Source of the DNA: Nitrospirales bacterium
Lineage (GTDB): Bacteria > Nitrospirota > Nitrospiria > Nitrospirales > UBA8639
DNA length: 64,000 nucleotides
Direction: 5' to 3'
NCBI GenBank assembly: GCA_965247845.1
Contig: OZ252040.1
Coordinates: 95,615 to 159,614 of the forward strand
The position numbers and the translations under genes were made by a program. The notes beneath the pieces are model-generated. The model made no database searches, was not told the origin of the DNA, and worked only from the letters and a program-made list of their open reading frames with translations. The first letter of the stretch is position 1; each line of letters starts with the position of its first letter. This document shows, piece after piece, positions 1 through 64,000 of this stretch.

Positions 1-306
1 TTTCAAGAGAGGGCTGGCCATGGTGAGATACAACACATGAACCATAATCAAAAACACAACCGGTATCGTGAATAAATGAAAGTGTGTGGTTTCGGCCAAT
101 TGTCCGAACGACATGGGCTCGCCAAAATTATCAGCAGACCCGCGATAATGTTGGGCAATGCCTTTCGGTGTCAGGTCGGTCATGCTGTGTGCCCACACAA
201 AGGTGAAGACGAATCCCACGAACATCAAGAGCAAAAACCACGTGTACACCAAGCGTATGTGGCGGTCAGTGTCACGTAGCCGAAACCGAGTATTGAAATT
301 ACGCAT
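1..306 (-). CDS. Membrane protein, N-terminal part (gene runs off the window start)
   Basis: ATG at 306 read leftwards. Hand translation MRNFNTRFRLRDTDRHIRLVYTWFLLLMFVGFVFTFVW...THFHLFTIPVVFLIMVHVLYL shows two hydrophobic helices. Lies 17 nt downstream of the FMN-binding gene on the same strand. Confidence 0.5.
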   Translation of the reverse strand, partial: MRNFNTRFRLRDTDRHIRLVYTWFLLLMFVGFVFTFVWAHSMTDLTPKGIAQHYRGSADNFGEPMSFGQLAETTHFHLFTIPVVFLIMVHVLYLTMASPLLK

Positions 307-323
307 TGCAACGGAATGAGCAC

Positions 324-1040
324 CTAAAGCCCAAAGAGAGCTTCAAAAAACCCTTTTTCGGACTTGCCGGCGACCATGATGTTGCTGCCGAGTCCGCGAG
401 GCTTCAAATAGAATTCATTCACCAGGACGAGCACGCGTTTCACCCCGGCGCTCGCGGAACGCACCGACATGGTGGCCCCCGTGATATTAATGATATCGCG
501 ATTAATCCGAACCGGGTCTACAAGGGTTTTCCCCTGGTACTGATAATTGAAGCGTTTCTTGGCGATCTCATTGCCCCGGGCTTCCCGGTACACCAGTACT
601 TCAAAGTTCGAGCATTCGCCTGTCGAATCAACGCCCACCATATACGTAATGGGGCGATGCTTGCCGATGGTATTTTGGACGATCGCGTACCCGTCGATGT
701 TCCCGTTGGTTTCCCCGATAAAGACGTCGAACGTCAATTCCGGAAATTCCCAGCCGATGACTTGTTCAACCAGGGATTTTTGCTCTGCAGTTAATGCCAG
801 GGTATCCTTCCGAATCTTTTCGGAATCCGGAAACATGACTTTTGTGGCTTCTTCCTCGGTAAAATAAATTTCAAGGTGGCCCAGTTCCTCCGGGGTGAGC
901 CATCGCTTCAGCTCGTGGTCCCAGATTTGTTCCGGAGGCTCCTCTTCCTGGGCGAATCCTTGGGTCGCAGGGAACCCCAGCAACACGCCACACACGGCAA
1001 AACCTCCGATCACGTTGAGCATTAACTGATGATCGTACAT
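324..1040 (-). CDS. Secreted FMN-binding (FMN_bind) domain protein
   Basis: Signal-like N-terminus (VIGGFAVCGVLLGFPATQGFA). C-terminal FMN_bind-type region with the flavinylation-type motif DIINITGATMSVRS ([ST]GA[TS]). Confidence 0.75.
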   Translation of the reverse strand: MYDHQLMLNVIGGFAVCGVLLGFPATQGFAQEEEPPEQIWDHELKRWLTPEELGHLEIYFTEEEATKVMFPDSEKIRKDTLALTAEQKSLVEQVIGWEFPELTFDVFIGETNGNIDGYAIVQNTIGKHRPITYMVGVDSTGECSNFEVLVYREARGNEIAKKRFNYQYQGKTLVDPVRINRDIINITGATMSVRSASAGVKRVLVLVNEFYLKPRGLGSNIMVAGKSEKGFFEALFGL

Positions 1041-1474
1041 CCCTTATCCATTAGTTGCTTGGTGATTCTTTGGGCCAAACGCTGCTCCTCCTCGGCGATG
1101 GGGGGAATGCGTTGCCAGCCGGATTGCGACCGCGCGCCCATGGGAGAAAAAAACTCCCGGACTTGCCGAACGGAGATCCTGATCGGCTGCCGGGCCGCTT
1201 CGACGTTCAGAAAAAATCGCGCGCGTTCCTCGTTGGCCTCGCGTCCAAACGCCCCAGCTTGTCGCTTGGAAGCAAAACCTATCCAATCGGTCGTAATCAT
1301 TCCCTTGTCCTTATCCGTTTGACTCAACGCGAATTCATCCACGCTCGCGAGGGCCACGGACCATGCCTGGTCATAGGAACAGCCGGCCTTCACGGTGCTG
1401 GGTGCGCCGGAAAGAGCCGCGCACCCCACCGTGGAGACGACCAGAAACAAGGAAAGAACGACGTGCCTACCCAT
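1022..1474 (-). CDS. Lipoprotein, unknown function
   Basis: Lipobox LVVSTVGC near the N-terminus. 19-nt overlap with the downstream FMN-binding gene. No family recognised. Confidence 0.6.
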   Translation of the reverse strand: MGRHVVLSLFLVVSTVGCAALSGAPSTVKAGCSYDQAWSVALASVDEFALSQTDKDKGMITTDWIGFASKRQAGAFGREANEERARFFLNVEAARQPIRISVRQVREFFSPMGARSQSGWQRIPPIAEEEQRLAQRITKQLMDKGCTIIS

Positions 1475-1501
1475 AGATGGGTGAAGTTTCCTTTTCTTCG
1501 G

Positions 1502-2962
1502 TTAGAAGTACGTCGACATGTTGAATTGGAACCCGTTGTGATCCGTGGACGACTCGTTAGCCTTGGTCGGGCCCTTCTGATTCCACGTATAGGCGAACTT
1601 GATGACCGAATCTTCTATCGGCCGGAAATTGATCCCCAGGGTTAACCTGTCTTCGTCATTCGGGTTGAGGGCGGAATCGGTGTTGGTATCCGCTTGTCCC
1701 CAACGAATGACGCCCGTAAACGTCGAGTTCTGGCCGAAGTAGCTGGGGAGGGCCCTGGTGAGCGCCTCCGGCATAAAGTGGTAATTCAATTGCACGTAAT
1801 ATCCGAACATATTTTCGGGGACGGTGTAGCTTATCGACCGATTTGGGTCTAGCGTAATTTGGCGCCTATTTGAGTCGTCAGCATCCGAAGTGAATACGGT
1901 TATCGGGTCACCGTTCTCATCCTTCCCAGTAATAGTTTGAAACCCGCCCCCTTCGGCGTTGGCCCAGGCGGCTTCACCCTGGAGTTCAAAGGGGCCTCGT
2001 TGCAGGTTCCCGTCAATGGCCCACAGGGTCAGGTCATACTCGTCATTTTCGTCCCATTTGCCGTGGTGAACCGAGCCGGCCACCTCGACACCCAACATAG
2101 GGCTGAACGAGACACGGCTGACAATAGCCTTGTTTTCGTTATTATCCTTTTTAAGGCTTCCGCGAGACTTTCGCGTCCCGGCACTTTCCGAAAACTGACC
2201 GTTATCGCCGGTAAAGCCATTCGTGACGTAAAATTCGTAATCGATCTTGGAAAGCGCGGTCGGATAGACCGTGCCGAAAAAGCCGAGTCCGGATTCGGCG
2301 AACGTGGAAGGCAGGATCGAACGGCTCACCATTGGCCGAAGAGGCAAATCGTTCAAGGGTGAGTCGTGGATGAGGTTGAACCGGCCCATGGGCACCAGGA
2401 TGATGCCCCCACGCAGGTTGAATGCGTCGTTGAACCGGTAGTCCATGGTGGCGAATTCCATCTTGATGTCCCCGTCCCCTTGGTTGCCCTGTGGGCCGCC
2501 GTGTTCAACCTCGAGTTCGGCGGCCACGCTGAGCCGGTCCGTGACCTGGGAATAGAAGAACGGCACGAAGCGTTCCTGGTCGAATCCCAACTTCGCATCA
2601 CAATCCCGTGCTCCCCCGGAACATCGCGTGAGCGTAAAGTCGATGTACCCACCGATGATGGTTTTCGGAGCCTTGACGAAGGGTCTGGCGTAGATGGTTC
2701 GTCCACCCTGCAGGCCGGAACCACCCGAGAAGTCCGTTCCGTATCGGATTGACTTTTTCGTGGTGTCGCCCATGGTCGGCACGGAAGGCCCCTTTCTGGC
2801 CGGCGGCGCCGGCGCCCGCCCCTGTTGCTGCGACATCTGTTCAATCATCTTGCGTATCTGTTTCATTTGGGCGGGAGTAAATTCCGCATCCTCGGCCCAG
2901 ACAGTTGTTTGCGGCACAATCATGAGGGCCATCATTGCCCCCGTGATCAACAATCGTCGCAT
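1502..2962 (-). CDS. Outer-membrane beta-barrel (porin-like) protein
   Basis: Start placed at ATG 2962 (AGGAGG upstream; signal peptide MRRLLITGAMMALMIVPQTTVWA); the ORF track extends to 3022. Alternating-strand sequence and aromatic C-terminus ...NMSTYF. Confidence 0.7.
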   Translation of the reverse strand: MRRLLITGAMMALMIVPQTTVWAEDAEFTPAQMKQIRKMIEQMSQQQGRAPAPPARKGPSVPTMGDTTKKSIRYGTDFSGGSGLQGGRTIYARPFVKAPKTIIGGYIDFTLTRCSGGARDCDAKLGFDQERFVPFFYSQVTDRLSVAAELEVEHGGPQGNQGDGDIKMEFATMDYRFNDAFNLRGGIILVPMGRFNLIHDSPLNDLPLRPMVSRSILPSTFAESGLGFFGTVYPTALSKIDYEFYVTNGFTGDNGQFSESAGTRKSRGSLKKDNNENKAIVSRVSFSPMLGVEVAGSVHHGKWDENDEYDLTLWAIDGNLQRGPFELQGEAAWANAEGGGFQTITGKDENGDPITVFTSDADDSNRRQITLDPNRSISYTVPENMFGYYVQLNYHFMPEALTRALPSYFGQNSTFTGVIRWGQADTNTDSALNPNDEDRLTLGINFRPIEDSVIKFAYTWNQKGPTKANESSTDHNGFQFNMSTYF

Positions 2963-3134
2963 TGAACGACCTCCTTGTTGTTGGGGACTCTGGTGGTCCT
3001 CTGGATCACTAAAGGGGCTCATTGGCCCTCAGGTTACGCCTTGGTATTTTGTGTGTTTAGTGGATTTGATAACCTCTCTTTAAAAAGGTGTCACACCTCT
3101 CGTTTCTCATAAATAATGGAGTTTTTTTTGTCAT

Positions 3135-3332
3135 CTAATGTCCGCATGGCGCTAGGATGATTTCGGTTTCCTTGAGACTGTTGTAGGAAATGGAGACAAT
3201 CCGCTTACAGCGCTTGCACTTGAGTTCGAGATTATCACCGCGAATTTTTGCGATGAGTTGGCCGCATTCACATCTCGCTTCTGCAGACTTGAATTCTTTG
3301 CCTAGCCAACCGGTTTTTCTATCAAAATTCAT
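3135..3332 (-). CDS. Small zinc-ribbon protein, phage Mu Com-like
   Basis: CxC...CxxC arrangement (ARCECGQLIAKIRGDNLELKCKRCKRIV) resembles the Com zinc-finger family. Isolated gene next to AT-rich DNA. Confidence 0.5.
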   Translation of the reverse strand: MNFDRKTGWLGKEFKSAEARCECGQLIAKIRGDNLELKCKRCKRIVSISYNSLKETEIILAPCGH

Positions 3333-3430
3333 TAAATTTAAAAGAAAGCGGTGGGGTTGTTAAAAAAATAGTCAAAAATTAGAATGAGACTTGTTTTTAT
3401 TTAAATTGATTCTGAGAACTGTTATTAAAA

Positions 3431-3446
3431 TATAGAATTTTCTATA
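3431..3446. promoter_or_regulatory. Palindrome TATAGAA-TT-TTCTATA in an AT-rich intergenic region
   Basis: Perfect 7-bp inverted repeat, 99 nt upstream of the Com-like start. The same half-site recurs at 17141-17163. Confidence 0.4.
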
Positions 3447-3571
3447 GCCTGTCAACTTTATTCGGTCATAAAGAAAATATGACTGCAACTTCTTGATCGT
3501 ATTGGTAAAATAAAACGATTGAACTATTCTGGAGTGGCTGGGATCTCAGCCGTGAGGTCAATGCAGGGGGC

Positions 3572-4159
3572 ATGATGAGCAGAAAAGTCTTGTTGGGGTT
3601 CGCGATCCTTTCTCTTATTCTTGTGGCAGGCTGTACGTCCAGGATTTCGGATGGTTCCCAAGACTCGACCACGAATGAATTGGCGTTTGGGTATGTTCGC
3701 GTCGAGGCCAAGGGCCCTAATCCGCGTGCGTTTCCAACCAGACTGAGATTTTTTTTCCTGACCAATGAAGAGACCGGAGAACGATTGCGGGTTGACGTGA
3801 ATTCCGAATCGGGCGTGTTTTCCATGAGATTGCCGGCGGGACCGTATTCCATTGACCGTGTGCAATTTAATGCAGGCCCGTTTCAGGTTGAATCCCATGT
3901 GCAATTGACATTTCAGGTGCCCAAAAAGAAGTTGGCCTATTTAGGGGTCTGGCAATTTGAGGTCGAAACGCCGCGCACCGTTCGGCTTGTGCGGATTCGT
4001 ATTCTTGAAGGGGATGCGGAGTTCTCAAAGAAATTTTCTACGGATCTCGGATCGGAACGAGCGCCCATTGAAACGATGTTGCCCAAACCTGATACATTCG
4101 AAACTCGCGTGTTTGCGGTTGACCCTCAACCGAAAGTCAAATATTTCCGTCGTCGATAA
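3572..4159 (+). CDS. Lipoprotein, unknown function
   Basis: N-terminus MMSRKVLLGFAILSLILVAGC (lipobox LVAGC). The antisense ORFs at 3466-3904 lack any such signal. Confidence 0.6.
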   Translation: MMSRKVLLGFAILSLILVAGCTSRISDGSQDSTTNELAFGYVRVEAKGPNPRAFPTRLRFFFLTNEETGERLRVDVNSESGVFSMRLPAGPYSIDRVQFNAGPFQVESHVQLTFQVPKKKLAYLGVWQFEVETPRTVRLVRIRILEGDAEFSKKFSTDLGSERAPIETMLPKPDTFETRVFAVDPQPKVKYFRRR

Positions 4160-4172
4160 ACCGCCGCATAAA

Positions 4173-5207
4173 ATGATGAAACGGGTTTCTATCATCTTGT
4201 TTGGACTCTTGGGTGTCTCTTTCGCGTGTTGGCTGGGCTTAAGCCTGCCGGGCTATGCTGCCGCACCCCATGTGATCAAGCGCGGCCAAATGCATATGGG
4301 GACCCTGGTTTTTCTGACTGCCGTGTCTTCGGACAAACAGCTTGCCCATGATGCCATTGAACAGGGGTTCGCCGAAATTCATCGCTTAGAACTCATCTTG
4401 AGCACGTGGATTTCCGACAGTGAACTCTCACGGGTCAATGCTGCGGCAGGACAACATGTCATCAAGGCCAGTGCGGAAACCATAGAACTCCTGGGGCATT
4501 CTTTAGAAATGGCCCGGCTCACGGATGGGGGCTTCAACATTGCCATCGGTCCGGCCGTAGAGGCCTGGAATATCAGTCGTGAAGGGCGTATCCCGACTCA
4601 GGAAGAATTAGAGGCCACACGTCCTTTCATGGATCTTTCCGCTATTCATCTCAATAAGGACGCGGGCACCGTCTATCTGGCTCGTTCCGGGATGCAGGTG
4701 GATATCGGCGGTATCGGCAAGGGATATGCCGCGGATTTCGCGGCCCGCGTGATGCGGGAAGCCGGTGCCTCAGCAGGCGTGGTCGCCATTTCCGGAGATA
4801 TTAAAACCTTTGGCCGCCTGCCCGATGGCCAACGTTTCGTGTTCGGCATCCAGCATCCTCGAAAGGAGAATGGGATCACGATCGGGCAACTTGAACTCGA
4901 AGATGAGGCTGTTTCCACGGCAGGTGATTATCAACGATATTTTGTGAAAGAGGGCATTCGCTATCATCACATTCTCGACCCTCAAACGCTTCAGCCCGCG
5001 CGTCTCTCTCAGAGTGTGACCATCGTAGCCCAAACCGGTGTTCTCGCCGATGGGCTCGATACCGGAATTTTTGTCATGGGTCCGGAAAAAGGGATGGCGT
5101 TGATTGAACGCCTGCCCGGAGTCGAAGGCGTGATCGTCGCTGCGGACGGAACCGTGTCCGTCTCGTCTGGCTTACAAGGCTGGTTGCAATTGAATCCACA
5201 GCCGTAA
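4173..5207 (+). CDS. apbE: FAD:protein FMN transferase ApbE
   Basis: Start moved to ATG 4173 (signal MMKRVSIILFGLLGVSFACWLGL). ApbE-type motifs DIGGIGKGYAAD, STAGDYQRYF, YHHILDPQT. Confidence 0.85.
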   Translation: MMKRVSIILFGLLGVSFACWLGLSLPGYAAAPHVIKRGQMHMGTLVFLTAVSSDKQLAHDAIEQGFAEIHRLELILSTWISDSELSRVNAAAGQHVIKASAETIELLGHSLEMARLTDGGFNIAIGPAVEAWNISREGRIPTQEELEATRPFMDLSAIHLNKDAGTVYLARSGMQVDIGGIGKGYAADFAARVMREAGASAGVVAISGDIKTFGRLPDGQRFVFGIQHPRKENGITIGQLELEDEAVSTAGDYQRYFVKEGIRYHHILDPQTLQPARLSQSVTIVAQTGVLADGLDTGIFVMGPEKGMALIERLPGVEGVIVAADGTVSVSSGLQGWLQLNPQP

Positions 5208-5639
5208 ACCCTGCCATGTGACAAGGCACGCCTGCTGACGCACAGCACGATCATCACGGTCATGCCTGTCTGGCCTTAGCTGTCATACATAAAGTATCCA
5301 TTTTGCATACTTTTGGCATCTACTTGACTCCTTTTATATACCTTTTAGCGTATATTTAGCACCTTTTTGGAACCATATGGGAAGCGACTGCTCCTGGCCT
5401 CAAGGGGATGGCGCTGGTTTTTAAACAACGAGCGCCTGTAGAAGCAGCGCCTTCCTCTTGATAGATTCTTCGCAATACTCAGGGTGAACTCAGGATAAGT
5501 GCGTTGTGAGGAATGATGTGCATCCGCTCATCTTGTCCCCGACATTTGTTATCGGGGAAACCGCGCGGATGACAGGACGGAAAGCAGCAAGGCCGCGCAT
5601 GGCGGCCCTGCTATGTGTCGAGCGTTGCAACGGAACGAG

Positions 5640-6378
5640 TTAATTCTTGTGTCCGTCGGTTTTTATGTGGCCCTCGGTTCCGGAACTCTTGCTTTTCTTA
5701 CATTCTTTAACTTGGAATAATCGCCGGAATGCTCCTTTTTGCCGCCATGGGACTTCATGCGTTTGTGCATTTTGTCCATCCGTGCTTGTTGTTCCTCGGT
5801 CAGCACGGCCACGGCGTCCCGCGGAGCTTTGATCGACGCCATGTGCAGTTTTGTCATCAAGCCATGTACCGTGTTCATTTGCGTCAATATCCGCAAGCTT
5901 GGTATCTGCAAGCTTGGCATTTTCGTTCCTCAGCAATACATTCTTCGCTATGTCCACGTCGGCCTTCATCCTGATCGGTCTTTCTTATAATTGATCTTGA
6001 GATCGCGAAGCTGTTGGACCTTCGTCCGTCAGACTCATCCCTTCTTGTTCTTCAAGATATGTTTGCAGAATTTCATGACTGCCTGACGTTCGTGCATGGC
6101 GCCGAAACCATGGTCGCCATGCCCTTTCTTAGCCCATTCCAGGTCCTGAAGCGCGCATTGAATGACGGCCTCCGCCGTGTCTCTTATGCATGCCGTCACG
6201 CTGCGAAGACCAGGAATGGTCCCCAGACCCTTTATGCCTGGAGGCGAAGTTTCGAATGCCTACTCTTCGATTCCCCATGCATGGGTCGGTTGGCAAAGGC
6301 CGGACCGGCAGTCAGTAGAAAGACAACGGCCAACAGGGAAATGAAGGGAAACGGGGAACGTGGTGTACAAAACCTCAT
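5640..6378 (-). pseudogene. Frameshifted paralogue of the LTxxQ (Spy/CpxP/ZraP-like) gene at 6796-7521
   Basis: Homology to the 241-aa protein is split over three frames: signal peptide MRFCTPRSPFPFISLLAVVFLLTAGPAFA (from 6378, AGGAGG RBS), MKADVDIAKNVLLRNENAKL and LMTKLHMASIKAPRDAVAVLTEEQQARMDKMHKRMKSHGG. There is a 2-nt deletion relative to the paralogue in the MSLT(E/D) codons. Confidence 0.75.
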
Positions 6379-6565
6379 GTCGATTTCCTCCTTTGAACGG
6401 TCAGATTTATAAAACAATGGTTTGTAAGTCCAGTAGTTGACGAACGCCATGGCTTTCCGCGCAGGTTGCTATGCGCCTTGGTGCGTCAGCCAGCGAACGA
6501 CTTTGTTTATAGCATTGAATTTAATTATCATTACCATAATAAGGCCTTCATGGAAAGTCAAGGTG

Positions 6566-6705
6566 CCGGAATTTTTGTCATGGGTCCGGAAAAAGGGATG
6601 GCTTTGATTGAACGCCTGCCCGGAGTCGAATGGTCCTGCGGATGGAACCGTGTCCGTCTCTTCGGGATTACAAGACCGGTTGCAGATGAGTCCCAAGCCT
6701 TAACC
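6566..6705 (+). pseudogene. Duplicated fragment of the apbE 3-prime end
   Basis: The first 65 nt match 5062-5126 with 1 mismatch (encodes GIFVMGPEKGMALIERLPGVE). A 7-nt deletion and divergence follow. No start codon. Confidence 0.85.
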
Positions 6706-6728
6706 GGCCAGGAGAGGTGTTGTGATAG

Positions 6729-6760
6729 AAAAAAGGGCCGCACTATGCGGCCCTTTTTTA
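6729..6760 (-). terminator. Rho-independent terminator (bidirectional shape)
   Basis: GGGCCGCA-cta-TGCGGCCC stem flanked by an A-run and a T-run, just downstream of the 6796-7521 gene. Confidence 0.7.
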
Positions 6761-6795
6761 TGATGAGAAATTGGTGATGACGCCACTATCTACTT

Positions 6796-7521
6796 TCAGT
6801 GGCCTTTGTTTTTCTTATACTTGGAATAATCACCGGCGCCGGAATGCGCCATATTGCCGCCATGGGATTTAATGCGTTCGTGAATTTTGTCCATCCGTGC
6901 TTGTTGCTCTTCGGACAACACGGTCTTGGCGTCCCGTTTGGCTTTGATTGAAGCCATGTAGAGCTTCGTTTTCAAGGCATGCATGGCGTTCAATTGCGCT
7001 TCGATGTCCGAGAGACTGGCTTTCTCGTTTCTCAAGACTTCATGCAGGTCGATACTGGCTAACTTCACGGCGGCCTTCATCTTGATCCGGGTTTTCTTAT
7101 AATTCGTCTTGAGATCGTGAAGCTGTTGTGCTTGATCTTCCGTTAAACTCATCCCTTCTTTAAATTTCAAAATGTGACCAATGTATTCTCTCGCATCTTG
7201 ATGACGACGAGAATGCGTAGAACCGGAATCATGGCCGCCATATCCTTCGCCGCCATGTCTCTTTTGCATTCCATCATGGTGGGAAGACCGGGAATAGTCA
7301 CCATGCCCCTGATACGAAGCTTTTGGGTGATGGCCGTCACGGTGCACAGAACCGGATGTGCCATGGGTGGCTGAGCTCGAATGAGCTTTCTTCGAATCTC
7401 CATGCGGCGCTCCATGCATAGAGCTAGGAGGGTCGGCAAAGGCTGGAACGGCAGACAGCAGGAAGAGAATGGTCAACAGGGAAACAGGTGAAAACCAGGA
7501 AGGTGGTTCATGGATCCTCAT
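6796..7521 (-). CDS. Periplasmic LTxxQ-motif protein (Spy/CpxP/ZraP family) with a histidine-rich region
   Basis: Signal peptide (VSLLTILFLLSAVPAFA). His-rich stretch HGAPHGDSKKAHSSSATHG...HRDGHHPKASYQGHGDYSRSSHHDG. Two LTxxQ-type motifs (LTEDQAQQL, LSEEQQARM). Confidence 0.7.
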   Translation of the reverse strand: MRIHEPPSWFSPVSLLTILFLLSAVPAFADPPSSMHGAPHGDSKKAHSSSATHGTSGSVHRDGHHPKASYQGHGDYSRSSHHDGMQKRHGGEGYGGHDSGSTHSRRHQDAREYIGHILKFKEGMSLTEDQAQQLHDLKTNYKKTRIKMKAAVKLASIDLHEVLRNEKASLSDIEAQLNAMHALKTKLYMASIKAKRDAKTVLSEEQQARMDKIHERIKSHGGNMAHSGAGDYSKYKKNKGH

Positions 7522-7703
7522 GTTTGGTTCCTCCTTATGAACGGTCGGTCGACGGGATAGATAAAGGGTTCGTCGGTGTCAAGTTTTCAAAACTCGCGGG
7601 GGTGTCCCCTCAGTGACGACAATAGGACATTATAAAACACTGAAGCCTGTGATTGCGAATTGAGCCTTGGCCTTTTTCAAGTGACGCCAAGAGAAAACAC
7701 GCA

Positions 7704-8771
7704 TCACGTATTCCTGTCAAATAGTACCGTGTGGGTGGCAATGACTTTCAATTCCACCTTTGAGTCGAGAGGGAACAATTGGGTCGAGGCTTCGCTGCTG
7801 TGCACGAGATCGCCGGAAGCCAGGCGGATTCCGTAAATCGTCTCCGAGCCTCGAAACTGCCGGGATTCAACGGTTCCGTCTTTGTGATTGGTTCCACAAA
7901 TTTGAATGTCATCCGGTCGAATCATGACCACGACTTCAGGGCCGCCCTGGTAGCCGTTCGGCACCGGGAATGCGCCGAGTTGAGTCACCACGACAGAATC
8001 GTGAATGGTTCCGGGGATGAAGTCGGCGTGCCCCACAAACTCCGCGACAAAGGGCGAAACCGGAAGGTGGTACATGGTTTCGGGTGCTGCGAATTGTTCG
8101 AGTTTCCCGTTATTCAAGACGGCCACATAATCAGCCATGGCAAAGGCTTCTTCATGATCATGCGTGACGAGAACGGCGGTGGTTTGAGTTTTTTTCAACA
8201 AGTGCAGGAGTTCCATACGCATGCGGTAAGTCGTATCGGGATCCAGATTGCTGAACGGCTCGTCCAAAAGGAGCAGTACAGGTTGAGGGGCAAGGGCGCG
8301 TGCCAATGCCGCGCGTTGCTGTTGGCCGCCCGACAGCGAATGAGGGTATCGCCCGGCAAGTGCTGAAAGCCCGGTGAGAGACAGCATCTCGTCAATTCGG
8401 CCTCGACGGTTGTTCGCTGTTGCATGCGGCAACCCGAATCCCACGTTGTCCTGTACCGTCAAGTGAGGAAAGAGAGCATAGTCCTGAAAAACCATGCCGA
8501 CCCGCCGTTGTTCGGTTGGGACGTGCCGATCCGGCGTCGAGACGGTTTTACCGTTCAGCCTGATTTCGCCGGAGGCAACCGATTCAAACCCCGCGATAGC
8601 CCGAAGCGTTGTGGTCTTCCCGCATCCGGACGGCCCTAACAAACAAATGATGTCGCCTTTCTGCGCTGAAAAGGAAATGCCCTCCAGTGCCAAGGCGTCG
8701 GCTTCATACGAGCAGGCCACGTCCTTCAGCTCGAGCACAATGGGCGTATCGTTGGGAGGTCGTTGCGTCAT
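7704..8771 (-). CDS. ABC transporter ATP-binding protein, Fe(III)/polyamine importer type
   Basis: Walker A GPSGCGKTT, signature LSGGQQQR, Walker B LLLLDEP. Start placed at ATG 8771 (MTQRPP...); the upstream ORF extension lies inside a repeat element. Confidence 0.85.
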   Translation of the reverse strand: MTQRPPNDTPIVLELKDVACSYEADALALEGISFSAQKGDIICLLGPSGCGKTTTLRAIAGFESVASGEIRLNGKTVSTPDRHVPTEQRRVGMVFQDYALFPHLTVQDNVGFGLPHATANNRRGRIDEMLSLTGLSALAGRYPHSLSGGQQQRAALARALAPQPVLLLLDEPFSNLDPDTTYRMRMELLHLLKKTQTTAVLVTHDHEEAFAMADYVAVLNNGKLEQFAAPETMYHLPVSPFVAEFVGHADFIPGTIHDSVVVTQLGAFPVPNGYQGGPEVVVMIRPDDIQICGTNHKDGTVESRQFRGSETIYGIRLASGDLVHSSEASTQLFPLDSKVELKVIATHTVLFDRNT

Positions 8772-8783
8772 GCTAAATGAATG

Positions 8784-8840
8784 TGTAGGGCCGCATCTCA
8801 TGCGGCCAACTCCCAGGCGCCATGAGATGTCGCCGCTACA
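8784..8840. repeat. Palindromic repeat, family R3 (TGTAGGGCCGCATCTCATGCGGCC ... GCGCCATGAGATGTCGCCGCTACA)
   Basis: Two inverted copies of a ~24-nt hairpin motif. Related copies at 58495-58550, a half copy at 45756-45779 and a partial copy near 63241-63291. Confidence 0.7.
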
Positions 8841-8955
8841 AAGATATATGTTTACGGCTCAGAGCTTGTCGCCTGCCGAAGGATGACGTCCATGGGCACT
8901 CAGGAAGAGGCCCTAATCCATTTATGAGTAGCTTCTGGCATCTTGCGCGGCGCGG

Positions 8956-10575
8956 TTACGTCGGTTGTCGGTCTTTTTGCATCAATAGTAACACGACCGG
9001 AATGGTAATCACCACGATCAGTAAGGCCGGAGGCGCCGCTAATTGATACAGTTCCTCGCTGGCTTCAAGCCAAATTCTGACGGCGAGGGTATCGAATCCC
9101 ACGGGACGCAGCAGGAGTGAAGCCGGCAATTCCTTCATGCATTGGACAAACACTAAGATCCAGGCACTCAGAAACCCACCTCGCACTAACGGCAGGGTCA
9201 CGTGAAAAAAGGTTCGCAGGGATCGAGCCCCAAGGCTTCGCGCCGCTTCTTCGAGATTCGGCGTGAGCTGCTGAAGGGTGGCTTCCATGCCTTGCAGTGC
9301 TGCCGGGAGAAAATGGACCAAATAGGCCAAGAGCAAGACGAGCACCGTACCATACAGTTGTGGAATGGTGTGTGAGACCAAGACTAATACGGCGAGGGCG
9401 GCGACCGGACCTGGAAGCACATAGCCGGTATACGCCCCTTGCACACAAAAAGTACTGGTCCAGGTCTGATGGCGGCACGCTAAATAGGCGAGGGGAATTC
9501 CACAGATCACAGACACCGTGGCCGTGATACTCGAGAGCGAGACACTGTTCCACACGTATCCGATGAATTCATGAGAAATCTCACCGGCAGACGCGGCCTT
9601 AGCGGTCCATTGAATGAGCAGAAGCACCGGCAGGCCGAAGGCCGCTCCGAACACGAGAAGAAGATAGCCTGTAAACAGCAGAGCCGTGAAGGGACGGCAG
9701 GGTTGAGGAACCGGTTTTCGATACCGGCCGGTGGTTTGGTAAAACCGGCTCCGCTGTCGGAACCAACGTTCGCCGAACAGAAAGATAAATGCGCACGCGA
9801 CTAACACCAGACTCAAGCAGGCGGCTGCCGTGTTGTCGAATCGTCCGGTCATTTGCTGGTACACGGCATAGGTAAAAGTTTGAAAGCGCAACAGCGAAAC
9901 TGCGCCAAAATCAGAAGCGACGTAGAGAATCGCCAAGAAAAGTCCGGCGATCAGTGATGGGCGGATGAGCGGAAGCGATACTCGGAAGAACGTCGTCACT
10001 CGATTGGCTCCGGTCGCGCGGGCGACTTCTTCAAAGGAGATATTAAAATTTTTGAGAGCCGATCGAGCCAACAGATACACAAACGGAAACGTGTTCAACG
10101 CAAGAACGAGAACAGCGCCTGCGAAACTAAAAGGTGAAAACAAAAGAGAGTCTGTCCCGGCAATGGTTTGCCATACGTGTTCCAGCGTGCCCCCGCGTTT
10201 TAACAGGTAGGTATAGGTATAGGCCAGAACGTAGGAGGGGATGGACAAGGGCAAAATCAGTAACCAATCCCATATTCGGGACCCGAGAAAGGTATAACGA
10301 GTCAGGATCCAGGCGAGCGAGACTCCCAGGGTCAGATTCACGACCGCGACGCCAAGGGATAAGGAGAGCGTGTTGAAGAGTAATTCCGGGACCCGTGTGG
10401 TCCAGAGTCTTCGCCACACCGCCGGGTCTGCCGTTAGGGCCGAAAAGGCGATGTAGAGCAACGGCAGCATGAGCGCAAGGGCCAGGCAAAAGCCGAGCAG
10501 GACAAGCGGAGAAGGGAAACGAAAACGGAGCGATGACAGTGGGAGAAAAGGGTTAGCGGAGTCCAACGTCTTCAA
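8956..10575 (-). CDS. Iron(III) ABC transporter permease (two-domain, FbpB-like)
   Basis: 539 aa and highly hydrophobic, with duplicated permease loops FEEVARATGANRVTTFFRVSLPL and LEEAARSLGARSLRTFFHVTLPL. Confidence 0.85.
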   Translation of the reverse strand: MKTLDSANPFLPLSSLRFRFPSPLVLLGFCLALALMLPLLYIAFSALTADPAVWRRLWTTRVPELLFNTLSLSLGVAVVNLTLGVSLAWILTRYTFLGSRIWDWLLILPLSIPSYVLAYTYTYLLKRGGTLEHVWQTIAGTDSLLFSPFSFAGAVLVLALNTFPFVYLLARSALKNFNISFEEVARATGANRVTTFFRVSLPLIRPSLIAGLFLAILYVASDFGAVSLLRFQTFTYAVYQQMTGRFDNTAAACLSLVLVACAFIFLFGERWFRQRSRFYQTTGRYRKPVPQPCRPFTALLFTGYLLLVFGAAFGLPVLLLIQWTAKAASAGEISHEFIGYVWNSVSLSSITATVSVICGIPLAYLACRHQTWTSTFCVQGAYTGYVLPGPVAALAVLVLVSHTIPQLYGTVLVLLLAYLVHFLPAALQGMEATLQQLTPNLEEAARSLGARSLRTFFHVTLPLVRGGFLSAWILVFVQCMKELPASLLLRPVGFDTLAVRIWLEASEELYQLAAPPALLIVVITIPVVLLLMQKDRQPT

Positions 10576-11593
10576 TGACAGTCATCGTGGGATCGCGGAG
10601 TTGAGCTAAATGGCTTAAAGGAACACTGGCCACCTGAAAACTCTGAAGCGGCAGCAGTTCAGGCGCAGCCGTCACATGAGGATTCAGGGGATATTCTTTG
10701 TTCACATTCGCGAACATGCGTTGTCCTTTGGGAGAGATAAGAAATCGGATCAAGGCCTGAGCCTGCGCAAGGCGTTTGGTGTGCGCGGTGATGCCGATTC
10801 CTGCGGCATTGAGAATAATGCCCATGCCCTGATTCCCTTGATCGGTCAACAGCGGGGCAATCGGCGCATCGGGGTGTTGGTCCAGATGGCGGTTAATATA
10901 GTAATGATTGACCAGACCAACGGCTACTTCCCCGCGTGCCACGGCTGCCACAATTTGCCGATTTTTTCCATAGACAAATGACCCGGCATTGTCCTTTAAG
11001 CCTTGGAGGAACGTCGTGGTCACCTCATCTCCCTTCACCGCACGAATAACCGATACGCCGGTCTGCAAATAGACGCTGCCTGCGCTGGGGATCGCGATTT
11101 TGCCTTTCCATTTCGGGTCGGCGAGATCCAGAATAGAGGAGAGATCGCCGGGGTGGACCATGGTGGTGTTATAGACGATCACCCAAATTCGACCTGATAA
11201 GCCAATCCAACTATTGTCCGGTGCCCGGAATCGGCTGGGAATGCTTTCCTCAAGGTCAGGAATGGTACTGGTTTGGAGCAGCTGTAATTCACGCGCGCGT
11301 TCCAAGGTTCCGGCGTCATTGGTAATGAGCACGTCGGCCGGAGTTCGAGCCCCTTCCATCCGAAGCCGGTTGATCAACGCCGTGCTGTCCGCAGTCAGCA
11401 TTTGAATGCTGATGCCCGATTCGGCTTGAAACGCATCGAGTACCGGTTGAATGAGCCGTTCGGCTCGGCCGGAGTAGACCACCAGCGTGTCCCCGGCATA
11501 GCCCAAGGACGGGAGGGCCAGGGCTGCCACAAAGAACAAACAGACTATTCGAATGAGGATGATGAGACGATTGTGACGAATCCGTTGTCTCAA
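10553..11593 (-). CDS. Fe(III) ABC transporter substrate-binding protein
   Basis: Signal peptide RLIILIRIVCLFFVAALALPSLGYA followed by a solute-binding fold. Start taken as TTG 11593, overlapping the fur stop (TTGA). The ORF track's alternative GTG start is at 11644. Confidence 0.8.
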   Translation of the reverse strand: MRQRIRHNRLIILIRIVCLFFVAALALPSLGYAGDTLVVYSGRAERLIQPVLDAFQAESGISIQMLTADSTALINRLRMEGARTPADVLITNDAGTLERARELQLLQTSTIPDLEESIPSRFRAPDNSWIGLSGRIWVIVYNTTMVHPGDLSSILDLADPKWKGKIAIPSAGSVYLQTGVSVIRAVKGDEVTTTFLQGLKDNAGSFVYGKNRQIVAAVARGEVAVGLVNHYYINRHLDQHPDAPIAPLLTDQGNQGMGIILNAAGIGITAHTKRLAQAQALIRFLISPKGQRMFANVNKEYPLNPHVTAAPELLPLQSFQVASVPLSHLAQLRDPTMTVIEDVGLR

Positions 11594-12078
11594 CGTCGTT
11601 CTATCCTTGCCTTGGCGATCAAGTCTCGCCCGCAATTTTTGCACTCACCATTTGGCAACTGCATGGGAGCACCATACAGCTCTAATTTATGGGTGCGAAT
11701 CGTAAAACCGTTCCTTCTCGCGACTTCTTCTTGCAACTCTTCAATTTGACAATTCTCGAATTCTATAATTTTATCACACACCGTGCAGATGAGATGATCA
11801 TGATGCCCTTTGTGAGCCACATTGTCGAACTGGGTCTGATTGCCGAAATGTTGCTCTTGTGCGAGGCCGGTCTCGCACAGGAGTTTAAGCGTGCGGTAGA
11901 CCGTGGCAAGGCCCATATGGGGATCCTTCTTGGAGAGCAGCCGGTACATCTGTTCGGCCGTCACGTGTTCCATTTTCAAAAAGGTCGTGAGAATGTTTTC
12001 GCGTTGGCGGGTCAGTTTCAGGCTGTTTCTAGAAAGGTGTTGCTTGAGAATCTCAAGTTCTTTGGTGGGCTTTGTCAT
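11590..12078 (-). CDS. fur: Fur family transcriptional regulator
   Basis: Motifs HHDHLICTVCDKIIEF and a C-terminal CKNC. Start placed at ATG 12078 (MTKPTKELEILKQHL). Confidence 0.85.
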   Translation of the reverse strand: MTKPTKELEILKQHLSRNSLKLTRQRENILTTFLKMEHVTAEQMYRLLSKKDPHMGLATVYRTLKLLCETGLAQEQHFGNQTQFDNVAHKGHHDHLICTVCDKIIEFENCQIEELQEEVARRNGFTIRTHKLELYGAPMQLPNGECKNCGRDLIAKARIERR

Positions 12079-12278
12079 AACAATGAATTCCCATGTGTAT
12101 GAAAAATCTATTAAACCTAAATGTGGCCGAAGGGTCAAGCGGGAATCATGGGCCGACTATGAAATGCCCAAAGCCCATCGCGATAGAAGTGAAGGCTCTA
12201 TTGTCACCGGGATTACCCCTCGCGTTGACGATTCTTCTTGTGACTCGTTAGGATCACCTTCTTGTTGCATCACTCATT

Positions 12279-12848
12279 ATGCGAAAACCGCAGGAAATCA
12301 CGATTGATCGAACATTGCTGGTCTATGGGCTGCACCTAGCCCAGGAAAAAGAATGTTCCATGGGCAGCGATGTCAAGGTGCAACAGCTGGTCTTTCTGGC
12401 TGAGTTGCAAATGCTTGGAAAAGGGGTACGCGGATTGCATTATGAATTTATGCGGTTTCCCTATGGGGCATTCAGTAAAGATCTCGATAATGATTTGTTG
12501 GCACTGCGCAAGAAAGAACGGTTGCAGAATTTTGATGTCGTTGGGTCGGCGGAAGAGTGTATCCCGTTATTAGATGAAGAGATGGCTTCAGGAGGCGAGG
12601 CTAATGAACAGATCATGGAAATCTTGCAAGCAATCGTGGAGACCTATGGGCCTCAAGAGTTGAGTGAGATCACGAAATCCGTGGAAGACGTTGAAATCAG
12701 CGTGATCGATCGACCCGAAGAAAAATTGTGCGTTCGTGATATTCCGTTTCATTCTATCGTGCTGGTCCCCTCCCGCATCGAAGTCACCGGAGAATTTTCT
12801 GTTCCTCCCAAAACCTTGTCTCTCCTGAATAAGGCGCTTGGCTCATAG
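12279..12848 (+). CDS. Hypothetical protein, possibly DUF4065/Panacea (SocA-like) domain
   Basis: VKVQQLVFLAELQMLGKGVRGLHYEFMRFPYGAFSKDL resembles the KLQKLLY...YGP core of DUF4065. The assignment is tentative. Confidence 0.35.
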   Translation: MRKPQEITIDRTLLVYGLHLAQEKECSMGSDVKVQQLVFLAELQMLGKGVRGLHYEFMRFPYGAFSKDLDNDLLALRKKERLQNFDVVGSAEECIPLLDEEMASGGEANEQIMEILQAIVETYGPQELSEITKSVEDVEISVIDRPEEKLCVRDIPFHSIVLVPSRIEVTGEFSVPPKTLSLLNKALGS

Positions 12849-12857
12849 CAGGCTCCC

Positions 12858-12997
12858 GTCATTCCCGCCGTCTGTTAGCGGAAATCCATTTTGCTGCACA
12901 ACGCGCCCAGTCTGTCATCCTGAGCCGTAGGCGAAGGATCTCGTAGTTGAGGCGTTTGGTTGTTGAGCGAGAGATTCTTCGCTTTGCTCAGAATGAC
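12858..12997. repeat. Cluster of short hairpin repeats (families R1 and R2)
   Basis: R1 is GTCATTCCCGCCGTCTGTTAGCGGAAATCC (12858-12887). R2 is GTCATCCTGAGCCGTAGGCGAAGGATCT (12914-12941) with an inverted partner GAGATTCTTCGCTTTGCTCAGAATGAC (12971-12997). Confidence 0.75.
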
Positions 12998-13033
12998 AAC
13001 TTAGTAGATCCTCGCTAACACCTGCGGGGATGC

Positions 13034-13072
13034 CAATAAAAGCGGAGTTGGGCCATGTTGACCCAACTCCGC
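13034..13072 (-). terminator. Rho-independent terminator downstream of comEA
   Basis: 11-bp stem GCGGAGTTGGG/CCCAACTCCGC, followed on the minus strand by TTTTATT. Confidence 0.7.
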
Positions 13073-13112
13073 AGGCTCCCAGCGCCGCAGGCTCGATAAA
13101 CAATCGCACCGG

Positions 13113-13442
13113 TTACTGTGATGTAGGTACTGGGGCAGAGCTCCCAATCATGAGGCGTTCCTTCATCTTCGCGAACGTTTTCTTACCAATGCCCTTGACC
13201 TTCACTAATTCCTCCACGCTCTTGAACGGCCCTTTGGTGGTTCGGTATTCGACAATCCGCTTAGCCAACTCTTTGCCGATTCCCGGCAATTGTTGAAGCT
13301 GCTTGCTGGTGGTGGCATTCAGATCCACCTTGCCCTCGCTCGCGAAGGTCATTCCGGAAAAGCCGGAAAAGCTGATGATGAGCATGAGCGCAAGCATGTT
13401 GAGTGTGAAGTAGGACCGACTCAGTTGGTGAATGTGTCTCAT
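13113..13442 (-). CDS. comEA: ComEA family helix-hairpin-helix DNA-binding protein
   Basis: Start at ATG 13442 (AGGAGG upstream). Signal/anchor sequence, then LNATTSKQLQQLPGIGKELAKRIVEYR...VKGIGKKTFAKMKERL. Confidence 0.8.
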   Translation of the reverse strand: MRHIHQLSRSYFTLNMLALMLIISFSGFSGMTFASEGKVDLNATTSKQLQQLPGIGKELAKRIVEYRTTKGPFKSVEELVKVKGIGKKTFAKMKERLMIGSSAPVPTSQ

Positions 13443-13616
13443 GGTTATTCCTCCTTTGAAAGATGTGAACGGAAAAAGTAGCGCCAATGATTTTTCTATC
13501 AGCAAAGAGCATGCCCAAAAGACGAGAAAACGAGTTATTCGGAAAAGCATTTGATTGATAAGGGGTTTTTGTTTATTCCATTCCGGAGGGTCGGTAAGGC
13601 GTGGTTCTGAGAAACA

Positions 13617-13650
13617 CAACAAACTGTCTACCCGGGTAGACAGTTTTGTA
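13617..13650 (-). terminator. Terminator hairpin after the carboxypeptidase gene
   Basis: Perfect 22-nt palindrome ACTGTCTACCCGGGTAGACAGT flanked by A- and T-runs. Confidence 0.65.
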
Positions 13651-13724
13651 TCTTTACAATCGGGCGAGGGAAGTCTTTGTGAATGGGGCCGGCAAACCAA
13701 GTTCAGGACACGATGCCATAGTGG

Positions 13725-15269
13725 TCATCGAGTGATGGTGAAGCCGTAAATTTCCCCGATTTTGGTCTGGAGGTATGCCAAGAACGGCTCCACGCTTAGC
13801 GAGTGTCCGGTGATTCGGTGCAGGAGGTCGGTGGATGAATACTGCCGTCCACACTGATGGATATGGTTGTTAAGCCAGGCTTTGAGTGAAAGCAGGTGCC
13901 CCTGTTGGATTTCGGTTTCCAGTGCAGGGATGTCTTGACGGGCCTGCTGAAAAAACATCGAGGCATAGAGGTTGCCCAGGGTATACGTGGGGAAGTAGCC
14001 CACGGCTCCAAGGGACCAATGGACATCTTGCAGCACACCCTCGGCATCGCGTTCGGGAGTAATCCCAAGATATTCCTGCATTTTCTCCCGCCACAGATCG
14101 GGCAGGTCTTCGACCTTGACCCGTTGTTCAATCAAGGCCAACTCTATTTCAAAACGCACCATAATGTGCAGATTGTACGTGACTTCGTCCGCCTCCACCC
14201 GAATCAGAGAGGGTTTCACCGTATTCAAGGCGGCATAAAAGGTGTCCAAGGACACCGCCCCCAATTGTGACGGAAAGTGTTGTTGCAGTAGGGGGAAAAA
14301 ATGTGTCCAAAAGGCTTTGGACCGCCCCACGTTGTTCTCCCATAGCCGTGATTGGCTTTCATGCATGCCGAGAGAAAGCGGTTCGCCCAAGGGGGTGCCG
14401 TACTGCTCTTGGGGCAGGCCTTGAGCATAGAGACCGTGTCCTCCCTCATGGATGCAACTAAACAGGCAGGAGGGGAGATCCTTTTCAAAGACGCGCGTCG
14501 TCACGCGTACATCAGTGGGGTGAAAAGAGGTGGTAAAGGGATGGGCCGAGAGATCCAACCGTCCTCTATTGAAGTCATACCCCATGCTGTGGAGCACCAG
14601 CTTTCCAAACTCGACTTGCTGTGTTTCATCGTAGGCTTGAGACAGTATCCGATCATCCGGCGGCGAAGAGGCTTCTTGAATATGTTTCAAAAGCTCAATT
14701 AATCCGTGACGAAGAGTGGCGAACAGCGGCTGGAGTTGGGCCACAGTGGCTCCAGGCTCGTAGGTGTCCAAGAGCGCATCGTAGGGGGAATCGTCGTAGC
14801 CTATGTAGTCGATCTCTTCAAATTTCAAGGCGACGACCGTCCGAAGGTTGGGAAGAAAGTGCATGAAGTCGTCGCGTCGGCGCGCCTCGGCCCATACTTG
14901 CTGGGCCAGGGAACATTCACGCTCCAAGCGATTCACAAAATCGGAGGGGAGCTTTTTGGCTCTACTGAAGTCCCGCCAGGTTTCCCGAAGCAGGGCCTTG
15001 GATGCGTCATCGAGTCCTGCGGCTTCGGTGTTGGCCAAACCGGTTGTTGGATCAATATGGTGCAATAAGAGGTCTTCAATCTCGGGGGCCACAAACTTGG
15101 CGTGGGCCAGGGTCTGAAGCGTGGCAAGTTGCTCGGCACGGGTGTGACCTCCGCCGGCCGGCATATAGGTTTCTTGATCCCAAGACAGCAGGGCTGCGGC
15201 ATCCTTGAGGTGTTGTATCTCCAGGAGCTTGGATTTTAAGGTAGTCAGCGCTTGCGTGGGATTTGGCAT
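13725..15269 (-). CDS. Carboxypeptidase M32 (Taq-type metallocarboxypeptidase)
   Basis: M32 signature blocks AHPFTTSF, DVRVTTR, IHEGGHGLY, HESQSRLWEN, IRVEADEVTYNLH, LQDVHWS. Confidence 0.9.
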   Translation of the reverse strand: MPNPTQALTTLKSKLLEIQHLKDAAALLSWDQETYMPAGGGHTRAEQLATLQTLAHAKFVAPEIEDLLLHHIDPTTGLANTEAAGLDDASKALLRETWRDFSRAKKLPSDFVNRLERECSLAQQVWAEARRRDDFMHFLPNLRTVVALKFEEIDYIGYDDSPYDALLDTYEPGATVAQLQPLFATLRHGLIELLKHIQEASSPPDDRILSQAYDETQQVEFGKLVLHSMGYDFNRGRLDLSAHPFTTSFHPTDVRVTTRVFEKDLPSCLFSCIHEGGHGLYAQGLPQEQYGTPLGEPLSLGMHESQSRLWENNVGRSKAFWTHFFPLLQQHFPSQLGAVSLDTFYAALNTVKPSLIRVEADEVTYNLHIMVRFEIELALIEQRVKVEDLPDLWREKMQEYLGITPERDAEGVLQDVHWSLGAVGYFPTYTLGNLYASMFFQQARQDIPALETEIQQGHLLSLKAWLNNHIHQCGRQYSSTDLLHRITGHSLSVEPFLAYLQTKIGEIYGFTITR

Positions 15270-15456
15270 AAGACGTGACTCTCGTTATTCAACGCCGGAT
15301 CATCTCCGATAATGTTCCCGATAGGTGATGCCGAAGGGGACTGTACAAAGCGCCACGTTTGAATGCAAGGTGGTGTGTGAAAATGCCGAGGGTCACAGGG
15401 AAGACCTGATTCGGCTCTATCCCTTCATAACAGAAAACCCGAGAAAGGAGAGACAT

Positions 15457-16113
15457 ATGCAGGATTTAGTCGCCCCCGACATTGAAGCCTATGCAGAGGC
15501 GCATTCGATGCCGGAATCCGATGTCTGTCGTCGGCTTCGAGAGGAAACCTATCGTTCCGTAGAGCTTCCGCAGATGGTGGTCGGTCCGTTGGAAGGAGCG
15601 TTTTTGAAAATGATGGCGAAGTTGGTAGAGGCCAGGCGGGTGCTGGAAATCGGTACCTTTACCGGGTATAGCGCGCTCTGTTTTGCCGAGGCGCTGCCCG
15701 AGGATGGAACCGTGATCACTTGCGATATCTGGGCTGAAGCCACTGAGTTGGCCAAACAGTATTGGGCCCAAAGTCCTGTCGGTGGAAAGATTGAGTCACG
15801 GCTGGGGCCGGCCCTTGAGACGATGCAAACGTTCGAAGGTGCGTTCGATCTGATTTTTATCGATGCGGATAAAACCAACTATGTGAATTATTATCAACGC
15901 GGGTTGGAATTGTTATCTCCCAAAGGCGTCATGCTCATTGATAATGTGCTCTGGAGTGGGGAGGTGCTCAGGCACCCGGCACCGGATGGGGCCACTGCGG
16001 CGCTTCAAGACTTGAATCGGATCGTGGCCGCCGATCCCCGCGTGACGGCAGTGTTGGTGACCATCAGGGATGGCGTATTGGTCCTCCGATTCAGCAATGA
16101 GAGCTTGCAATAA
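15457..16113 (+). CDS. Class I SAM-dependent O-methyltransferase (caffeoyl-CoA OMT-like family)
   Basis: Start at ATG 15457 (GGAG upstream). SAM motif VLEIGTFTGYSALCFAEAL, then FIDADKTNY. Confidence 0.8.
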   Translation: MQDLVAPDIEAYAEAHSMPESDVCRRLREETYRSVELPQMVVGPLEGAFLKMMAKLVEARRVLEIGTFTGYSALCFAEALPEDGTVITCDIWAEATELAKQYWAQSPVGGKIESRLGPALETMQTFEGAFDLIFIDADKTNYVNYYQRGLELLSPKGVMLIDNVLWSGEVLRHPAPDGATAALQDLNRIVAADPRVTAVLVTIRDGVLVLRFSNESLQ

Positions 16114-16741
16114 ACCGCAATGGATGACCTCTCTGCCATTCGTCTACGTACCCGCCCTCAAGGGTCTTTCCCACCCTAGATTTTGTGGTGTACACCATGT
16201 AGCCACTATGCCTAAAAGATAGGCAAATTGGTAAAAAATGCCTTCTGCCCTTTGCATTTTTTTGTAGTACAAAACTAATCCACAATGTTGTCCCCATTTT
16301 TTGTGGATGAATAGATTCACCTTGCATGTTTCAAATAAAAACAATGAGTTATGATGATTGATTTACGTAATTCACAATAAGTACCTGTGAACAGCTAGTG
16401 GATTACTGCACAGGTTTGGGAATAACCGGCAGCGTGAGGCGAGAAGATTTTTTTTGATGACGATAGCGGCTGCTTGTGGACGGAAGACCAGGTAACAATA
16501 GAAAAATGATCCTGATCAACTCCAGCCAAGGCTAGGTGAATTGTGAGTATGAAACAATTGATTCACGAATAGGGAGCACAAAGTGGAATGAAGTCGGGTC
16601 TGCGTGTATCCCCCTATTCTGGTCGGGATAACGGTCCTTCAACGACTCCGGAGACGTACGTATGACTCCCCGTTGTAGAACCCGTTCGACTTCTTTGAGG
16701 GATAGTTTCCCCTAAGCGAGCGATTCCGACTCAGCGGACTG

Positions 16742-16990
16742 CTATTCGATATGGAGTGCAGGCAAATGACACTCACCCGAGAGGCTGGGAAGTTGGCAGT
16801 CTAACAATTTTCGGAGTTCGAACTCGGCACCCTCCCGAAACCGTTCGGCCTCGTGCTCATCCGGGAAGGGACCATAGACTCGTGGTTCGAGAAAGTTGCA
16901 GGCTACGCGAACAAACCATCGTGCTTGTCCCCTGTACCGGTGTTTCTTAAAAATCGCGACTTCTTGCTCAATGGTGCCTTGACTTGCCAT
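16742..16990 (-). CDS. Hypothetical 82-aa protein
   Basis: Strong RBS (AGGAGG 6 nt upstream of ATG 16990). No family recognised. Confidence 0.45.
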   Translation of the reverse strand: MASQGTIEQEVAIFKKHRYRGQARWFVRVACNFLEPRVYGPFPDEHEAERFREGAEFELRKLLDCQLPSLSGECHLPALHIE

Positions 16991-17140
16991 AACGTGCCTC
17001 CTTTCGTGTGGAAACAGCTATGTTCCTCTCTGCCTTATGAGTGAACCATCGAACCTGAGAGCATCGTCTTTCTGATGCTGAAATGGCTTCCTGTTATGGG
17101 GCCATCTAAGAAAATTGTCACAAGTTCGTTTCCATTTGTA

Positions 17141-17163
17141 TATTCTATATACTGTATAGAATA
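17141..17163. promoter_or_regulatory. Palindrome TATTCTATA-TACTG-TATAGAATA in an AT-rich spacer
   Basis: Perfect 9-bp arms, 151 nt upstream of the 82-aa gene. Shares the half-site with 3431-3446. Confidence 0.4.
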
Positions 17164-17381
17164 AAAATATTCCCACAATATATTGATATATTTTATTTTT
17201 TTCAAGAGTTTTTATTAGATTTTCGCATGAGGACGGGGGAAGCTCCTTGCGGTTCAGTCAAAGGTCAGACATGGGCCGATTCGGATATGGGCCTGACAAG
17301 TCCGGGCAATGAATCCTGATCCCGTTGGGAGTCAAGGCCAGGTGAGGGTCACAAGGGATGGTATGGGCAATAAAGAACAGG

Positions 17382-17972
17382 CTAGCGAAGCGCTCGGTAT
17401 CGAAAGCAATCGGTCGTATGGTCATTGACCATGCCAGTGGCTTGCATGAATGCATAGCAAATGATCGAGCCGACGAATTTGAATCCCCGACGTTTCAGGT
17501 CCCGACTCATGGCATCGGAGGCCGGTGTGTGACAGGGAACGTCTTTCGGAGATTTCCAGCGATTCTGGATCGGTCGTCCTTTGACGAATTGCCAAATATA
17601 CTGATCAAAGCTTCCGATTTCCTTTTGGACGCTAAGAAAGGCATGTGCATTTGAAACGGCTGCTTGAATTTTGAGCCGATTCCGAATAATGCCGGGATTG
17701 TTCAACAGCCGTTGCATTTTTTGTGCGTCGTACCTGGCTATTGAAGCTGCGTCAAAGTGATCAAAGGCCGTTCGGAACGCCTCACGTTTTTGCAAAATCG
17801 TGTTCCAACTTAACCCGGCTTGCGCGCCCTCAAGTATGAGAAATTCAAATAACTGCCGATCGTCGTGCAAGGGGACGCCCCATTCATGATCATGGTACTG
17901 AATCAGGAGCGTGTTGGTCGCCCAGGAACATCGTGTGGGTAGGGGGTGGTTCCTCACAGACGTTTTCAACAT
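17382..17972 (-). CDS. tag: DNA-3-methyladenine glycosylase I
   Basis: YHDHEWGVPLHDDRQLFEFLILEGAQAGLSW and C-terminal zinc-site residues typical of Tag. Confidence 0.9.
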   Translation of the reverse strand: MLKTSVRNHPLPTRCSWATNTLLIQYHDHEWGVPLHDDRQLFEFLILEGAQAGLSWNTILQKREAFRTAFDHFDAASIARYDAQKMQRLLNNPGIIRNRLKIQAAVSNAHAFLSVQKEIGSFDQYIWQFVKGRPIQNRWKSPKDVPCHTPASDAMSRDLKRRGFKFVGSIICYAFMQATGMVNDHTTDCFRYRALR

Positions 17973-17976
17973 CCGT

Positions 17977-19083
17977 TTAGTCCCGGTCTTGGTTATGGAT
18001 CTCGATGATTACAGGGCAATGATCGGATAATTGTCGATAGGCGAGCGGGTAGTTCCCCTTGATTCGTCGGCATCCCGTCACGGCGCAATAGCCGGTGACG
18101 CGCGCCGACCGAGTACGCACTTCAGCCATGTCTTTTGCCACCAACACATGATCCAACCAACCGCCCCGACCACGAAAATAATGCGAGCACTGAGGCTTCA
18201 AGGAAAGATCGTCAAATCCAGGCGTTTCTTTCGCTACCATTCGTCTGAGGTATTTCAACTCAGATCTTTGTGAATGATGATCGCCGGCACCCATGATATT
18301 CAAATCGCCCAGGATGATTACATCTCGATCTTCTTGGAGAAAGCGCGCAACCGTGGTGTCGATACGGTTGAGCGCCGCGTGTCGATCTTCAACCGCAAAG
18401 ACCGTGGGGCCTGACTTGAGGTGAAGGCCAATCAAATGAAAGTCCACACCCGGTGGGTGTTTGGATTGAACACGCGCGTAGTGGCCGGGACGGAGTCCGC
18501 CCTCGCATGGGTTTTGCGCGGACCTGGCTTTGCTATTAAAGGGCCAGAGGCTCTGAATGTCAGAGAGCCTCACCCGACTCGCATTCCACAATATCCCCAC
18601 GTGATGACCATCAGGCTTTCCGCATTGTTGAACCGACCATTGCCAAGACTCTCCCGTTTGTTGTTCGAGCGCCGTCAAAACCCGGTTCCACGAGGTTCGG
18701 GCCTTGCTGGTTGTTAAACTTTCTTGAACGACCAGGATATCCGGTTGCATCCACACAAGGGTGCATGTCAACCATTCTAAATCGGTTGACGCGGTAGAAC
18801 GATCCGGTCGGTCAGGTGGGCTGCCGTAGGGAAACCATCGGATATTCCACGTCCCAAGCCGAAGTGTGTCGGGAGCGGGGATGGCCATACGACCGCCGTC
18901 CTCGACAACGTGTTCGCAGTGCGTTGGAGATTTCCACACCAACGCTTCTTCTTGAGAAGAACTTTGATGGACAGCAGGCTGAGGTGCCGCTTCAAAGGCA
19001 TCGACCATGGAAACAAGGACGAGAACGATGCCTCCGACCGTCGCGACCACAATGAGCGTGGGAACCAAGAAGCCAATCCGCAT
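17977..19083 (-). CDS. Membrane-anchored endonuclease/exonuclease/phosphatase (EEP) family protein
   Basis: N-terminal TM helix. EEP blocks LGTWNIRWF, ILGDLN, SDHCPVIIEI. Confidence 0.75.
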   Translation of the reverse strand: MRIGFLVPTLIVVATVGGIVLVLVSMVDAFEAAPQPAVHQSSSQEEALVWKSPTHCEHVVEDGGRMAIPAPDTLRLGTWNIRWFPYGSPPDRPDRSTASTDLEWLTCTLVWMQPDILVVQESLTTSKARTSWNRVLTALEQQTGESWQWSVQQCGKPDGHHVGILWNASRVRLSDIQSLWPFNSKARSAQNPCEGGLRPGHYARVQSKHPPGVDFHLIGLHLKSGPTVFAVEDRHAALNRIDTTVARFLQEDRDVIILGDLNIMGAGDHHSQRSELKYLRRMVAKETPGFDDLSLKPQCSHYFRGRGGWLDHVLVAKDMAEVRTRSARVTGYCAVTGCRRIKGNYPLAYRQLSDHCPVIIEIHNQDRD

Positions 19084-19286
19084 GACGATCTCCTACATGT
19101 GTTACTCATACATACCAAACCTTGGCCAAGAAAGCATACCCCGGGTCACGACGCGGGGGTAGTGCAGATCGCGCCGTCTCGTCTCAGCCATTGGTTGTTG
19201 AGGCGTGGACCAACGCGTTATGTTCTTGTAACAATCGGGTGGCGTTGGGGGCTCAAAAACGTGAATGGTGCTGACTGAGGTGAGAA

Positions 19287-20969
19287 ATGACGCAGACAAA
19301 CATCAATAGTGAAATCGCCAACAAGGCGATTCTCCAACCAATTGAGCACGTGGCGCAGGAAAAATTGGGGCTCGATCGGGAGGACTTGGACCTCTATGGA
19401 AAATATAAAGCCAAAATTCCATTGTCATCGCTCGACGGCTTGAACGAAAGGTCCGATGGGAAATTAATATTGATGACGGCCATGACGCCCACCACGGCCG
19501 GGGAAGGCAAAACCACAACGTCCATCGGCTTAACCGATGGTCTGGCGAAGATCGGGAAAAAAGTGATGGCGGCCTTGCGGGAACCCAGCCTGGGGCCGTG
19601 TTTTGGCATGAAAGGCGGCGCATGCGGAGGCGGGTACGCCCAAGTCGTGCCGATGACCGACATCAATCTCCACTTTACGGGAGATTTCCACGCCATTACC
19701 TCAGCACATAATCTGCTCGCGGCGATGGTGGATAATCATCTGTATTGGGGGCATGAACCTCTCTTGGATGCGAGGCACATTACCTGGCGGCGGATCATGG
19801 ATATGAACGATCGGTCGTTACGCCAGATCGTCACGGGGCTGGGCGCTGCCACGAATGGCTTTGCCAGGGAAGGGAGCTTCGATATCACGGCGGCCTCTGA
19901 GGTCATGGCGGTGTTGTGTCTGGCAACGGATGTACACGATCTGCAGCGACGGTTGGGGAACATCAAAGTCGGACAAACTCCGCAAAAAGAATTTGTCTTT
20001 GCCAAAGACGTGAAAGCACAGGGCGCCATGACTGCGTTGTTGAAGGATGCGCTCAATCCCAATTTGGTTCAGACCTTGGAACGGAACCCCGCCTTTGTGC
20101 ATGGTGGACCGTTCGGCAATATCGCGCATGGGTGTAATTCGGTCGTTGCCACCAAAGCGGCGTTGAAATTGGCGGACTACGTTGTGACCGAGGCAGGGTT
20201 TGGTGCGGACCTGGGTGCGGAGAAATTTTTTAACATCAAATGCCGGCGAGCAGGGTTGACGCCGGACTGCGCCGTGGTGGTGGCAACGGTCAAAGCGTTA
20301 AAGCTGCACGGCGGAGCCAATCCCAAAGAACTGACAACGGAAAATCTTGAGGCGCTCAAACACGGCCTGCCGAATTTAGTACGGCACCTGGACAACATGA
20401 AAAAATTCGGTGTGCCCGTGGTCGTGGCCATTAATGAATTCACGAGCGATACCAAGGCCGAATTGGACCTGGTGCATGAAATCTGCGCCGGTCGTGGAGT
20501 GAAAATGGCCTTGGCCAATCATTGGGCCCAAGGAGGGGATGGAGCCGTCGCGTTGGCGGAATTGGTGGTGAAGACGATCGAAGACGAACCCACCGGCTTT
20601 CATCCCCTCTATTCCGACGACCTGCCGCTTGCTGAAAAAGTCCGGATCGTGTCGCGAGAGATTTATGGTGCGGATGATGCGGATATTCCTTCAGCCGTGC
20701 TCAAACAATTCGAGGACCTGGAAAACAAGGGATATGGCCGATTTCCCATCTGCATGGCCAAGACCCAATACAGTTTTTCAACCGACCCCGACAAAAAAGG
20801 TGCCCCTACCGGGTTTACGGTCCCCATTCGAGAAGTTCGCCTTTCCCTGGGAGCTGAATTCCTCGTCGTGTTGACCGGCAATATCATGACGATGCCCGGG
20901 CTGCCGAGAGTACCGGCTGCCGAAGCCGTGGGACTCAATGCGGAGGGGGAGATTATCGGATTGTTTTAA
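19287..20969 (+). CDS. fhs: Formate--tetrahydrofolate ligase
   Basis: [17 protein letters not shown]-loop and full-length similarity to FTHFS. Confidence 0.95.
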
Positions 20970-20987
20970 GGGACTGTTTTAATCCTA

Positions 20988-22994
20988 ATGAACAAATTTA
21001 TTCTGGAGTCGGAATTTTCGCCCAAGGGAGATCAGCGTCAGGCGATCGATGCGCTGACTGAAGGGGTGAACGTCGGCAAGCAACATCAGGTGCTGCTTGG
21101 TGTCACAGGGTCAGGGAAGACGTTTACCATGGCGAACGTCATTGCCACGGTCCAGAAGCCGACGTTGGTCGTGGTGCATAATAAGACGTTGGCGGCACAG
21201 TTGTACCAGGAGTTCAAGTGTTTTTTCCCGCACAATGCCGTGGAGTACTTCGTCAGTTATTACGATTACTACCAACCCGAAGCCTATATTCCCTCCACGG
21301 ACACCTATATCGCCAAAGACGCCTCGATCAACGATACCATTGATCAGATGCGGCATGCGGCAACGTCGGCATTGTTGGAGCGCGACGATATTATTATCGT
21401 GGCCTCGGTATCCTGCATCTATGGCTTGGGCTCGCCTGAGGTCTATCACGGCATGTTGCTGTATCTCGAAGAAGGGATGGTCATTCGACGAGAGGCCATT
21501 CTCGCCAAGTTGGTGGAGATCCAATATTCCCGAAATGATATCGAGCTTCAACGCGGCACGTTTCGGGCGCGTGGAGATGTCATTGAGATTTTCCCCGCCG
21601 CCTCGGATTCGAATACCATCCGTGTGGAATTATTCGGCGACGTGGTTGAGTCGATTTCTGAAATCGATCCGCTGACCGGCCAATCACTCGGGCGACTGTC
21701 CAAGATTCCCATTTATCCCAAGAGTCACTATGTGATTGCTCCTGATCGCTACGACCGGGCCCTGCAAGGGATTGAAGAAGAACTGGAAGAACGCATCGTC
21801 TATTTCCGGCGCCACGATCAACTCCTTGAAGCTCAGCGTGTGGAGCAGCGGACGAAGTTTGATCTCGAGATGATTCGAGCGATGGGCTATTGTCACGGTA
21901 TTGAGAATTACTCGCGGCATTTGAGTGGTCGTGCGCCGGGTGAGCCGCCTCCGACGCTGCTGGACTATTTTACCAAGGACCATCTGTTGATTGTTGATGA
22001 GTCTCATGTAACGGTTCCTCAATTCGGCGGGATGTACAAAGGCGACCATTCGCGCAAAAAGACGTTGGTCGACTATGGGTTCCGGTTGCCGTCGGCCATG
22101 GATAACCGTCCGCTGAAATTCAAAGAATTTGAAGAAGTCATGCATCGGGTCATTTATGTGTCGGCCACGCCCGGGCCGTATGAGTTGACGCATGCCGGCA
22201 AGAGCGTGGTGGAACAGATTATTCGGCCGACGGGCCTGATGGATCCCGTGATCGAGGTCAAGCCGGCGAAGGGGCAGGTGGATGATTTATTGCAGGAAGT
22301 GAAAGCGGTTATCGCCAAGGGCTTTCGGGTGTTGGTCACGACCTTGACGAAGCGTATGGCCGAGGATCTGACCGAATACTACCACGAGTTGGGGTTGAAG
22401 GTGCGGTATCTGCATGCCGATATCCGGACGCTTGAACGGGCGGAGATTATTCGCGATCTTCGCAAGGGCGTGTTTGATGTGCTGGTCGGCATCAATCTGC
22501 TGCGCGAGGGGTTGGATCTTCCTGAAGTGGCGCTCGTCGGCGTGTTGGATGCGGATAAAGAGGGGTTTTTACGCGGCCATCGGGCGTTGATTCAAACCGC
22601 CGGGCGTGCGTCCCGCAACAGCGAGGGCAAAGTCGTTCTCTATGGCGACAGAATCACCGATTCCATGAAGGTCACCATTGAGGAAACCGCGCGACGACGG
22701 CAGATCCAGGCCGATTATAATCGTGAACATGGGATTACGCCGGAGACCATCAAGAAACGCATTCATGATTTGGACTATCACATTGCCGAGGCCGATTACG
22801 CCGAAGTGCAAATCGCTGCGGAGGAAGAAGCCGTCTATGCCACCGGAGACGATATGGAGAAGATGATCGCTTCCTTGGAACAGGAGATGAAGGCTGCGGC
22901 AAAAACATTGGAGTTTGAACGGGCTGCGAAGTTGCGCGATCGGATTCGGGCGTTGCGGCAGGAAGAGCTTCGGTTTGGCGGATCGGTGCGCTGA
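20988..22994 (+). CDS. uvrB: Excinuclease ABC subunit B
   Basis: [16 protein letters not shown] box, C-terminal UVR motif ([16 protein letters not shown]). Confidence 0.95.
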
Positions 22995-23012
22995 CAGGCG
23001 CGGGTTACTCTG

Positions 23013-23273
23013 CTAGATGTTTTTGTAGAGATAGATGCCGAGAAAAATGCCCAAGATCGTGAGCAGGTTTATTTTGAAGAGAAAGCCGAGGGTGACTTTG
23101 ATCAAGACTAAATCGACCGTAAGGGGTGGGTATAGGCCTGGGGAGACCGATCGTGCAAAAATGGTTTGAATCGGCTCTGATGGCGAAAAAACGGTGAGAA
23201 TTTCACCTAACACTCCGCCCAGCAGACCACCGATAAAAATAAACCCCACTAACGTCCAGCCTGATTTTTTCAC
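23013..23273 (-). CDS. DUF4321-like small membrane protein
   Basis: GGLLGGVLGEIL motif and two TM segments. The likely start is GTG 23273 (VKKSGW...), because the 120-aa ORF extension has no homologous look. Confidence 0.5.
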   Translation of the reverse strand: MKKSGWTLVGFIFIGGLLGGVLGEILTVFSPSEPIQTIFARSVSPGLYPPLTVDLVLIKVTLGFLFKINLLTILGIFLGIYLYKNI

Positions 23274-23462
23274 CCGTGCGCTCGCTGAAACCGGAATTTG
23301 AGAAGACGTGTTTTTCTGAAAATAAAAATAAGGGAAACTACTAGGCAAAGTACGGCAATCTTTACAGTAAGTCAAGAATGCGCTTTTCTTGACAGACTTT
23401 CCGAGGCGTGACTAGACTGTACAAAATTTTCCTTGAATTTTCGAAGAGTTAGGAGCGGTTTC

Positions 23463-24854
23463 GTGTTTTCATCTCTCACCAACAAAATCGATGGCGTGCT
23501 CAAAAAGCTTCGGGGAGCCGGTGTTCTCAAAGAACAGGATGTTGTCCAGGCCTTGAAGGAAGTACGCCTGGCTCTACTTGAAGCCGACGTCAATTTTAGA
23601 GTGGTCAAGGACTTCATCGGACGTGTGCAGGAAAAAGCCGTAGGCAGCAACGTCCTCGAGAGTCTGACGCCCGGGCAGCAAGTCGTCAAAATTGTGTGGG
23701 AAGAATTACGGAACTTGATGGGTCAAGAGCATTCCGGCCTGTCGCTTTCTTCTCAGCCGCCGACAATTGTGATGATGGTGGGCCTGCAAGGGGCCGGGAA
23801 AACCACCACCTGTGGCAAAGTCGCCCGGTTGTTTACCCAACAAGGAAAACGTGTGTTGCTCGTTGCCGCCGATCCCCGACGTCCTGCTGCTGCGGAACAA
23901 TTAGCCGCCTTGGGCGCCAACCTTGACGTTCCGGTTCATCGTGCGGACCGGCTGCTGTCGACTTGCCCCGAGGTCGTGCGTTTTTGTTCAGAGGGAGTCT
24001 GTCGTGGTCGGGATCATGGCTATGACGTCGTGATCTTGGATACCGGAGGCCGGCTTCATATTGATGACGAATTGATGTTGGAGCTGGAAGACATCAAAGC
24101 CGCGGTGACGCCACAAGAAGTGTTGTTGGTCGCTGATGCCATGACCGGTCAGGAAGCGGTCAATGTGGCGGAGCAGTTCGATCAACGCGTGGGTGTGACC
24201 GGCGTGATTTTGACCAAGATCGAAGGCGATGCGCGAGGTGGAGCCCTGCTTTCGATGCGGGCGGCTATCGGGAAGCCGGTGAAGTATCTTGGCGTGGGCG
24301 AAAAATCCGATGCGCTGGAACCGTTTCATCCTGATCGTATGGCCTCTCGGATTTTGGGGATGGGTGATGTGTTGTCGCTGATTGAAAAGGCCCAACAATC
24401 CTTTTCGCAAGAAGAAGCCTTGGCGCTGCAAAAAAAGGTTTCGAGCAATACCCTGACCCTTGAAGATTTTCGAGATCAGATGAAACAGGTCAACAAGCTG
24501 GGGTCTATGGAGCAAATTTTGGGCATGCTGCCCGGGGCCGGGAAGCTGAAGTCGATGATGAATGCAGGGGTGAACCAGGAGCTGCCGGAAAAGGAAATGA
24601 AGCGGATGGTCGCGATTATCGATTCGATGACACCCGCAGAGCGTTTGGATCATGCGATCATGAACGGCAGGCGTAAGAAACGTGTGGCCAAGGGAAGTGG
24701 AACCTCCGTCCAAGAGGTCAATCGGCTCATCAAGCAATTTCTCACGGCACGAAACATGTTGAAGTCACTGGTTGGTGGAAAGCTTGGGAAACCGGGGAAG
24801 TTAGGGAAACTCAAGAAACGGGGAAAGCTGATTCGTGCCCTTCAATCCCCCTAG
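23463..24854 (+). CDS. ffh: Signal recognition particle protein Ffh
   Basis: GTG start 23463 (AGGAG 7 nt upstream) gives VFSSLTNKIDGVLKKLRG as in Ffh. GLQGAGKTTT, DTGGRLH, and a Met-rich M domain. Confidence 0.95.
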   Translation: MFSSLTNKIDGVLKKLRGAGVLKEQDVVQALKEVRLALLEADVNFRVVKDFIGRVQEKAVGSNVLESLTPGQQVVKIVWEELRNLMGQEHSGLSLSSQPPTIVMMVGLQGAGKTTTCGKVARLFTQQGKRVLLVAADPRRPAAAEQLAALGANLDVPVHRADRLLSTCPEVVRFCSEGVCRGRDHGYDVVILDTGGRLHIDDELMLELEDIKAAVTPQEVLLVADAMTGQEAVNVAEQFDQRVGVTGVILTKIEGDARGGALLSMRAAIGKPVKYLGVGEKSDALEPFHPDRMASRILGMGDVLSLIEKAQQSFSQEEALALQKKVSSNTLTLEDFRDQMKQVNKLGSMEQILGMLPGAGKLKSMMNAGVNQELPEKEMKRMVAIIDSMTPAERLDHAIMNGRRKKRVAKGSGTSVQEVNRLIKQFLTARNMLKSLVGGKLGKPGKLGKLKKRGKLIRALQSP

Positions 24855-25030
24855 CCGGGTTTTTCTTCCTGACAGGTGGAGTTCTCGGTCGCACGCCTTG
24901 CCAGGATGAGTGGAGCGGCTCTGCAACGGCCAGGTGTGAGAAGAAATCAGGCTAGGGTGTATTTCTGGTCTTAAACCAAGTATAATAACTGGTTTTTGGG
25001 AAAAACTTACTTCACAGGAGGTTTAGACTC

Positions 25031-25309
25031 GTGGCAGTACATTTGCGTTTAACCAGAATGGGGCGACACAAACGGCCATTTTATCGGGTCGTTGCCGTGG
25101 ATTCCAGAGCACGTCGAGATGGAAAGTACCTCGAAATTGTCGGCACGCATGATCCCTTACAAGAACCGGCCGTCACCAACTTAAAGTCGGACCGTGTGCT
25201 GGACTGGCTTCAAAAAGGGGCCCAACCGTCGGTGACCGTTCGCACGCTCCTTCGGCGGTCCGGAATTTTGAAGACGTTCGAAGAATCGAAAAAGAAGACG
25301 AACGCCTAA
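25031..25309 (+). CDS. rpsP: 30S ribosomal protein S16
   Basis: (M)AVHLRLTRMGRHKRPFYRVVAVDSRARRDGKYLE; GTG start. Confidence 0.95.
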   Translation: MAVHLRLTRMGRHKRPFYRVVAVDSRARRDGKYLEIVGTHDPLQEPAVTNLKSDRVLDWLQKGAQPSVTVRTLLRRSGILKTFEESKKKTNA

Positions 25310-25352
25310 GCGCTTTGCTCGATGCGGGTTTACTTCCCCTGAGAGAGAAGTC

Positions 25353-25880
25353 ATGTCGACGGAAAACATGGTCACTGTTGGGAAGCTGGTAAAATCCTTT
25401 GGGGTGAGAGGCCAGGCGCGGGTTCTTTCACTCACGGATGTTCCGAATCGATTCGAGAATCTCAAGGAAGTGACCCTTGAGTTGCCGACAGGCAAAACCT
25501 TGGTGACGACGGTAACCGATGTCCATCCAGATGGCCAATCCTATCTCTTGCGATTTGGGGCCTTCTCCACGCCGGAGGAGGTGGGGGACTATCGCGGGGC
25601 GTGGTTGAAAATTCCCCAAGAGGAGGTGCCCCCTGCGCCTGAAGGTCACCATTATCAGTTTGAATTAATCGGGTTAACGGTGAAAGACGAGTCGGGTAAC
25701 GTGTTCGGAACGTTGGAGGAAGTGGTGGCCTTACCGCACCAACATCTGTTTGTGATTCGCGGAGCAAACAAAGAGTATCTTTTGCCCGCTTTGCGCAAAT
25801 GGATCTCTTCGGTCGACCTCGCCGGAGGTGTTATGACCGTCACCCCGACTGCGGAATGGGCTGGTGACGATGCAGTGTGA
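25353..25880 (+). CDS. rimM: 16S rRNA processing protein RimM
   Basis: VGKLVKSFGVRGQARV...YQFELIGLTV pattern, and its position between rpsP and trmD. Confidence 0.9.
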   Translation: MSTENMVTVGKLVKSFGVRGQARVLSLTDVPNRFENLKEVTLELPTGKTLVTTVTDVHPDGQSYLLRFGAFSTPEEVGDYRGAWLKIPQEEVPPAPEGHHYQFELIGLTVKDESGNVFGTLEEVVALPHQHLFVIRGANKEYLLPALRKWISSVDLAGGVMTVTPTAEWAGDDAV

Positions 25881-26637
25881 AATTCTGACATTGTTTCCCG
25901 AAATGGTGGCAAACGTCGTGTCGCACTCCATCGTGAAGCGTGCGCAAGACAAAAAGCTGGTTTCGATTCGTGTCCATAATATTCGTGATTTCAGTGATGA
26001 TCGGCATCGAGTGGCTGATGATACGCCCTACGGTGGCGGATCCGGCATGATCATGAAGGCTGAGCCCATTTTCCGGGCGGTTGAGGCGTTGGGCCAAGAG
26101 CGGAGTCAATTACGGATTATCGTGCCTTCCCCTCAAGGGCTGCCCTTTACACAACGGCTTGCCGAAGAGTTGAGTCAAGAATCGCGACGGCTGGTGTGGA
26201 TCTGTGGCCATTATGAAGGCATTGACGAACGAGTGCTGATTCGGCTAGAGCCTGAAGAAATTTCTCTTGGGGATTACGTGCTGACAGGAGGGGAACTGCC
26301 GGCCTTGGTGATGATCGATGCGGCTGTCCGATTGGTTTCCGGGGTGGTGGGTGATCCCACGTCGGTGGAACAAGACTCCTTCTCCCAACCCTTGTTGGAT
26401 TTTCCCCATTATACCAAGCCGCATACGGTTCGCGGGTACCAGGTTCCCAACGTCTTACTGTCGGGCAATCATGAGGCCATTCGACGGTGGCGTCGCAAGG
26501 AAGCCTTGCGGAACACGCATGGCAAACGGCCGGATTTGTTGCGACAGGAGTCGTTAACCCAAGAAGATCAACAATTATTGTCAGATATTTCTCAAGAATG
26601 TGAACAAGTCATGTCAGTGAGTGAAGGGGGAGGATGA
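25870..26637 (+). CDS. trmD: tRNA (guanine37-N1)-methyltransferase
   Basis: [12 protein letters not shown]..., [22 protein letters not shown]. An alternative GTG start lies at 25864. Confidence 0.95.
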
Positions 26638-27074
26638 CCATCATGAATCGGCTTCAACGGCTAGAACAGACATTCCCGACGAACTCCGTCCCTGTGTTTG
26701 AAATTGGGGACACCGTTCGTGTGCATGTGAAAGTGATCGAAGGTGAGAAAGAACGGGTCCAGGTATTTGAAGGCGTCGTGATTGCTCGAAAAGGCAAGAA
26801 AGTCAGTGAGACGTTTACCGTGCGTAAAATCTCTTATGGGGTTGGGGTTGAACGAGTGTTTCCCGTGAACTCTCCCAATATCGCGAAAATCGATGTGATA
26901 CGAAAAGGGAAAGTGCGGCGAGCAAAGTTGTACTATCTGCGTGACAAAAAGGGAAAGCAAGCCAAAGTCGCCGAACGAGAATTTTCCCGAACCGCAAGCA
27001 GAACAAAGGCCGCAAAGAGCAAGCCTGCGGCTACGGCGAGCGTAGAGGCTTCAGCAGAAGAACCTGCCGAATAA
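26634..27074 (+). CDS. rplS: 50S ribosomal protein L19 with Ala/Lys-rich C-terminal extension
   Basis: [30 protein letters not shown]...[19 protein letters not shown] overlap with the trmD stop; an alternative ATG lies at 26643. Confidence 0.95.
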
Positions 27075-27080
27075 TCCGAT

Positions 27081-27755
27081 GTGCTTGGTCTTGTGACATT
27101 GACCAATGACGCCATAGAGTTGGGAGCTTTGGGACCCACGTGCGATCTCGAAGAGGATGCACGGGCCTGTGGGTATCGACGGGTCGCTGGGTTAGACGAG
27201 GCTGGGCGTGGGCCTCTGGCCGGGCCGGTTGTCGGGGCAGCGGTGATTGTGCCCCGTCGATTTTCGTTGCGGAGTCTTGATGATTCCAAAAAGGTGAGTC
27301 CCACGGAACGGGAGACTCTCTTTTCGGTTATTACCAAGTCCGCGATGGCGTGGGGAATTGGCGTCGCGTCTGAAGCCGAAATTGACTCGCTCAACATTCT
27401 CCAAGCGACTCGTTTAGCTTGGCAGCGGGCAATCAATCAATTGTGTCTCTCACCGGATTTTTTGTTGATCGATGGATCCCTGGGTGCTGACTTTTCTATT
27501 CCTCATCGGTCTGTAATTCAAGGCGACCAGCTTTCGTCTTCCATTGCCGCGGCGTCGATCCTTGCCAAAGTCTTCCGTGACCGAATGATGTGTGAATACC
27601 ACCAACGCGATCCTCGGTATCGGTTCCATATTCATAAAGGGTATCCCACGCCGGAGCACCTCCGCTTGCTTCATCAGTTTGGACCAAGTCCGGCCCATCG
27701 GCGCAGTTTTGCCCCAGTGCGCAGTTGTCTGACGACACCTCAGGAGGGTGTGTGA
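27081..27755 (+). CDS. rnhB: Ribonuclease HII
   Basis: VAGLDEAGRGPLAGPVV and DSKK motifs. Confidence 0.9.
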   Translation: MLGLVTLTNDAIELGALGPTCDLEEDARACGYRRVAGLDEAGRGPLAGPVVGAAVIVPRRFSLRSLDDSKKVSPTERETLFSVITKSAMAWGIGVASEAEIDSLNILQATRLAWQRAINQLCLSPDFLLIDGSLGADFSIPHRSVIQGDQLSSSIAAASILAKVFRDRMMCEYHQRDPRYRFHIHKGYPTPEHLRLLHQFGPSPAHRRSFAPVRSCLTTPQEGV

Positions 27756-28138
27756 GCCTCACCCCACAGCTCTTAGGCAAGGAAGCCGAAGCCGCTGCCG
27801 AACAGTTTCTTCGCCAAAAAGGGTATCAGATCCTTGATCGCAATATTCGGGTCGGTCGTGGAGAGTTGGATATTGTAGCCCGGGTGGGGGATATGCTGAT
27901 CTTTGTCGAAGTCAAAGCTCGCCGAACGGATCACTACGGAGGCGTGTCTCATGCCGTGACGGCACGAAAAGAGCAACAACTCATTCAATTAGCTGCTCGA
28001 TACCTTGCGCGCCATCGCTTAGAAAATCAGCCATGTCGGTTTGACGTGCTCTTCTATGATGCGGCGACTCCTGATGCTCCCATTCTTAAACATATTGAAA
28101 ATGCCTTTGAGGTGTCCGGCGATGATCGGCGTTGGTAA
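27725..28138 (+). CDS. YraN family (UPF0102) endonuclease-like protein
   Basis: GKEAEAAAEQFLRQKGYQILDRNIRVGRGELDIVA...FVEVKAR. The exact start is uncertain. Confidence 0.8.
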   Translation: MSDDTSGGCVSLTPQLLGKEAEAAAEQFLRQKGYQILDRNIRVGRGELDIVARVGDMLIFVEVKARRTDHYGGVSHAVTARKEQQLIQLAARYLARHRLENQPCRFDVLFYDAATPDAPILKHIENAFEVSGDDRRW

Positions 28139-28198
28139 GCGCACTGAATATCGCCATGAGGGCCTGGGAAAATTTTTCCATGCTGAGCTATTGTCCCC

Positions 28199-28867
28199 AT
28201 GATTCAGTTGTTCCATGTCTCCAAATTCTACGATCGATGTGCGGCGCTTGATGATGTCTCGTTTCGGATCGGCAAAGGTGAATGTGTCATTCTGACGGGA
28301 CTGAGTGGTGCGGGAAAGACCACACTGCTCAAGGTGATCTTTGGTGCCGAGGTTCCGGATGCAGGGCAAATCCTTGTGCAGAACCGCAACATTGCTCGGT
28401 TACGTGGAGGTGATATCCCCCATCTGCGTCGAACAATGGGTATTGTGCTACAAAACTTTCAGTTGCTTCCGAAGAAAACCGTGTATGAAAACGTGAGGTT
28501 ACCGCTCATTATTCAAGGCGTAAAAAGACGTGAAGCGCGGAAACGAGTGGGGGAAACCTTAAAGGCCGTAGGAATGGATCACAAACAGGCGATACAGACG
28601 GGTGTCCTCTCGGCCGGAGAGCAACAACGAATCTGTATTGCCCGGGCTATCGTGAACAGCCCCATTCTGCTGTTGGCCGATGAACCGACAGGAAATTTGG
28701 ATGCCGAATTGACGGTTGAAATCGTGGAATTGTTTAAAACGATTCATGCTCAGGGGACAACGATTCTCTTGGCGACCCATAACCAACAGGTGGTTGAGCA
28801 GATGAATGGCCGGGTCTTGCATTTGCAAGCAGGTCACGTCGTATCTGATGAGGGGGCGAGACCATAA
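28199..28867 (+). CDS. ftsE: Cell division ATP-binding protein FtsE
   Basis: Walker A GLSGAGKTT, LSAGEQQR, LLLADEPTGNLD, followed by ftsX. Confidence 0.9.
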   Translation: MIQLFHVSKFYDRCAALDDVSFRIGKGECVILTGLSGAGKTTLLKVIFGAEVPDAGQILVQNRNIARLRGGDIPHLRRTMGIVLQNFQLLPKKTVYENVRLPLIIQGVKRREARKRVGETLKAVGMDHKQAIQTGVLSAGEQQRICIARAIVNSPILLLADEPTGNLDAELTVEIVELFKTIHAQGTTILLATHNQQVVEQMNGRVLHLQAGHVVSDEGARP

Positions 28868-29763
28868 TGCGGTCGTTGTATTTACTTCGGGAAGCCATGA
28901 CCAATCTTCGCGTGAATCGAGGGAATGTGGTGATTGGCATTGTCACGACGGCCTTTACCCTTGTCTGCTTTGGGGTGTTTTGGTTGTTGTATCTGAATCT
29001 CAAAAATCTTACTGGAACCCTTCAGAGCGACATTGAGGTCATCGTGTATTTCGATCCTGATGCCTCGGAACAGATGATGTCTCGGGTACAAAAACGTCTC
29101 CAGACTGAACCGGCAACTATTGCGTTCACCTTTGTGTCTAAAGAACAGGCGCTTCGCGAATTTTCCGAACAATTCCCGGATGAATCTCTCTTATTGGAAG
29201 GGATGGAAACCAATCCGTTACCCGCGTCCGTTGTCGTCAGTTTGTCTCCGCGATTTCTGGATACCGAATCCCTGGGTGCGTTTACTGCACGCATCAAACA
29301 GCTTCCCGGTGTGACCCATGTGCGGTATAGCCAAGATTGGATTGATACTCTGGCGTTGGTGGTCAGTTACTTTGAATTAGGGGCGGTGGCGATCGGGACG
29401 ATTCTGGCCGTGGCTACGGTGACGATCATTACAAATACGATCCGTTTGTCATTAAACACCAGAAAGGAGGAAATTGAAATCCTCCGGCTGATTGGCGCTA
29501 CGGGGGCCTTTATTGCGATACCCTATGTGATCGAAGGCACGATTCTGGGGGCAGTCGGTGGCGGTCTGTCTCTCACGTTGTTGAAAGGCCTGTTTGAATT
29601 CTTGCGCTTAGAACTTGATGCGTCAGGTTGGTTTGGGGGGGGAGCGCATATTCTGACGTTTTTCCCGAGACAGGCATCTGTTCTTTTGGTGATGACTGGT
29701 ATGCTGTTAGGATGTGGGAGTAGTTTGCTCTCAGTATTCAGCTTAATGAAAGTGCGGAACTGA
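28867..29763 (+). CDS. ftsX: Cell division permease-like protein FtsX
   Basis: TAATG overlap with ftsE. Four TM helices with a large first periplasmic loop. Confidence 0.9.
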   Translation: MRSLYLLREAMTNLRVNRGNVVIGIVTTAFTLVCFGVFWLLYLNLKNLTGTLQSDIEVIVYFDPDASEQMMSRVQKRLQTEPATIAFTFVSKEQALREFSEQFPDESLLLEGMETNPLPASVVVSLSPRFLDTESLGAFTARIKQLPGVTHVRYSQDWIDTLALVVSYFELGAVAIGTILAVATVTIITNTIRLSLNTRKEEIEILRLIGATGAFIAIPYVIEGTILGAVGGGLSLTLLKGLFEFLRLELDASGWFGGGAHILTFFPRQASVLLVMTGMLLGCGSSLLSVFSLMKVRN

Positions 29764-29815
29764 TGGTCCCCAAGCCGCTTGTTGAAAAACTCTGTCGGTC
29801 CATGACCCCCCAACA

Positions 29816-31069
29816 GTGGAGATGATCCGGAGCTGCACCAAAATAGGCTGCAGTACGCGTCCTGAGCGAAGCACCAGGTCTGGCATCCTGCTCGTGCTCA
29901 TGTCGTGTTTTGCGATGTCCGTTGGCCTCATCGCCATCCAGCCGTCGTGGGTTTGGGGCGCGCTGTCCTCTCTGCAAGAAAAAATTGAAAAAGAAAAACA
30001 GACCCTTGAACAGTTAAAGCAGGAAATCCAGAAAACCAGGAAACAGCGCGATCAGTCACGGAAAAAACATGATGCGGTCTTGCAATCGATTGAACGCCTT
30101 GATCGCCATTTGCACAAAGAACGGCGGGAAGCTGCTGCAATCAATCGCGAAATCAAACAAATTGACCGGGAATTGAATAAGGTAGGCGCTCAGTTAACCA
30201 AGCTTCGATCCCATATGAACGATCAGAAGGCCGTGATTGGAACTCGTCTAAGACGACTTTATATGGAAGGGCAAGCCGGCTGGGTGCATCCCTTAGTGGC
30301 AGCGGATTCTTATGCGCAGTTTCAACGCCGTTTAATGTATCTCTCCTCGCTTGCCATGTGGGAGCGCCGCTTGTTTGAGGAATACCAACGCGAGGTAGCT
30401 CAAAGCGAACAACTGCATGCGCAACAGGCGAACATTCGTGAATCGTTGGTGGTAGGAAAAGGCCGAATCGACAAAAAAATGGGCGTAATTCGAGGTATCA
30501 AGTCTCAAAAACGCGTTGTCTTGACTAGCCTAAAAAAAACGACGCAATCCCATGAACAAATGCTGCTCACGCTTGATCAGGCTGAAAACCGAAAAGATGC
30601 CCTCCTCAAGAAACTGGAGCGGCGAAGTCAAATTGCTGCAGGGAGAATCAAGAAACGCACGCCGGATTCGTTTCAAAGGGGCGCGTTGCTGTGGCCGGCT
30701 GCCGGCGATTTGGTGGGGTTTTTTGGTCGGCAAAAACACCAGACTTTTGATACGTATGTCCAGAAAAAAGGGATTGAAATTGCCACAAGCGAAGGGACGG
30801 CTATCTGGGCCGTTTCAGGCGGGGATGTGGTCTATGCGGATTGGCTCAGAGGATATGGACTTGTGGTCATTCTGGATCACGGCAATAATTACTTTACGTT
30901 CTATGCGCATGCTTCCAAGTTGTTGGTGAAAGAGGGGGAAGCGGTTGCCAAAGGAGCCGTTCTCGGGGAAACCGGGTCCTCCGGATTGACCAATCGAACC
31001 ATCTTATACTTTGAGTTACGGAAAGGAACCAAGCCGGTGAACCCGTTGGGGTGGTTGGTCAAACGGTGA
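29816..31069 (+). CDS. Murein hydrolase activator EnvC-like (coiled-coil plus M23 domain)
   Basis: Long coiled coil (LQEKIEKEKQTLEQLKQEIQK...) plus a C-terminal LytM/M23 domain (ILDHGNNYFTFYAH). Sits after ftsEX. Confidence 0.85.
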   Translation: MEMIRSCTKIGCSTRPERSTRSGILLVLMSCFAMSVGLIAIQPSWVWGALSSLQEKIEKEKQTLEQLKQEIQKTRKQRDQSRKKHDAVLQSIERLDRHLHKERREAAAINREIKQIDRELNKVGAQLTKLRSHMNDQKAVIGTRLRRLYMEGQAGWVHPLVAADSYAQFQRRLMYLSSLAMWERRLFEEYQREVAQSEQLHAQQANIRESLVVGKGRIDKKMGVIRGIKSQKRVVLTSLKKTTQSHEQMLLTLDQAENRKDALLKKLERRSQIAAGRIKKRTPDSFQRGALLWPAAGDLVGFFGRQKHQTFDTYVQKKGIEIATSEGTAIWAVSGGDVVYADWLRGYGLVVILDHGNNYFTFYAHASKLLVKEGEAVAKGAVLGETGSSGLTNRTILYFELRKGTKPVNPLGWLVKR

Positions 31070-31206
31070 GCCTGTCCGGACCCGGCACGAAGGCCTGGGC
31101 CTTCTCTGGGCGATTTCACGATTGTCGTCATGAGTCGTAAGATTCGATAGGCTCAGGTATCGCAAACAATTTTCATTGTCTTTTTAACCAGAGTTAGGAT
31201 GTCGAT

Positions 31207-32520
31207 ATGGAAAAGGGACGCTCTTCAATAACATGGGTTTTCGGGCTCATTGTGTTCGGTGCGCTCGTCTTAGGGTTGATGATTGGCAAAGGACTAGAAA
31301 AAACAGGCTATGCCAGTGAATCCTACGAAGAGCTCAAAATTTTTGCGGAAGTTCTGACTCAGGTGAAGAAACATTATGTCGAAGAGGTTAAGACCAACGA
31401 TCTTGTTCATGGGGCTGTTCGCGGCATGCTCAAAACGTTGGATCTGCATTCCGCGTATATGACCCCAGAGATGTATAAAGAAATGAAAGTTGAAACCAAG
31501 GGAGAATTTGAGGGATTAGGCATCCAGATTGGGATCAAAGATCATCGTGTCACCGTCATTGCTCCCATTGAAGGAACGCCCGCTCATGCGGCAGGCATAG
31601 AAACCGGAGATATTATTTTGAAAGTCGATGAGGCGCTGACGAAAGACCTCACACTGATGGAAGCGGTTCAACGTATGCGAGGTCCCAAGGGAACAACGGT
31701 CACGCTGACGGTAGAGCGAGAAGGGGCCCTAGGAACTCTGAGCTTCACCTTGATTCGGGATACGATTAAGATTCGCAGTGTCCGATCCCGGATCATTGAT
31801 GATCACATCGGCTATGTGCGGATCTCTCAGTTCCAAGAATCCACGCCCCAAGATCTTAGCCGAGAATTAGTGAAGTTGCGCGACGAAGGCACTCAAGGAC
31901 TCATTTTAGATTTACGCAATAACCCGGGGGGACTCTTATCCGCGGCGGTTGGGGTCTCCGAGCAATTTTTGCAGTCTGACAAATTAGTCGTATCAGTCAA
32001 GGGCCGTGATGGGCGGAAAGATGAATATCGTGCCCATCCGTCAATGGATCCCTATGAATATCCCATGATTGTCTTAGTCAACCAGGGCTCTGCAAGCGCG
32101 TCGGAAATCGTCGCAGCCGCGATGCAAGATTGGGGGAAAGCCGTCATCCTGGGGAAGACCACGTTTGGAAAGGGCTCCGTTCAGACTATTCTTCCGTTGT
32201 CAGATGGGTCAGGACTGCGGCTGACGACGGCGAAATACTATACGCCCCGTGGCGAGTCGATCCATTCCGTTGGCGTCAAACCGGATATCGTGGTGGAGCA
32301 AAAACCGATGACCTTGGGTGAGGCGCAGAAAGAACTCGAGGCGACTACCCCGGAAGAGGACGTCCGCTCTTCCTCGGCCAATGAACAGGGCAATGATCCG
32401 GATACGCAAAACGATCTTGAAGCGGAATTAATGAAAAAGGACGTGCAGCTTCAAAAGGCTATCGAGTTGCTCAAGACTTGGAACGTTTTCAAAGACCTGC
32501 GCCCCCTTGAATCGGCATAG
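31207..32520 (+). CDS. Carboxyl-terminal processing protease (S41)
   Basis: PDZ region (GDIILKVD), then LDLRNNPGGLL, GSASASEIVA and TFGKGSVQ. Confidence 0.9.
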   Translation: MEKGRSSITWVFGLIVFGALVLGLMIGKGLEKTGYASESYEELKIFAEVLTQVKKHYVEEVKTNDLVHGAVRGMLKTLDLHSAYMTPEMYKEMKVETKGEFEGLGIQIGIKDHRVTVIAPIEGTPAHAAGIETGDIILKVDEALTKDLTLMEAVQRMRGPKGTTVTLTVEREGALGTLSFTLIRDTIKIRSVRSRIIDDHIGYVRISQFQESTPQDLSRELVKLRDEGTQGLILDLRNNPGGLLSAAVGVSEQFLQSDKLVVSVKGRDGRKDEYRAHPSMDPYEYPMIVLVNQGSASASEIVAAAMQDWGKAVILGKTTFGKGSVQTILPLSDGSGLRLTTAKYYTPRGESIHSVGVKPDIVVEQKPMTLGEAQKELEATTPEEDVRSSSANEQGNDPDTQNDLEAELMKKDVQLQKAIELLKTWNVFKDLRPLESA

Positions 32521-32525
32521 GGAGG

Positions 32526-32762
32526 TCACAGATTGAGGACAATAGCGGTAGAGGTTTTGATGACGCCGTCCACACCGCGTATCCTGGAAAGGACTAATTC
32601 GTTGAGGGCCTCTAGCGTTTCCGCTTCAATTTGGACCACTAAATCATAAGGACCGGTGACGGCATCGACTTTCTTCACCCAAGGAATACGGGTGATCGTT
32701 TTGTACGCACTTTTCGTGTGATCTCCTGCCACATCAATCATCACAAACGCGGATACGGCCAT
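32526..32762 (-). CDS. Lrp/AsnC ligand-binding (RAM) domain protein
   Basis: 78-aa stand-alone AsnC_trans_reg-type sequence (AFVMIDV...PWVKKVDAVTGPYDLVVQIEA). Confidence 0.7.
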   Translation of the reverse strand: MAVSAFVMIDVAGDHTKSAYKTITRIPWVKKVDAVTGPYDLVVQIEAETLEALNELVLSRIRGVDGVIKTSTAIVLNL

Positions 32763-32848
32763 TGCTAGTTATTTCGTCCTTGCATGGTGGAATAAGGCGC
32801 GTGGTGCTCTCTTCTGCAAGCGACCTTATCAAAGGCTTTGCCGCACGG

Positions 32849-33331
32849 TCAATCACTCGTCGATTGTTCACGTAAATTCTGAATGGCTGCAAGCAGTTCG
32901 TCCGCGGTTACGCTGACTCCCGGTCGCGTTCTGAGCATATGAGAGCGGGCAAGCGTCTCCAGATCGTCGAGCGTCTGAATTCCGAGTCGATAATACACAT
33001 CATGCACAATGGGTTCGGAAAAGCCGGGGAGAAGGAGCCATTGACGAATTGCCGGCGGCAAGGGTGTTGTGAGTTCTTCATAGGCCTTGATGGTGCCGGT
33101 CTCCACGTATTCTTGAATTTTTGTCGCCAGGTCTTTCCCAATGCCGGGAAGGGTTTGGAGATCCCCATTCTGAGCAAGTTCGGCAATGGGAGCCTCCAAG
33201 TTGGCGATCGTGTCGGCTGCTCGTTTATAGGCCCGAATCCGATAAGGGTTTTCTCCATTGTTCTTCAACAACGCTGCCATGGACAAGAAGAGGTTGGCGA
33301 GGGCGTTGTTCGAATCGTGGATAGTTGGCAT
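32849..33331 (-). CDS. Stand-alone Pol X N-terminal-like helix-hairpin-helix protein
   Basis: NPYRIRAYKRAADTIANL...LQTLPGIGKDLATKIQEYVETGTIKAYEEL matches the 8-kDa plus HhH region of family X polymerases. No catalytic or PHP part follows. Confidence 0.65.
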   Translation of the reverse strand: MPTIHDSNNALANLFLSMAALLKNNGENPYRIRAYKRAADTIANLEAPIAELAQNGDLQTLPGIGKDLATKIQEYVETGTIKAYEELTTPLPPAIRQWLLLPGFSEPIVHDVYYRLGIQTLDDLETLARSHMLRTRPGVSVTADELLAAIQNLREQSTSD

Positions 33332-33439
33332 ACTGCGAGGTCGTTTGAGAATATGAAGTGATCCTATTGTAAAAGATTGTGCCTGGCGATGATAGGTCCC
33401 CTCGCCTCTGTGCAGCTGGGAAAAGGCCGCGTTCCCAAA

Positions 33440-33469
33440 TTGACAAGGCTTGAGGGGCTCTCGTAGGAT
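33440..33469 (+). promoter_or_regulatory. Candidate sigma-70 promoter for thiS
   Basis: TTGACA (33440-33445), 18-nt spacer, TAGGAT (33464-33469), immediately upstream of MITE copy A. Confidence 0.4.
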
Positions 33470-33477
33470 GCAGCGAA

Positions 33478-33619
33478 GGAACCTCTGATTTATGGCACTA
33501 TCGGGCGCATGGCGGTGTGGTGTCCTCGCTCAACCCTCGACTATCGACTTGATATGTCTCGGGTTTCGCTGCGGGACGCCTTGTCCTGCATCCCGCTATC
33601 ACAATAAATCAGAGGTTCC
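33478..33619 (+). mobile_element. 142-bp MITE, copy A
   Basis: Perfect 16-bp terminal inverted repeats GGAACCTCTGATTTAT/ATAAATCAGAGGTTCC. 137/142 identical to the reverse complement of 45945-46086. Flanks are CGAA/CTAA. Confidence 0.85.
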
Positions 33620-33644
33620 CTAAGTGATCGGAGAAACTCCACGC

Positions 33645-33980
33645 ATGCATATTCACGTCAATGGTGACTCACGTAACGTGCGTGAGGAGATGAATGTGAC
33701 GGGGCTGCTCCAAGATTTGCAACTGAATGTTGAACAAGTGGCGGTGGAAATCAATCTTGAAATTCTCGATAGGCAGGACTTTGATGCCCGAATTCTGCAA
33801 GAAGGGGACCGCATTGAAATTATGAGCTTTATCGGAGGTGGTGCCCCTTCCCCTGTGGCATTCCCGCCGTCTGGTAGCGGGAATCCAGCGTGTTTTTTCT
33901 GCGCGTGTCCCCCGCCCGAAATTAAAAAGATGAGGAAGCCATCGAGCATTGTGGTTCCAAGAGATGGAGAGAGGCCATGA
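33645..33980 (+). CDS. thiS: Sulfur carrier protein ThiS with a 45-aa extension beyond the Gly-Gly end
   Basis: A 66-aa ThiS-like core MHIHVNGDS...EIMSFIGGG. No stop follows; the frame continues [19 protein letters not shown]... to TGA 33978-33980, overlapping the thiG ATG. Confidence 0.8.
33857..33886. repeat. Hairpin repeat family R1 inside the thiS extension
   Basis: GGCATTCCCGCCGTCTGGTAGCGGGAATCC (stem ATTCCCGC/GCGGGAAT). Relatives at 12858, 56399 and a variant near 5531. Confidence 0.75.
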
Positions 33981-34750
33981 GTGACGATCGTTTGACCATA
34001 GCTGGGCGAGAGTTTCGATCCCGTTTGTGGGTCGGAACGGGAAAGTATAAGGACTTTATTGAGACGCAGAAAGCCATTGAAATGTCTGGCGCGGATGTCG
34101 TCACCGTTGCCGTACGTCGAGTCAATATCACGGACAGAAATTCCGAGAATCTTCTTGATTATCTTGATCCGAAGCAATACACCATTCTTCCCAATACCGC
34201 AGGGTGCTACACGGTGGACGATGCGGTGCGCTATGCTCGGTTGGCTCGAGCAGCCGGAGTATCGGATTTGGTGAAGCTCGAGGTGATCGGCGATGAGCGG
34301 ACCTTATTTCCTGATACCGCCGGACTCATTGAAGCCGCAAAAATATTGATTAAGGAAGGATTCGTGGTGTTGCCTTATACCAACGACGATCCTATCGTAG
34401 CACAAAAGCTTGTCGATATCGGATGCCCGGCGGTCATGCCTTTAGCGGCCCCTATTGGTTCTGGATTAGGAATACGCAATCCCTACAATTTGAAAATCAT
34501 CCTTGAAACCGTGAACGTGCCGGTGATTGTCGATGCGGGAGTGGGAACCGCCTCCGATGCGGCGTTGGCTATGGAATACGGGGCAGATGCGGTATTGATG
34601 AATACCGCGATCGCAGGGGCCCAAGAACCCATTGTCATGGCTGAGGCCATGAAGTATGCGGTAGAGGCTGGACGGTTAGCGTATAAAGCCGGGCGCATTC
34701 CTCGAAAACTCTATGCCACCGCGAGTAGTCCGATCGAAGGCATGTTGTAA
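33977..34750 (+). CDS. thiG: Thiazole synthase ThiG
   Basis: LWVGTGKY..., [25 protein letters not shown] motifs. Confidence 0.95.
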
Positions 34751-34922
34751 CCTGATGCTGAAAACGCTCACGCCGCATCCATCGATTGTCACGCATCACA
34801 TCACGTTCTCTTGCCTTGTTGGACGGTCGTCTTCTGTTCTGGCCTGATCACCAGGGGGTAAGGGTTACGGAAATCTCTACATGTGAAAAGAACGTCTTCT
34901 TTTACGACCGTCGAGGCCTTCC

Positions 34923-35570
34923 GTGTTTGTGACGACGAGTCGTCTTCCGCCTTTGTATGTCGTCACCGACCGGCGCCAAACCGGAGAGGATAGTTTTCTG
35001 CAGATCCTCGGAGACATCATCCCTGAACAAGGCATGATGGTACAAATTCGGGAACGAGATCTTGGATCCCGAGAGCTTCTACGGTTTGTGAAGGCCATTC
35101 ACCTGATGGCTCATCCCTTTCGTGTTCCGTGTTTGATCAATGACCGCGTGGACCTGGTCCTTGCCACTCAGGCCGCAGGCGTGCACCTTCGCTCAGACAG
35201 CATGCCCGTCAAAGAGGCCAGGAAATGTTTGGGCGCTGACTATCTTATTGGGCAGTCGGTCCATTCTGCCCAAGAGGCGCTCCAAAGCGAGAAAGAAGGT
35301 GCGGACTTTGTTGTGCTCGGGCCGGTGTATGAGACACCCTCAAAACGGGAGTATGCCCCCCCGTTAGGTGTCCACGCCATTCGCGAAGCCAGTCGGCACT
35401 GTACAATTCCCGTATATGCGATTGGTGGGATGACGCCTTCTCGTGTGGAGAACGTGATGGAGGCCGGCGCCGTTGGCGTTGCGGTCATTTCTTCAATTTT
35501 CCAAGCCTCATCTCCACGCGAGGCTGTGACGGCGTATTCTACGCAACTGCGCAAATGGAGCCCACGGTAA
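34923..35570 (+). CDS. thiE: Thiamine-phosphate synthase ThiE
   Basis: LYVVTDRR, VQIRERD, INDRVDL, AIGGM motifs; GTG start. Confidence 0.9.
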   Translation: MFVTTSRLPPLYVVTDRRQTGEDSFLQILGDIIPEQGMMVQIRERDLGSRELLRFVKAIHLMAHPFRVPCLINDRVDLVLATQAAGVHLRSDSMPVKEARKCLGADYLIGQSVHSAQEALQSEKEGADFVVLGPVYETPSKREYAPPLGVHAIREASRHCTIPVYAIGGMTPSRVENVMEAGAVGVAVISSIFQASSPREAVTAYSTQLRKWSPR

Positions 35571-35586
35571 AAGGGTCCACTTTATA

Positions 35587-35616
35587 TTGACCCTTTCCGA
35601 AAACGAGTGCTAGAAT
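35587..35616 (+). promoter_or_regulatory. Candidate sigma-70 promoter of the proteasome operon
   Basis: TTGACC (35587-35592), 18-nt spacer, TAGAAT (35611-35616). Confidence 0.5.
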
Positions 35617-35758
35617 TTCTTTTACAGGAGTCCCCGAGAGGGAACGACAGGCTCATTTGGGTTTCTCCTTATCAATACAAGGGTTTCAGAGGTGGAGAAA
35701 ATAATTGGAGCCTTTTGCCTGTCGTTCTTTTTTTGTGATGGAACAGGGGGAAGATTTT

Positions 35759-37438
35759 ATGGGATTGAGAAAACACGAAGACTATACTCGGGAGATCGAG
35801 AAACTTCGCGGAGAACTCCAATCCTTGGAGAACGAAATGCGGCATTTGTACGAAACCCGCATGAAATTGCAGCAATCGCAAAAACAAAATGAACGGTTGA
35901 CGGCCAGCCTCCAAGAAGCCAAAACCCAAATTGAAAGCCTCCGCACGGAAATCGCCAAACTCACGGCCCCGCCGTCGGCGTATGCGCTTTTTTGCAGTCT
36001 GAACGATGATTGCAGCGCCAACGTCTATGTCTCAGGCAGAAAAATGCGCGTCAGCGTGCATAGTTCGGTTGCGAGTGCGACTCTGCGAAAAGGACAAGAA
36101 GTGATTTTGAATGAAGCCTTGAATATTATCGAAGCGCGTGCCTTTGACCCTCAAGGACAAGTGGTGAAGTTAAAAGATCAGCTTGATGAGATACGGGTTC
36201 TGATTCAGTTGCATCATGATGAAGAGCGAATCGTCGAGTTGGGTGAGCCGTTACTCCATGAGCATCTCAGCGTGGGCGACCATCTTCTCTATGATGCCCG
36301 GTCGGGATATGTCATTGAGAAAATCCCCAAGGCCGAAATCGAAGAGTTGGTGATAGAAGAAGTGCCGGATGTGCAATATGCGGATGTCGGGGGGTTGACG
36401 AAAGAAGTGGAGCAGGTGACGGATGCCGTGGAATTACCCTTTTTGTACCCTGATCTTTTCAGGGAGCATCGCCTGACCCCGCCAAAGGGCATTCTGTTGT
36501 ATGGGCCTCCAGGGTGTGGAAAGACGATGATCGCGAAGGCCGTGGCGAATTCTATTTCACAAAAAATGCGACATTTATCCGGCAAAGAAATGCGAAGCTA
36601 CTTCCTGCATGTGAAGGGCCCTGAACTGTTGAATAAATATGTGGGCGAAACGGAACGGTACATCCGGGAAGTATTCGCCAAAGCTCGAGACAAGGCGGCA
36701 ACCGGTAATCCGGTGGTCGTGTTTTTTGACGAGATGGACGCGTTGTTCCGTACGCGGGGCTCCGGGATTTCTTCCGATATTGAGTCCACGATCGTTCCGC
36801 AGTTTTTGGCTGAAATTGACGGGGTCGAGAAGCTCAAAAATGTGATCGTCATCGGAGCGAGCAATCGGCAAGATCTCATCGATCCAGCGGTCTTGCGAAC
36901 AGGGCGGTTGGATGTGAAGGTCAAAATTCCCAGACCGGATCAACGCAGTGCTCGCGAGATTTTCGCCAAATATCTCACCAGCGATCTGCCGTTTGCCAAA
37001 GAGGAACTTGATCGGCATGCGCAGGATCGTCAGGCGGTGGTCTCGCACCTTCTCGAGACGACGGTGGAAGCGATGTATGCCATGTCGGAAGACAATAAGT
37101 TTCTGGAAGTGACGTATGCCAATGGAGAAAAAGAAATCCTCTACTTTAAAGACTTTTCCAGTGGCGCTCTGATCGAAGGGGTGGTCTCACGAGCGAAAAA
37201 ATTTGCGGTGAAGCGAGCCATTAACACGGGTGAAAAAGGCTTGAAAGAAGAAGACCTTTTATGGGCTATTCGGGACGAATTTAAGGCGCATGAAGATCTG
37301 CCCAATACCACGAATCCCGATGATTGGGCCCGCATCGCCGGGAAAAAAGGCGAAAAGATTATCCACGTTCGAACCCTAACCCCTGGCTCGGAAGCAACAC
37401 GCGAAATTGAAACCGTGAGTGCCGGGCATTACTTTTAA
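35759..37438 (+). CDS. arc: Proteasome-associated AAA ATPase (ARC/Mpa)
   Basis: N-terminal coiled coil, OB region, Walker A GPPGCGKT, Walker B VVFFDEMD, and C-terminal ...SAGHYF (penultimate Tyr as in Mpa). Start is ATG 35759 or 35738; the ORF track gives 35705. Confidence 0.9.
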   Translation: MGLRKHEDYTREIEKLRGELQSLENEMRHLYETRMKLQQSQKQNERLTASLQEAKTQIESLRTEIAKLTAPPSAYALFCSLNDDCSANVYVSGRKMRVSVHSSVASATLRKGQEVILNEALNIIEARAFDPQGQVVKLKDQLDEIRVLIQLHHDEERIVELGEPLLHEHLSVGDHLLYDARSGYVIEKIPKAEIEELVIEEVPDVQYADVGGLTKEVEQVTDAVELPFLYPDLFREHRLTPPKGILLYGPPGCGKTMIAKAVANSISQKMRHLSGKEMRSYFLHVKGPELLNKYVGETERYIREVFAKARDKAATGNPVVVFFDEMDALFRTRGSGISSDIESTIVPQFLAEIDGVEKLKNVIVIGASNRQDLIDPAVLRTGRLDVKVKIPRPDQRSAREIFAKYLTSDLPFAKEELDRHAQDRQAVVSHLLETTVEAMYAMSEDNKFLEVTYANGEKEILYFKDFSSGALIEGVVSRAKKFAVKRAINTGEKGLKEEDLLWAIRDEFKAHEDLPNTTNPDDWARIAGKKGEKIIHVRTLTPGSEATREIETVSAGHYF

Positions 37439-37468
37439 TGCTCTTGCTCACGGCGGAATGAGGAGCCC

Positions 37469-38944
37469 TTGCAGCGCATAATTGGGACAGAAACCGAGTT
37501 TGGTGTTGCCTCGCGCCATGTCCACACATCTGATCCCGTTGAGAATTCCCTCCAACTCATCAGTTATTACCCTTCTCTCATGACCCCCCAAGCTATTTGG
37601 GACTACGAGAACGAAAACCCTCTGCGAGATGCTCGAGGGTTTGAAGTAGAGGGTGACCGCGAATGGCCGGGCCCTGAGTATAATCGTGCGCTCAATAAGT
37701 TGTTGGCGAATGCCGGTCGACTGTATGTCGATGGAGCGCATCCCGAGTATTCGACGCCGGAATGTAGTACGGCTCGAGAACTGGTCGCGTATGAACGGGC
37801 CGGTGAACTCATCGCCGCCAAATGCTTGGAAGCCATGAATCGTACGGCAGGGGGAGACCGGTATGTGCTGTACAAAAATAACTCTGATGGAAAAGGGAAT
37901 AGTTACGGGTACCATGAAAATTATTTGATGGCCCGTTCAGTGCCATTCGACACGATTCTTCAGGTGTTGTTGCCGTTCTTTGTCTCGCGTCCCATCTTTG
38001 CGGGGTCAGGGAAAGTCGGATCTGAAAATGGGGCCGCGCGCACGAAGTATCAAATCTCTCAACGCGCGGACTTTTTTGAATGCGTGGCGGATCTCAACAC
38101 CATGGTCAAACGACCCCTTGTCAATACACGTGATGAGCCTCATGCGGACAGCGCGCGGTTTCGACGGTTACATGTCATTGTCGGTGACGCCAATATGGCG
38201 GAACTGTCCACGTATTTAAAGGTCGGGACTACAGCGATTGTGACGCATATGTTGGACGAGGGCGCCGACATCCCCTCATGTGTGCTGGAAAATCCCGTGG
38301 AAGCCATCAAGATCGTCTCACGTGATCTCACCATGAAGGCCGATCTGAAATTGTCCAAAGGAGGGGTGACCAATGCGCTGGCCATCCAACGCGCCTATCT
38401 CCGGGCCGCACATGATTTTTATGCCTGTCGCGAGTTGTCGCCCGCGACGAAGGATATTTTGGTGAGGTGGGAAACCGTCCTGAATAAACTCGAGCAGGAT
38501 CCGAGGCAATTGGTTGCGGAACTTGATTGGGTCGCGAAACAACAAATGATCGAGTCGTACATGGACCGAAAAGGCTGTGGATGGGATGATCCGCGTGTCG
38601 CCTTGATGGACTTGCAATACCATGATATTCGGCCGGAAAAAGGGCTGTATTATACGCTCGAACGGAGCCGCCGTATCGAGCGGTTGCTGGATGATGAAGA
38701 GATTGCCAGCGCAGAGTTTCATGCGCCACGGGGCACTCGAGCCTATTTCCGCGCTGCCTGTCTTCAGAAATTTCCCCACCAAATCTATGGGGCCAGTTGG
38801 ACATCGGTGCTCTTCGACGTGGGAGATCTCTCCGTCAAACGGGTTCCGTTAATGGATCCATGGAGGGGGACGCAAGATTTGACCAATGAGTTGTTGGAGG
38901 GCGTGGAGACGGCGCAACAACTCCTGGATCGGTTATCGGCTTAA
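37469..38944 (+). CDS. dop: Pup deamidase/depupylase Dop
   Basis: TTG start gives (M)QRIIGTETEFGV. WDYENENPLRDARGF matches the Dop-specific segment of mycobacterial Dop. Confidence 0.9.
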   Translation: MQRIIGTETEFGVASRHVHTSDPVENSLQLISYYPSLMTPQAIWDYENENPLRDARGFEVEGDREWPGPEYNRALNKLLANAGRLYVDGAHPEYSTPECSTARELVAYERAGELIAAKCLEAMNRTAGGDRYVLYKNNSDGKGNSYGYHENYLMARSVPFDTILQVLLPFFVSRPIFAGSGKVGSENGAARTKYQISQRADFFECVADLNTMVKRPLVNTRDEPHADSARFRRLHVIVGDANMAELSTYLKVGTTAIVTHMLDEGADIPSCVLENPVEAIKIVSRDLTMKADLKLSKGGVTNALAIQRAYLRAAHDFYACRELSPATKDILVRWETVLNKLEQDPRQLVAELDWVAKQQMIESYMDRKGCGWDDPRVALMDLQYHDIRPEKGLYYTLERSRRIERLLDDEEIASAEFHAPRGTRAYFRAACLQKFPHQIYGASWTSVLFDVGDLSVKRVPLMDPWRGTQDLTNELLEGVETAQQLLDRLSA

Positions 38945-38967
38945 ACGGAGAATGTAAAAACATCGGT

Positions 38968-39819
38968 ATGAGGTTGGTTGGTATGGAATCGATCGTGTCC
39001 AAAATGCCCGTGAGTCAGTGTTCGAGCTTTTTTGATTTTATTCATCAAACTCGGCCCGAACTGACACCCGCCGTGCGGTGGGGGACCGGAGGCCACCCAT
39101 CGGTGTCGGTGGATGAGATGCAACGGAATTTCTTGTCGCAGCTCTCTCACGGTACGACCGTGCTGGCCATTAAATACGATAAGGGCGTGGTGATCGTCGG
39201 CGATCGACGTGCAATCGAAGGGTATCAAGTCGCTTCGCGGCGCATGGAGAAGGTCTTTAAAACCGATAGCCATTCCGCCATCGCCATTGCGGGTGCTGCG
39301 GGACCGTGCCTGGAAATGGCCAAGTTGTTTGGTATTGAACTGGAACATTATGAAAAACTGGATAGAGTGTCGTTATCCTGCGAAGGAAAGGCAAATCGTT
39401 TGGGGCAAATGGTGAAAGCGAATTTGCCTATGGTCATGCAAGGGTTGGTCGTGATTCCGCTGTTTGTGGGTTTTGATTTTAAACAACGACAAGGTCGGAT
39501 TTTTAAATATGATGTTACGGGTGGGAAATATGAAGAAACGGAGTATCACTCGGTAGGGTCTGGAGGAAAGGATGCCCGGGTGACCATCAAAGAACGGTTT
39601 CGCAAAAATCTGTCTCAACAAGACGTGATCACCCTCGCGCTTCAGGCGCTCTTGAGCGCCGCAGAAGAGGACGTGGGTACCGGGGGACCCGATGTCTTAC
39701 GAGGCATTTATCCCACCATCAAAGTCGTCGATGCCCAAGGCGTGCAGGATGTTGAAGATGCTGAGGTGGCGTCCCTGTACGATCAGGTCGCTCGCTCGAG
39801 ATCTGAACAGGAATCCTAA
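38968..39819 (+). CDS. prcB: Proteasome subunit beta PrcB (with propeptide)
   Basis: ~60-aa propeptide, then the HG/TTVLAIKYDKGVVIVGDRRA catalytic Thr context. Confidence 0.9.
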   Translation: MRLVGMESIVSKMPVSQCSSFFDFIHQTRPELTPAVRWGTGGHPSVSVDEMQRNFLSQLSHGTTVLAIKYDKGVVIVGDRRAIEGYQVASRRMEKVFKTDSHSAIAIAGAAGPCLEMAKLFGIELEHYEKLDRVSLSCEGKANRLGQMVKANLPMVMQGLVVIPLFVGFDFKQRQGRIFKYDVTGGKYEETEYHSVGSGGKDARVTIKERFRKNLSQQDVITLALQALLSAAEEDVGTGGPDVLRGIYPTIKVVDAQGVQDVEDAEVASLYDQVARSRSEQES

Positions 39820-40502
39820 TGTCTCTTCCGTTTTATGTTTCCCCCGAACAATTAATGCAGGATAAGGCGGAGTATGCCAAAAAAGGCATTGCCAAGGGAC
39901 GGTCGATTGTTGCCATCGAATACCAGGATGGCGTGCTCTTTATGGCGGATAATCCAAGCGATTCGTTGTTCAAGATCTCCGAAATTTACGACAATATTGC
40001 CTTTTCAGGAGCAGGGAGATACAGCGAATTTGAAAGTTTGCGAAAAGCAGGCATTCAACATGCAGATTTGAAAGGGTTTATGTATAGTCGTGAAGATGTC
40101 ACGGCTCGTTCGTTGGCAAATGGCTATTCGCAAACCTTGGGCACGATTTTTAGTCAGGAACTGAAACCCTTCGAAGTAGAAATTCTGTTAGCCCAAATTG
40201 GAGACAGTCCTGAGAATACGGAATTGTATCGCATCGCGTTCGATGGGACGATTGTTCACGAAAAGCAATTTGTGGCAATTGGGGGACGTTCAGACACCTT
40301 AGTCTCTGCCCTGCGCACGGTGGGTTCGGAAGACGTCTTAGATCTGAAAGCTGCCCTCACCCAGTGCATGAAAGCCCTCGAGACCGCGACGGATCAGAAA
40401 ATTTCACTTCATGCGCTCGAAGTTGCGCTACTCGATCGGACCCGTACCGGGCGAAAGTTTCGTCGGGTTAGCGTAGAAGAAGCCAGCGCCCTTCTTTCAT
40501 AA
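39819..40502 (+). CDS. prcA: Proteasome subunit alpha PrcA
   Basis: MSLPFYVSPEQLMQDKAEYAKKGIAKGRSIVAI... parallels mycobacterial PrcA. TAATG overlap with prcB. Confidence 0.9.
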   Translation: MSLPFYVSPEQLMQDKAEYAKKGIAKGRSIVAIEYQDGVLFMADNPSDSLFKISEIYDNIAFSGAGRYSEFESLRKAGIQHADLKGFMYSREDVTARSLANGYSQTLGTIFSQELKPFEVEILLAQIGDSPENTELYRIAFDGTIVHEKQFVAIGGRSDTLVSALRTVGSEDVLDLKAALTQCMKALETATDQKISLHALEVALLDRTRTGRKFRRVSVEEASALLS

Positions 40503-40605
40503 TCTCCCCTTTTTGGTTGGCGTCTCTTCCATCCGGTATTCAGTTGAAGCGGGGGAGGGAGAGGTGTATGCTCCATCTACGTCGCGTCTAGGCGAAGATG
40601 AGCAT

Positions 40606-41979
40606 ATGAAACGAATTTTTGGACTCGAGTGTGAATACGGCCTGACCTTTTCGCCCAACGGTCGGGTGTATCTGCCCATTGAAAAAATCCTGGGATATAT
40701 TTTTGAAGGACTGATTCCGAATAGCTGGCCATCCAATGCCTTCCTCACGAATGGGGCCAGATTTTATCAAGACACCGGATGCCATCCTGAATATTCGACT
40801 CCAGAGTGCGATGATATTTTTGAGTTGGTGGTTCATGAAAAGGCCGGAGAGCGGATTCTCGAATCCTGTTTGCCCGCAGCCGAAGAACGCCTCCGGGAAG
40901 AAGGGCTCGCCGGCGATATCTATATTTTTAAAAACAACACTGATTCCTTGGGGAATACCTATGGGTCCCATGAAAATTTTCTGATGCAGCGTGACGTTGA
41001 TTTTTGGAAAGTGGCTGAACAGCTCATTCCATTTTTTGTGACGCGACAAATTTTTTCAGGCTCCGGTAAAGTTCTCAAGGTCTCGGGCAAACCGCACTAT
41101 TTCATTTCTCAGCGAGCCCAGCATATTCACGAAAAAACCTCTTCCTCCACGACGTCGTCCCGAAGCATTATCAACACCCGTGATGAGCCGCATGCCGATG
41201 CCGAACGGTATCGACGCCTCCACATCATTCTGGGGGATTCGAATATGTCGGAGTTTGCCATTTACCTGAAGGTCGGCACGGCGGATCTGGTGCTTTCCAT
41301 GATCGAAGAAGGGCACTTTCTCAAGGGAATTGAATTAGAAGATCCCGTCAAGGCCATCAGAGAAATTTCTCGAGACCCCACGTTGAAGAAAAAGGTGAAG
41401 TTGGATGATGGGCGGGAGTGTTCCGCCTTGGAAATTCAACGGATCTATTTGGAAAAAGCCTCGGAGTTTCTCCACGCCCGACCCTATGATAAAGTGCTGG
41501 CTGATGTCTTAACAGAGTGGGAACGCGTATTGAATGCGTTAGAGGATGACCCCATGCAGTTGGTGCGAGAGATCGATTGGGTGACGAAACAATGGGTGAT
41601 CCAATCGTATATCGACAGAAAAGGGTGCGGGTGGGATGATCCGCGAGTGGCGATGATGGATCTGCAATATCACGATGTGAACCGGAAGCGGGGCCTCTAT
41701 TATATTTTAGAGGCGCATGAGAAAACGGTGAAGATGGTGGATGAGCAAGCCATTGAACGCGCAATGTCCGTGCCGCCCCAGTCTACCCGCGCCAAGGTTC
41801 GAGGAGATTTTATTCGATTTGCCCGAGCCAAAAATCGATCCTACACGGTGGATTGGACCTATTTGAAATTAAATGGATATTGGGAAGAAACAATCTTGTG
41901 TATGGATCCCTTTTGTGCGTTCAATCGGCGGGTTGATGAATTGCTGGCTCAAGTATCTGCCGCTCCCCTGTATACATGA
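40606..41979 (+). CDS. pafA: Pup--protein ligase PafA
   Basis: MKRIFGLECEYG..., NGARFYQDTGCHPEYSTPEC, IYIFKNNTDSLGNTYGSHENF parallel PafA. Start at ATG 40606; the ORF track gives 40513. Confidence 0.9.
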   Translation: MKRIFGLECEYGLTFSPNGRVYLPIEKILGYIFEGLIPNSWPSNAFLTNGARFYQDTGCHPEYSTPECDDIFELVVHEKAGERILESCLPAAEERLREEGLAGDIYIFKNNTDSLGNTYGSHENFLMQRDVDFWKVAEQLIPFFVTRQIFSGSGKVLKVSGKPHYFISQRAQHIHEKTSSSTTSSRSIINTRDEPHADAERYRRLHIILGDSNMSEFAIYLKVGTADLVLSMIEEGHFLKGIELEDPVKAIREISRDPTLKKKVKLDDGRECSALEIQRIYLEKASEFLHARPYDKVLADVLTEWERVLNALEDDPMQLVREIDWVTKQWVIQSYIDRKGCGWDDPRVAMMDLQYHDVNRKRGLYYILEAHEKTVKMVDEQAIERAMSVPPQSTRAKVRGDFIRFARAKNRSYTVDWTYLKLNGYWEETILCMDPFCAFNRRVDELLAQVSAAPLYT

Positions 41980-42905
41980 AATTGCCTTCCCTTTGGTTTG
42001 CTTCACACACACATATCGTCACTCGCCCGTGGCTCATAGCGCTGGTGTTGGTTCTGGCGAGCATGTTCCCGGTCAATCTTTTTTTCACGGAAGGGCCTCA
42101 GCATTCCGTGGGGGCCGATGGACAATTCAGTGGCAAACAAGGGGAAGTGTTGCTTGTGACGGTCCCTGTCTATGACCGGCCGGATCGAGTCGCAGGGAAA
42201 TTTTTACAACGAACGCTGACGTTTTTCCCTATCAAGGAACAGGTGTATGCCGGACTGTTGGGGTTGGATATGCAAGATCACCCCGGCCAGCATGAACTCA
42301 CGATTGAGGTCGTCTATCCTCAGCGGACAGAACATCGTAGTCTGTCGGTGCTGGTGATGAAGACAGAGTACCCCGTGCAACGGTTGACCTTACCCTCCCA
42401 AATGGTGGATCTCGATCAGGAAACCCTTGTCCGGGTCAAGACCGAATCCAGCGCTGTCCACCAAGCTTTTGGCAGTGTTGTGCCGCATCCACTGTGGAAG
42501 GGAGGATTTCTTGAGCCGGTTCAGGGGAAAATATCCGGGCGATTCGGCAGTCGACGGTTCATTAATGGGCAACCCAGAAACCCTCATAGTGGTGAAGACA
42601 TCGCGGCTCCCGAAGGAACTCCCGTGTTAGCCATGAATGACGGGATGGTGCGACTCACCATGGATCACTTTTTTTCGGGAAAAGGGGTGATCGTGGACCA
42701 TGGGCTTGGCCTCTTCTCCATGTATTTTCACTTATCCAGCGTGGACGTGGAGCAAGACCAAGCCGTTAAGAAAGGTCAGGCGATTGGAAAAGTCGGCTCC
42801 ACGGGACGGGCGACCGGCCCGCATCTTCATTGGGGGGTGCGACTCAATGGCTCACGGGTTGATCCTTACTCGCTGCTTCATCTGACGTTTGGCGAACAAT
42901 CGTAA
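41976..42905 (+). CDS. Membrane-anchored M23 family metallopeptidase
   Basis: ATGA overlap with the pafA stop. TM anchor WLIALVLVLASMF. M23 blocks HSGEDIAAPEGTPV and GSTGRATGPHLHWGV. Confidence 0.85.
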   Translation: MKLPSLWFASHTHIVTRPWLIALVLVLASMFPVNLFFTEGPQHSVGADGQFSGKQGEVLLVTVPVYDRPDRVAGKFLQRTLTFFPIKEQVYAGLLGLDMQDHPGQHELTIEVVYPQRTEHRSLSVLVMKTEYPVQRLTLPSQMVDLDQETLVRVKTESSAVHQAFGSVVPHPLWKGGFLEPVQGKISGRFGSRRFINGQPRNPHSGEDIAAPEGTPVLAMNDGMVRLTMDHFFSGKGVIVDHGLGLFSMYFHLSSVDVEQDQAVKKGQAIGKVGSTGRATGPHLHWGVRLNGSRVDPYSLLHLTFGEQS

Positions 42906-42932
42906 CTTCAGATGTTTCTCTGAAACCTATCC

Positions 42933-43472
42933 ATGAACAATATCTGTGTCTTTTGTGGCTCCAGTACTGGGATGGGGCATCGTTATGTTGAGATGGCTCG
43001 GCTATTGGGGAAAGAGCTTGCCGCGCGTGGGCTGGGATTAGTCTATGGTGCGGGCAATATGGGGTTGATGGAAGTGGTGGCTGAAGCCTGTCTTGCCGAA
43101 GGCGGTCGGGTTCTTGGCGTCATTCCTCAGTTTATGGCGGACAAACAATTGGCTCGGCACGACTTATCCGCTCTTCATGTGGTTGGGTCAATGCATGAGC
43201 GTAAAGCCCTCATGGCGGATTTGGCTGATGCCTTTATTGGGCTGCCTGGCGGATACGGCACGCTAGAAGAATTTTGTGAGATGATCACCTGGCGACAGCT
43301 TCAGTTACATCATAAACCCTGTGGGCTCTTAAACGTCGATGGATTTTTCGATTCACTCCTGACTTTTTGGGATCATCAGACACGGGAAGGGTTTCTGGCC
43401 CCTGAAAATCGAGGGTTGGTTCTTGTTGCCGATGATCCGGCGATGTTGCTCGATCTTCTGCATGAAGCCTGA
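42933..43472 (+). CDS. LOG family protein (TIGR00730-type nucleotide phosphoribohydrolase)
   Basis: VFCGSS, GLVYGAGNMGLM, PGGYGTLEE motifs. Confidence 0.85.
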   Translation: MNNICVFCGSSTGMGHRYVEMARLLGKELAARGLGLVYGAGNMGLMEVVAEACLAEGGRVLGVIPQFMADKQLARHDLSALHVVGSMHERKALMADLADAFIGLPGGYGTLEEFCEMITWRQLQLHHKPCGLLNVDGFFDSLLTFWDHQTREGFLAPENRGLVLVADDPAMLLDLLHEA

Positions 43473-43543
43473 AGCCCGGGGAGGGGGAAATCCGGTGAAT
43501 TGGTGAAAAACGTTGACCGATTCACCGGCACGGTTCAGGTTCC

Positions 43544-44347
43544 TTAGTAGGCCGGTGGTCGAGAAAGTGGTTCGCTCGCAACCAGTTCCACTGCGCGCAG
43601 GTTATCAAATGCGAATTTCCCACTCCCGGTAGTCAGGAGTCCGATTTGCCCTGTCTTGAAGGTGGAATCATAAACCGAGAGGAAGAATTGGTTGTCGAAC
43701 GAAATTTCAAAAAATTCTTTGCTCACAATCGTATTTCTCTGGACTCGCAGGAAATGCCATGGCGTTCTTTTTCTCGGAATGACCTCATGCTCCTCGATCA
43801 GAGTGGGTTTCCCATCGGAAAAACGATAGGCCTTGACCATATTGCTTGCCGGATAAATGAGGATGGCATAGAAGTTGTCGAGATCTTGCAGCCCCAACAC
43901 CAAGCCGGCCGCCGAAGTTGGTGTGCCGAGCTTAGAAAGGATGCCTACCGTGAAGTCGACATATTCCATACGAATCGTTTCATTGATAAGAAGTTGATAG
44001 CAACTGGGATCTGAGCAGGAGGTCGATTGTAACAAGACATGGGTCCGACTTGGAGCGTCGCCGTCTGTAATAACTGTCCATTCCCCAGGGTACCCGTGCC
44101 CCAAGGTATGAGAGGCAAACCCGGGAGGAAGAACCGAATCCAGATTTTTTTCAAAATTCCATTCCTGAAAAATTGGAGGAGTATGTCGTAAGACGGCTCG
44201 AGGAAGTTCCTTCAAAGGCCCGGCGTCTTCTGCGAAAAGATCAGGAATTCCTGTACAAAGGACCAACACGAGGGCTGCCAAGCCGAGGATGAGGCCACGA
44301 GAACGAATGCAGGAGGCTGCGGTCTTAAAATGAGCTGTTTTGTGCAT
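43544..44347 (-). CDS. Secreted hypothetical protein (possible jelly-roll/DUF1080-like)
   Basis: Start placed at ATG 44347 (signal LILGLAALVLVLCTGIPDLFA). The C-terminal GQIGLLTTGSGKFAFDNLRAVEL resembles lectin-fold DUF1080 ends. Tentative. Confidence 0.45.
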   Translation of the reverse strand: MHKTAHFKTAASCIRSRGLILGLAALVLVLCTGIPDLFAEDAGPLKELPRAVLRHTPPIFQEWNFEKNLDSVLPPGFASHTLGHGYPGEWTVITDGDAPSRTHVLLQSTSCSDPSCYQLLINETIRMEYVDFTVGILSKLGTPTSAAGLVLGLQDLDNFYAILIYPASNMVKAYRFSDGKPTLIEEHEVIPRKRTPWHFLRVQRNTIVSKEFFEISFDNQFFLSVYDSTFKTGQIGLLTTGSGKFAFDNLRAVELVASEPLSRPPAY

Positions 44348-44470
44348 GAATGTCACCAAATTAGTAAATACTTGCCAATGAGTTGCCTGCTGGATCATAC
44401 GAAGAAAAAGTCTCTTGCTGCAAGGTGACAAAAGGAGAGAACCTGCCGTCTGACATGAAGGAACGCACAG

Positions 44471-45178
44471 ATGCCGTGGTGGCCAAGATCCGTTCAAGCC
44501 GATGAACGCGCGACGTGGTTGGCGTTCATTCCAATCTGTCTAACAGGATTCTTTTATCTTCTCCCTTCTTCGGCCCAGCAGAATCTGCTCCTGCAATTTT
44601 TACCGCAACTCGCCGGATACGGTGCGCTCGTCATATGGTGGCAATCCAATACCGATACGCTGACCGCGCTGGGACTCTCTCGGGGCTCCCTGAATCAAGG
44701 CATCGTTTGGGGGATAAGCACGGGGTGTGTCTTAGGGGTGGTGAATTCGACTGTGATCCTGTGGATGGTGCCGATGCTTGGTGGCGACATTCTGTTTTTG
44801 ACCGACACGCCTCATGCCAAGGTTCCCCCGTTCGTCATGATCCCCTGGTTCATTGTTTTGATCGCGGTCGGAGTCGAATTAAATTTTCGAGGATTTCTCT
44901 TAGGCAGACTGGAGAGTTTTTGTTGTCAATGGATGTCGACATCGTCTGCAAACGGTCTCCGGCTTTGTTCTCTCGTTGCGATGCTGATTTCCGCATTGGT
45001 TTTTGCGTTCGATCCCTTTATGGTGATGACGTTTCGGCATCTCCACTGGATCGCTCTATGGGATGGACTCATTTGGGCGGCGCTCTTTTTGCGATGGCGA
45101 AACTTGGTGACGGTTATTATGGCTCATGCCATTGAGGTGATGATCCTGTATCTCAGCGTTAGAGTAGCGCTCACGTGA
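44471..45178 (+). CDS. CPBP family intramembrane metalloprotease (CAAX/Abi type)
   Basis: Multi-TM protein with E-x-x-F-R-G type motif (VELNFRGFLLGRL) and a late His motif (MAHAIEV). Confidence 0.65.
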   Translation: MPWWPRSVQADERATWLAFIPICLTGFFYLLPSSAQQNLLLQFLPQLAGYGALVIWWQSNTDTLTALGLSRGSLNQGIVWGISTGCVLGVVNSTVILWMVPMLGGDILFLTDTPHAKVPPFVMIPWFIVLIAVGVELNFRGFLLGRLESFCCQWMSTSSANGLRLCSLVAMLISALVFAFDPFMVMTFRHLHWIALWDGLIWAALFLRWRNLVTVIMAHAIEVMILYLSVRVALT

Positions 45179-45242
45179 TTCCTGTGAACCGGCCGCGAGT
45201 TCGGCCATCGGGTAGAGTGATGAACAAAAGAGGAGCCATGTC

Positions 45243-45668
45243 ATGGACGAGCTTGTCAAACCCATCGTGCAGGCCTTTTTGGTTTGCGATTCAGTGATCC
45301 TGGACAGTTTTACCAGAAAGAAGAGCATCATCGGCACGTTCACGCACCTGTGGGCGGCACGATTTCCCTGCCAACATCACCAAATGGGAGTCTATTTTTG
45401 TTTGACGGACGCGGAAGGGCATTATGAATTTGAACTTCGGCTCGTGTATTTGGACCAGGATCAACTCATTGGGAAAGCCTCGTTGCCATCGGTTGAAATC
45501 AAAGACCGGCTACAGATTCATGATTTCGGTGTCAACATTCCCTCTTTGGTCTTTCCGGGACCAGGCCGGTATGAGTTTCGATTATTTGCGAATGGCTACT
45601 TCGTTACTCAAAAAGATTTCAATGTGATTCAACAACCGCCTCCGCAGCACAAGCCTGAATCCTCGTAA
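45243..45668 (+). CDS. Hypothetical 141-aa protein
   Basis: Clean ORF with a coding look. Possibly DUF6941-like (FLVCDSV...KKSIIGTF), recalled only weakly. Confidence 0.4.
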   Translation: MDELVKPIVQAFLVCDSVILDSFTRKKSIIGTFTHLWAARFPCQHHQMGVYFCLTDAEGHYEFELRLVYLDQDQLIGKASLPSVEIKDRLQIHDFGVNIPSLVFPGPGRYEFRLFANGYFVTQKDFNVIQQPPPQHKPESS

Positions 45669-45730
45669 CAGTGCCAACCATTTTTTGGCCCTGACAATCC
45701 AGGATGTTGCTATCCTGAACCCTTCTTCTA

Positions 45731-45779
45731 TCATTCTGAACGCAGCGAAAGAATCTGTAGGGCCGCATCTCATACGGCC
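45731..45779. repeat. Adjacent R2-like and R3 half repeats
   Basis: TCATTCTGAACGCAGCGAAAGAATCT followed by TGTAGGGCCGCATCTCATACGGCC. Confidence 0.6.
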
Positions 45780-45944
45780 TAGAGAAGACGCGATAAGATC
45801 GCGCCCGACAAGACACAAGATGACAAGGGAAGGGTTAAAGAACAAGCAAGACAGGCTTTTCCGACAAGCGCCGGGCCTTGACTTTTTGAAGGCAGGCTTT
45901 ATCTGAAAACATAGAAGCGCTTCAATAGAAACAGAAAACTCTAA

Positions 45945-46086
45945 GGAACCTCTGATTTATTGTGATAGCGGGATACAGGGCAAGGCGTCCCGCAGCGAAA
46001 CCCGAGACATATCAAGTCGATAGGCGAGGGTTGAGCGAGGACACCACACCGCCATGCGCCCGATGGTGCCATAAATCAGAGATTCC
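45945..46086 (-). mobile_element. 142-bp MITE, copy B (inverted relative to copy A)
   Basis: Reverse complement differs from copy A at 5 positions with no indels. Flanked by the direct repeat CTAA/CTAA. Confidence 0.85.
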
Positions 46087-46119
46087 CTAACGGTAGATAC
46101 GGACAAGAGGAGGTGCACA

Positions 46120-46560
46120 ATGCTGGTCAAATGGAATCCGTTTCAAGAAATCGAGCGAACATTAGGGTGGTGGGGAACGCAGCCGTTTCGACGTCCGCAG
46201 TGGGATGATCCACAGGCGTCAACGGTCAATTGGGTTCCACCGGTGAATGTCTATGAAGATAAAGAAGCCTTGTTTGTAGAAGCACAATTGCCGGGCATTG
46301 ACATGAACGATGTGAAAATATCGGTAACTGACCATACGTTACAACTTCACGGAGAACGAAAAGAAGAACGTGAAGAGAGCCAAGAGAACTATCATTTCCG
46401 TGAAGCCCAATATGGGGCTTTTGCTCGGAGCTTCCGTCTCCCCAACTACGTGAAACCGGAGCAGGCGACGGCACGGTATGATAAAGGCGTGCTGACCGTG
46501 CAGGTTCCCAAGCTAGAAGAAACCAAGCCCAAATCGATCCCGATCGACGTCAAGGGATAA
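46120..46560 (+). CDS. Hsp20/alpha-crystallin small heat-shock protein
   Basis: PPVNVYEDKEALFVEAQLPGI...GVLTVQVPK alpha-crystallin domain. Confidence 0.9.
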   Translation: MLVKWNPFQEIERTLGWWGTQPFRRPQWDDPQASTVNWVPPVNVYEDKEALFVEAQLPGIDMNDVKISVTDHTLQLHGERKEEREESQENYHFREAQYGAFARSFRLPNYVKPEQATARYDKGVLTVQVPKLEETKPKSIPIDVKG

Positions 46561-46581
46561 CGGGAACCCAATGAACGTGTT

Positions 46582-46646
46582 GAACGTGCCGGTGCCGGGG
46601 CGAGGTCGGGTTTCTGAAAGAACCCATACCTCGCCCCGGCACGTTC
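46582..46646 (+). terminator. Long GC-rich hairpin downstream of hsp20 (no U-tract)
   Basis: GTGCCGGGGCGAGGT ... ACCTCGCCCCGGCAC (15-bp perfect stem, extendable to GAACG/CGTTC). Confidence 0.4.
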
Positions 46647-46761
46647 GGCCGTTCCCTCAATCCTCCGGCATTCAACCTCTCTCTCGTTTTTTCCTTCCTC
46701 ACGATCTTCTTGTGAAAAATGTGTTTCTCGTTTAATCTGCCTCCCCTGATCGTGGCCTTCC

Positions 46762-46807
46762 CGCAAGGCCAATTCCTCGTGAGGCCAATCCCCCGTGAGG
46801 CAATCCA
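46762..46807 (+). repeat. Three tandem ~16-nt units ending at the arfB start
   Basis: CGCAAGGCCAATTCCT / CGTGAGGCCAATCCCC / CGTGAGGCAATCCA-ATG. Confidence 0.6.
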
Positions 46808-47245
46808 ATGAAAGGGCGAGTGCTTGCCGTAACAGCCAAGCTGTTCATTCCGGAACAGGAGCTCCAATTTCGCGCATCGCGCAGCAGTGGGCCGGGAGGG
46901 CAAAATGTTAACAAGGTGAATACGCGCGTGATGCTGCATTTTGACATCATGAACTCTCCGTCGTTGACAGCCATGCAAAAATCCCTGATCAGCAGAAAAC
47001 TCAAAACTCGGATCAACAAGGAGGGGATTTTATATTTGTATGCTCAACGAGCTTCGAGTCAGGCGATGAATCGAGCCGATTTGCTCGAAAAGTTTTGCCG
47101 GCTTCTTCACGAGGCCCTGACTCCCCCGAAGATCCGAAAAAAGACCCAGATCTCCAAAAATTCCATTGCGAAGCGATTGGATCAAAAAAAACGGCGGGGA
47201 TGGGTCAAGCAATTGCGCAATCAGCCGGTCCGGATCGACGACTGA
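46808..47245 (+). CDS. arfB: Alternative ribosome-rescue factor ArfB (peptidyl-tRNA hydrolase)
   Basis: GGQ motif SSGPGGQNVNKVNTRV and a basic C-terminal tail. Confidence 0.9.
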   Translation: MKGRVLAVTAKLFIPEQELQFRASRSSGPGGQNVNKVNTRVMLHFDIMNSPSLTAMQKSLISRKLKTRINKEGILYLYAQRASSQAMNRADLLEKFCRLLHEALTPPKIRKKTQISKNSIAKRLDQKKRRGWVKQLRNQPVRIDD

Positions 47246-47284
47246 CCATTCACAGGACTTGAGTCAACGTAAAAGAGGTGTTTC

Positions 47285-49366
47285 GTGCCGCCAACCAACC
47301 AAGATGTGTCCCTCGTGATCTTGAATCCTCCCCTCGCCAAAACGATTCCCACGACCTTGGAAAAACATGGCCAGTCGCGGGCGGATAATTATTCTTGGTT
47401 GTCCGAACGTGACAATCCCGACGTGCTGGCCTATCTCAAGGAAGAGAATGACTATGCTCAGGGAGTCATGGCCCACCGATCCAAGTTCGAAGAAACCCTT
47501 TTTGAAGAGATCAAGGGGAGAATCAAACAAACCGACTCGTCTGTTCCCTACAAACTCGATGACTACTACTATTACACGAGATATGAGGAAGGGAAAGAAT
47601 ATCCTCTGTACTGCCGAAAGCGAGAGACGTTGGAAGCCCCAGAAGAGATGATGTTAGACGTGAACGTGTTGGCTGAGGGCCATGAATTTTTCTCCATTGG
47701 CGGGATGGCCATAAGTTTTGCCCAGGATCTGCTCGCGTATGCGTTTGATACGCAAGGAAGACGCATGTACACGGTTCGATTCAAGAATGTGGCAACCGGT
47801 GAGTTGTTGGATGATGTTCTTGAATGTGTGACGGGAAACATCGCCTGGGCAAATGACAATAGGACGCTCTTTTATAGCAAACAAGATCCGAACACCCTGC
47901 GCGCGTTTCAAATTTTTCGACATCAGTTGGGTCGTGACCCGTCTTCTGATGTATTAGTGTTCGAAGAAGAGGACGAGACGTTTTCCACGGCTGTCTTCAA
48001 GACCAAATCGAAGCAGTACCTCATGATTGCTTCGTCTCAAACCGTGAGTACGGAGTATCGCTATCTCTCAGCGGATCATCCCGACGGCGAATTTTCGGTG
48101 TTTTCCCCTCGTGAACGGTTTCATGAATATGACGTCGATCATTACCAGGACGCATTTTATATTCGCACGAACTGGGGCGCGAAGAACTTTCGCCTCATGA
48201 AGACGCCTCTCCAGCAAACGAGCCGGTCATCGTGGCAAGAGGTCCTTTCGCCCCGCGATGACGTCCTGCTTGAATCCTTTGAATTATTTCGAGACTTCCT
48301 CGTGGCGGAAGAGCGGCATCAGGGCTTGATGCAGTTACGAATTATTCCGTGGAGTGGGGGAGGCGAACATTATGTGGACTTTGGGGAGCCGACGTATTTA
48401 GCAGAGTTGGGAGAAAATCCTGATTTTCATACGTCGACCTTGCGGTATGGATATACCTCCATGACAACGCCGGATTCCGTGTATGACTATGATATGAACA
48501 CCCACAACAAGGTCTTACTGAAACAAGAAGAGGTCTTAGGTGGGTTTGAGATCTCGCACTATGCCACTGAACGAACGTGGGCCACGGCATCAGACGGAAA
48601 ACAAATTCCGATTTCGTTGGTGTACCGAAAAAACCTTCAAAAACCTGGTGGGAATCCTCTGCTGCTGTATGGCTATGGCGCCTATGGGATGAGTATGGAT
48701 GCGAACTTTCGTTCTCCACGCTTAAGCCTTCTTGATCGTGGTTTCGTGTTTGCCATTGCGCATATCCGAGGAGGGGAAGAGTTAGGCCGTGAATGGTATG
48801 AGACTGGAAAACTCTTTCACAAGAAAAATACGTTTACAGATTTTATTGCCTGTGCCGAACATCTGATGCAAGAAGGCTATGCAACCCCAGAGCAATTATA
48901 TGCGATGGGTGGCAGCGCCGGAGGGCTGCTCATGGGGGCGGTGGTCAACATGCGGCCTGATCTGTTTCACGGGGTGGTGGCACAAGTCCCGTTTGTCGAC
49001 GTCATGACCACGATGTTGGATTCGAAGATTCCCCTGACCACGGGAGAATACGATGAATGGGGCGATCCTAACCAAAAAGAGTATTACGAGTATATCGTGT
49101 CCTATTCCCCTTATGATAATGCCACTGCACAGGCCTACCCTCATTTACTGGTGACCACGGCGCTCCATGATTCCCAAGTGCAATATTGGGAGCCTGCGAA
49201 ATGGGTGGCCAAATTGCGTCGTGTGAAAACCAACCAGAACCGATTGCTCCTCAAAACCAACATGGAGGCAGGTCATGGAGGGGCCTCGGGCCGGTTTCAG
49301 CGATATAAAGAATTGGCATTCATTTACACCTTCCTCTTAGATTTGGCGAACCTGGCTGAATCGTGA
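47285..49366 (+). CDS. ptrB: Oligopeptidase B / S9A prolyl oligopeptidase family
   Basis: N-terminal propeller plus catalytic GGSAGGLL. The D and H of the triad lie in the C-terminal region (YDEWGDP..., EAGHGG). GTG start. Confidence 0.85.
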   Translation: MPPTNQDVSLVILNPPLAKTIPTTLEKHGQSRADNYSWLSERDNPDVLAYLKEENDYAQGVMAHRSKFEETLFEEIKGRIKQTDSSVPYKLDDYYYYTRYEEGKEYPLYCRKRETLEAPEEMMLDVNVLAEGHEFFSIGGMAISFAQDLLAYAFDTQGRRMYTVRFKNVATGELLDDVLECVTGNIAWANDNRTLFYSKQDPNTLRAFQIFRHQLGRDPSSDVLVFEEEDETFSTAVFKTKSKQYLMIASSQTVSTEYRYLSADHPDGEFSVFSPRERFHEYDVDHYQDAFYIRTNWGAKNFRLMKTPLQQTSRSSWQEVLSPRDDVLLESFELFRDFLVAEERHQGLMQLRIIPWSGGGEHYVDFGEPTYLAELGENPDFHTSTLRYGYTSMTTPDSVYDYDMNTHNKVLLKQEEVLGGFEISHYATERTWATASDGKQIPISLVYRKNLQKPGGNPLLLYGYGAYGMSMDANFRSPRLSLLDRGFVFAIAHIRGGEELGREWYETGKLFHKKNTFTDFIACAEHLMQEGYATPEQLYAMGGSAGGLLMGAVVNMRPDLFHGVVAQVPFVDVMTTMLDSKIPLTTGEYDEWGDPNQKEYYEYIVSYSPYDNATAQAYPHLLVTTALHDSQVQYWEPAKWVAKLRRVKTNQNRLLLKTNMEAGHGGASGRFQRYKELAFIYTFLLDLANLAES

Positions 49367-49394
49367 GCCCGTCCCTTAACAGGCGGTTGCAAGG

Positions 49395-49555
49395 CAGGAT
49401 GTTCAAAAAGGCCCGTCCAGCAAGGCCGCAGGGCCGTTGGCGCGCGGAGCGTACACGGAGTACGTGAGCGCGAACGGCGCGAAGAGCGCCAAGGTTGTGA
49501 GCCCGAAGGCGACAACGGGCCGAGAACGCCGCTGGCGGTTTTTTTCAACATCCTG
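49395..49555. mobile_element. 161-bp MITE-like element with terminal inverted repeats
   Basis: CAGGATGTTCAAAAA ... TTTTTCAACATCCTG (1 mismatch) around a GC-rich interior. Its right end abuts the sigma-factor stop codon. Confidence 0.6.
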
Positions 49556-50806
49556 TTAACACATCGCGGCTAACTGCGCCTTAATCGCCGGCTCGCGCAG
49601 TTTTTTGAGCGCCAGCACTTCGATTTGTCGAATCCGTTCACGCGTCACATTCATCAGTTTGCCCACTTCCTCAAGCGTTCGGGACTGTCCGTTGCCGATT
49701 CCGAAACGTAACCGAATAACTTGTTCTTCGCGTGGCGTCAGGACCTCAAGAATATGATTGAGTTGGGCCTTCATTTGTTCATCTTGAATAGTTTCATCCG
49801 GAAGCGAAGCATTGTTATCCGGGATGCAGTCTTCCAAGAACTGCTCCCCGTCGGTATTGGGATGGTCAAAAGAAATCGGTTCCAAAAACGCTTGCGTCGT
49901 GTGCCGCACTCGTTCAGGATTGATGGCTAAGGCCAAGGCAATTTCCTCGTTGGAGGGCTCGCGGCCTAGCTGTTGAGCCAAACGGTGTGAGGCCCTGATC
50001 ATGCGTTGCCACGCTTCGGTCGTATGAACCGGCACTCGAATGGTTCGGGACTGGTCAGCCACGGCGCGTAAAATTCCCTGGCGTACCCACCACGTGGCAT
50101 AGGTGCTGAATTTGAACCCTTTCCGGTATTGGAAACGTTCGGCCGCACGCATCAACCCAATGTTCCCTTCTTGAATGAGATCCAAAAAACTCAGCCCGCG
50201 TCCCGTAAAACGTTTGGCAATATCAACGACAAGGCGGAGGTTCCGTTGAACCAGCCCTTCTTTTGCTCGCTCCAATTGCATACGGTCTGAGGCTAACTCG
50301 TCTTGAAGCCGTTGCAGCCGTTTTCCGAGCATACGGGTTTTGAGTCCACGAGTGGATAGGGCGTTCCTGAGTCCGGACAATCGTTCCTGTGCCTCATCCA
50401 GAGCTGGAGCCGATAAGCCACTCAGACCACGAATTTCGGTCAGAGAGTGCAACGCCTCATGAAACTCAGGTTTGTCGCCGAGCGCGCCGACATATTGAAT
50501 GACCTTGGTGAGCACGGTCCGAATGCTTCGGCTACTCTCGTCGATCCGTTTGGCCAGTTCCAATTCCTCATTTCGATCTAGAAGAGGGCGTGATCGAAAG
50601 GTTCGAAAATAGATGGGTTCGAGCGCGGTGTTTTTGGGTTCCTTGCTTCCATCTTTTTCATCGCGCGAGAAATCTTCGACCGCGGTATCCAGCGTGGGAC
50701 CACCGTCAGGGAAGAAATTCGAGACGAGAAACTTACCTTTTGTCGAATTCCGATTCTTTCTCTTCTCGGCATCGAACGGCTTGTTGGCGAGCATTGTGTT
50801 GTCCAT
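49556..50806 (-). CDS. RNA polymerase sigma-70 family factor (RpoD/RpoS-like, group 1/2)
   Basis: IQEGNIGLMRAAERFQYRKGFKFSTYATWWVRQGI, and region 4 TLEEVGKLMNVTRERIRQIE. Confidence 0.9.
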   Translation of the reverse strand: MDNTMLANKPFDAEKRKNRNSTKGKFLVSNFFPDGGPTLDTAVEDFSRDEKDGSKEPKNTALEPIYFRTFRSRPLLDRNEELELAKRIDESSRSIRTVLTKVIQYVGALGDKPEFHEALHSLTEIRGLSGLSAPALDEAQERLSGLRNALSTRGLKTRMLGKRLQRLQDELASDRMQLERAKEGLVQRNLRLVVDIAKRFTGRGLSFLDLIQEGNIGLMRAAERFQYRKGFKFSTYATWWVRQGILRAVADQSRTIRVPVHTTEAWQRMIRASHRLAQQLGREPSNEEIALALAINPERVRHTTQAFLEPISFDHPNTDGEQFLEDCIPDNNASLPDETIQDEQMKAQLNHILEVLTPREEQVIRLRFGIGNGQSRTLEEVGKLMNVTRERIRQIEVLALKKLREPAIKAQLAAMC

Positions 50807-50853
50807 GGGTCTCTCCTTTCTTCATCACGATTGATTGTCTTCCTGCATGCTGG

Positions 50854-52389
50854 TTACACGTTGACAGTGAGAAACAGTGGTGTTCCTTGCCGATGGATAA
50901 ACAAGAGAATCGTTTGTTTGTTCGGTAAGGCCTTCACCGCCTGCCGAAATTCTTTCAACGATTGAACCGGTTCATGGTTGATCTCACGGATAATGTCACC
51001 TTGAACGAGTCCAGCCTCTTCGGCTTGACTGCCTACACGAATGTCCATGACCACGACACCCGTCATGTGACCGTCAACGCCGAGTTGTTTTGCCAGGCGT
51101 GGGGTGAGATCCTCTACGGTCAGCCCTGCCAGACGAGACTCAGCGTCCGGTTGCTGCGCGGAGGCGACTTGTTGACCCATCGGATGCTCAATGATGGTCG
51201 TGCGCAAGGATTGTTCCTGCCCATCACGCATGATCACGATCGTGACGTCAGTCCCCACGCTGGTGGTGGTCACCGCCCGTTGTAAGTCCCTGGGATTGGC
51301 AATAGGCTGTTCTTGATATCGAATGATGGTGTCTCCTCGTTGGAGTCCGGCACGGTCTGCCGGGCTTTCTGCACGGACCTCGGTCACGATGGTTCCGGCA
51401 GGGCGATCTAAGTGAAACGATTTGGCCAGCTCAGGGGTGACGCCTTGAATCCCGACGCCTAAAAACCCACGGGTGACCTTTCCGGTCGTCACGAGGTTTG
51501 TATAGACGTGTTGCCCCATGCTGGCGGGCACGGCAAACCCCACACCTTGATATCCGCCCGTTCTTGAGAGAATGGCGGTGTTAATGCCGACTAATTCGCC
51601 ACGCATGTTGACCAAGGCGCCGCCGGAATTTCCGGGATTGATCGCAGCATCGGTTTGAATGAAGTCTTCATACTGCGTGATGCCTATGCCGCCACGATCC
51701 TTAGCACTCACGATGCCTTGCGTGACGGTGGAGTGCAGCCCGAAAGGACTCCCGATCGCGAGGACATAGTCGCCAACCTCAAGTTTGGACGAATCACCCC
51801 AAGGGATGAACGGCAGGTTGTCTCCTTGAATTTTAATCACAGCCAAATCTGTTTGCGGGTCGCTCCCCACAATCGAACCGGCGAACTCTCGTTTATCGAG
51901 CATGGCCACTGTCACCGTTTTTGCTCCTTCGATGACGTGGTGGTTGGTGACCACGTACCCGTCAGGACTCACGATGACTCCAGAGCCCATACCCATCCCG
52001 CGAGGCTCTTGCCGCTGGTCGGGAAAAGGAGGCATCCCAAAGAAGTTTTTGCCTTGCGGCCCGTGATTGAACCAATCGGGGAGGCCGGGAGTCTGGGAGA
52101 ATCCAGTGTCCATGGCTTTTGAGGCGGTGATATTGACGACGGCCGGTCTGACCGCTTTGACAATGTGCGCAAATCCATGCCCGACCTGAGAATCAGGTTG
52201 GACGGTCTGAGCGATAGAATGAGGCGTCGAGAGAGCGGACTGTGTCGGAGATCCCACCGCGCCGGTTGAAAAGGCGGCGACGAACATTCCCGAAATGGCT
52301 AAGCCCATCGCGAGGCCGATCAGGACCTTTTTTCTGTCCTGCATCATGGTGAGGGCTGTGAACGATGGGCTGTGCAGCGGTTGTTTCAT
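50854..52389 (-). CDS. Periplasmic serine endoprotease DegP/DegQ/HtrA (two PDZ domains)
   Basis: Start at ATG 52389 (AGGAGG upstream). Catalytic GNSGGALVN and two PDZ regions. Confidence 0.9.
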   Translation of the reverse strand: MKQPLHSPSFTALTMMQDRKKVLIGLAMGLAISGMFVAAFSTGAVGSPTQSALSTPHSIAQTVQPDSQVGHGFAHIVKAVRPAVVNITASKAMDTGFSQTPGLPDWFNHGPQGKNFFGMPPFPDQRQEPRGMGMGSGVIVSPDGYVVTNHHVIEGAKTVTVAMLDKREFAGSIVGSDPQTDLAVIKIQGDNLPFIPWGDSSKLEVGDYVLAIGSPFGLHSTVTQGIVSAKDRGGIGITQYEDFIQTDAAINPGNSGGALVNMRGELVGINTAILSRTGGYQGVGFAVPASMGQHVYTNLVTTGKVTRGFLGVGIQGVTPELAKSFHLDRPAGTIVTEVRAESPADRAGLQRGDTIIRYQEQPIANPRDLQRAVTTTSVGTDVTIVIMRDGQEQSLRTTIIEHPMGQQVASAQQPDAESRLAGLTVEDLTPRLAKQLGVDGHMTGVVVMDIRVGSQAEEAGLVQGDIIREINHEPVQSLKEFRQAVKALPNKQTILLFIHRQGTPLFLTVNV

Positions 52390-52539
52390 GACTTCCTCCT
52401 TCATGAAATATGGATTTGAAACGTGTACGCATTGGTTGAAATAGTTGTAACACCGGAACATGAAAAGAAAATTAACCGTGGATTAAAAACTTCTAATCCA
52501 AAAGGAGGAAAAACAGACGAGCCTAAGCGTGGGGTTGCG

Positions 52540-53949
52540 TCAGGTGGTAGACAGCAGGGGAAGGGAAATCGTAAAACAGGAACCCTGGCCGAAGGTGCTT
52601 GTGACCTCAATGGTGCCGTGGTGCGCTTCGGCAATCCATTTACAGATGGACAGGCCAAGGCCGGTGCCTTTCTGCGCATGCGCCCGTGCGGCATCGGTTC
52701 GATAAAATCGGTCGAAGATGAGACGTTGTTCATCCGGAGTCATGCCGATACCCTGGTCTTGGACCATAATCTGAGCCATCTCGTGATGTTGCTTTAAACT
52801 GAGTTGCACGGTTCCCTGTGGTGATGAATATTTGACGGCGTTATCGACCACATTCAGGAGCAGTTCTCGAAGCCGCCATTCGTCTCCCAACACTTGGAGT
52901 GGTTTGACTTGCCCTAAGGCCGTTTCGACCTGCTGCTCTTTTCCGAGTACCATGGCTTGCAGTTGAATTTCTTGCACCAACGTATCGAGTTGCACGGGAT
53001 CCGAAGCGACTTTCACCTCCCCGAGATCGGCGCGTGAGAGAAATAAAAGCTCTTCCACGATACGACTCATCCGATCAATTTCTTCCAGATTACTTTCCAG
53101 GGCTTCTCGATAGACTTCAGGGGAACGGGGCTTTCGCAGAGCCAATTCGGTTTCGCCCTTCGTGATCGTCAAGGGGGTGCGCAATTCGTGCGAGGCATCG
53201 GCGCTGAATTGACGGATTTGTCGAATCGAAGCTTCGAGCCTGGCGATCATGTCGTTAAACGTGGAAGCTAGGCGACCTATTTCGTCTTTTGAGGTCGTTT
53301 CAATACGCTGGGTGAGGTCGCCTCCTGAAATCCTTTGAGCAGCAAGGGTCATGGTGTCGACGGGTCGCAAAGCTCGGCTGGCCAAAAACCAGCCGCCTAA
53401 CATGCTCACCACCACTGCTAACGGAGAGCCGATGAGCAAGACAAACACCAAACGAGCCAGCATTTGTTCTACAGGCCGAAGAGAAATGCCGACTCGCAAG
53501 ATGTTGACGAGGGTCTCCCCATGTCGAATGGGATACGAGAGGAGTCGAATAGGGATTTCATTTTGGAACCGGACGGTTTCGAATATGGCACGGCCTTCAA
53601 GGGTCGCTTGGAGGGCGGTTTGACTGAGGGGAATATTCCGCGTTTTGATATTGGCGGACTGGAGGGTGATTTGACCTTGCGGGCCAAAAATATGGAAGAA
53701 CTTGTCAATGAGGGCAAGCTCAGGAAAAGCTTGCGTCAGGTCGTCCAACAACAGAAATGGGCCAAAGCGGTGCTCTTCGAGAGTCCGGGTGGCGGCAACA
53801 GCCGCTTCCTCCAGCGAGCGGTCGATGTGATCCTGTAACGCGCGTGCCATGACGACATAGAGCGCGCTCGCGAAGAGGATCATGATCAAGGCCAAGCCCC
53901 CACCATACCAGATGGTCAACCGGACGCGGATGGAGGTGTTAGCCCGCAT
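52540..53949 (-). CDS. Sensor histidine kinase (CusS/heavy-metal-sensor-like architecture)
   Basis: N-terminus SIRVRLTIWYGG..., HAMP, H-box FSADASHELRTPL, and an ATPase domain with the G-box GTGLGLSI. Confidence 0.85.
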   Translation of the reverse strand: MRANTSIRVRLTIWYGGGLALIMILFASALYVVMARALQDHIDRSLEEAAVAATRTLEEHRFGPFLLLDDLTQAFPELALIDKFFHIFGPQGQITLQSANIKTRNIPLSQTALQATLEGRAIFETVRFQNEIPIRLLSYPIRHGETLVNILRVGISLRPVEQMLARLVFVLLIGSPLAVVVSMLGGWFLASRALRPVDTMTLAAQRISGGDLTQRIETTSKDEIGRLASTFNDMIARLEASIRQIRQFSADASHELRTPLTITKGETELALRKPRSPEVYREALESNLEEIDRMSRIVEELLFLSRADLGEVKVASDPVQLDTLVQEIQLQAMVLGKEQQVETALGQVKPLQVLGDEWRLRELLLNVVDNAVKYSSPQGTVQLSLKQHHEMAQIMVQDQGIGMTPDEQRLIFDRFYRTDAARAHAQKGTGLGLSICKWIAEAHHGTIEVTSTFGQGSCFTISLPLLSTT

Positions 53950-53953
53950 TTCT

Positions 53954-54106
53954 CACCAGGCTTCGTCGCGAGGGCGTCGAGACGCCGCTGTGTTGAGGCG
54001 CACGGACTGCAAGACGTGAAGGCATAGTTGACACTATGTCGAAGTGGCTTGCGGGAGTACGCCCCGGCACAGCGAGTGGACCGGCGCCCGCAGCAGGAGG
54101 CTGGTG
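53954..54106. repeat. 153-bp imperfect palindromic element between the kinase and regulator genes
   Basis: Arms CACCAGGCTTCGTCGCGAGGGCGTCGAGACGCCGCTGTG and CACAGCGAGTGGACCGGCGCCCGCAGCAGGAGGCTGGTG are roughly 70 percent complementary by eye. Confidence 0.55.
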
Positions 54107-54117
54107 GGAAATGCGGG

Positions 54118-54795
54118 TTAGGCATCGGTCAACTTCAGGGTGTATCCACTGCCTCGGACGGTGTGGATGAGTTCGCGGTCATGGCCACGATCGATTTTAT
54201 TCCGGAGATAACTGATATACACGTCGATGACATTCGTGAAGGTGTCGAAATCAAGATCCCACACATGCTCGGCAATCATCGGGCGTGTGAGGACACGTCC
54301 TGTATTCCGCATCATGTATTCCAGCAACGCATATTCCTTGGAGGTCAGGTCGATCCGTTGCCCACCGCGTGTGACTTCGTGGCTGATGGGGTTCAATATT
54401 AAATCGTCGATTTGCAAAATGCCCGCCGTGTCCCCACTGGCTCGACGCAACAGGGCTCTTGCCCGGGCGATCAGTTCTTCAATGGCAAAGGGTTTGGTGA
54501 GGTAGTCGTCCGCGCCGGCATCCAGCCCTTTCACGCGTTGGTCCACTCTCGAACGAGCAGTCAAGATGAGAATCGGTGTGGCGACCTTGGCATCTCGGAC
54601 GGCTTTCAACACTTCAATGCCGGGAAGGCCGGGAAGCAGGAGATCAAGAATGATCAGATCATAGTCGACTTCCGAGGCCAAGTCTCGACCCTGAAGGCCA
54701 TCGGAACACACGTCCACCGCATAACTTTCTTCCTCCAACGCGCGGCGAATGAACGAGGCGACTTTGGGTTCGTCTTCGACAATCAGTATGCGCAC
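54118..54795 (-). CDS. OmpR-family response regulator (CusR/CpxR-like)
   Basis: (V)RILIVEDE..., DLIILDLLLPG, GADDYLTKPF, winged-helix HTVRGSGYTL. GTG start. Confidence 0.9.
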   Translation of the reverse strand: MRILIVEDEPKVASFIRRALEEESYAVDVCSDGLQGRDLASEVDYDLIILDLLLPGLPGIEVLKAVRDAKVATPILILTARSRVDQRVKGLDAGADDYLTKPFAIEELIARARALLRRASGDTAGILQIDDLILNPISHEVTRGGQRIDLTSKEYALLEYMMRNTGRVLTRPMIAEHVWDLDFDTFTNVIDVYISYLRNKIDRGHDRELIHTVRGSGYTLKLTDA

Positions 54796-55007
54796 AGTGA
54801 ATTATTATATCATGGATAGCGAAGCCGAGGAGTGTCCTGAAAGACCTGGAGGGGTGTCGCGGCGCGATCCCTGCTCGGTGGCAGGGACATGCCTTATCGC
54901 ACTTTCTTCTTTCTCTCCCGTAGCTGCGCGATCTTATCGCGCCTGCCGGAAAGCCCACGGAAAATCTCATGGCCGGGAGAGGTAAACAGAATGAACGGGT
55001 TTCACGC

Positions 55008-55397
55008 TTAGTCGGAATTTTTTAAGCGAAACCCATATTGTCGGCTTGTCAGCGCGACCATATTTCCAGTCGTTTTGTCATAGTAGGCTGCTTGCCACGA
55101 GGGTTGTCCCTGGTCATCAAGAATGGTCGCGGCACAACGGACAACTTTATCAAGCGCTTTCTTTTCGGCAAGCGGGAGCGCGTGCCATTGAGGACCAATA
55201 TGGACCCACAGCAAATTGGACATGCTGGGTGGATGAGTCGTGCCGTGGATTCCCTTATCAGCATACGTAGCTAACGTGGCTTCGGCCTCTTGCGGGTTAC
55301 ATGGTGGGGGCTCTAGCCAGTACACCCAAATGGCCAAGAGAAAAAGGCTCATGGCAACCAGGCTGATCGGCAGAATTCGGTGAGACGATTTGACCAT
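55008..55397 (-). CDS. Hypothetical membrane-anchored/secreted protein
   Basis: N-terminal hydrophobic anchor ILPISLVAMSLFLLAIWVYW. No family recognised. Confidence 0.45.
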   Translation of the reverse strand: MVKSSHRILPISLVAMSLFLLAIWVYWLEPPPCNPQEAEATLATYADKGIHGTTHPPSMSNLLWVHIGPQWHALPLAEKKALDKVVRCAATILDDQGQPSWQAAYYDKTTGNMVALTSRQYGFRLKNSD

Positions 55398-55469
55398 ATT
55401 CTAAGGGTAGAGAGATCCGTCCATGAAAACAAGACTCTTGGTTTTTTACGGCGAATTTCTTTCGTTCAA

Positions 55470-55521
55470 CAGATTCTTCGCAAAACACCAGTGTGGTCAT
55501 CCTGAGCAACGCGAAGGATCT
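55470..55521. repeat. R2-family hairpin repeat
   Basis: CAGATTCTTCGC...GTCATCCTGAGCAACGCGAAGGATCT. Confidence 0.6.
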
Positions 55522-55557
55522 GTTTTTAAAGGCTCCCATTTTTGCTAACATCGTATT

Positions 55558-55632
55558 GATGTGTATAAATATTTTAATATTACACATCTTGACTGCACAA
55601 ATATATACACAGTATCATGTGTATCACATGAT
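55558..55632 (+). promoter_or_regulatory. Promoter with operator palindromes of the RHH-PIN module
   Basis: GATGTGTA-N15-TACACATC (55558-55588), TTGACT (55589-55594), 18 nt, TATCAT (55613-55618), and ATCATGTG-TAT-CACATGAT (55614-55632). Confidence 0.6.
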
Positions 55633-55649
55633 CTGAAAAAGGAGAAGAT

Positions 55650-55922
55650 ATGGCTCGCATCAATGTCATGATTCAAGAAGAAATTTTAAAAGAGGTCAAT
55701 CGCGCAGCAGCGGAGGAAAAGCTGAGTCGTAGTGCCTTACTCCAGAAAGCGGTGCGCCGGTATTTAGAGGGGCAGAGGTTGGAAAAAGAAGCCAACGAAC
55801 GCAAGAAACGTATGCAAAAAGCCGCTGCAAACATGGACAGACTGGCAGACAAATTCGGCAAGTGGGATGGAGTAGGAACCATCCGTCAGTTTCGTGACCA
55901 GCGGACCGGAGCGAAGCGATGA
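55650..55922 (+). CDS. Ribbon-helix-helix (CopG-type) antitoxin
   Basis: MARINVMIQEEILKEVNRAAAEEKLSRSALLQKAVRRYL. 4-nt overlap with the PIN gene. Confidence 0.8.
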   Translation: MARINVMIQEEILKEVNRAAAEEKLSRSALLQKAVRRYLEGQRLEKEANERKKRMQKAAANMDRLADKFGKWDGVGTIRQFRDQRTGAKR

Positions 55923-56365
55923 TTGCCGCGTATCATGCTGGCTACGTCGTAGACGCCTCTGTCGGAGTGAAATGGTTTGTTCGGGAACGGGAAGCCGACC
56001 GCGAGGCCGCCCTGGCCTTGAGACAACGCCATATAGAGGGAAGAACGCGAATGATTGTGCCGGAGTTATTTTTATTGGAAGTGCCCAATGCCATCAAAGC
56101 CGGCAGAAAGGGCACGGAAGAAGAATTAGCCGAAGTGCTTACGACTCTGGCTGACCTGGACATACAAGTCGAACAACATACGCATCAGGTGTTGCGGAAA
56201 ACCAATGCGGTCGCGTGGGCCTACAAGCTCACGTGGTACGACGCCGTCTACGTCGCCCTCGCCGAGATCCTAGGATTTCCCTGTGTCACGGCGGATGAAG
56301 CCCTGCTCCGAAAAATGAAAGGCCATAGCATTGTGCTTCGGTTAAAGGATTTAGCCTTTGAATGA
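55919..56365 (+). CDS. vapC: PIN-domain toxin (VapC family)
   Basis: YVVDASVGVKWF..., LEVPNA, WYDAVYVALAE acidic PIN residues. Confidence 0.8.
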   Translation: MIAAYHAGYVVDASVGVKWFVREREADREAALALRQRHIEGRTRMIVPELFLLEVPNAIKAGRKGTEEELAEVLTTLADLDIQVEQHTHQVLRKTNAVAWAYKLTWYDAVYVALAEILGFPCVTADEALLRKMKGHSIVLRLKDLAFE

Positions 56366-56398
56366 TGAGGACTGAAATTGTCCCCCAGGTTTTGTACT

Positions 56399-56563
56399 GT
56401 CATTCCCGACATTTTTAATCGGGAATCCAGGAATATGTTATTCCGAGCAATACACCAACGTGGTCATTCCGAGCGAAGCGAGGAATCTCGTCGTAGTTAT
56501 AGGACCGTCTCTCACGCCTTATAGAACCCTCGCCCCCGGAGGGAGAGGGCAGGGTGAGAGGGT
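56399..56563. repeat. Cluster of short repeats (R1, R2, R4)
   Basis: GTCATTCCCGACATTTTTAATCGGGAATCC (56399-56428), GTCATTCCGAGCGAAGCGAGGAATCT (56463-56488) and CCCTCGCCCCCGGAGGGAGAGGGCAGGGTGAGAGGG (56527-56563). Confidence 0.7.
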
Positions 56564-56602
56564 AAAGGGGAGGTAAAGAGACTGATTGGCGGTGGTCTTG
56601 TC

Positions 56603-56631
56603 ATGTTCTCCACGAGCGCGGGAATGAACCG
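56603..56631 (+). repeat. Solo degenerate type I-E-like CRISPR repeat (copy 1)
   Basis: ATGTTCTCCACGAGCGCGGGAATGAACCG (29 nt), compared with the canonical I-E form GTGTTCCCCGCG..GCGGGGAT[AG]AACCG. Confidence 0.55.
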
Positions 56632-57057
56632 GAGAATGTCATGGAGAAAGCAATCAAAATTCCAGTGAATAGACTTCTAAATTGTCCTCTTGATTTTATT
56701 ACAGAAATAACGGCGGTAGTAGTCGATGAGTTGAAACGATATAGTCCTAAAAAAGGGCGGTTTTTTTAGAAAGGCTGGCTTTCTATCGCTTGGCAATATG
56801 GGGATATAGCGACATATCGATGAAGACAGAGACGAAAAGACTCTTGAGCTTTTGGAAGAGACTATTTCAGAAATTGGAAAATTTTTGCCTCAGGATATTA
56901 TTCTTATGGGGGGCGGATTCAGGTGGGGTGTTTCAATACGTGGAAATAGATAAAAAGGGGGTTGTACTCGATACCCCCGCTGGAACTGGAAGAACGGTTG
57001 TTGCCCTTATAGAAGACTAATGAATCGGCCGAGACGCCTGTGGGCGCTTGGCGAGAG

Positions 57058-57101
57058 GGATGTATATATAATTTGATATATACATCCAGTTTATCTATAA
57101 T
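57058..57101 (+). promoter_or_regulatory. vapBC promoter with operator palindrome
   Basis: GGATGTATATAT-AATTTG-ATATATACATCC (perfect 12-bp arms) overlaps TTGATA (57073-57078). A 17-nt spacer precedes TATAAT (57096-57101). Confidence 0.7.
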
Positions 57102-57129
57102 AGGCCTATTGCTAGAAAGGAGGGAAAAT

Positions 57130-57378
57130 ATGACTACGGCGGCTTACATTGGTGAGGCCAAAATTTTTACAAACGGGGGCAGCCAGGCTGTCCGACTGCC
57201 GGCAGAGTGCCGTTTTCATTCAAAGACTGTGACCATTCAAAAGCTCGGCCGCTTGGTCATCATCCAGGAGAAAAGTAAATCCTGGGATGAATTTTTTGCA
57301 CGGCCACGAGTGCCGAAAGGCGATCAAATCCAGCGTGGGAAGCATAATGAGTTTGATTTTCGAAGGCCCTTCAAATGA
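57130..57378 (+). CDS. vapB: AbrB/SpoVT-type antitoxin VapB
   Basis: Start at ATG 57130 (GGAGGG upstream). KIFTNGGSQAVRLPAECRF SpoVT/AbrB loop. Confidence 0.85.
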   Translation: MTTAAYIGEAKIFTNGGSQAVRLPAECRFHSKTVTIQKLGRLVIIQEKSKSWDEFFARPRVPKGDQIQRGKHNEFDFRRPFK

Positions 57379-57773
57379 CGTACATGCTCGATACTGACAT
57401 GTGCATCTACATTATTAATGAGAAAAAGGCTGTGTTAAAAAACAGGCTGAATCAACATCTTGGCCATGTGTGTATCTCCTCGATCACTTTGGCGGAACTA
57501 CTTTTTGGTGCTGAAAATTCCAAACGCCGTGATGCCAATTTTGCCGAAGTTTTAGAGTTTGTGAGCAATCTGTCTGTGGTGCCCTTTGATGATACGGCCG
57601 CGATGGACTACGGCCGGGCGCGGGCCGAACTTCAGCAGATCGGGAAACCCATCGGGCCGAATGATATGTTGATTGCCGCCCATGCGCTGGGTATTGATGC
57701 AACTTTGGTGACAAATAACGTAAAAGAATTTTCACGGGTTAAAGGACTCCGGGTGGAAAACTGGCGATCCTAA
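57375..57773 (+). CDS. vapC: PIN-domain toxin VapC
   Basis: MTYMLDTDMCIYIIN..., ITLAELLFGAE, PIGPNDMLIAAHAL. ATGA overlap with vapB. Confidence 0.9.
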   Translation: MTYMLDTDMCIYIINEKKAVLKNRLNQHLGHVCISSITLAELLFGAENSKRRDANFAEVLEFVSNLSVVPFDDTAAMDYGRARAELQQIGKPIGPNDMLIAAHALGIDATLVTNNVKEFSRVKGLRVENWRS

Positions 57774-57794
57774 ATTGATCCGGAAGAAAAACGA

Positions 57795-57823
57795 GTGTTC
57801 CTCGGAAGCGCGGGGATGAACCG
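57795..57823 (+). repeat. Solo degenerate type I-E-like CRISPR repeat (copy 2)
   Basis: GTGTTCCTCGGAAGCGCGGGGATGAACCG. 22/29 identical to copy 1, same orientation. Confidence 0.6.
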
Positions 57824-58007
57824 CTCTGCCACCACGTCTGAATATTGTAACGCATCCCCGAAAGTTGGGTGAAGGTGGGAACTGGTTCGGACAATCAGTT
57901 GATAATACCGAGAAACGTAGCGCCCACCTTTCGAGGTGTGCGACGGTACAGTAAAACTTTGTCTTCAATTTGCAGCTTTTCCAACACTCAGGAAATGGAG
58001 TCCGATT

Positions 58008-58472
58008 ATGCAACGTCCGCCATTCCCTCCTTTCACCGAAGAGACGGCAACGCAAAAGGTTCGCATGGCCGAGGATGCATGGAACGGTCGTGATCCAGCC
58101 AAGGTCGCGCTTGCGTATACCCCTGACAGCACATGGCGGAATCGTGCCGAGTTTCTCGATGGGCGCGCTGATATTGAAGCATTCCTGACCAGGAAATGGA
58201 ACAAGGAACTCGATTATCGACTCATCAAGGAGCTCTGGACGTTTGGCGGAAATCGTATCGCTGTTCGCTTTGCCTACGAGTATCACGACGATAGCGGTAA
58301 TTGGTTCCGTGCCTACGGCAATGAGAATTGGGAATTCGACGAAAACGGCTTGATGCGTCGTCGGATCGCCAGCATCAATGACCACCCGATAGCCGAAAGC
58401 GATCGCAAATTCCTATGGCCATTGGGCCGCCGTCCCGACGACCATCCGGGCCTGAGCGACCTCGGACTTTGA
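58008..58472 (+). CDS. DUF1348 family (NTF2/SnoaL-like) protein
   Basis: [30 protein letters not shown]...[10 protein letters not shown]...[10 protein letters not shown] matches the conserved DUF1348 pattern. Start at ATG 58008. Confidence 0.75.
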
Positions 58473-58494
58473 TTGAAGGCGAACCGGTTTTCTT

Positions 58495-58550
58495 TGTAGG
58501 GCGGGATTTCATCCCGCCTCCCTCCTGGCCGCATGAGATGCGGCGCTACA
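58495..58550. repeat. R3-family palindromic repeat
   Basis: TGTAGGGCGGGATTTCATCCCGCC-tccctcct-GGCCGCATGAGATGCGGCGCTACA. Confidence 0.7.
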
Positions 58551-58653
58551 AATACGAAGGAGCAGCTTGCACAGTACGGGATGAAAAGGGAGGGTGCTCG
58601 GTCTGGTACCTGGTTAGGTAGCGCGAGCCGTTCGGTGAAGGACTGATGCCTGT

Positions 58654-59058
58654 TTAGTTCTCAGACGGACCCCTGAAATGCAGGGAAAGGGAATTGATGC
58701 AGAATCGTTGGCCTGTCGGTGCAGGACCATCGTCAAAAACATGTCCCAGATGGGCACCGCAGCGACTACAGGTGACTTCCACACGCGTCATCCCATAGCT
58801 ATGGTCGGTTTTGGTATCCAGGACCTCTTCATTCGCGGGTTGCGTGAAACTCGGCCACCCCGTGCCGGATTCAAACTTATTTTCTGAGAGGAACAGGGGA
58901 TTCTCACAACAAATGCAATGATACGTTCCTTTGGCTTTATGGTGGTAGTAAGTGCCACTGAAAGCCGACTCGGTTCCGTGTTGGCGAGTCACGTAGTATT
59001 GTTCCGGGGATAATTGCTGCTTCCATTCGTCCTCGGACTTGTGAATCTTCTCAGTCAT
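58654..59058 (-). CDS. msrB: Peptide-methionine (R)-S-oxide reductase MsrB
   Basis: GTYHCICCENPLF, GWPSF, CSRCGAHLGHVFDDGP, RFCINS. Start at ATG 59058. Confidence 0.9.
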   Translation of the reverse strand: MTEKIHKSEDEWKQQLSPEQYYVTRQHGTESAFSGTYYHHKAKGTYHCICCENPLFLSENKFESGTGWPSFTQPANEEVLDTKTDHSYGMTRVEVTCSRCGAHLGHVFDDGPAPTGQRFCINSLSLHFRGPSEN

Positions 59059-59632
59059 GTCGAACTCCCTTGTCACCAGAAACAATAAGGGCCTTTTTCT
59101 GTACAGCGTCCAAGACCATTTGATCATCCATACCCGCGTTCCACACGGTGTTCAAAAATTCGGCCGGCTCCATATTCACACTTCGCAAAAACGGGCGGTC
59201 GGCTCCGCAGCCGAACATGATATCCGGTGAGAGTTCCCCGCGAAGCTTGGCACGGGCCTTGGCGATAATGCGGGGGAGCCATCGATACCCACCCAACTCG
59301 GCATAACCGGATGGGAGGGTCGCCGAAGGGATCATCTTGTTCGAGGGTTTTCCCTGTTGCACTGTCAGAAAGTAGGTGCGGCGGATTTCGGTCATTGCCG
59401 CAACAGCGTCGAAAGTCGGCTCGCCGTCTTCAACCCAGTCCTCAACGAAATCATACAGTTCTTGGGCCGAGGTGCCAATCGAATCGAGAACGGCCAAAGC
59501 CTCACGGCCAATGACCTTTTCAGGGCCTCGATCCCCCTGTTCAAACCGCTGTACGGCCTGGTCATAAATATCGCGAAGTTGGGAAAGCCAATCTTGAGAA
59601 CCGTGGTCTTCTGTTACCGTCTTTTCTGTCAT
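59051..59632 (-). CDS. DUF5069-like domain protein
   Basis: The C-terminal half LGGYRWLPRIIAKARAKLRGEL...FGCGADRPFL...EFLNTV fits the DUF5069 pattern as I recall it. 8-nt overlap with msrB. Start at ATG 59632. Confidence 0.55.
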   Translation of the reverse strand: MTEKTVTEDHGSQDWLSQLRDIYDQAVQRFEQGDRGPEKVIGREALAVLDSIGTSAQELYDFVEDWVEDGEPTFDAVAAMTEIRRTYFLTVQQGKPSNKMIPSATLPSGYAELGGYRWLPRIIAKARAKLRGELSPDIMFGCGADRPFLRSVNMEPAEFLNTVWNAGMDDQMVLDAVQKKALIVSGDKGVRHD

Positions 59633-59706
59633 GTATTCATTGTGTGGGCAAAGTGGAGGCATCGTCAAGCCCTTGGGGATTGCGTCGGGCTTTTGCAAAA
59701 GAACGG

Positions 59707-61092
59707 TTAGTCGGTATCGGAAGAGAGCGATGCGGCTAGAGAGTCGGTCGAGTTTGCAAGCCGATGCAGGGTAAGGTAGGCCATGGCTTCTTCATGCACG
59801 GTGACTCCTTTCGCGAGGAGTTCGTGGTAGGCACGCGGCGTAAGCTTGCCTGCAATCCACAACTCAATGTTCTCAACTTGCTGGGCAGCGGATTTCCAGT
59901 TTGTGACGGTTTTTGCCGCACTGGCAAGTTCAGCTCTCCAAGGAAGATAGTCGATAGGAAGCATGCCGACTAGGGTGTGATCATGCGTCAATCCCATCAG
60001 CAACCTGTCTTCAAGCGCCACAATTTCATGAAGCGGTCTCACGTTCTGATGGTACGTGAGCAGCATTTCAGCCATTTGTTGGAAAAACAGCGCCTCCTCT
60101 TCAAACTCTGCTGACATGGCGACTTCCAAAAAAGTTTTTCGGTTGTTGACGGTATCCATCTCGAACAGCGCTTGGATCAGAACGGTTTCATGACGAGGAG
60201 AGTACCATGGGTGATTGAGAAATGCTTCGATGAGCGATGCATCGATGTTCATGGCCTCAAGTTTTTCCCGGTTCAGTCGTCGAAGTTCTTCAGGAGAATG
60301 ATCCCGTAGGAGTTCGCCAATGGTGGTACTTAACGACGTGCCGGTCAGCACGGCGCCGGCCGGCCCTCCAATGGGAAGGGTTGCGAGTCGAACGGCTGTG
60401 TCCCCGGCATACCCTGCCAAACTCAAGCTATCGAGTTTTTCCTGCAAGACCGGGTTGGAGGAATACACATCCACGCCAAAGTGATCCGCGACTTGTCGTT
60501 TGACGGTTGAAAGACCGATCAGTTCTTCGTTTTCGGTATCTTCAAATTGTCCTCGTTCACCGGTGGTCATTTCTCCGATTCGTGTCGCCATGCGCCACAT
60601 GCCTTTGGGGACCGCCAGAATGGTTTCGGTGGGTTTCGTGAACAGGCCCAGCACAAAGTTAAAAGGGCTCAGGATCGCATGCTTTACTCCCGCTGCCAGA
60701 CTCTGGAGGTGATTCACGTCTTCTTCCATGGTTACGATAGCCTGAATTTCCTGAAGACGGATCCTCAGCATGTCTTCTCCGTAGGCCTCAAACTGTCCAT
60801 ACGGTGAGGTGATCAGAAAACGATGCGTGTATCGAAAGGGAATCACCTCATCCAAGACGGTATGGTGTTCCCCTTTGAGCACTTCAGGATCGATGATGTC
60901 TCTCGCGTCAAGGATAGACGGTGTCTCATATTCGGTGGTGGTGATCGTCGGGGAAGGGGGGAAAGGTGAAATGGCTGTGACAAAATTCACACACAGCAGT
61001 GTCCAAAAGACTATGACCACAAAAGTAAAGGACCATAGTCGCCCCGGATGTGTGTACAGAGTAGAGGAAGTGTTATCCCCGTGTTTTCGCAT
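59707..61092 (-). CDS. Hypothetical 461-aa membrane-anchored protein
   Basis: Start placed at ATG 61092 (TM anchor LWSFTFVVIVFWTLLCVNFV). Long clean ORF. No family recognised. Confidence 0.5.
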   Translation of the reverse strand: MRKHGDNTSSTLYTHPGRLWSFTFVVIVFWTLLCVNFVTAISPFPPSPTITTTEYETPSILDARDIIDPEVLKGEHHTVLDEVIPFRYTHRFLITSPYGQFEAYGEDMLRIRLQEIQAIVTMEEDVNHLQSLAAGVKHAILSPFNFVLGLFTKPTETILAVPKGMWRMATRIGEMTTGERGQFEDTENEELIGLSTVKRQVADHFGVDVYSSNPVLQEKLDSLSLAGYAGDTAVRLATLPIGGPAGAVLTGTSLSTTIGELLRDHSPEELRRLNREKLEAMNIDASLIEAFLNHPWYSPRHETVLIQALFEMDTVNNRKTFLEVAMSAEFEEEALFFQQMAEMLLTYHQNVRPLHEIVALEDRLLMGLTHDHTLVGMLPIDYLPWRAELASAAKTVTNWKSAAQQVENIELWIAGKLTPRAYHELLAKGVTVHEEAMAYLTLHRLANSTDSLAASLSSDTD

Positions 61093-61329
61093 GGATTCGC
61101 CTTTAATTAAGTTGGACAAGTCGCTTTGCTTGCTAAGGCAAGTACTGCAAACTCCGTTCCAAATACTTATCTCATGAGGGCGACACGCGACGATCTTGCT
61201 TTGACCGAGCCGTGGGCCTGTAGTTTTTTCGTGGGTTTGGGGGGGAAGGCTCAAAAAGATCGGAGTCTGGACAAAAAAAGAGGAGCAAGGCTTAGAACCC
61301 TGCTCCTCTGCACGAATGATCAACCGGAA

Positions 61330-61797
61330 TTACGGCTTGATATAGATGTACCCTTGTTGTTGAAGATCGGCAATACGTTTCACGGCGACAGGATGTTCGG
61401 TAGGTATAAAGCCCGCCACGAGTTTTTCAAGTGGCGTGCCGAACAGTTTCATCGACACTTGGCACATTTCGGCTGAGGCGCCTTTGTCCATTGCGGCCTT
61501 GAGTTTGGCTTTGAGTTGTGGATCAACGGTGTCTTCTTTGAAGAGCTCGAGGGCCGGACCATGGACCACGAGCTTCACATCGATATTCTCCGGTCCACCT
61601 TCGGCTTCAATGTGTTTATTGATGAGTGCCATCGCGTATTTGGCGGTCGCCAAGTCCTTCCCGTCGACATGATACAGCACCTTTATTTTCTCTTTGGCTA
61701 GGGCGGGGGCGGCGTCAATGGCAAGTCCGAATCCAACGGCTAAAGCCAAGATAACAACAAGAGAGCCTATGAGAGATGGTTTATGAGAGGCGTACAT
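61330..61797 (-). CDS. Secreted DsrE-family (COG1416-like) protein
   Basis: Start at ATG 61797 (GGAGGG upstream), with a signal peptide. KVLYHV...VVHGPA... and C-terminal GYIYIKP are typical of this family. Confidence 0.65.
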   Translation of the reverse strand: MYASHKPSLIGSLVVILALAVGFGLAIDAAPALAKEKIKVLYHVDGKDLATAKYAMALINKHIEAEGGPENIDVKLVVHGPALELFKEDTVDPQLKAKLKAAMDKGASAEMCQVSMKLFGTPLEKLVAGFIPTEHPVAVKRIADLQQQGYIYIKP

Positions 61798-61948
61798 AGA
61801 TCCCTCCTTGGAGGAAATGGTGAAAAAGCTCAAGCTAATACTTGAATGACAACATTATCCCAGCTTTCAACAAGAATAGGCAAGAAAACAAACGCTTGCC
61901 CCCTTTGATGGTGCCCGCTAAGCTTACCGGATTACCCAGGAACACGTT

Positions 61949-63235
61949 ATGTCCTTCATCGCCGATCTCCATATTCATTCCCGCTATTCCCGCGCCGTCA
62001 GCAAAGACATGGTCCCGGAGAGTCTCTATCGTTGGGCTCAACTCAAAGGGATTACCGTCGTCGGAACCGGAGACTTCACGCATCCTGGCTGGTTTACCGA
62101 ACTCCAGGAGAAACTCGAACCGGCTGAACCGGGCCTCTATCGCCTGAAGCCGGAACTCGCCGCTCAGGTGGATGCCGAGATTCCCGAGTCTTGCCGGGCT
62201 GAAGTCCGGTTCATGCTGACGTCCGAGATCAGCAGTATTTATAAGCGCCATGAGCGCACGCGCAAAGTGCACAACCTGATCTTCGCGCCCAGTTTCAGCG
62301 CCGTGGCGAACATGACGGACAAGCTGGCGCGCATTGGAAATCTCCATTCGGATGGCCGGCCCATCTTGGGATTGGACAGTGAGCAGTTGCTGCGCATTAT
62401 GCTGGAGCGTGCTCCGGAGGCCTTGTTCGTTCCCGCCCATGCCTGGACACCGCACTTTTCAGTGTTTGGGGCTAACTCAGGGTTTGACTCTTTGGAAGAA
62501 TGTTTTGGGGAACTGAGTCCACATATCCAAGTGATTGAAACCGGACTTTCCTCGGACCCGTCCATGAACTGGCGACTGAGTCAGCTTGACGGCATTACCT
62601 TAATTTCGAACTCCGATGCCCATTCGCCCAGCAAGCTTGGCCGTGAAGCCAATGTGTTGAACAGCGACTTGTCGTTTGCCGGCATCAAAACGGCCTTTAC
62701 GAGTTGCGATCCTACACTGTTCATGGGGACGATCGAGTTTTTTCCGGAAGAAGGTAAGTACCATTATGACGGGCACCGAAACTGTCAGGTCCGCCTGTCC
62801 CCGGAGGAAGCCAGAACCCACAACAATGTCTGTCCGGAATGCGGAAAGCCCGTGACGCGCGGGGTCATGCATCGTGTCGAAGTGCTGGCCGATCAGCCAA
62901 CCGGACACCGTTCCCGCAAGGCGTTGCCCTACTGGAGCATGGTTCCGCTCGTCGAGTTGATTGCCGAGGTGCACGGCGTTGGAGTGAATACTAAAAGGGT
63001 GACCGAGGCCTACCAGCGGATGCTTGCGAATTTAGGCAATGAATTGAAGATTCTGAGGGACGTACCCATCTCGGATATCGAAGAGGATGGGGGAAGTCTC
63101 CTTGCCCTCTCAATCCAACGCATGCGCGCGGGCAACGTGGCCATTGCTCCGGGCTACGACGGGGAGTACGGGACCGTTTGTTTGCTGTCTCAAGAGGATC
63201 GGCAATCCCATTCCTCTCAAATGCCGTTGTTCTAG
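61949..63235 (+). CDS. Endonuclease Q-like PHP-domain protein (TIGR00375-type)
   Basis: ADLHIHSRYSRAVSKDM, GTGDFTHP, VPAHAWTPHF, SNSDAHSP and the zinc ribbon CPECGKPVTRGV parallel archaeal EndoQ. Confidence 0.8.
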   Translation: MSFIADLHIHSRYSRAVSKDMVPESLYRWAQLKGITVVGTGDFTHPGWFTELQEKLEPAEPGLYRLKPELAAQVDAEIPESCRAEVRFMLTSEISSIYKRHERTRKVHNLIFAPSFSAVANMTDKLARIGNLHSDGRPILGLDSEQLLRIMLERAPEALFVPAHAWTPHFSVFGANSGFDSLEECFGELSPHIQVIETGLSSDPSMNWRLSQLDGITLISNSDAHSPSKLGREANVLNSDLSFAGIKTAFTSCDPTLFMGTIEFFPEEGKYHYDGHRNCQVRLSPEEARTHNNVCPECGKPVTRGVMHRVEVLADQPTGHRSRKALPYWSMVPLVELIAEVHGVGVNTKRVTEAYQRMLANLGNELKILRDVPISDIEEDGGSLLALSIQRMRAGNVAIAPGYDGEYGTVCLLSQEDRQSHSSQMPLF

Positions 63236-63327
63236 CAGAAGGCGCCATAAGGCATGTCCCAGCCCCTGAGCGGGGATGGCGCCACTACAAATGATGCGGT
63301 TGTTGCCCTCTGAAGTTTGATGCCTCC

Positions 63328-64000
63328 ATGAACATCGAGAACAACCTTTTGTTTGAGAGTCTCAATGCCCAGCAGAGAGAAGCCGTGTTGGCAGGCGACG
63401 GGCCGGTGCTCGTTGTTGCTGGGCCTGGTACCGGCAAAACCAGAACGCTGACGGTGCGTCTCGCGTATTTGCTGACGGATCAGCACGTCGCACCTGAGGC
63501 ATTACTGGCCGTCACCTTTACCACGCGGGCTGCAAGAGAAATGCGTGAGCGGTTGGAACAGCTCGTCGGGGCTCTGGCGGACAGGGTGTTTCTGGGAACC
63601 TTCCACAGCTTTTGTTTCCAATTGCTGCGAGCGGAAGGACATCGGCTTGCCCTTCCGCAAGACTTCGGCGTGGCTGATCAACGCGATCAGGTGACGATCA
63701 TGCAGCGGGCCTTGCGGCAACTAAAACAGCCGGACAATCGAACCGCGACCCAACGGATACTCCATGATGTGTCCGCGTTCCGCAATCAACAGACCGACAG
63801 CGACGTATCGGTGGACAACGCAGGCTTGTCTGAAATTTGTGAAGCCTATCAACAACAATTGCGAAAATGTGACTTGCTGGATTTCGATGAACTATTGCTC
63901 TTTGGCGTGCAGTTGCTCGAACGCTTTTCGGATGTTCGGAAAAGAATTCAACGGCAATTTGCCTATGTTCTGGTTGATGAATATCAAGACGTCAATCCGG
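63328..64000 (+). CDS. UvrD/PcrA/Rep family helicase, N-terminal part (runs off the window end)
   Basis: Hand translation from ATG 63328: LNAQQREAV...VVAGPGTGKTRTL...VTFTTRAAREMRERL...VLVDEYQDVNP. Confidence 0.85.
   Translation, partial: MNIENNLLFESLNAQQREAVLAGDGPVLVVAGPGTGKTRTLTVRLAYLLTDQHVAPEALLAVTFTTRAAREMRERLEQLVGALADRVFLGTFHSFCFQLLRAEGHRLALPQDFGVADQRDQVTIMQRALRQLKQPDNRTATQRILHDVSAFRNQQTDSDVSVDNAGLSEICEAYQQQLRKCDLLDFDELLLFGVQLLERFSDVRKRIQRQFAYVLVDEYQDVNP

Follow-up and report, generated by a model that had tools for sequence, protein, structure and literature searches.

A tandem repeat of an apbE 3′ end and an LTxxQ gene in a Nitrospirales genome: probable late decay of an old partial duplication reshaped by homologous recombination

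Tandem duplicates, direct repeats and LTxxQ proteins

Among the described systems closest to the locus analyzed here are tandem segmental duplications that leave the relic of a truncated gene and are followed by the loss of one paralogue. As in these, the duplication boundary lies inside a gene (codon 297 of apbE) and has left a 146-nt direct repeat, and one duplicate later became a pseudogene in which deletions predominate (nine vs. one insertion). Bacterial pseudogenes usually show such an excess of deletions, above all those of small genomes. The locus differs from such cases in that the duplicate lasted into a distinct paralogue lineage in several species, and in that the unit seems to have been moved or replaced between species through the repeat. 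A further point of reference is the duplication-degeneration-complementation (DDC) model, which Force et al. are said to have proposed in 1999. DDC requires two complete copies that lose complementary subfunctions. Different parts were likewise kept in the two units after the duplication here, but apbE was never duplicated whole (both genes are completely duplicated in none of the six genomes with this layout), and in the genome under study (G000) one LTxxQ copy has simply been lost.

Gene conversion and unequal crossing-over between direct repeats (concerted evolution, with pop-out and Campbell-type reintegration of tandem units) offer another likeness, in that the identity between the two apbE tails drops abruptly from 64/65 to 82%, the relic groups with the functional tail of another species, and single-copy relatives resemble collapsed loci. 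In contrast to those systems, the events at this locus are inferred from sequence mosaics only, with neither a circular intermediate nor a population polymorphism observed.

The products of the intact LTxxQ genes (c2 and the unbroken orthologues of c1) resemble Spy, CpxP and ZraP (PF07813) in having a signal peptide, an alpha-helical LTXXQ domain and LTEDQ/LSEEQ motifs. They differ in their long, variable, histidine- and glycine-rich N-terminal part, in the lysine-rich C-terminus of the intact c1 orthologues, and in that the gene follows an ABC importer and is not itself a member of the Cpx, Bae or Zra regulon. The histidine-rich segment is one that we take to resemble metal-binding members such as ZraP. 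Copy 2 scores far under the NCBIfam equivalog cut-offs (Spy, NF007769, 20.3 vs. 174 bits; CpxP, NF007687, 17.4 vs. 160 bits), the c1 protein of relative G007 is also below the CpxP cut-off (NF007687, 21.8 vs. 160 bits), and the CpxP structures in PDB (3qzc, 3itf) gave weak matches (E about 0.3). The literature was also searched for LTXXQ together with Nitrospira, with no relevant result.

The locus is textbook biology and not a new kind of system, and its main value lies in annotation and in the correct reading of the G000 genome. Across the genus the locus traces a tandem duplicate through its life cycle in a clean natural series, with both copies intact in six species, one a pseudogene in G000, and a single copy in 31 species.

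Anatomy of the locus and state of its genes

The window is a 64,000-nt stretch of contig OZ252040.1 of the Nitrospirales bacterium G000 (GCA_965247845.1), and all coordinates are window positions. The G000 genome is a single 2.11-Mb contig, 99% complete and among the smallest of the 38 genomes of its genus that were compared; the relatives named here are G001, G002, G004, G007, G011, G014, L035, and L045. The anatomy of the locus (Table 1), its junction, the lesions in copy 1 and the mosaic of similarities were observed directly in these genomes.

Table 1. Features of the duplicated locus in G000 (window positions)
Feature	Position	Strand	Remarks
apbE, intact, FAD:protein FMN transferase, 344 aa	4173..5207	+	Pfam ApbE 264 bits, E = 2e-78
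T, duplicated portion of apbE (last 49 codons and stop)	5062..5207	+	repeat with relic
Unit 1 spacer	5208..5639		46-nt hairpin repeat at 5524-5569; hairpin below copy 1 at 5585-5613
LTxxQ copy 1 (c1-type paralogue), pseudogene	5640..6378	-	92% nt identity to intact G007 orthologue
Copy 1 upstream region with its RBS and probable promoter	6379..6565	-	terminates at duplication junction 6565/6566
R, relic of apbE 3′ end	6566..6703	+	frameshifted by net 8-nt deletion after 6630
Perfect 14-bp palindromic hairpin with A6/T6 flanks	6729..6759		inverted repeat I3, 100% complementary
LTxxQ copy 2 (c2-type), intact, 241 aa	6796..7521	-	signal peptide, histidine-rich N-terminal part, LTXXQ domain
ABC-transporter ATPase with TOBE domain	7704..8801	-	Pfam ABC_tran and TOBE_2; 182 nt upstream of copy 2

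The apbE gene is collinear with its orthologues in all relatives examined (72-87% amino acid identity), and the ABC ATPase gene, on the same strand as copy 2, adjoins the LTxxQ gene across the genus as a conserved arrangement. The spacer of unit 1 is about 340 nt longer than that of unit 2, a difference that caused a global MAFFT alignment to misalign the tails, and piecewise alignments were used for the two units. This longer spacer is collinear with that of G007 (85% identity), partial in G001 and missing in most single-copy relatives; its 46-nt hairpin element has an 85% match at G000:C1:1345290-1345336. The hairpin below copy 1 folds with -24.2 kcal/mol (z = -3.2); for the perfect palindrome the values are -21.9 kcal/mol on one strand and -23.1 kcal/mol on the other (z about -6.8). 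The palindrome is probably a bidirectional terminator that was originally common to the convergent apbE and LTxxQ genes; Rfam returned sub-threshold matches only for it, and a scan for sigma-70 and terminator consensus sequences yielded nothing above chance expectation.

Copy 2 is intact, as the earlier note had stated: its 241-aa ORF scores 28.7 bits with Pfam LTXXQ over residues 115-214 (PF07813, gathering cut-off 24.3; E = 2.3e-6), contains the LTxxQ-type motifs MSLTEDQAQQL and VLSEEQQARM, and begins with MRIHEPPSWFSPVSLLTILFLLSAVPAFA, where the export signal was judged by eye from the sequence. An orthologue of c2 is present in all 38 genomes, and c2 appears to be the sole working LTxxQ protein of its type in G000. 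The proposed paralogy of the genes downstream of the two tails was also borne out: several blocks that lie 1109-1143 nt apart are 74-88% identical, and the c1 and c2 proteins are about 47-54% identical. Beyond the RBS, homology between the regions upstream of c1 and c2 was not significant (local score 38 vs. a shuffled maximum of 39).

The damage described for copy 1 is all present, i.e., an ORF split across three frames, a 2-nt deletion in the MSLTDE codons and a 15-nt near-duplication (5888-5902 and 5903-5917). Against the six intact orthologues it carries ten G000-specific indels of up to 13 nt (-6, -11, -2, -6, -1, -2, -1, -9, +13 at 5886-5898, and -1), seven of them frameshifting and three in-frame; the first -2 indel creates a TAA stop at 6131-6129, and translated matches to intact LTxxQ proteins cross TGA, TAG, and TAA stops. 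In the alignment of G000 with G007, 75 gap columns fall in the c1 region, one in 3600-5200 (hyp195 and apbE), and nine in the ABC ATPase gene, all at its 3′ end. The G000-specific substitutions in copy 1 (13 synonymous, 21 non-synonymous) indicate that constraint has been relaxed. Among the seven c1-bearing genomes of the genus, the gene is broken in G000 only. With intact orthologues in six genomes, frame-disrupting lesions specific to one lineage and flanking genes that are almost gap-free, copy 1 appears to be a genuine, ordinary pseudogene and the only one of its kind in the genus, and we propose to annotate 5640-6378 as such. Three of the ten indels alter a short homopolymer by 1 nt and may reflect sequencing error; an exact-protein look-up and two exact-pattern scans of metagenome contigs retrieved neither an independent copy of the lesions nor a second assembly of the species.

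The recurrence of the apbE tail is real as well: 5062-5126 matches 6566-6630 at 64 of 65 nt, 5140-5207 matches 6636-6703 with 82% identity, and the whole tail aligns with the relic at 85% over 146 nt (blastn, E = 1e-42). The deletion behind the first 65 nt, given earlier as 7 nt, amounts to a net 8 nt, since the start-to-start spacing falls from 1504 to 1496. The relic fails the coverage of ApbE (PF02424), as it corresponds to residues 297-344 only and is frameshifted, and the domain spans residues 42-320 in the intact gene. The copying took in no more than about 146 nt (49 codons) of apbE in any genome with the layout, and as this second tail never formed a working gene, its decay has no functional counterpart; it is a by-product relic, the complementary degeneration suggested in the earlier note falls away, and 6566-6703 should be annotated as an apbE fragment and not as a gene. 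Frame and stop codon are retained in the relics of G007, L035, and L045 (3/6), and those of G000, G002, and G014 are frameshifted or contain stops. The pN/pS among relics is 0.3-0.5, which together with the three preserved frames would fit repeated conversion from the selected apbE tail, and the 64/65 tract likewise seems to reflect recombination or gene conversion and not the age of the duplication.

Distribution in the genus and mosaic of similarities

Comparison with related genomes, which had been proposed as a check, found the same layout (apbE, c1, apbE-tail relic, c2, ABC) and junction in five other species (G007, G002, G014, L035, and L045). Since these were assembled independently, a collapse or expansion of the repeat during assembly is unlikely. 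Identical non-apbE sequence (GTCAA..TG) stands just upstream of the junction in all six relics, and the copied part of apbE comprises its last 45-55 codons, or a decayed piece of ~100 nt in G002 and G014. Genes of the c1 type occur in 7/38 genomes, being intact in the six other than G000, and the other 31 are single-copy; the c1 clade has 100/100 support in both protein and DNA trees. Across c1 and c2 as they occur in G000 and G007 (four genes), site patterns are of the orthology type at 66 sites and of the concerted type at 3, and gene conversion between c1 and c2 was rejected on these counts as the cause of uneven divergence. The common junction and the monophyletic extra paralogue argue for a single ancient tandem duplication that did not arise in G000. 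Thus, tandem copying of the apbE 3′ end with the LTxxQ gene stands as claimed, but the event is old and did not happen in this genome. The protein tree has a polytomy at the point where the duplication would be dated relative to the split of the G000/G011/G004 group from the rest of the clade.

The flanks of the locus are nearest to G011, a single-copy sister species (ABC ATPase 93%, hyp195 89%, c2 upstream region 88%), and two other 6-kb stretches of the window are 91-92% identical to G011 vs. 83-91% to G007. The region upstream of copy 1 (6379-6565) shares 96% identity with G007 across its full 187 nt and is missing in G011 and the other single-copy genomes. Relative to G007, the 5′ third of c1 has a pS of 0.035, whereas the flanking genes lie at 0.24-0.43; pS reaches 0.38 in the middle third of c1, and the spacer of unit 1 is 85% identical. 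Given this uneven divergence of the c1 unit, a single clean transfer from a G007-like donor cannot explain everything. The c1 genes of G000 and G007 pair in the tree (98/98), and an AU test against placing the G000 gene outside the other c1 genes gave p = 0.02 for a group that was chosen after seeing the tree.

The apbE tails are themselves composite. In G000, the first 65 nt of the functional tail agree with the G011 tail at 97% and with the relic at 98%, but over its last 81 nt the identity to G011 is 84%, below the 89-91% reached with the G007 tail and relic. The G000 relic and the functional apbE tail of G011 share 93% identity and form a group (95/82) in trees that are based on 146 nt and mostly unresolved. 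The locus is a mosaic, in which G011 is the nearest relative for the flanks, copy 2 and the relic, and the more distant G007 for the copy-1 unit, and this pattern points to probable recombination between species via the repeated apbE tail. Because the relic begins with 65 nt of the recipient and not the donor type, a model of import needs an extra conversion step. The 848-nt spacer of G011 holds unrelated repeat-like DNA only, with no c1 remnants, and in short-spacer single-copy genomes relic-type sequence (CCGGCTT...) follows the apbE stop codon.

Alternative histories and the preferred account

Vertical descent alone is possible, if rather doubtful. Under this history the ancestor of G000, G011, and G004 had the duplication, which collapsed in G011 and G004 through recombination between tail and relic and was kept in G000, where c1 decayed, and the working apbE 3′ end of G011 would descend from the relic copy. 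The sister relationship of that G011 tail to the G000 relic is then expected, pop-out deletion is easy with direct 146-nt repeats, the relic-type sequence after the apbE stop in short-spacer genomes falls into place, and the protein tree is compatible with a duplication at the base of the whole clade. It leaves unexplained, however, why a dead c1 and its noncoding upstream region are so close to G007 (96-98% in about 600 nt, pS 0.035) when the selected flanks are not (0.24-0.43), and why the two c1 genes pair (98/98, AU p = 0.02); it also requires many independent losses, with 31 of 38 genomes being single-copy.

The remaining histories are far less probable. That the relic was retained as functional, for instance as a small ORF for a C-terminal ApbE peptide or through a role in the control region of c1, is unlikely: three of the six relics keep the frame and the original stop position (G007, L035, and L045), pN/pS stays at 0.3-0.5 and not 1, and the stretch from relic to c1 is 96% conserved with G007, but the alignment of relic-bearing species contains no conserved start codon or RBS (on which ground the small ORF was judged unlikely), the copies of G000, G002, and G014 are frameshifted or contain stops, 49 residues are no ApbE domain, and the low pN/pS is accounted for by conversion with the selected apbE tail as the source. 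We give still less credence to a recent duplication within G000 followed by complementary degeneration, with the LTxxQ gene lost in one unit and apbE in the other. In the window one unit indeed combines a working apbE end with a dead LTxxQ gene and the other the reverse, and the 64/65 tract looks young, but five other species share layout and junction, c1 and c2 belong to separate old clades (about 47-54% protein identity), and a duplicate of 49 apbE codons had no second apbE function to lose. Least credible is an artefact in which sequencing errors produced the c1 frameshifts, or misassembly the tandem repeat, leaving both LTxxQ genes intact; in three lesions a short G or A run has lost 1 nt, but seven of the ten are 2-13 nt long, one of them making a stop codon, the indels are concentrated in c1 next to genes almost gap-free against G007, the genome is a single, 99% complete 2.11-Mb contig, and the tandem layout recurs in independent assemblies of other species.

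In the account that we prefer, with a probability of roughly 0.8, a partial tandem duplication of long standing was reshaped by homologous recombination and has reached a late phase of its decay. The ancestral locus would have consisted of apbE (+) and an LTxxQ gene (-) converging on a shared hairpin terminator, with the ABC importer gene upstream of the latter on the same strand. One event would then have duplicated the segment from apbE codon 297 through the region upstream of the LTxxQ gene, producing a second LTxxQ gene (c1, adjoining apbE) and, as a by-product, the relic R, which placed 146 nt of the apbE 3′ end between the two LTxxQ genes. Thereafter c1 presumably became a diverging lineage of its own with a lysine-rich C-terminus, and in G000 it would have been inactivated via many small deletions and one 13-nt insertion, while the relic lost its frame and apbE and c2 remained intact.

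As direct repeats, the apbE tail and the relic can recombine, and the 64/65 tract may be the footprint of a conversion or crossover delimited by the end of homology at the junction and by the 8-nt indel. There are signs in the compared sequences that the repeat left by the partial duplication mediates conversion, collapse and exchange between species. We infer the order and direction of these events, and the most likely course, on balance, is that recombination within the apbE tail brought in a c1 unit of a G007-like relative, as an insertion or a swap, and stranded the former apbE 3′ end of the lineage as the relic. More tentatively, the 146-nt repeat might act as a homology handle and the c1 unit as a cassette that pops out and re-enters, also between species; the G000 unit would have come from a G007-like relative, the lineage's own apbE 3′ end being left as the relic, and a relic could become a working apbE 3′ end after collapse, as in G011. 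If so, the 'dead' fragment would be a reusable spare part and a recombination site.

Extent and age of the duplication

The apbE / LTxxQ / ABC ATPase locus was conserved throughout the genus. In the genome under study (G000; one contig, 2.11 Mb, 99% complete), where the window spans G000:C1:95615-159614, the locus contained two LTxxQ genes, c1 beside apbE and c2 beside the ATPase gene, with a second copy of the apbE 3' end (the relic) between them. What the earlier note had observed was recovered, i.e., a broken c1, an intact c2 and an apbE tail that recurs with one mismatch in its first 65 nt (5062-5126 vs. 6566-6630, 64/65; blastn of tail against relic, E=1e-42), while its interpretation stood only in part. 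The deletion reported as 7 nt is a net 8 nt (13 nt in apbE, 5 nt in the relic), because the repeat spacing falls from 1504 to 1496 past the indel; 5140-5207 and 6636-6703 were 82% identical.

Features of the apbE/LTxxQ locus and G000-specific lesions of c1 (lesions polarised against six intact orthologues, positions approximate)
Feature	Position	Strand	Detail
hyp195	3572-4159	+	195-aa hypothetical gene
apbE	4173-5207	+	Pfam ApbE, 264 bits
Spacer	5208-5639		432 nt
c1	5640-6378	-	broken LTxxQ gene
Upstream region of c1	6379-6565		
Relic	6566-6703		copy of apbE 3' end
Hairpin	6729-6759		perfect 14-bp, A6/T6 flanks; folds at -22 and -23 kcal/mol (two strands)
c2	6796-7521	-	intact LTxxQ gene, 241 aa; Pfam LTXXQ 28.7 bits, cut-off 24.3
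ABC-transporter ATPase	7704-8801	-	
c1 lesion	6285-6289		-6
c1 lesion	6251		-11
c1 lesion	6132/6131		-2, makes TAA at 6131-6129
c1 lesion	6086		-6
c1 lesion	6045		-1
c1 lesion	6022		-2
c1 lesion	5977		-1
c1 lesion	5942		-9
c1 lesion	5886-5898		+13
c1 lesion	5705		-1

Five other species (G007, G002, G014, L035, L045) also had a tandem LTxxQ pair separated by part of the apbE tail, and since the non-apbE sequence just upstream of the junction (6565/6566 in the window) was the same in 6/6 relics, the comparison shows a single, old, partial tandem duplication common to several species. When 38 genomes from the genus were surveyed, the c2-type gene was present in 38/38 and the c1-type in 7/38; six species keep two intact genes, one has a pseudogene and 31 have a single copy. 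The c1-type genes formed one clade (100/100 both in a DNA tree and in a protein tree that included outgroups), and site patterns compared among c1 and c2 of G000 and of its more distant relative G007 (four genes) were of the orthology type in 66 cases vs. 3 of the concerted type, so the two genes do not convert each other.

The relics carried only 45-55 apbE codons, or a shorter decayed part, which shows that a second apbE gene never existed and that the relic is a by-product fragment of the duplication. The complementary degeneration (DDC model) proposed previously does not apply, since the complete apbE gene was never copied. The frame and stop codon were kept in three of the six relics, pN/pS among relics was 0.3-0.5, and no start codon or ribosome-binding site was conserved across them. 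With these signals absent and the other three relics broken, relic function is disfavoured, and the low pN/pS and kept frames are attributed to probable conversion from the selected apbE tail.

In G044 (= L039), c1 (G044:C1:2362330-2362833) is still beside apbE and c2 (2035505-2036161) now lies ~326 kb away, so the locus was split by rearrangement. In L035, the ATPase orthologue (7780-8849) was matched as two pieces meeting at residue 59, possibly because of a frameshift, and the c2 match was limited to residues 108-233.

Decay of the LTxxQ gene beside apbE

The c1 gene of G000 was 92% identical in nucleotides to its intact G007 orthologue. Its G000-specific indels comprised nine deletions and one insertion, of which seven shift the frame and three keep it. 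Two features described before, a 2-nt loss within the MSLTDE codons and an internal near-duplication (15 nt, 5888-5917), were both present. Generalised sequencing error was rejected as the cause because gaps cluster in c1: the G000-G007 alignment had 75 gap columns there, vs. one over hyp195 and apbE (3600-5200) and nine in the ATPase gene, all at its 3' end. G000-specific substitutions (13 synonymous, 21 non-synonymous) point to relaxed constraint. Translation from the original start yields at most a 48-aa stub of the signal peptide, and the other c1 genes were open in 6/6. Together, these comparisons show c1 of G000 to be a real pseudogene, specific to this lineage.

Mosaic ancestry and probable recombination between apbE tail copies

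For most of the region the nearest relative was the sister species G011 (ATPase 93%, hyp195 89%, and 88% for all of the sequence upstream of c2), as in two further 6-kb stretches of the window (91-92% to G011 vs. 83-91% to G007). The ApbE and ATPase trees agreed, with G000+G011+G004 at 97/93 in the latter; the loci of G011 and G004 are single-copy, and all other c1-bearing species fell in the sister clade. For the c1 unit of G000 the nearest relative was G007, with 96% identity in the non-coding sequence upstream of c1 and a pS of 0.035 in the 5' third of c1 vs. 0.24-0.43 in flanking genes; the last 160 nt were 97-98% identical. The two c1 genes paired at 98/98, and forcing that of G000 outside the other c1 genes was 13.3 log-likelihood units worse (AU p=0.02, for a group named post-tree). 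The relic of G000 grouped with the functional apbE tail of G011 (95/82, 93% identity; tree on 146 nt), and the 3' 81 nt of the working tail were 84% identical to G011 and 89-91% to the tail and relic of G007. The locus is thus shown to be a mosaic in which ancestry switches at ~5126/5127 and at the relic.

We infer that the two tail copies recombine; for the 64/65 tract the best reading is a conversion or crossover footprint running from the end of junction homology to the 8-nt heterology. On sequence grounds we favour, at a probability of roughly 55%, a history in which the c1 unit of a G007-like relative entered, or replaced a resident unit, by homologous recombination in the apbE tail; the lineage's own earlier apbE 3' end would have been left behind as the relic, and c1 would afterwards have decayed in the small G000 genome. 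Vertical descent, with G011 and G004 having collapsed the duplication by tail-relic recombination so that the working apbE end of G011 derives from the relic copy, is the less likely alternative, and leaves the low c1 divergence from G007 unaccounted for. Under import and vertical descent alike, further events would be needed to explain why the middle third of c1 (pS 0.38) and the spacer after apbE (85% identity) have diverged so much.

The 848-nt spacer between apbE and the single LTxxQ gene of G011 (L032 5033-5880) has repeat-like hairpin sequences and contained no c1-related sequence; part of this spacer (42-72 nt) is also present at the loci of G002 and G014. The G011 orthologue of hyp195 (L019 1241-1817) was matched by tblastn in two overlapping pieces (residues 1-122 and 92-194), which suggests a frameshift or internal duplication.

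Family assignment and neighbouring repeats

The whole picture matches the standard life cycle of tandem duplicates, of which the genus is a well-documented natural series; biologically the locus is ordinary, and its recombination history is of modest interest. The Pfam criterion places c2, as well as the intact c1 genes, in the LTXXQ (Spy/CpxP/ZraP-like) family. Spy or CpxP equivalog membership was rejected (17-22 bits vs. cut-offs of 160-174), and CpxP matches in PDB reached E ~0.3 only. The histidine-rich c2 lies 182 nt downstream of the ATPase gene of a TOBE-domain ABC importer on the same strand, a pairing conserved genus-wide, which hints at a possible link of the LTxxQ protein to metal uptake.

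A 46-nt hairpin-containing element in the spacer after apbE (5524-5569) has an 85% match at G000:C1:1345290-1345336 (minus strand) and appears to belong to the families of short hairpin repeats that lie between genes. Elsewhere in the window, a genus-wide MITE-like repeat of ~90 nt (46000-46091), which overlaps the 142-bp MITE of the earlier note, has dozens of 83-94% copies scattered in the genomes of G002, G007, G001, G011 and G004.

Follow-up and report, generated by a model that had tools for sequence, protein, structure and literature searches.

A pup-less Pup-proteasome operon in Nitrospirales and the probable relocation of its tag gene

Judged from its sequence, the operon at 35587-41979 of the 64-kb stretch of Nitrospirales DNA analysed here (the window) is a bacterial Pup-proteasome operon of the ordinary, working kind; it belongs to the actinobacterial-like (L1) type, and its tag is most likely canonical Pup encoded elsewhere (the operon labels L1 and L2 follow the naming of the two Leptospirillum copies). 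We consider it quite probable that this L1 operon is functional and that pup left the dop-prcB junction in an ancestor of Nitrospirales, and now stands alone elsewhere on the chromosome. The pup-less operon is common to the whole order Nitrospirales and is not peculiar to the window genome, for which a stand-alone pup is predicted from relatives.

Gene content of the operon and its vicinity

The initial annotation described the five genes (Table 1) as intact and tightly packed, and both descriptions hold: the spacing is 30 nt (arc-dop), 23 nt (dop-prcB), a TAATG overlap (prcB-prcA) and 103 nt (prcA-pafA), and all five products, checked with Pfam and with NCBIfam equivalog profiles, score above the curated NCBIfam cut-offs. 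Arc/Mpa (TIGR03689, 738.8 bits, cut-off 504.75) comprises an N-terminal coiled coil, two tandem OB domains (Prot_ATP_ID_OB_N and Prot_ATP_ID_OB_C) and an AAA module, and ends in GHYF, and Dop matches both the Pup_ligase family of Pfam (557 bits) and TIGR03688 (538.1 bits, cut-off 492.3). PrcB (TIGR03690, 287.6 bits, cut-off 191.9) is translated with roughly 60 aa of propeptide ahead of the active-site, N-terminal Thr (that is, SHG followed by TTVLAIKY), and PrcA scores 301.6 bits against TIGR03691 (cut-off 139.05). PafA passes TIGR03686 narrowly (556.8 bits, cut-off 551.3) and aligns over its full length with Corynebacterium glutamicum PafA (4B0T/4BJR, E 1e-110).

Table 1. Features of the operon and its flanks (positions in the window)
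Feature	Position	Strand	Basis or remark
thiS	33624-33980	+	upstream synteny block
thiG	33977-34750	+	ThiG domain (Pfam)
thiE	34923-35570	+	TMP-TENI domain (Pfam)
promoter-like site TTGACC-18 nt-TAGAAT, TG-extended	35587-35616	+	sigma-70-like consensus match only
arc/mpa, proteasomal AAA+ ATPase	35759-37438	+	ORF opens at 35705, ATG at 35759
dop, depupylase/deamidase, TTG start	37469-38944	+	Pfam, NCBIfam, homologues named Dop
dop-prcB junction, empty	38945-38967	+	place of pup in actinobacteria and deep-branching Nitrospirota
prcB, 20S beta subunit	38968-39819	+	Proteasome domain (Pfam), NCBIfam
prcA, 20S alpha subunit	39819-40502	+	NCBIfam
pafA, Pup-protein ligase, canonical (acidic-Pup) type	40606-41979	+	NCBIfam, C. 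glutamicum PafA match
M23 peptidase	41976-42905	+	Peptidase_M23 (Pfam); 4-nt overlap with pafA
LOG-family protein	42933-43472	+	Lysine_decarbox/LOG domain (Pfam)

No modifier gene had been noticed in or near the operon, and six-frame profile searches of the 64 kb bear this out. Tag HMMs, for which 120 UBact and 7 Pup sequences served as input and which were run with filters off, gave best E values of 0.67 (UBact) and 4.8 (Pup) against the 2736 six-frame segments, that is, no tag, and none of the stop-to-stop segments, whatever the frame, ends in G[QE] in the manner of Pup or UBact; neither the profile search nor the listing of tails thus brought to light a small Pup or UBact ORF overlooked in the window. 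In control loci, the same HMMs detect Pup or UBact at E 1e-14 to 1e-35 (UBact controls L081 and L082, E 1e-33 to 1e-34). The G[QE]-ending ORFs found by regular expression and tblastn in the window and its relatives were chance matches only. The interval between thiE and arc/mpa (35571-35758, 188 nt) is non-coding, in agreement with the earlier statement that it hides no product ending in G-[QE], and contains the promoter-like site (10/12 matches, the best sigma-70-like score within 35400-43600). An Rfam search of the window gave no match.

In line with the initial annotation, actinobacterial loci carry pup between dop and prcB, and UBact ends in RTG[EQ] and sits between dop and prcB of its own operon. 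In the window, this place (the usual order, which is not essential to function) holds neither pup nor UBact (NF033388/PF20513, C-terminal R[TS]G[EQ]). The actinobacterial system (mpa, dop-pup-prcB-prcA and pafA in Mycobacterium tuberculosis) matches the window in all five proteins at the equivalog level and in the order mpa-dop-prcB-prcA-pafA, with Dop 46-49% identical, but it has pup at the junction, and in the window, unlike there, the genes are all gathered in a single compact operon between thiSGE on one side and the M23 and LOG genes on the other.

Ligase type and selection

Open-access texts yielded no published list of the Pup-contact residues of PafA, and typing of the ligase relied on lineage-discriminating and charge-differential columns in its place. 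Pup-type and UBact-type ligases are told apart by 38 positions, which are lineage signatures rather than proven Pup contacts; in the window PafA, 37 of these carry the residue of the Pup type and none that of the UBact type, and the same counts apply to all 31 pup-less Nitrospirales PafAs. Across 62 charge-differential columns, the window and pup-less PafAs follow the Pup users (mean difference of 0.28, versus 1.02 to the UBact type). The window PafA retains the basic residues expected for acidic Pup and agrees with 99 of the 103 positions at which both ligase types are conserved; it lacks the acidic signature of L2-type ligases, to which it is 32-34% identical.

All five genes have dN/dS values of 0.03-0.10 when compared within the clade of the window. 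The most constrained of the five is pafA (0.026-0.033), near thiG (0.019), and the values are 0.07 for dop and 0.04-0.06 for arc/mpa against the relatives L002 and L005. The low dN/dS of pafA and dop argues for a retained, specific function.

Operons and stand-alone pup genes of relatives

Synteny in relatives, a comparison that the initial annotation had called for, places the window in a broad pattern. About 45 Nitrospirales/Nitrospiraceae loci are likewise pup-less, with dop and prcB separated by no more than about 100 nt, which is too short for pup, and with no match to the Pup HMM within 10 kb on either side. Their common order is thiS-thiG-thiE-mpa-dop-prcB-prcA-pafA-M23, with LOG afterwards in several; among mapped Nitrospirota loci, thiS-thiG-thiE lies upstream of mpa in most, including pup-bearing ones, and pafA is followed by M23 in 11 of 16 (LOG occurs in 5 of 16). 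The pup-less L1 operons of Nitrospira and Nitrospiraceae (for example Nitrospira moscoviensis L034, STL-NOB2 L043 and SMAG_U9012 L007) constitute the window's own group, with the same architecture, a short dop-prcB junction and PafA 77-81% identical. In L001-L003, the gaps measure 245-287 nt and are filled by repeat elements; a reading of these gaps as a pup relic was rejected, as they are copies of a repeat (CCCCTCCTTACAAAGGAGGGG...), and an 'RTGE'-ending ORF in the L002 gap was rejected as a tag, as it is unconserved and falls within a palindromic repeat element.

The arrangement dop-pup-prcB is kept only by deep Nitrospirota branches (L041, L044-L046, L048 and L053) with the same synteny. 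These loci and the Leptospirillum L1 operon are orthologous to the window locus and have the same flanks where flanks are present (Dop 53-61% identical; PafA 61-73% in L041, L045 and L048), but all of them encode a Pup of 64-67 aa with a KGG[EQ] end immediately downstream of dop, where the window has its 23 nt. The L2 operon (the UBact type), which occurs in Nitrospirota and in further Gram-negative phyla and coexists with L1 in Nitrospira genomes, has the gene set and order of the window; however, identity is 29-41% over the best matches, UBact lies between dop and prcB, and the L2 PafA is strongly acidic with other signature residues. The window operon is not L2.

Canonical pup genes with products ending in KGG[EQ] occur stand-alone in Nitrospira, Nitrospiraceae and Nitrospirales, where public annotation already names a 'ubiquitin-like protein Pup' (Nitrospira sp. 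Nam74, Nitrospiraceae and Nitrospirales) and where the proteins pass TIGR03687; the Nitrospira cases were reached via a representative search and cluster names. Neither dop nor prcB lies close to these genes, the usual context of which is hppA-pup-recJ-relA or else pup-relA-DUF192. The soil MAG SMAG_U9012 (assembly DATEPD01) holds both the pup-less L1 operon and a stand-alone pup (L172), a co-occurrence that comes from a single MAG and therefore depends on binning. A stand-alone pup near relA is documented in the pup-less Nitrospira/Nitrospiraceae group, whereas in the window genome it is predicted. Among the examples examined, none was assignable to L001-L005, the clade closest to the window: the contigs that encode the Pup sequences P0426, P0433 and P0418 are one of 29 kb with uncertain affiliation, one of 518 bp from a metagenome and a poor long-read one, and the nearest marine-like stand-alone pup (L170, GC 48%) has an uncertain relation to that clade.

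A precedent exists in the sister phyla Rokubacteria and Methylomirabilota (NC10), the L1 operons of which also lack pup (L056, with mpa-dop-prcB-prcA-pafA like the window, and the dop-prcB junction of the shorter L049). Their canonical pup lies elsewhere (next to dcd, next to moaB or, in L147, upstream of mpa), and stand-alone pup genes named for these phyla are abundant; a JGI Pup-profile scan returned mostly high-GC stand-alone pup of Rokubacteria and NC10, and no Nitrospira, among the matches listed. They differ from the window in phylum, in the landing sites of pup and in Dop (47-55% identical).

Candidate tags and implications

In the scenario that we favour, the host is a Nitrospirales bacterium that is marine or lives with sponges, pup would have been removed from the junction in an ancestor of that order, and the operon would lack pup because the order keeps it as a stand-alone gene elsewhere; the predicted site, as in relatives, is beside relA (typically hppA-pup-recJ-relA-DUF192). 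On the mycobacterial model, PafA would attach this canonical acidic Pup, the gene of which lies apart from the operon, through its C-terminal Glu to lysines of substrates, Dop would take Pup off (and would first deamidate Pup where it ends in GGQ), and the coiled coil of Mpa/ARC would capture Pup and pass the substrates to the PrcAB 20S core. The initial annotation had left a choice between a modifier encoded elsewhere and an unrecognised tag; comparative evidence supports the former, and the stand-alone pup of the order and the unchanged Pup-type ligase speak against the latter.

Alternatively, the tag might be UBact supplied in trans by a paralogous L2 operon (mpa-dop-UBact-prcB-prcA-pafA), to which the L1 enzymes would have switched, or which they would share, after loss of pup. 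Both systems do meet in single genomes: STL-NOB2 holds L043 (pup-less L1) and L081 (the UBact operon) on one 3.16-Mb contig, N. bockiana has Dop and UBact on equally long contigs, and two full operon copies were described in Leptospirillum in 2012 (PMC3511204). However, the L1 PafA displays no shift towards the L2 type (0/38 positions) and keeps conserved basic residues that are absent from L2-type ligases (net charge of about -7 versus -21), the UBact tail is basic (LLKRMRKVDPKQAERYRQRTGE) whereas the Pup tail is acidic, a canonical stand-alone pup is present in the same order, and no chromosome of the window's clade appears among the best 120 matches listed for the L2-type PafA of L082, which end on a plateau of 65% identity. 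We regard this route as unlikely. A reduced sponge or marine lineage might instead have lost both pup and UBact and kept the enzymes under strong selection, with PafA and Dop acting on an unrecognised substrate or tag, which we hold to be very unlikely.

It appears more doubtful still that the genome has no Pup-family modifier, that ARC-20S degrades untagged proteins and that PafA and Dop act on another substrate or are heading for loss. The 64 kb without any tag would fit such a state, as would the disturbed locus of the closest relatives (a pafA match limited to a 270-nt stretch in L001, a 4.8-kb insertion ahead of pafA in L005 and the repeats of L001-L003) and the small genomes of the clade (2.1-3.2 Mb), but dN/dS in the clade (0.03 for pafA and 0.07 for dop) and the retention of the positions shared by both ligase types run counter to it, and we know of no PafA/Dop-bearing lineage without Pup. 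An unrecognised tag, neither Pup nor UBact, encoded elsewhere for this ligase/deligase pair is barely credible: the local absence of known tags speaks for it, but the signature positions of the ligase do not vary between lineages with and without an encoded Pup, and a simpler explanation is documented in relatives.

In summary, the relocation behind the 'missing' pup of Nitrospirales operons is undescribed in the papers that we found (our literature search returned no published account of it), but the stand-alone genes already carry the right name in public annotation. Annotators should take a 'missing' pup in these operons neither for a gap nor for a sign of a new tag, and should look for the gene near relA/recJ. 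The Pup system of Nitrospirales appears to be canonical, with an acidic Pup and a tag gene unlinked to the operon. The biological import of this unlinked pup is modest; with pup outside the operon and by the stringent-response gene relA, tag supply could be regulated apart from the enzymes, and many Nitrospirales also hold a separate basic-UBact system, giving two differently charged tagging pathways per cell.

The window operon and the absence of a local tag gene

Five packed plus-strand genes spanning 35.7–42.0 kb make up the Pup-proteasome operon of the window, and the spacing reported for them in the initial annotation (30 nt, 23 nt, a TAATG overlap and 103 nt) is exact. All five proteins clear the curated NCBIfam equivalog cut-offs, PafA narrowly (556.8 versus 551.3 bits), and the window PafA aligns over its full length with the solved C. 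glutamicum ligase (E ~1e-110). In PrcB, the catalytic Thr is preceded by a propeptide of ~60 residues, and the non-coding 188-nt stretch 5′ of mpa contains the region's best sigma-70-like match.

Features of the operon and its flanks in the window
Feature	Position	Strand	Family support
thiS	33624-33980		
arc/mpa	35759-37438	+	Pfam + NCBIfam
dop	37469-38944	+	Pfam + NCBIfam
prcB	38968-39819	+	Pfam + NCBIfam
prcA	39819-40502	+	Pfam + NCBIfam
pafA	40606-41979	+	Pfam + NCBIfam
M23 peptidase and LOG-family gene	41976-43472		

The initial annotation held that this complete gene set lacks a local tag gene (that is, pup or its homologue UBact), and within the window a six-frame tail scan and profile searches bear this out. 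A plausible C-terminal G[QE] tail is absent from every stop-to-stop segment of the window in all frames. A UBact HMM made from 120 members of the family and a Pup HMM made from six Nitrospirota Pups and the M. tuberculosis Pup were applied, with filtering disabled, to all of the window's 2736 six-frame segments and detected neither protein (lowest E 0.67 and 4.8, respectively), control loci giving E values of 1e-14 to 1e-35 with the same two HMMs; the overlapping ORFs singled out earlier likewise carry no Pup or UBact signal.

In the window, pafA is followed by an M23 peptidase gene, which overlaps it by 4 nt, and by a LOG-family gene; both genes also come after pafA in the Nitrospirales loci L002, L005, L030, L037 and L039, and M23 is likewise found after pafA in two pup-bearing deep branches (L041 and L045). 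Upstream, the ThiS homologue continues for 45 residues past its ...FIGGG C-terminus, overlapping thiG. ThiS function requires a free GG end; such tails are unconserved in relatives, ranging from 0 residues (L002) to >20 (L030 and L034), and may require trimming, or the annotation may mislead.

Pup-less operons and stand-alone pup genes in relatives

Among species representatives, the closest to the window are 'Nitrospirales bacterium' MAGs of marine or sponge-associated origin (L001–L005; Dop identity 80–89%). Across 80 related loci, all taken from species-representative genomes, Pup is encoded directly 3′ of dop in actinobacterial loci and in six deep-branching Nitrospirota (L041, L044–L046, L048 and L053), and the dop-prcB gap is at most ~100 nt in ~45 Nitrospirales/Nitrospiraceae loci (including N. 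moscoviensis), none of which has a Pup or UBact HMM match within 10 kb on either side. As the order thiS-thiG-thiE-mpa-dop-(pup)-prcB-prcA-pafA-M23 is kept whether pup is present or absent (several loci adding LOG after M23), the simplest history is a clean loss of pup from the dop-prcB site in a Nitrospirales ancestor.

Larger dop-prcB gaps in L001–L003 were rejected as gene sites, the filler being a palindromic repeat element (L001 11470-11760, L002 5878-6120 and L003 11470-11750). Its core, CCCCTCCTTACAAAGGAGGGG / CCTCCCCTTTGTAAGGGGAGG, occurs (≤3 mismatches) in 6, 2 and 3 copies, respectively, and in none in the window. In L001 and L005, the operon is disturbed past prcA (L001 13274-15330; L005 13051-17844): the L001 pafA match is limited to a 270-nt stretch of 98.8% identity, and a ~4.8 kb insertion separates prcA from pafA in L005.

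Canonical Pup encoded away from the operon is seen in relatives of the window. Among the matches listed in a JGI scan with a Nitrospirota Pup profile, most were pup genes without dop or prcB within 6 kb, with high GC and Rokubacteria, Methylomirabilota or NC10 names; loci of the actinobacterial-like operon type (L1) from Rokubacteria (L056) and Methylomirabilota (L049) are also without pup. One stand-alone Pup used as a full-library query gave 2178 representatives, two of them named 'ubiquitin-like protein Pup' (Nitrospira sp. Nam74, Nitrospiraceae bacterium and Nitrospirales bacterium in cluster look-ups). These genes lie in the neighbourhood hppA-pup-(118-aa gene)-recJ-relA-DUF192, in one case on a 5.17-Mb chromosome; a 48%-GC contig has pup-relA-DUF192-tuf-nusG-rplKAJL-rpoB. 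These stand-alone Pups pass TIGR03687, and the Nitrospira-type ones share an M-x-KQE-[KR] N-terminal start with in-operon Nitrospirota Pups. Subject to binning, one genome (SMAG_U9012) combines a pup-less L1 operon (L007, DATEPD010000288.1) with a stand-alone pup, encoding the divergent P0455 (DATEPD010000363.1). Of the stand-alone Pups traced by contig context, none was tied to the window's closest clade.

Other sites of unlinked pup are moaB-pup, in an NC10-like group, and dcd-pup, in Rokubacteria (L147 571-3982; L108, L117, L124, L144; L090, L135, L138, L149); in L147, pup lies ~600 nt upstream of mpa-dop. These differing sites suggest that pup has abandoned the dop-prcB junction more than once.

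Canonical Pup ORFs ending in GG[EQ] also occur on phage-like or viral contigs (L107, and L176–L194 from IMG/VR), with none of mpa, dop, prcB, prcA or pafA nearby (3 kb each side in IMG/VR; 6 kb in L107). L107 (JGI Ga0070741_10000343; 174 kb, 38% GC; pup at 6001-6189) has small ORFs in a same-strand run, two with strong PHROG matches; the IMG/VR homologues lie on 19 contigs of up to 296 kb, one family recurring on several contigs of 43–46% GC. These Pups are possibly phage-encoded. Among the representatives from the full-library query, P0424 (188 aa) and P0434 (157 aa), with two or three Pup-like stretches per ORF, are either tandem 'poly-Pup' or fused calls.

The tag expected by the window enzymes

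A UBact search and two context look-ups revealed that Nitrospira has a further complete operon, mpa-dop-UBact-prcB-prcA-pafA (L2), and in STL-NOB2 both operons (L043 and L081) lie on a single 3.16-Mb contig. The labels L1 and L2 are borrowed from those given to the two copies in Leptospirillum. UBact supplied in trans is a minor alternative for the window, whose operon, judged by sequence, is of the L1 type and shares only 29–41% protein identity with L2 over best matches. We aligned PafA from canonical-Pup-encoding lineages (23), pup-less Nitrospirales (31) and the L2 type (40). At 38 discriminating columns (≥90% conserved in Pup users, differently conserved in L2), the window PafA matches the Pup type 37 times and the L2 type never; all 31 pup-less sequences have the Pup-type residue at 35 of the 38. 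Over the 62 columns that differ in charge between ligase types, the mean difference of pup-less PafA is 0.28 to Pup users and 1.02 to L2. Pup-less Nitrospirales PafA retains a series of conserved Lys/Arg, and L2-type PafA is far more acidic (net charge ~−21 versus ~−7), a contrast that fits an acidic Pup tail (DEIDDVLEENAEEF...) versus a basic UBact tail (LLKRMRKVDPKQAERYRQRTGE). The window enzymes thus appear to be built for canonical Pup.

In one UBact-type operon (L082 8464-11031; ERZ25068762, a 2.83-Mb Nitrospirales contig of 48.6% GC), dop is split into two ORFs (248 and 237 aa) and prcB into two (137 and 121 aa), reflecting either long-read indel error or a decaying operon.

All five genes show dN/dS values of 0.03–0.10 in the clade of the window, the lowest being those of pafA (0.026–0.033), and on this evidence the enzymes are in use. 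A new tag, or a system working without one, would be further minor alternatives for the window. We found no published description of pup relocation in the literature; the stand-alone pup genes are already correctly annotated in public records. The best-supported reading of these comparisons is that the window carries a normal L1 Pup-proteasome operon, the predicted pup of which would lie elsewhere on the chromosome, following the pattern of the order's other members.
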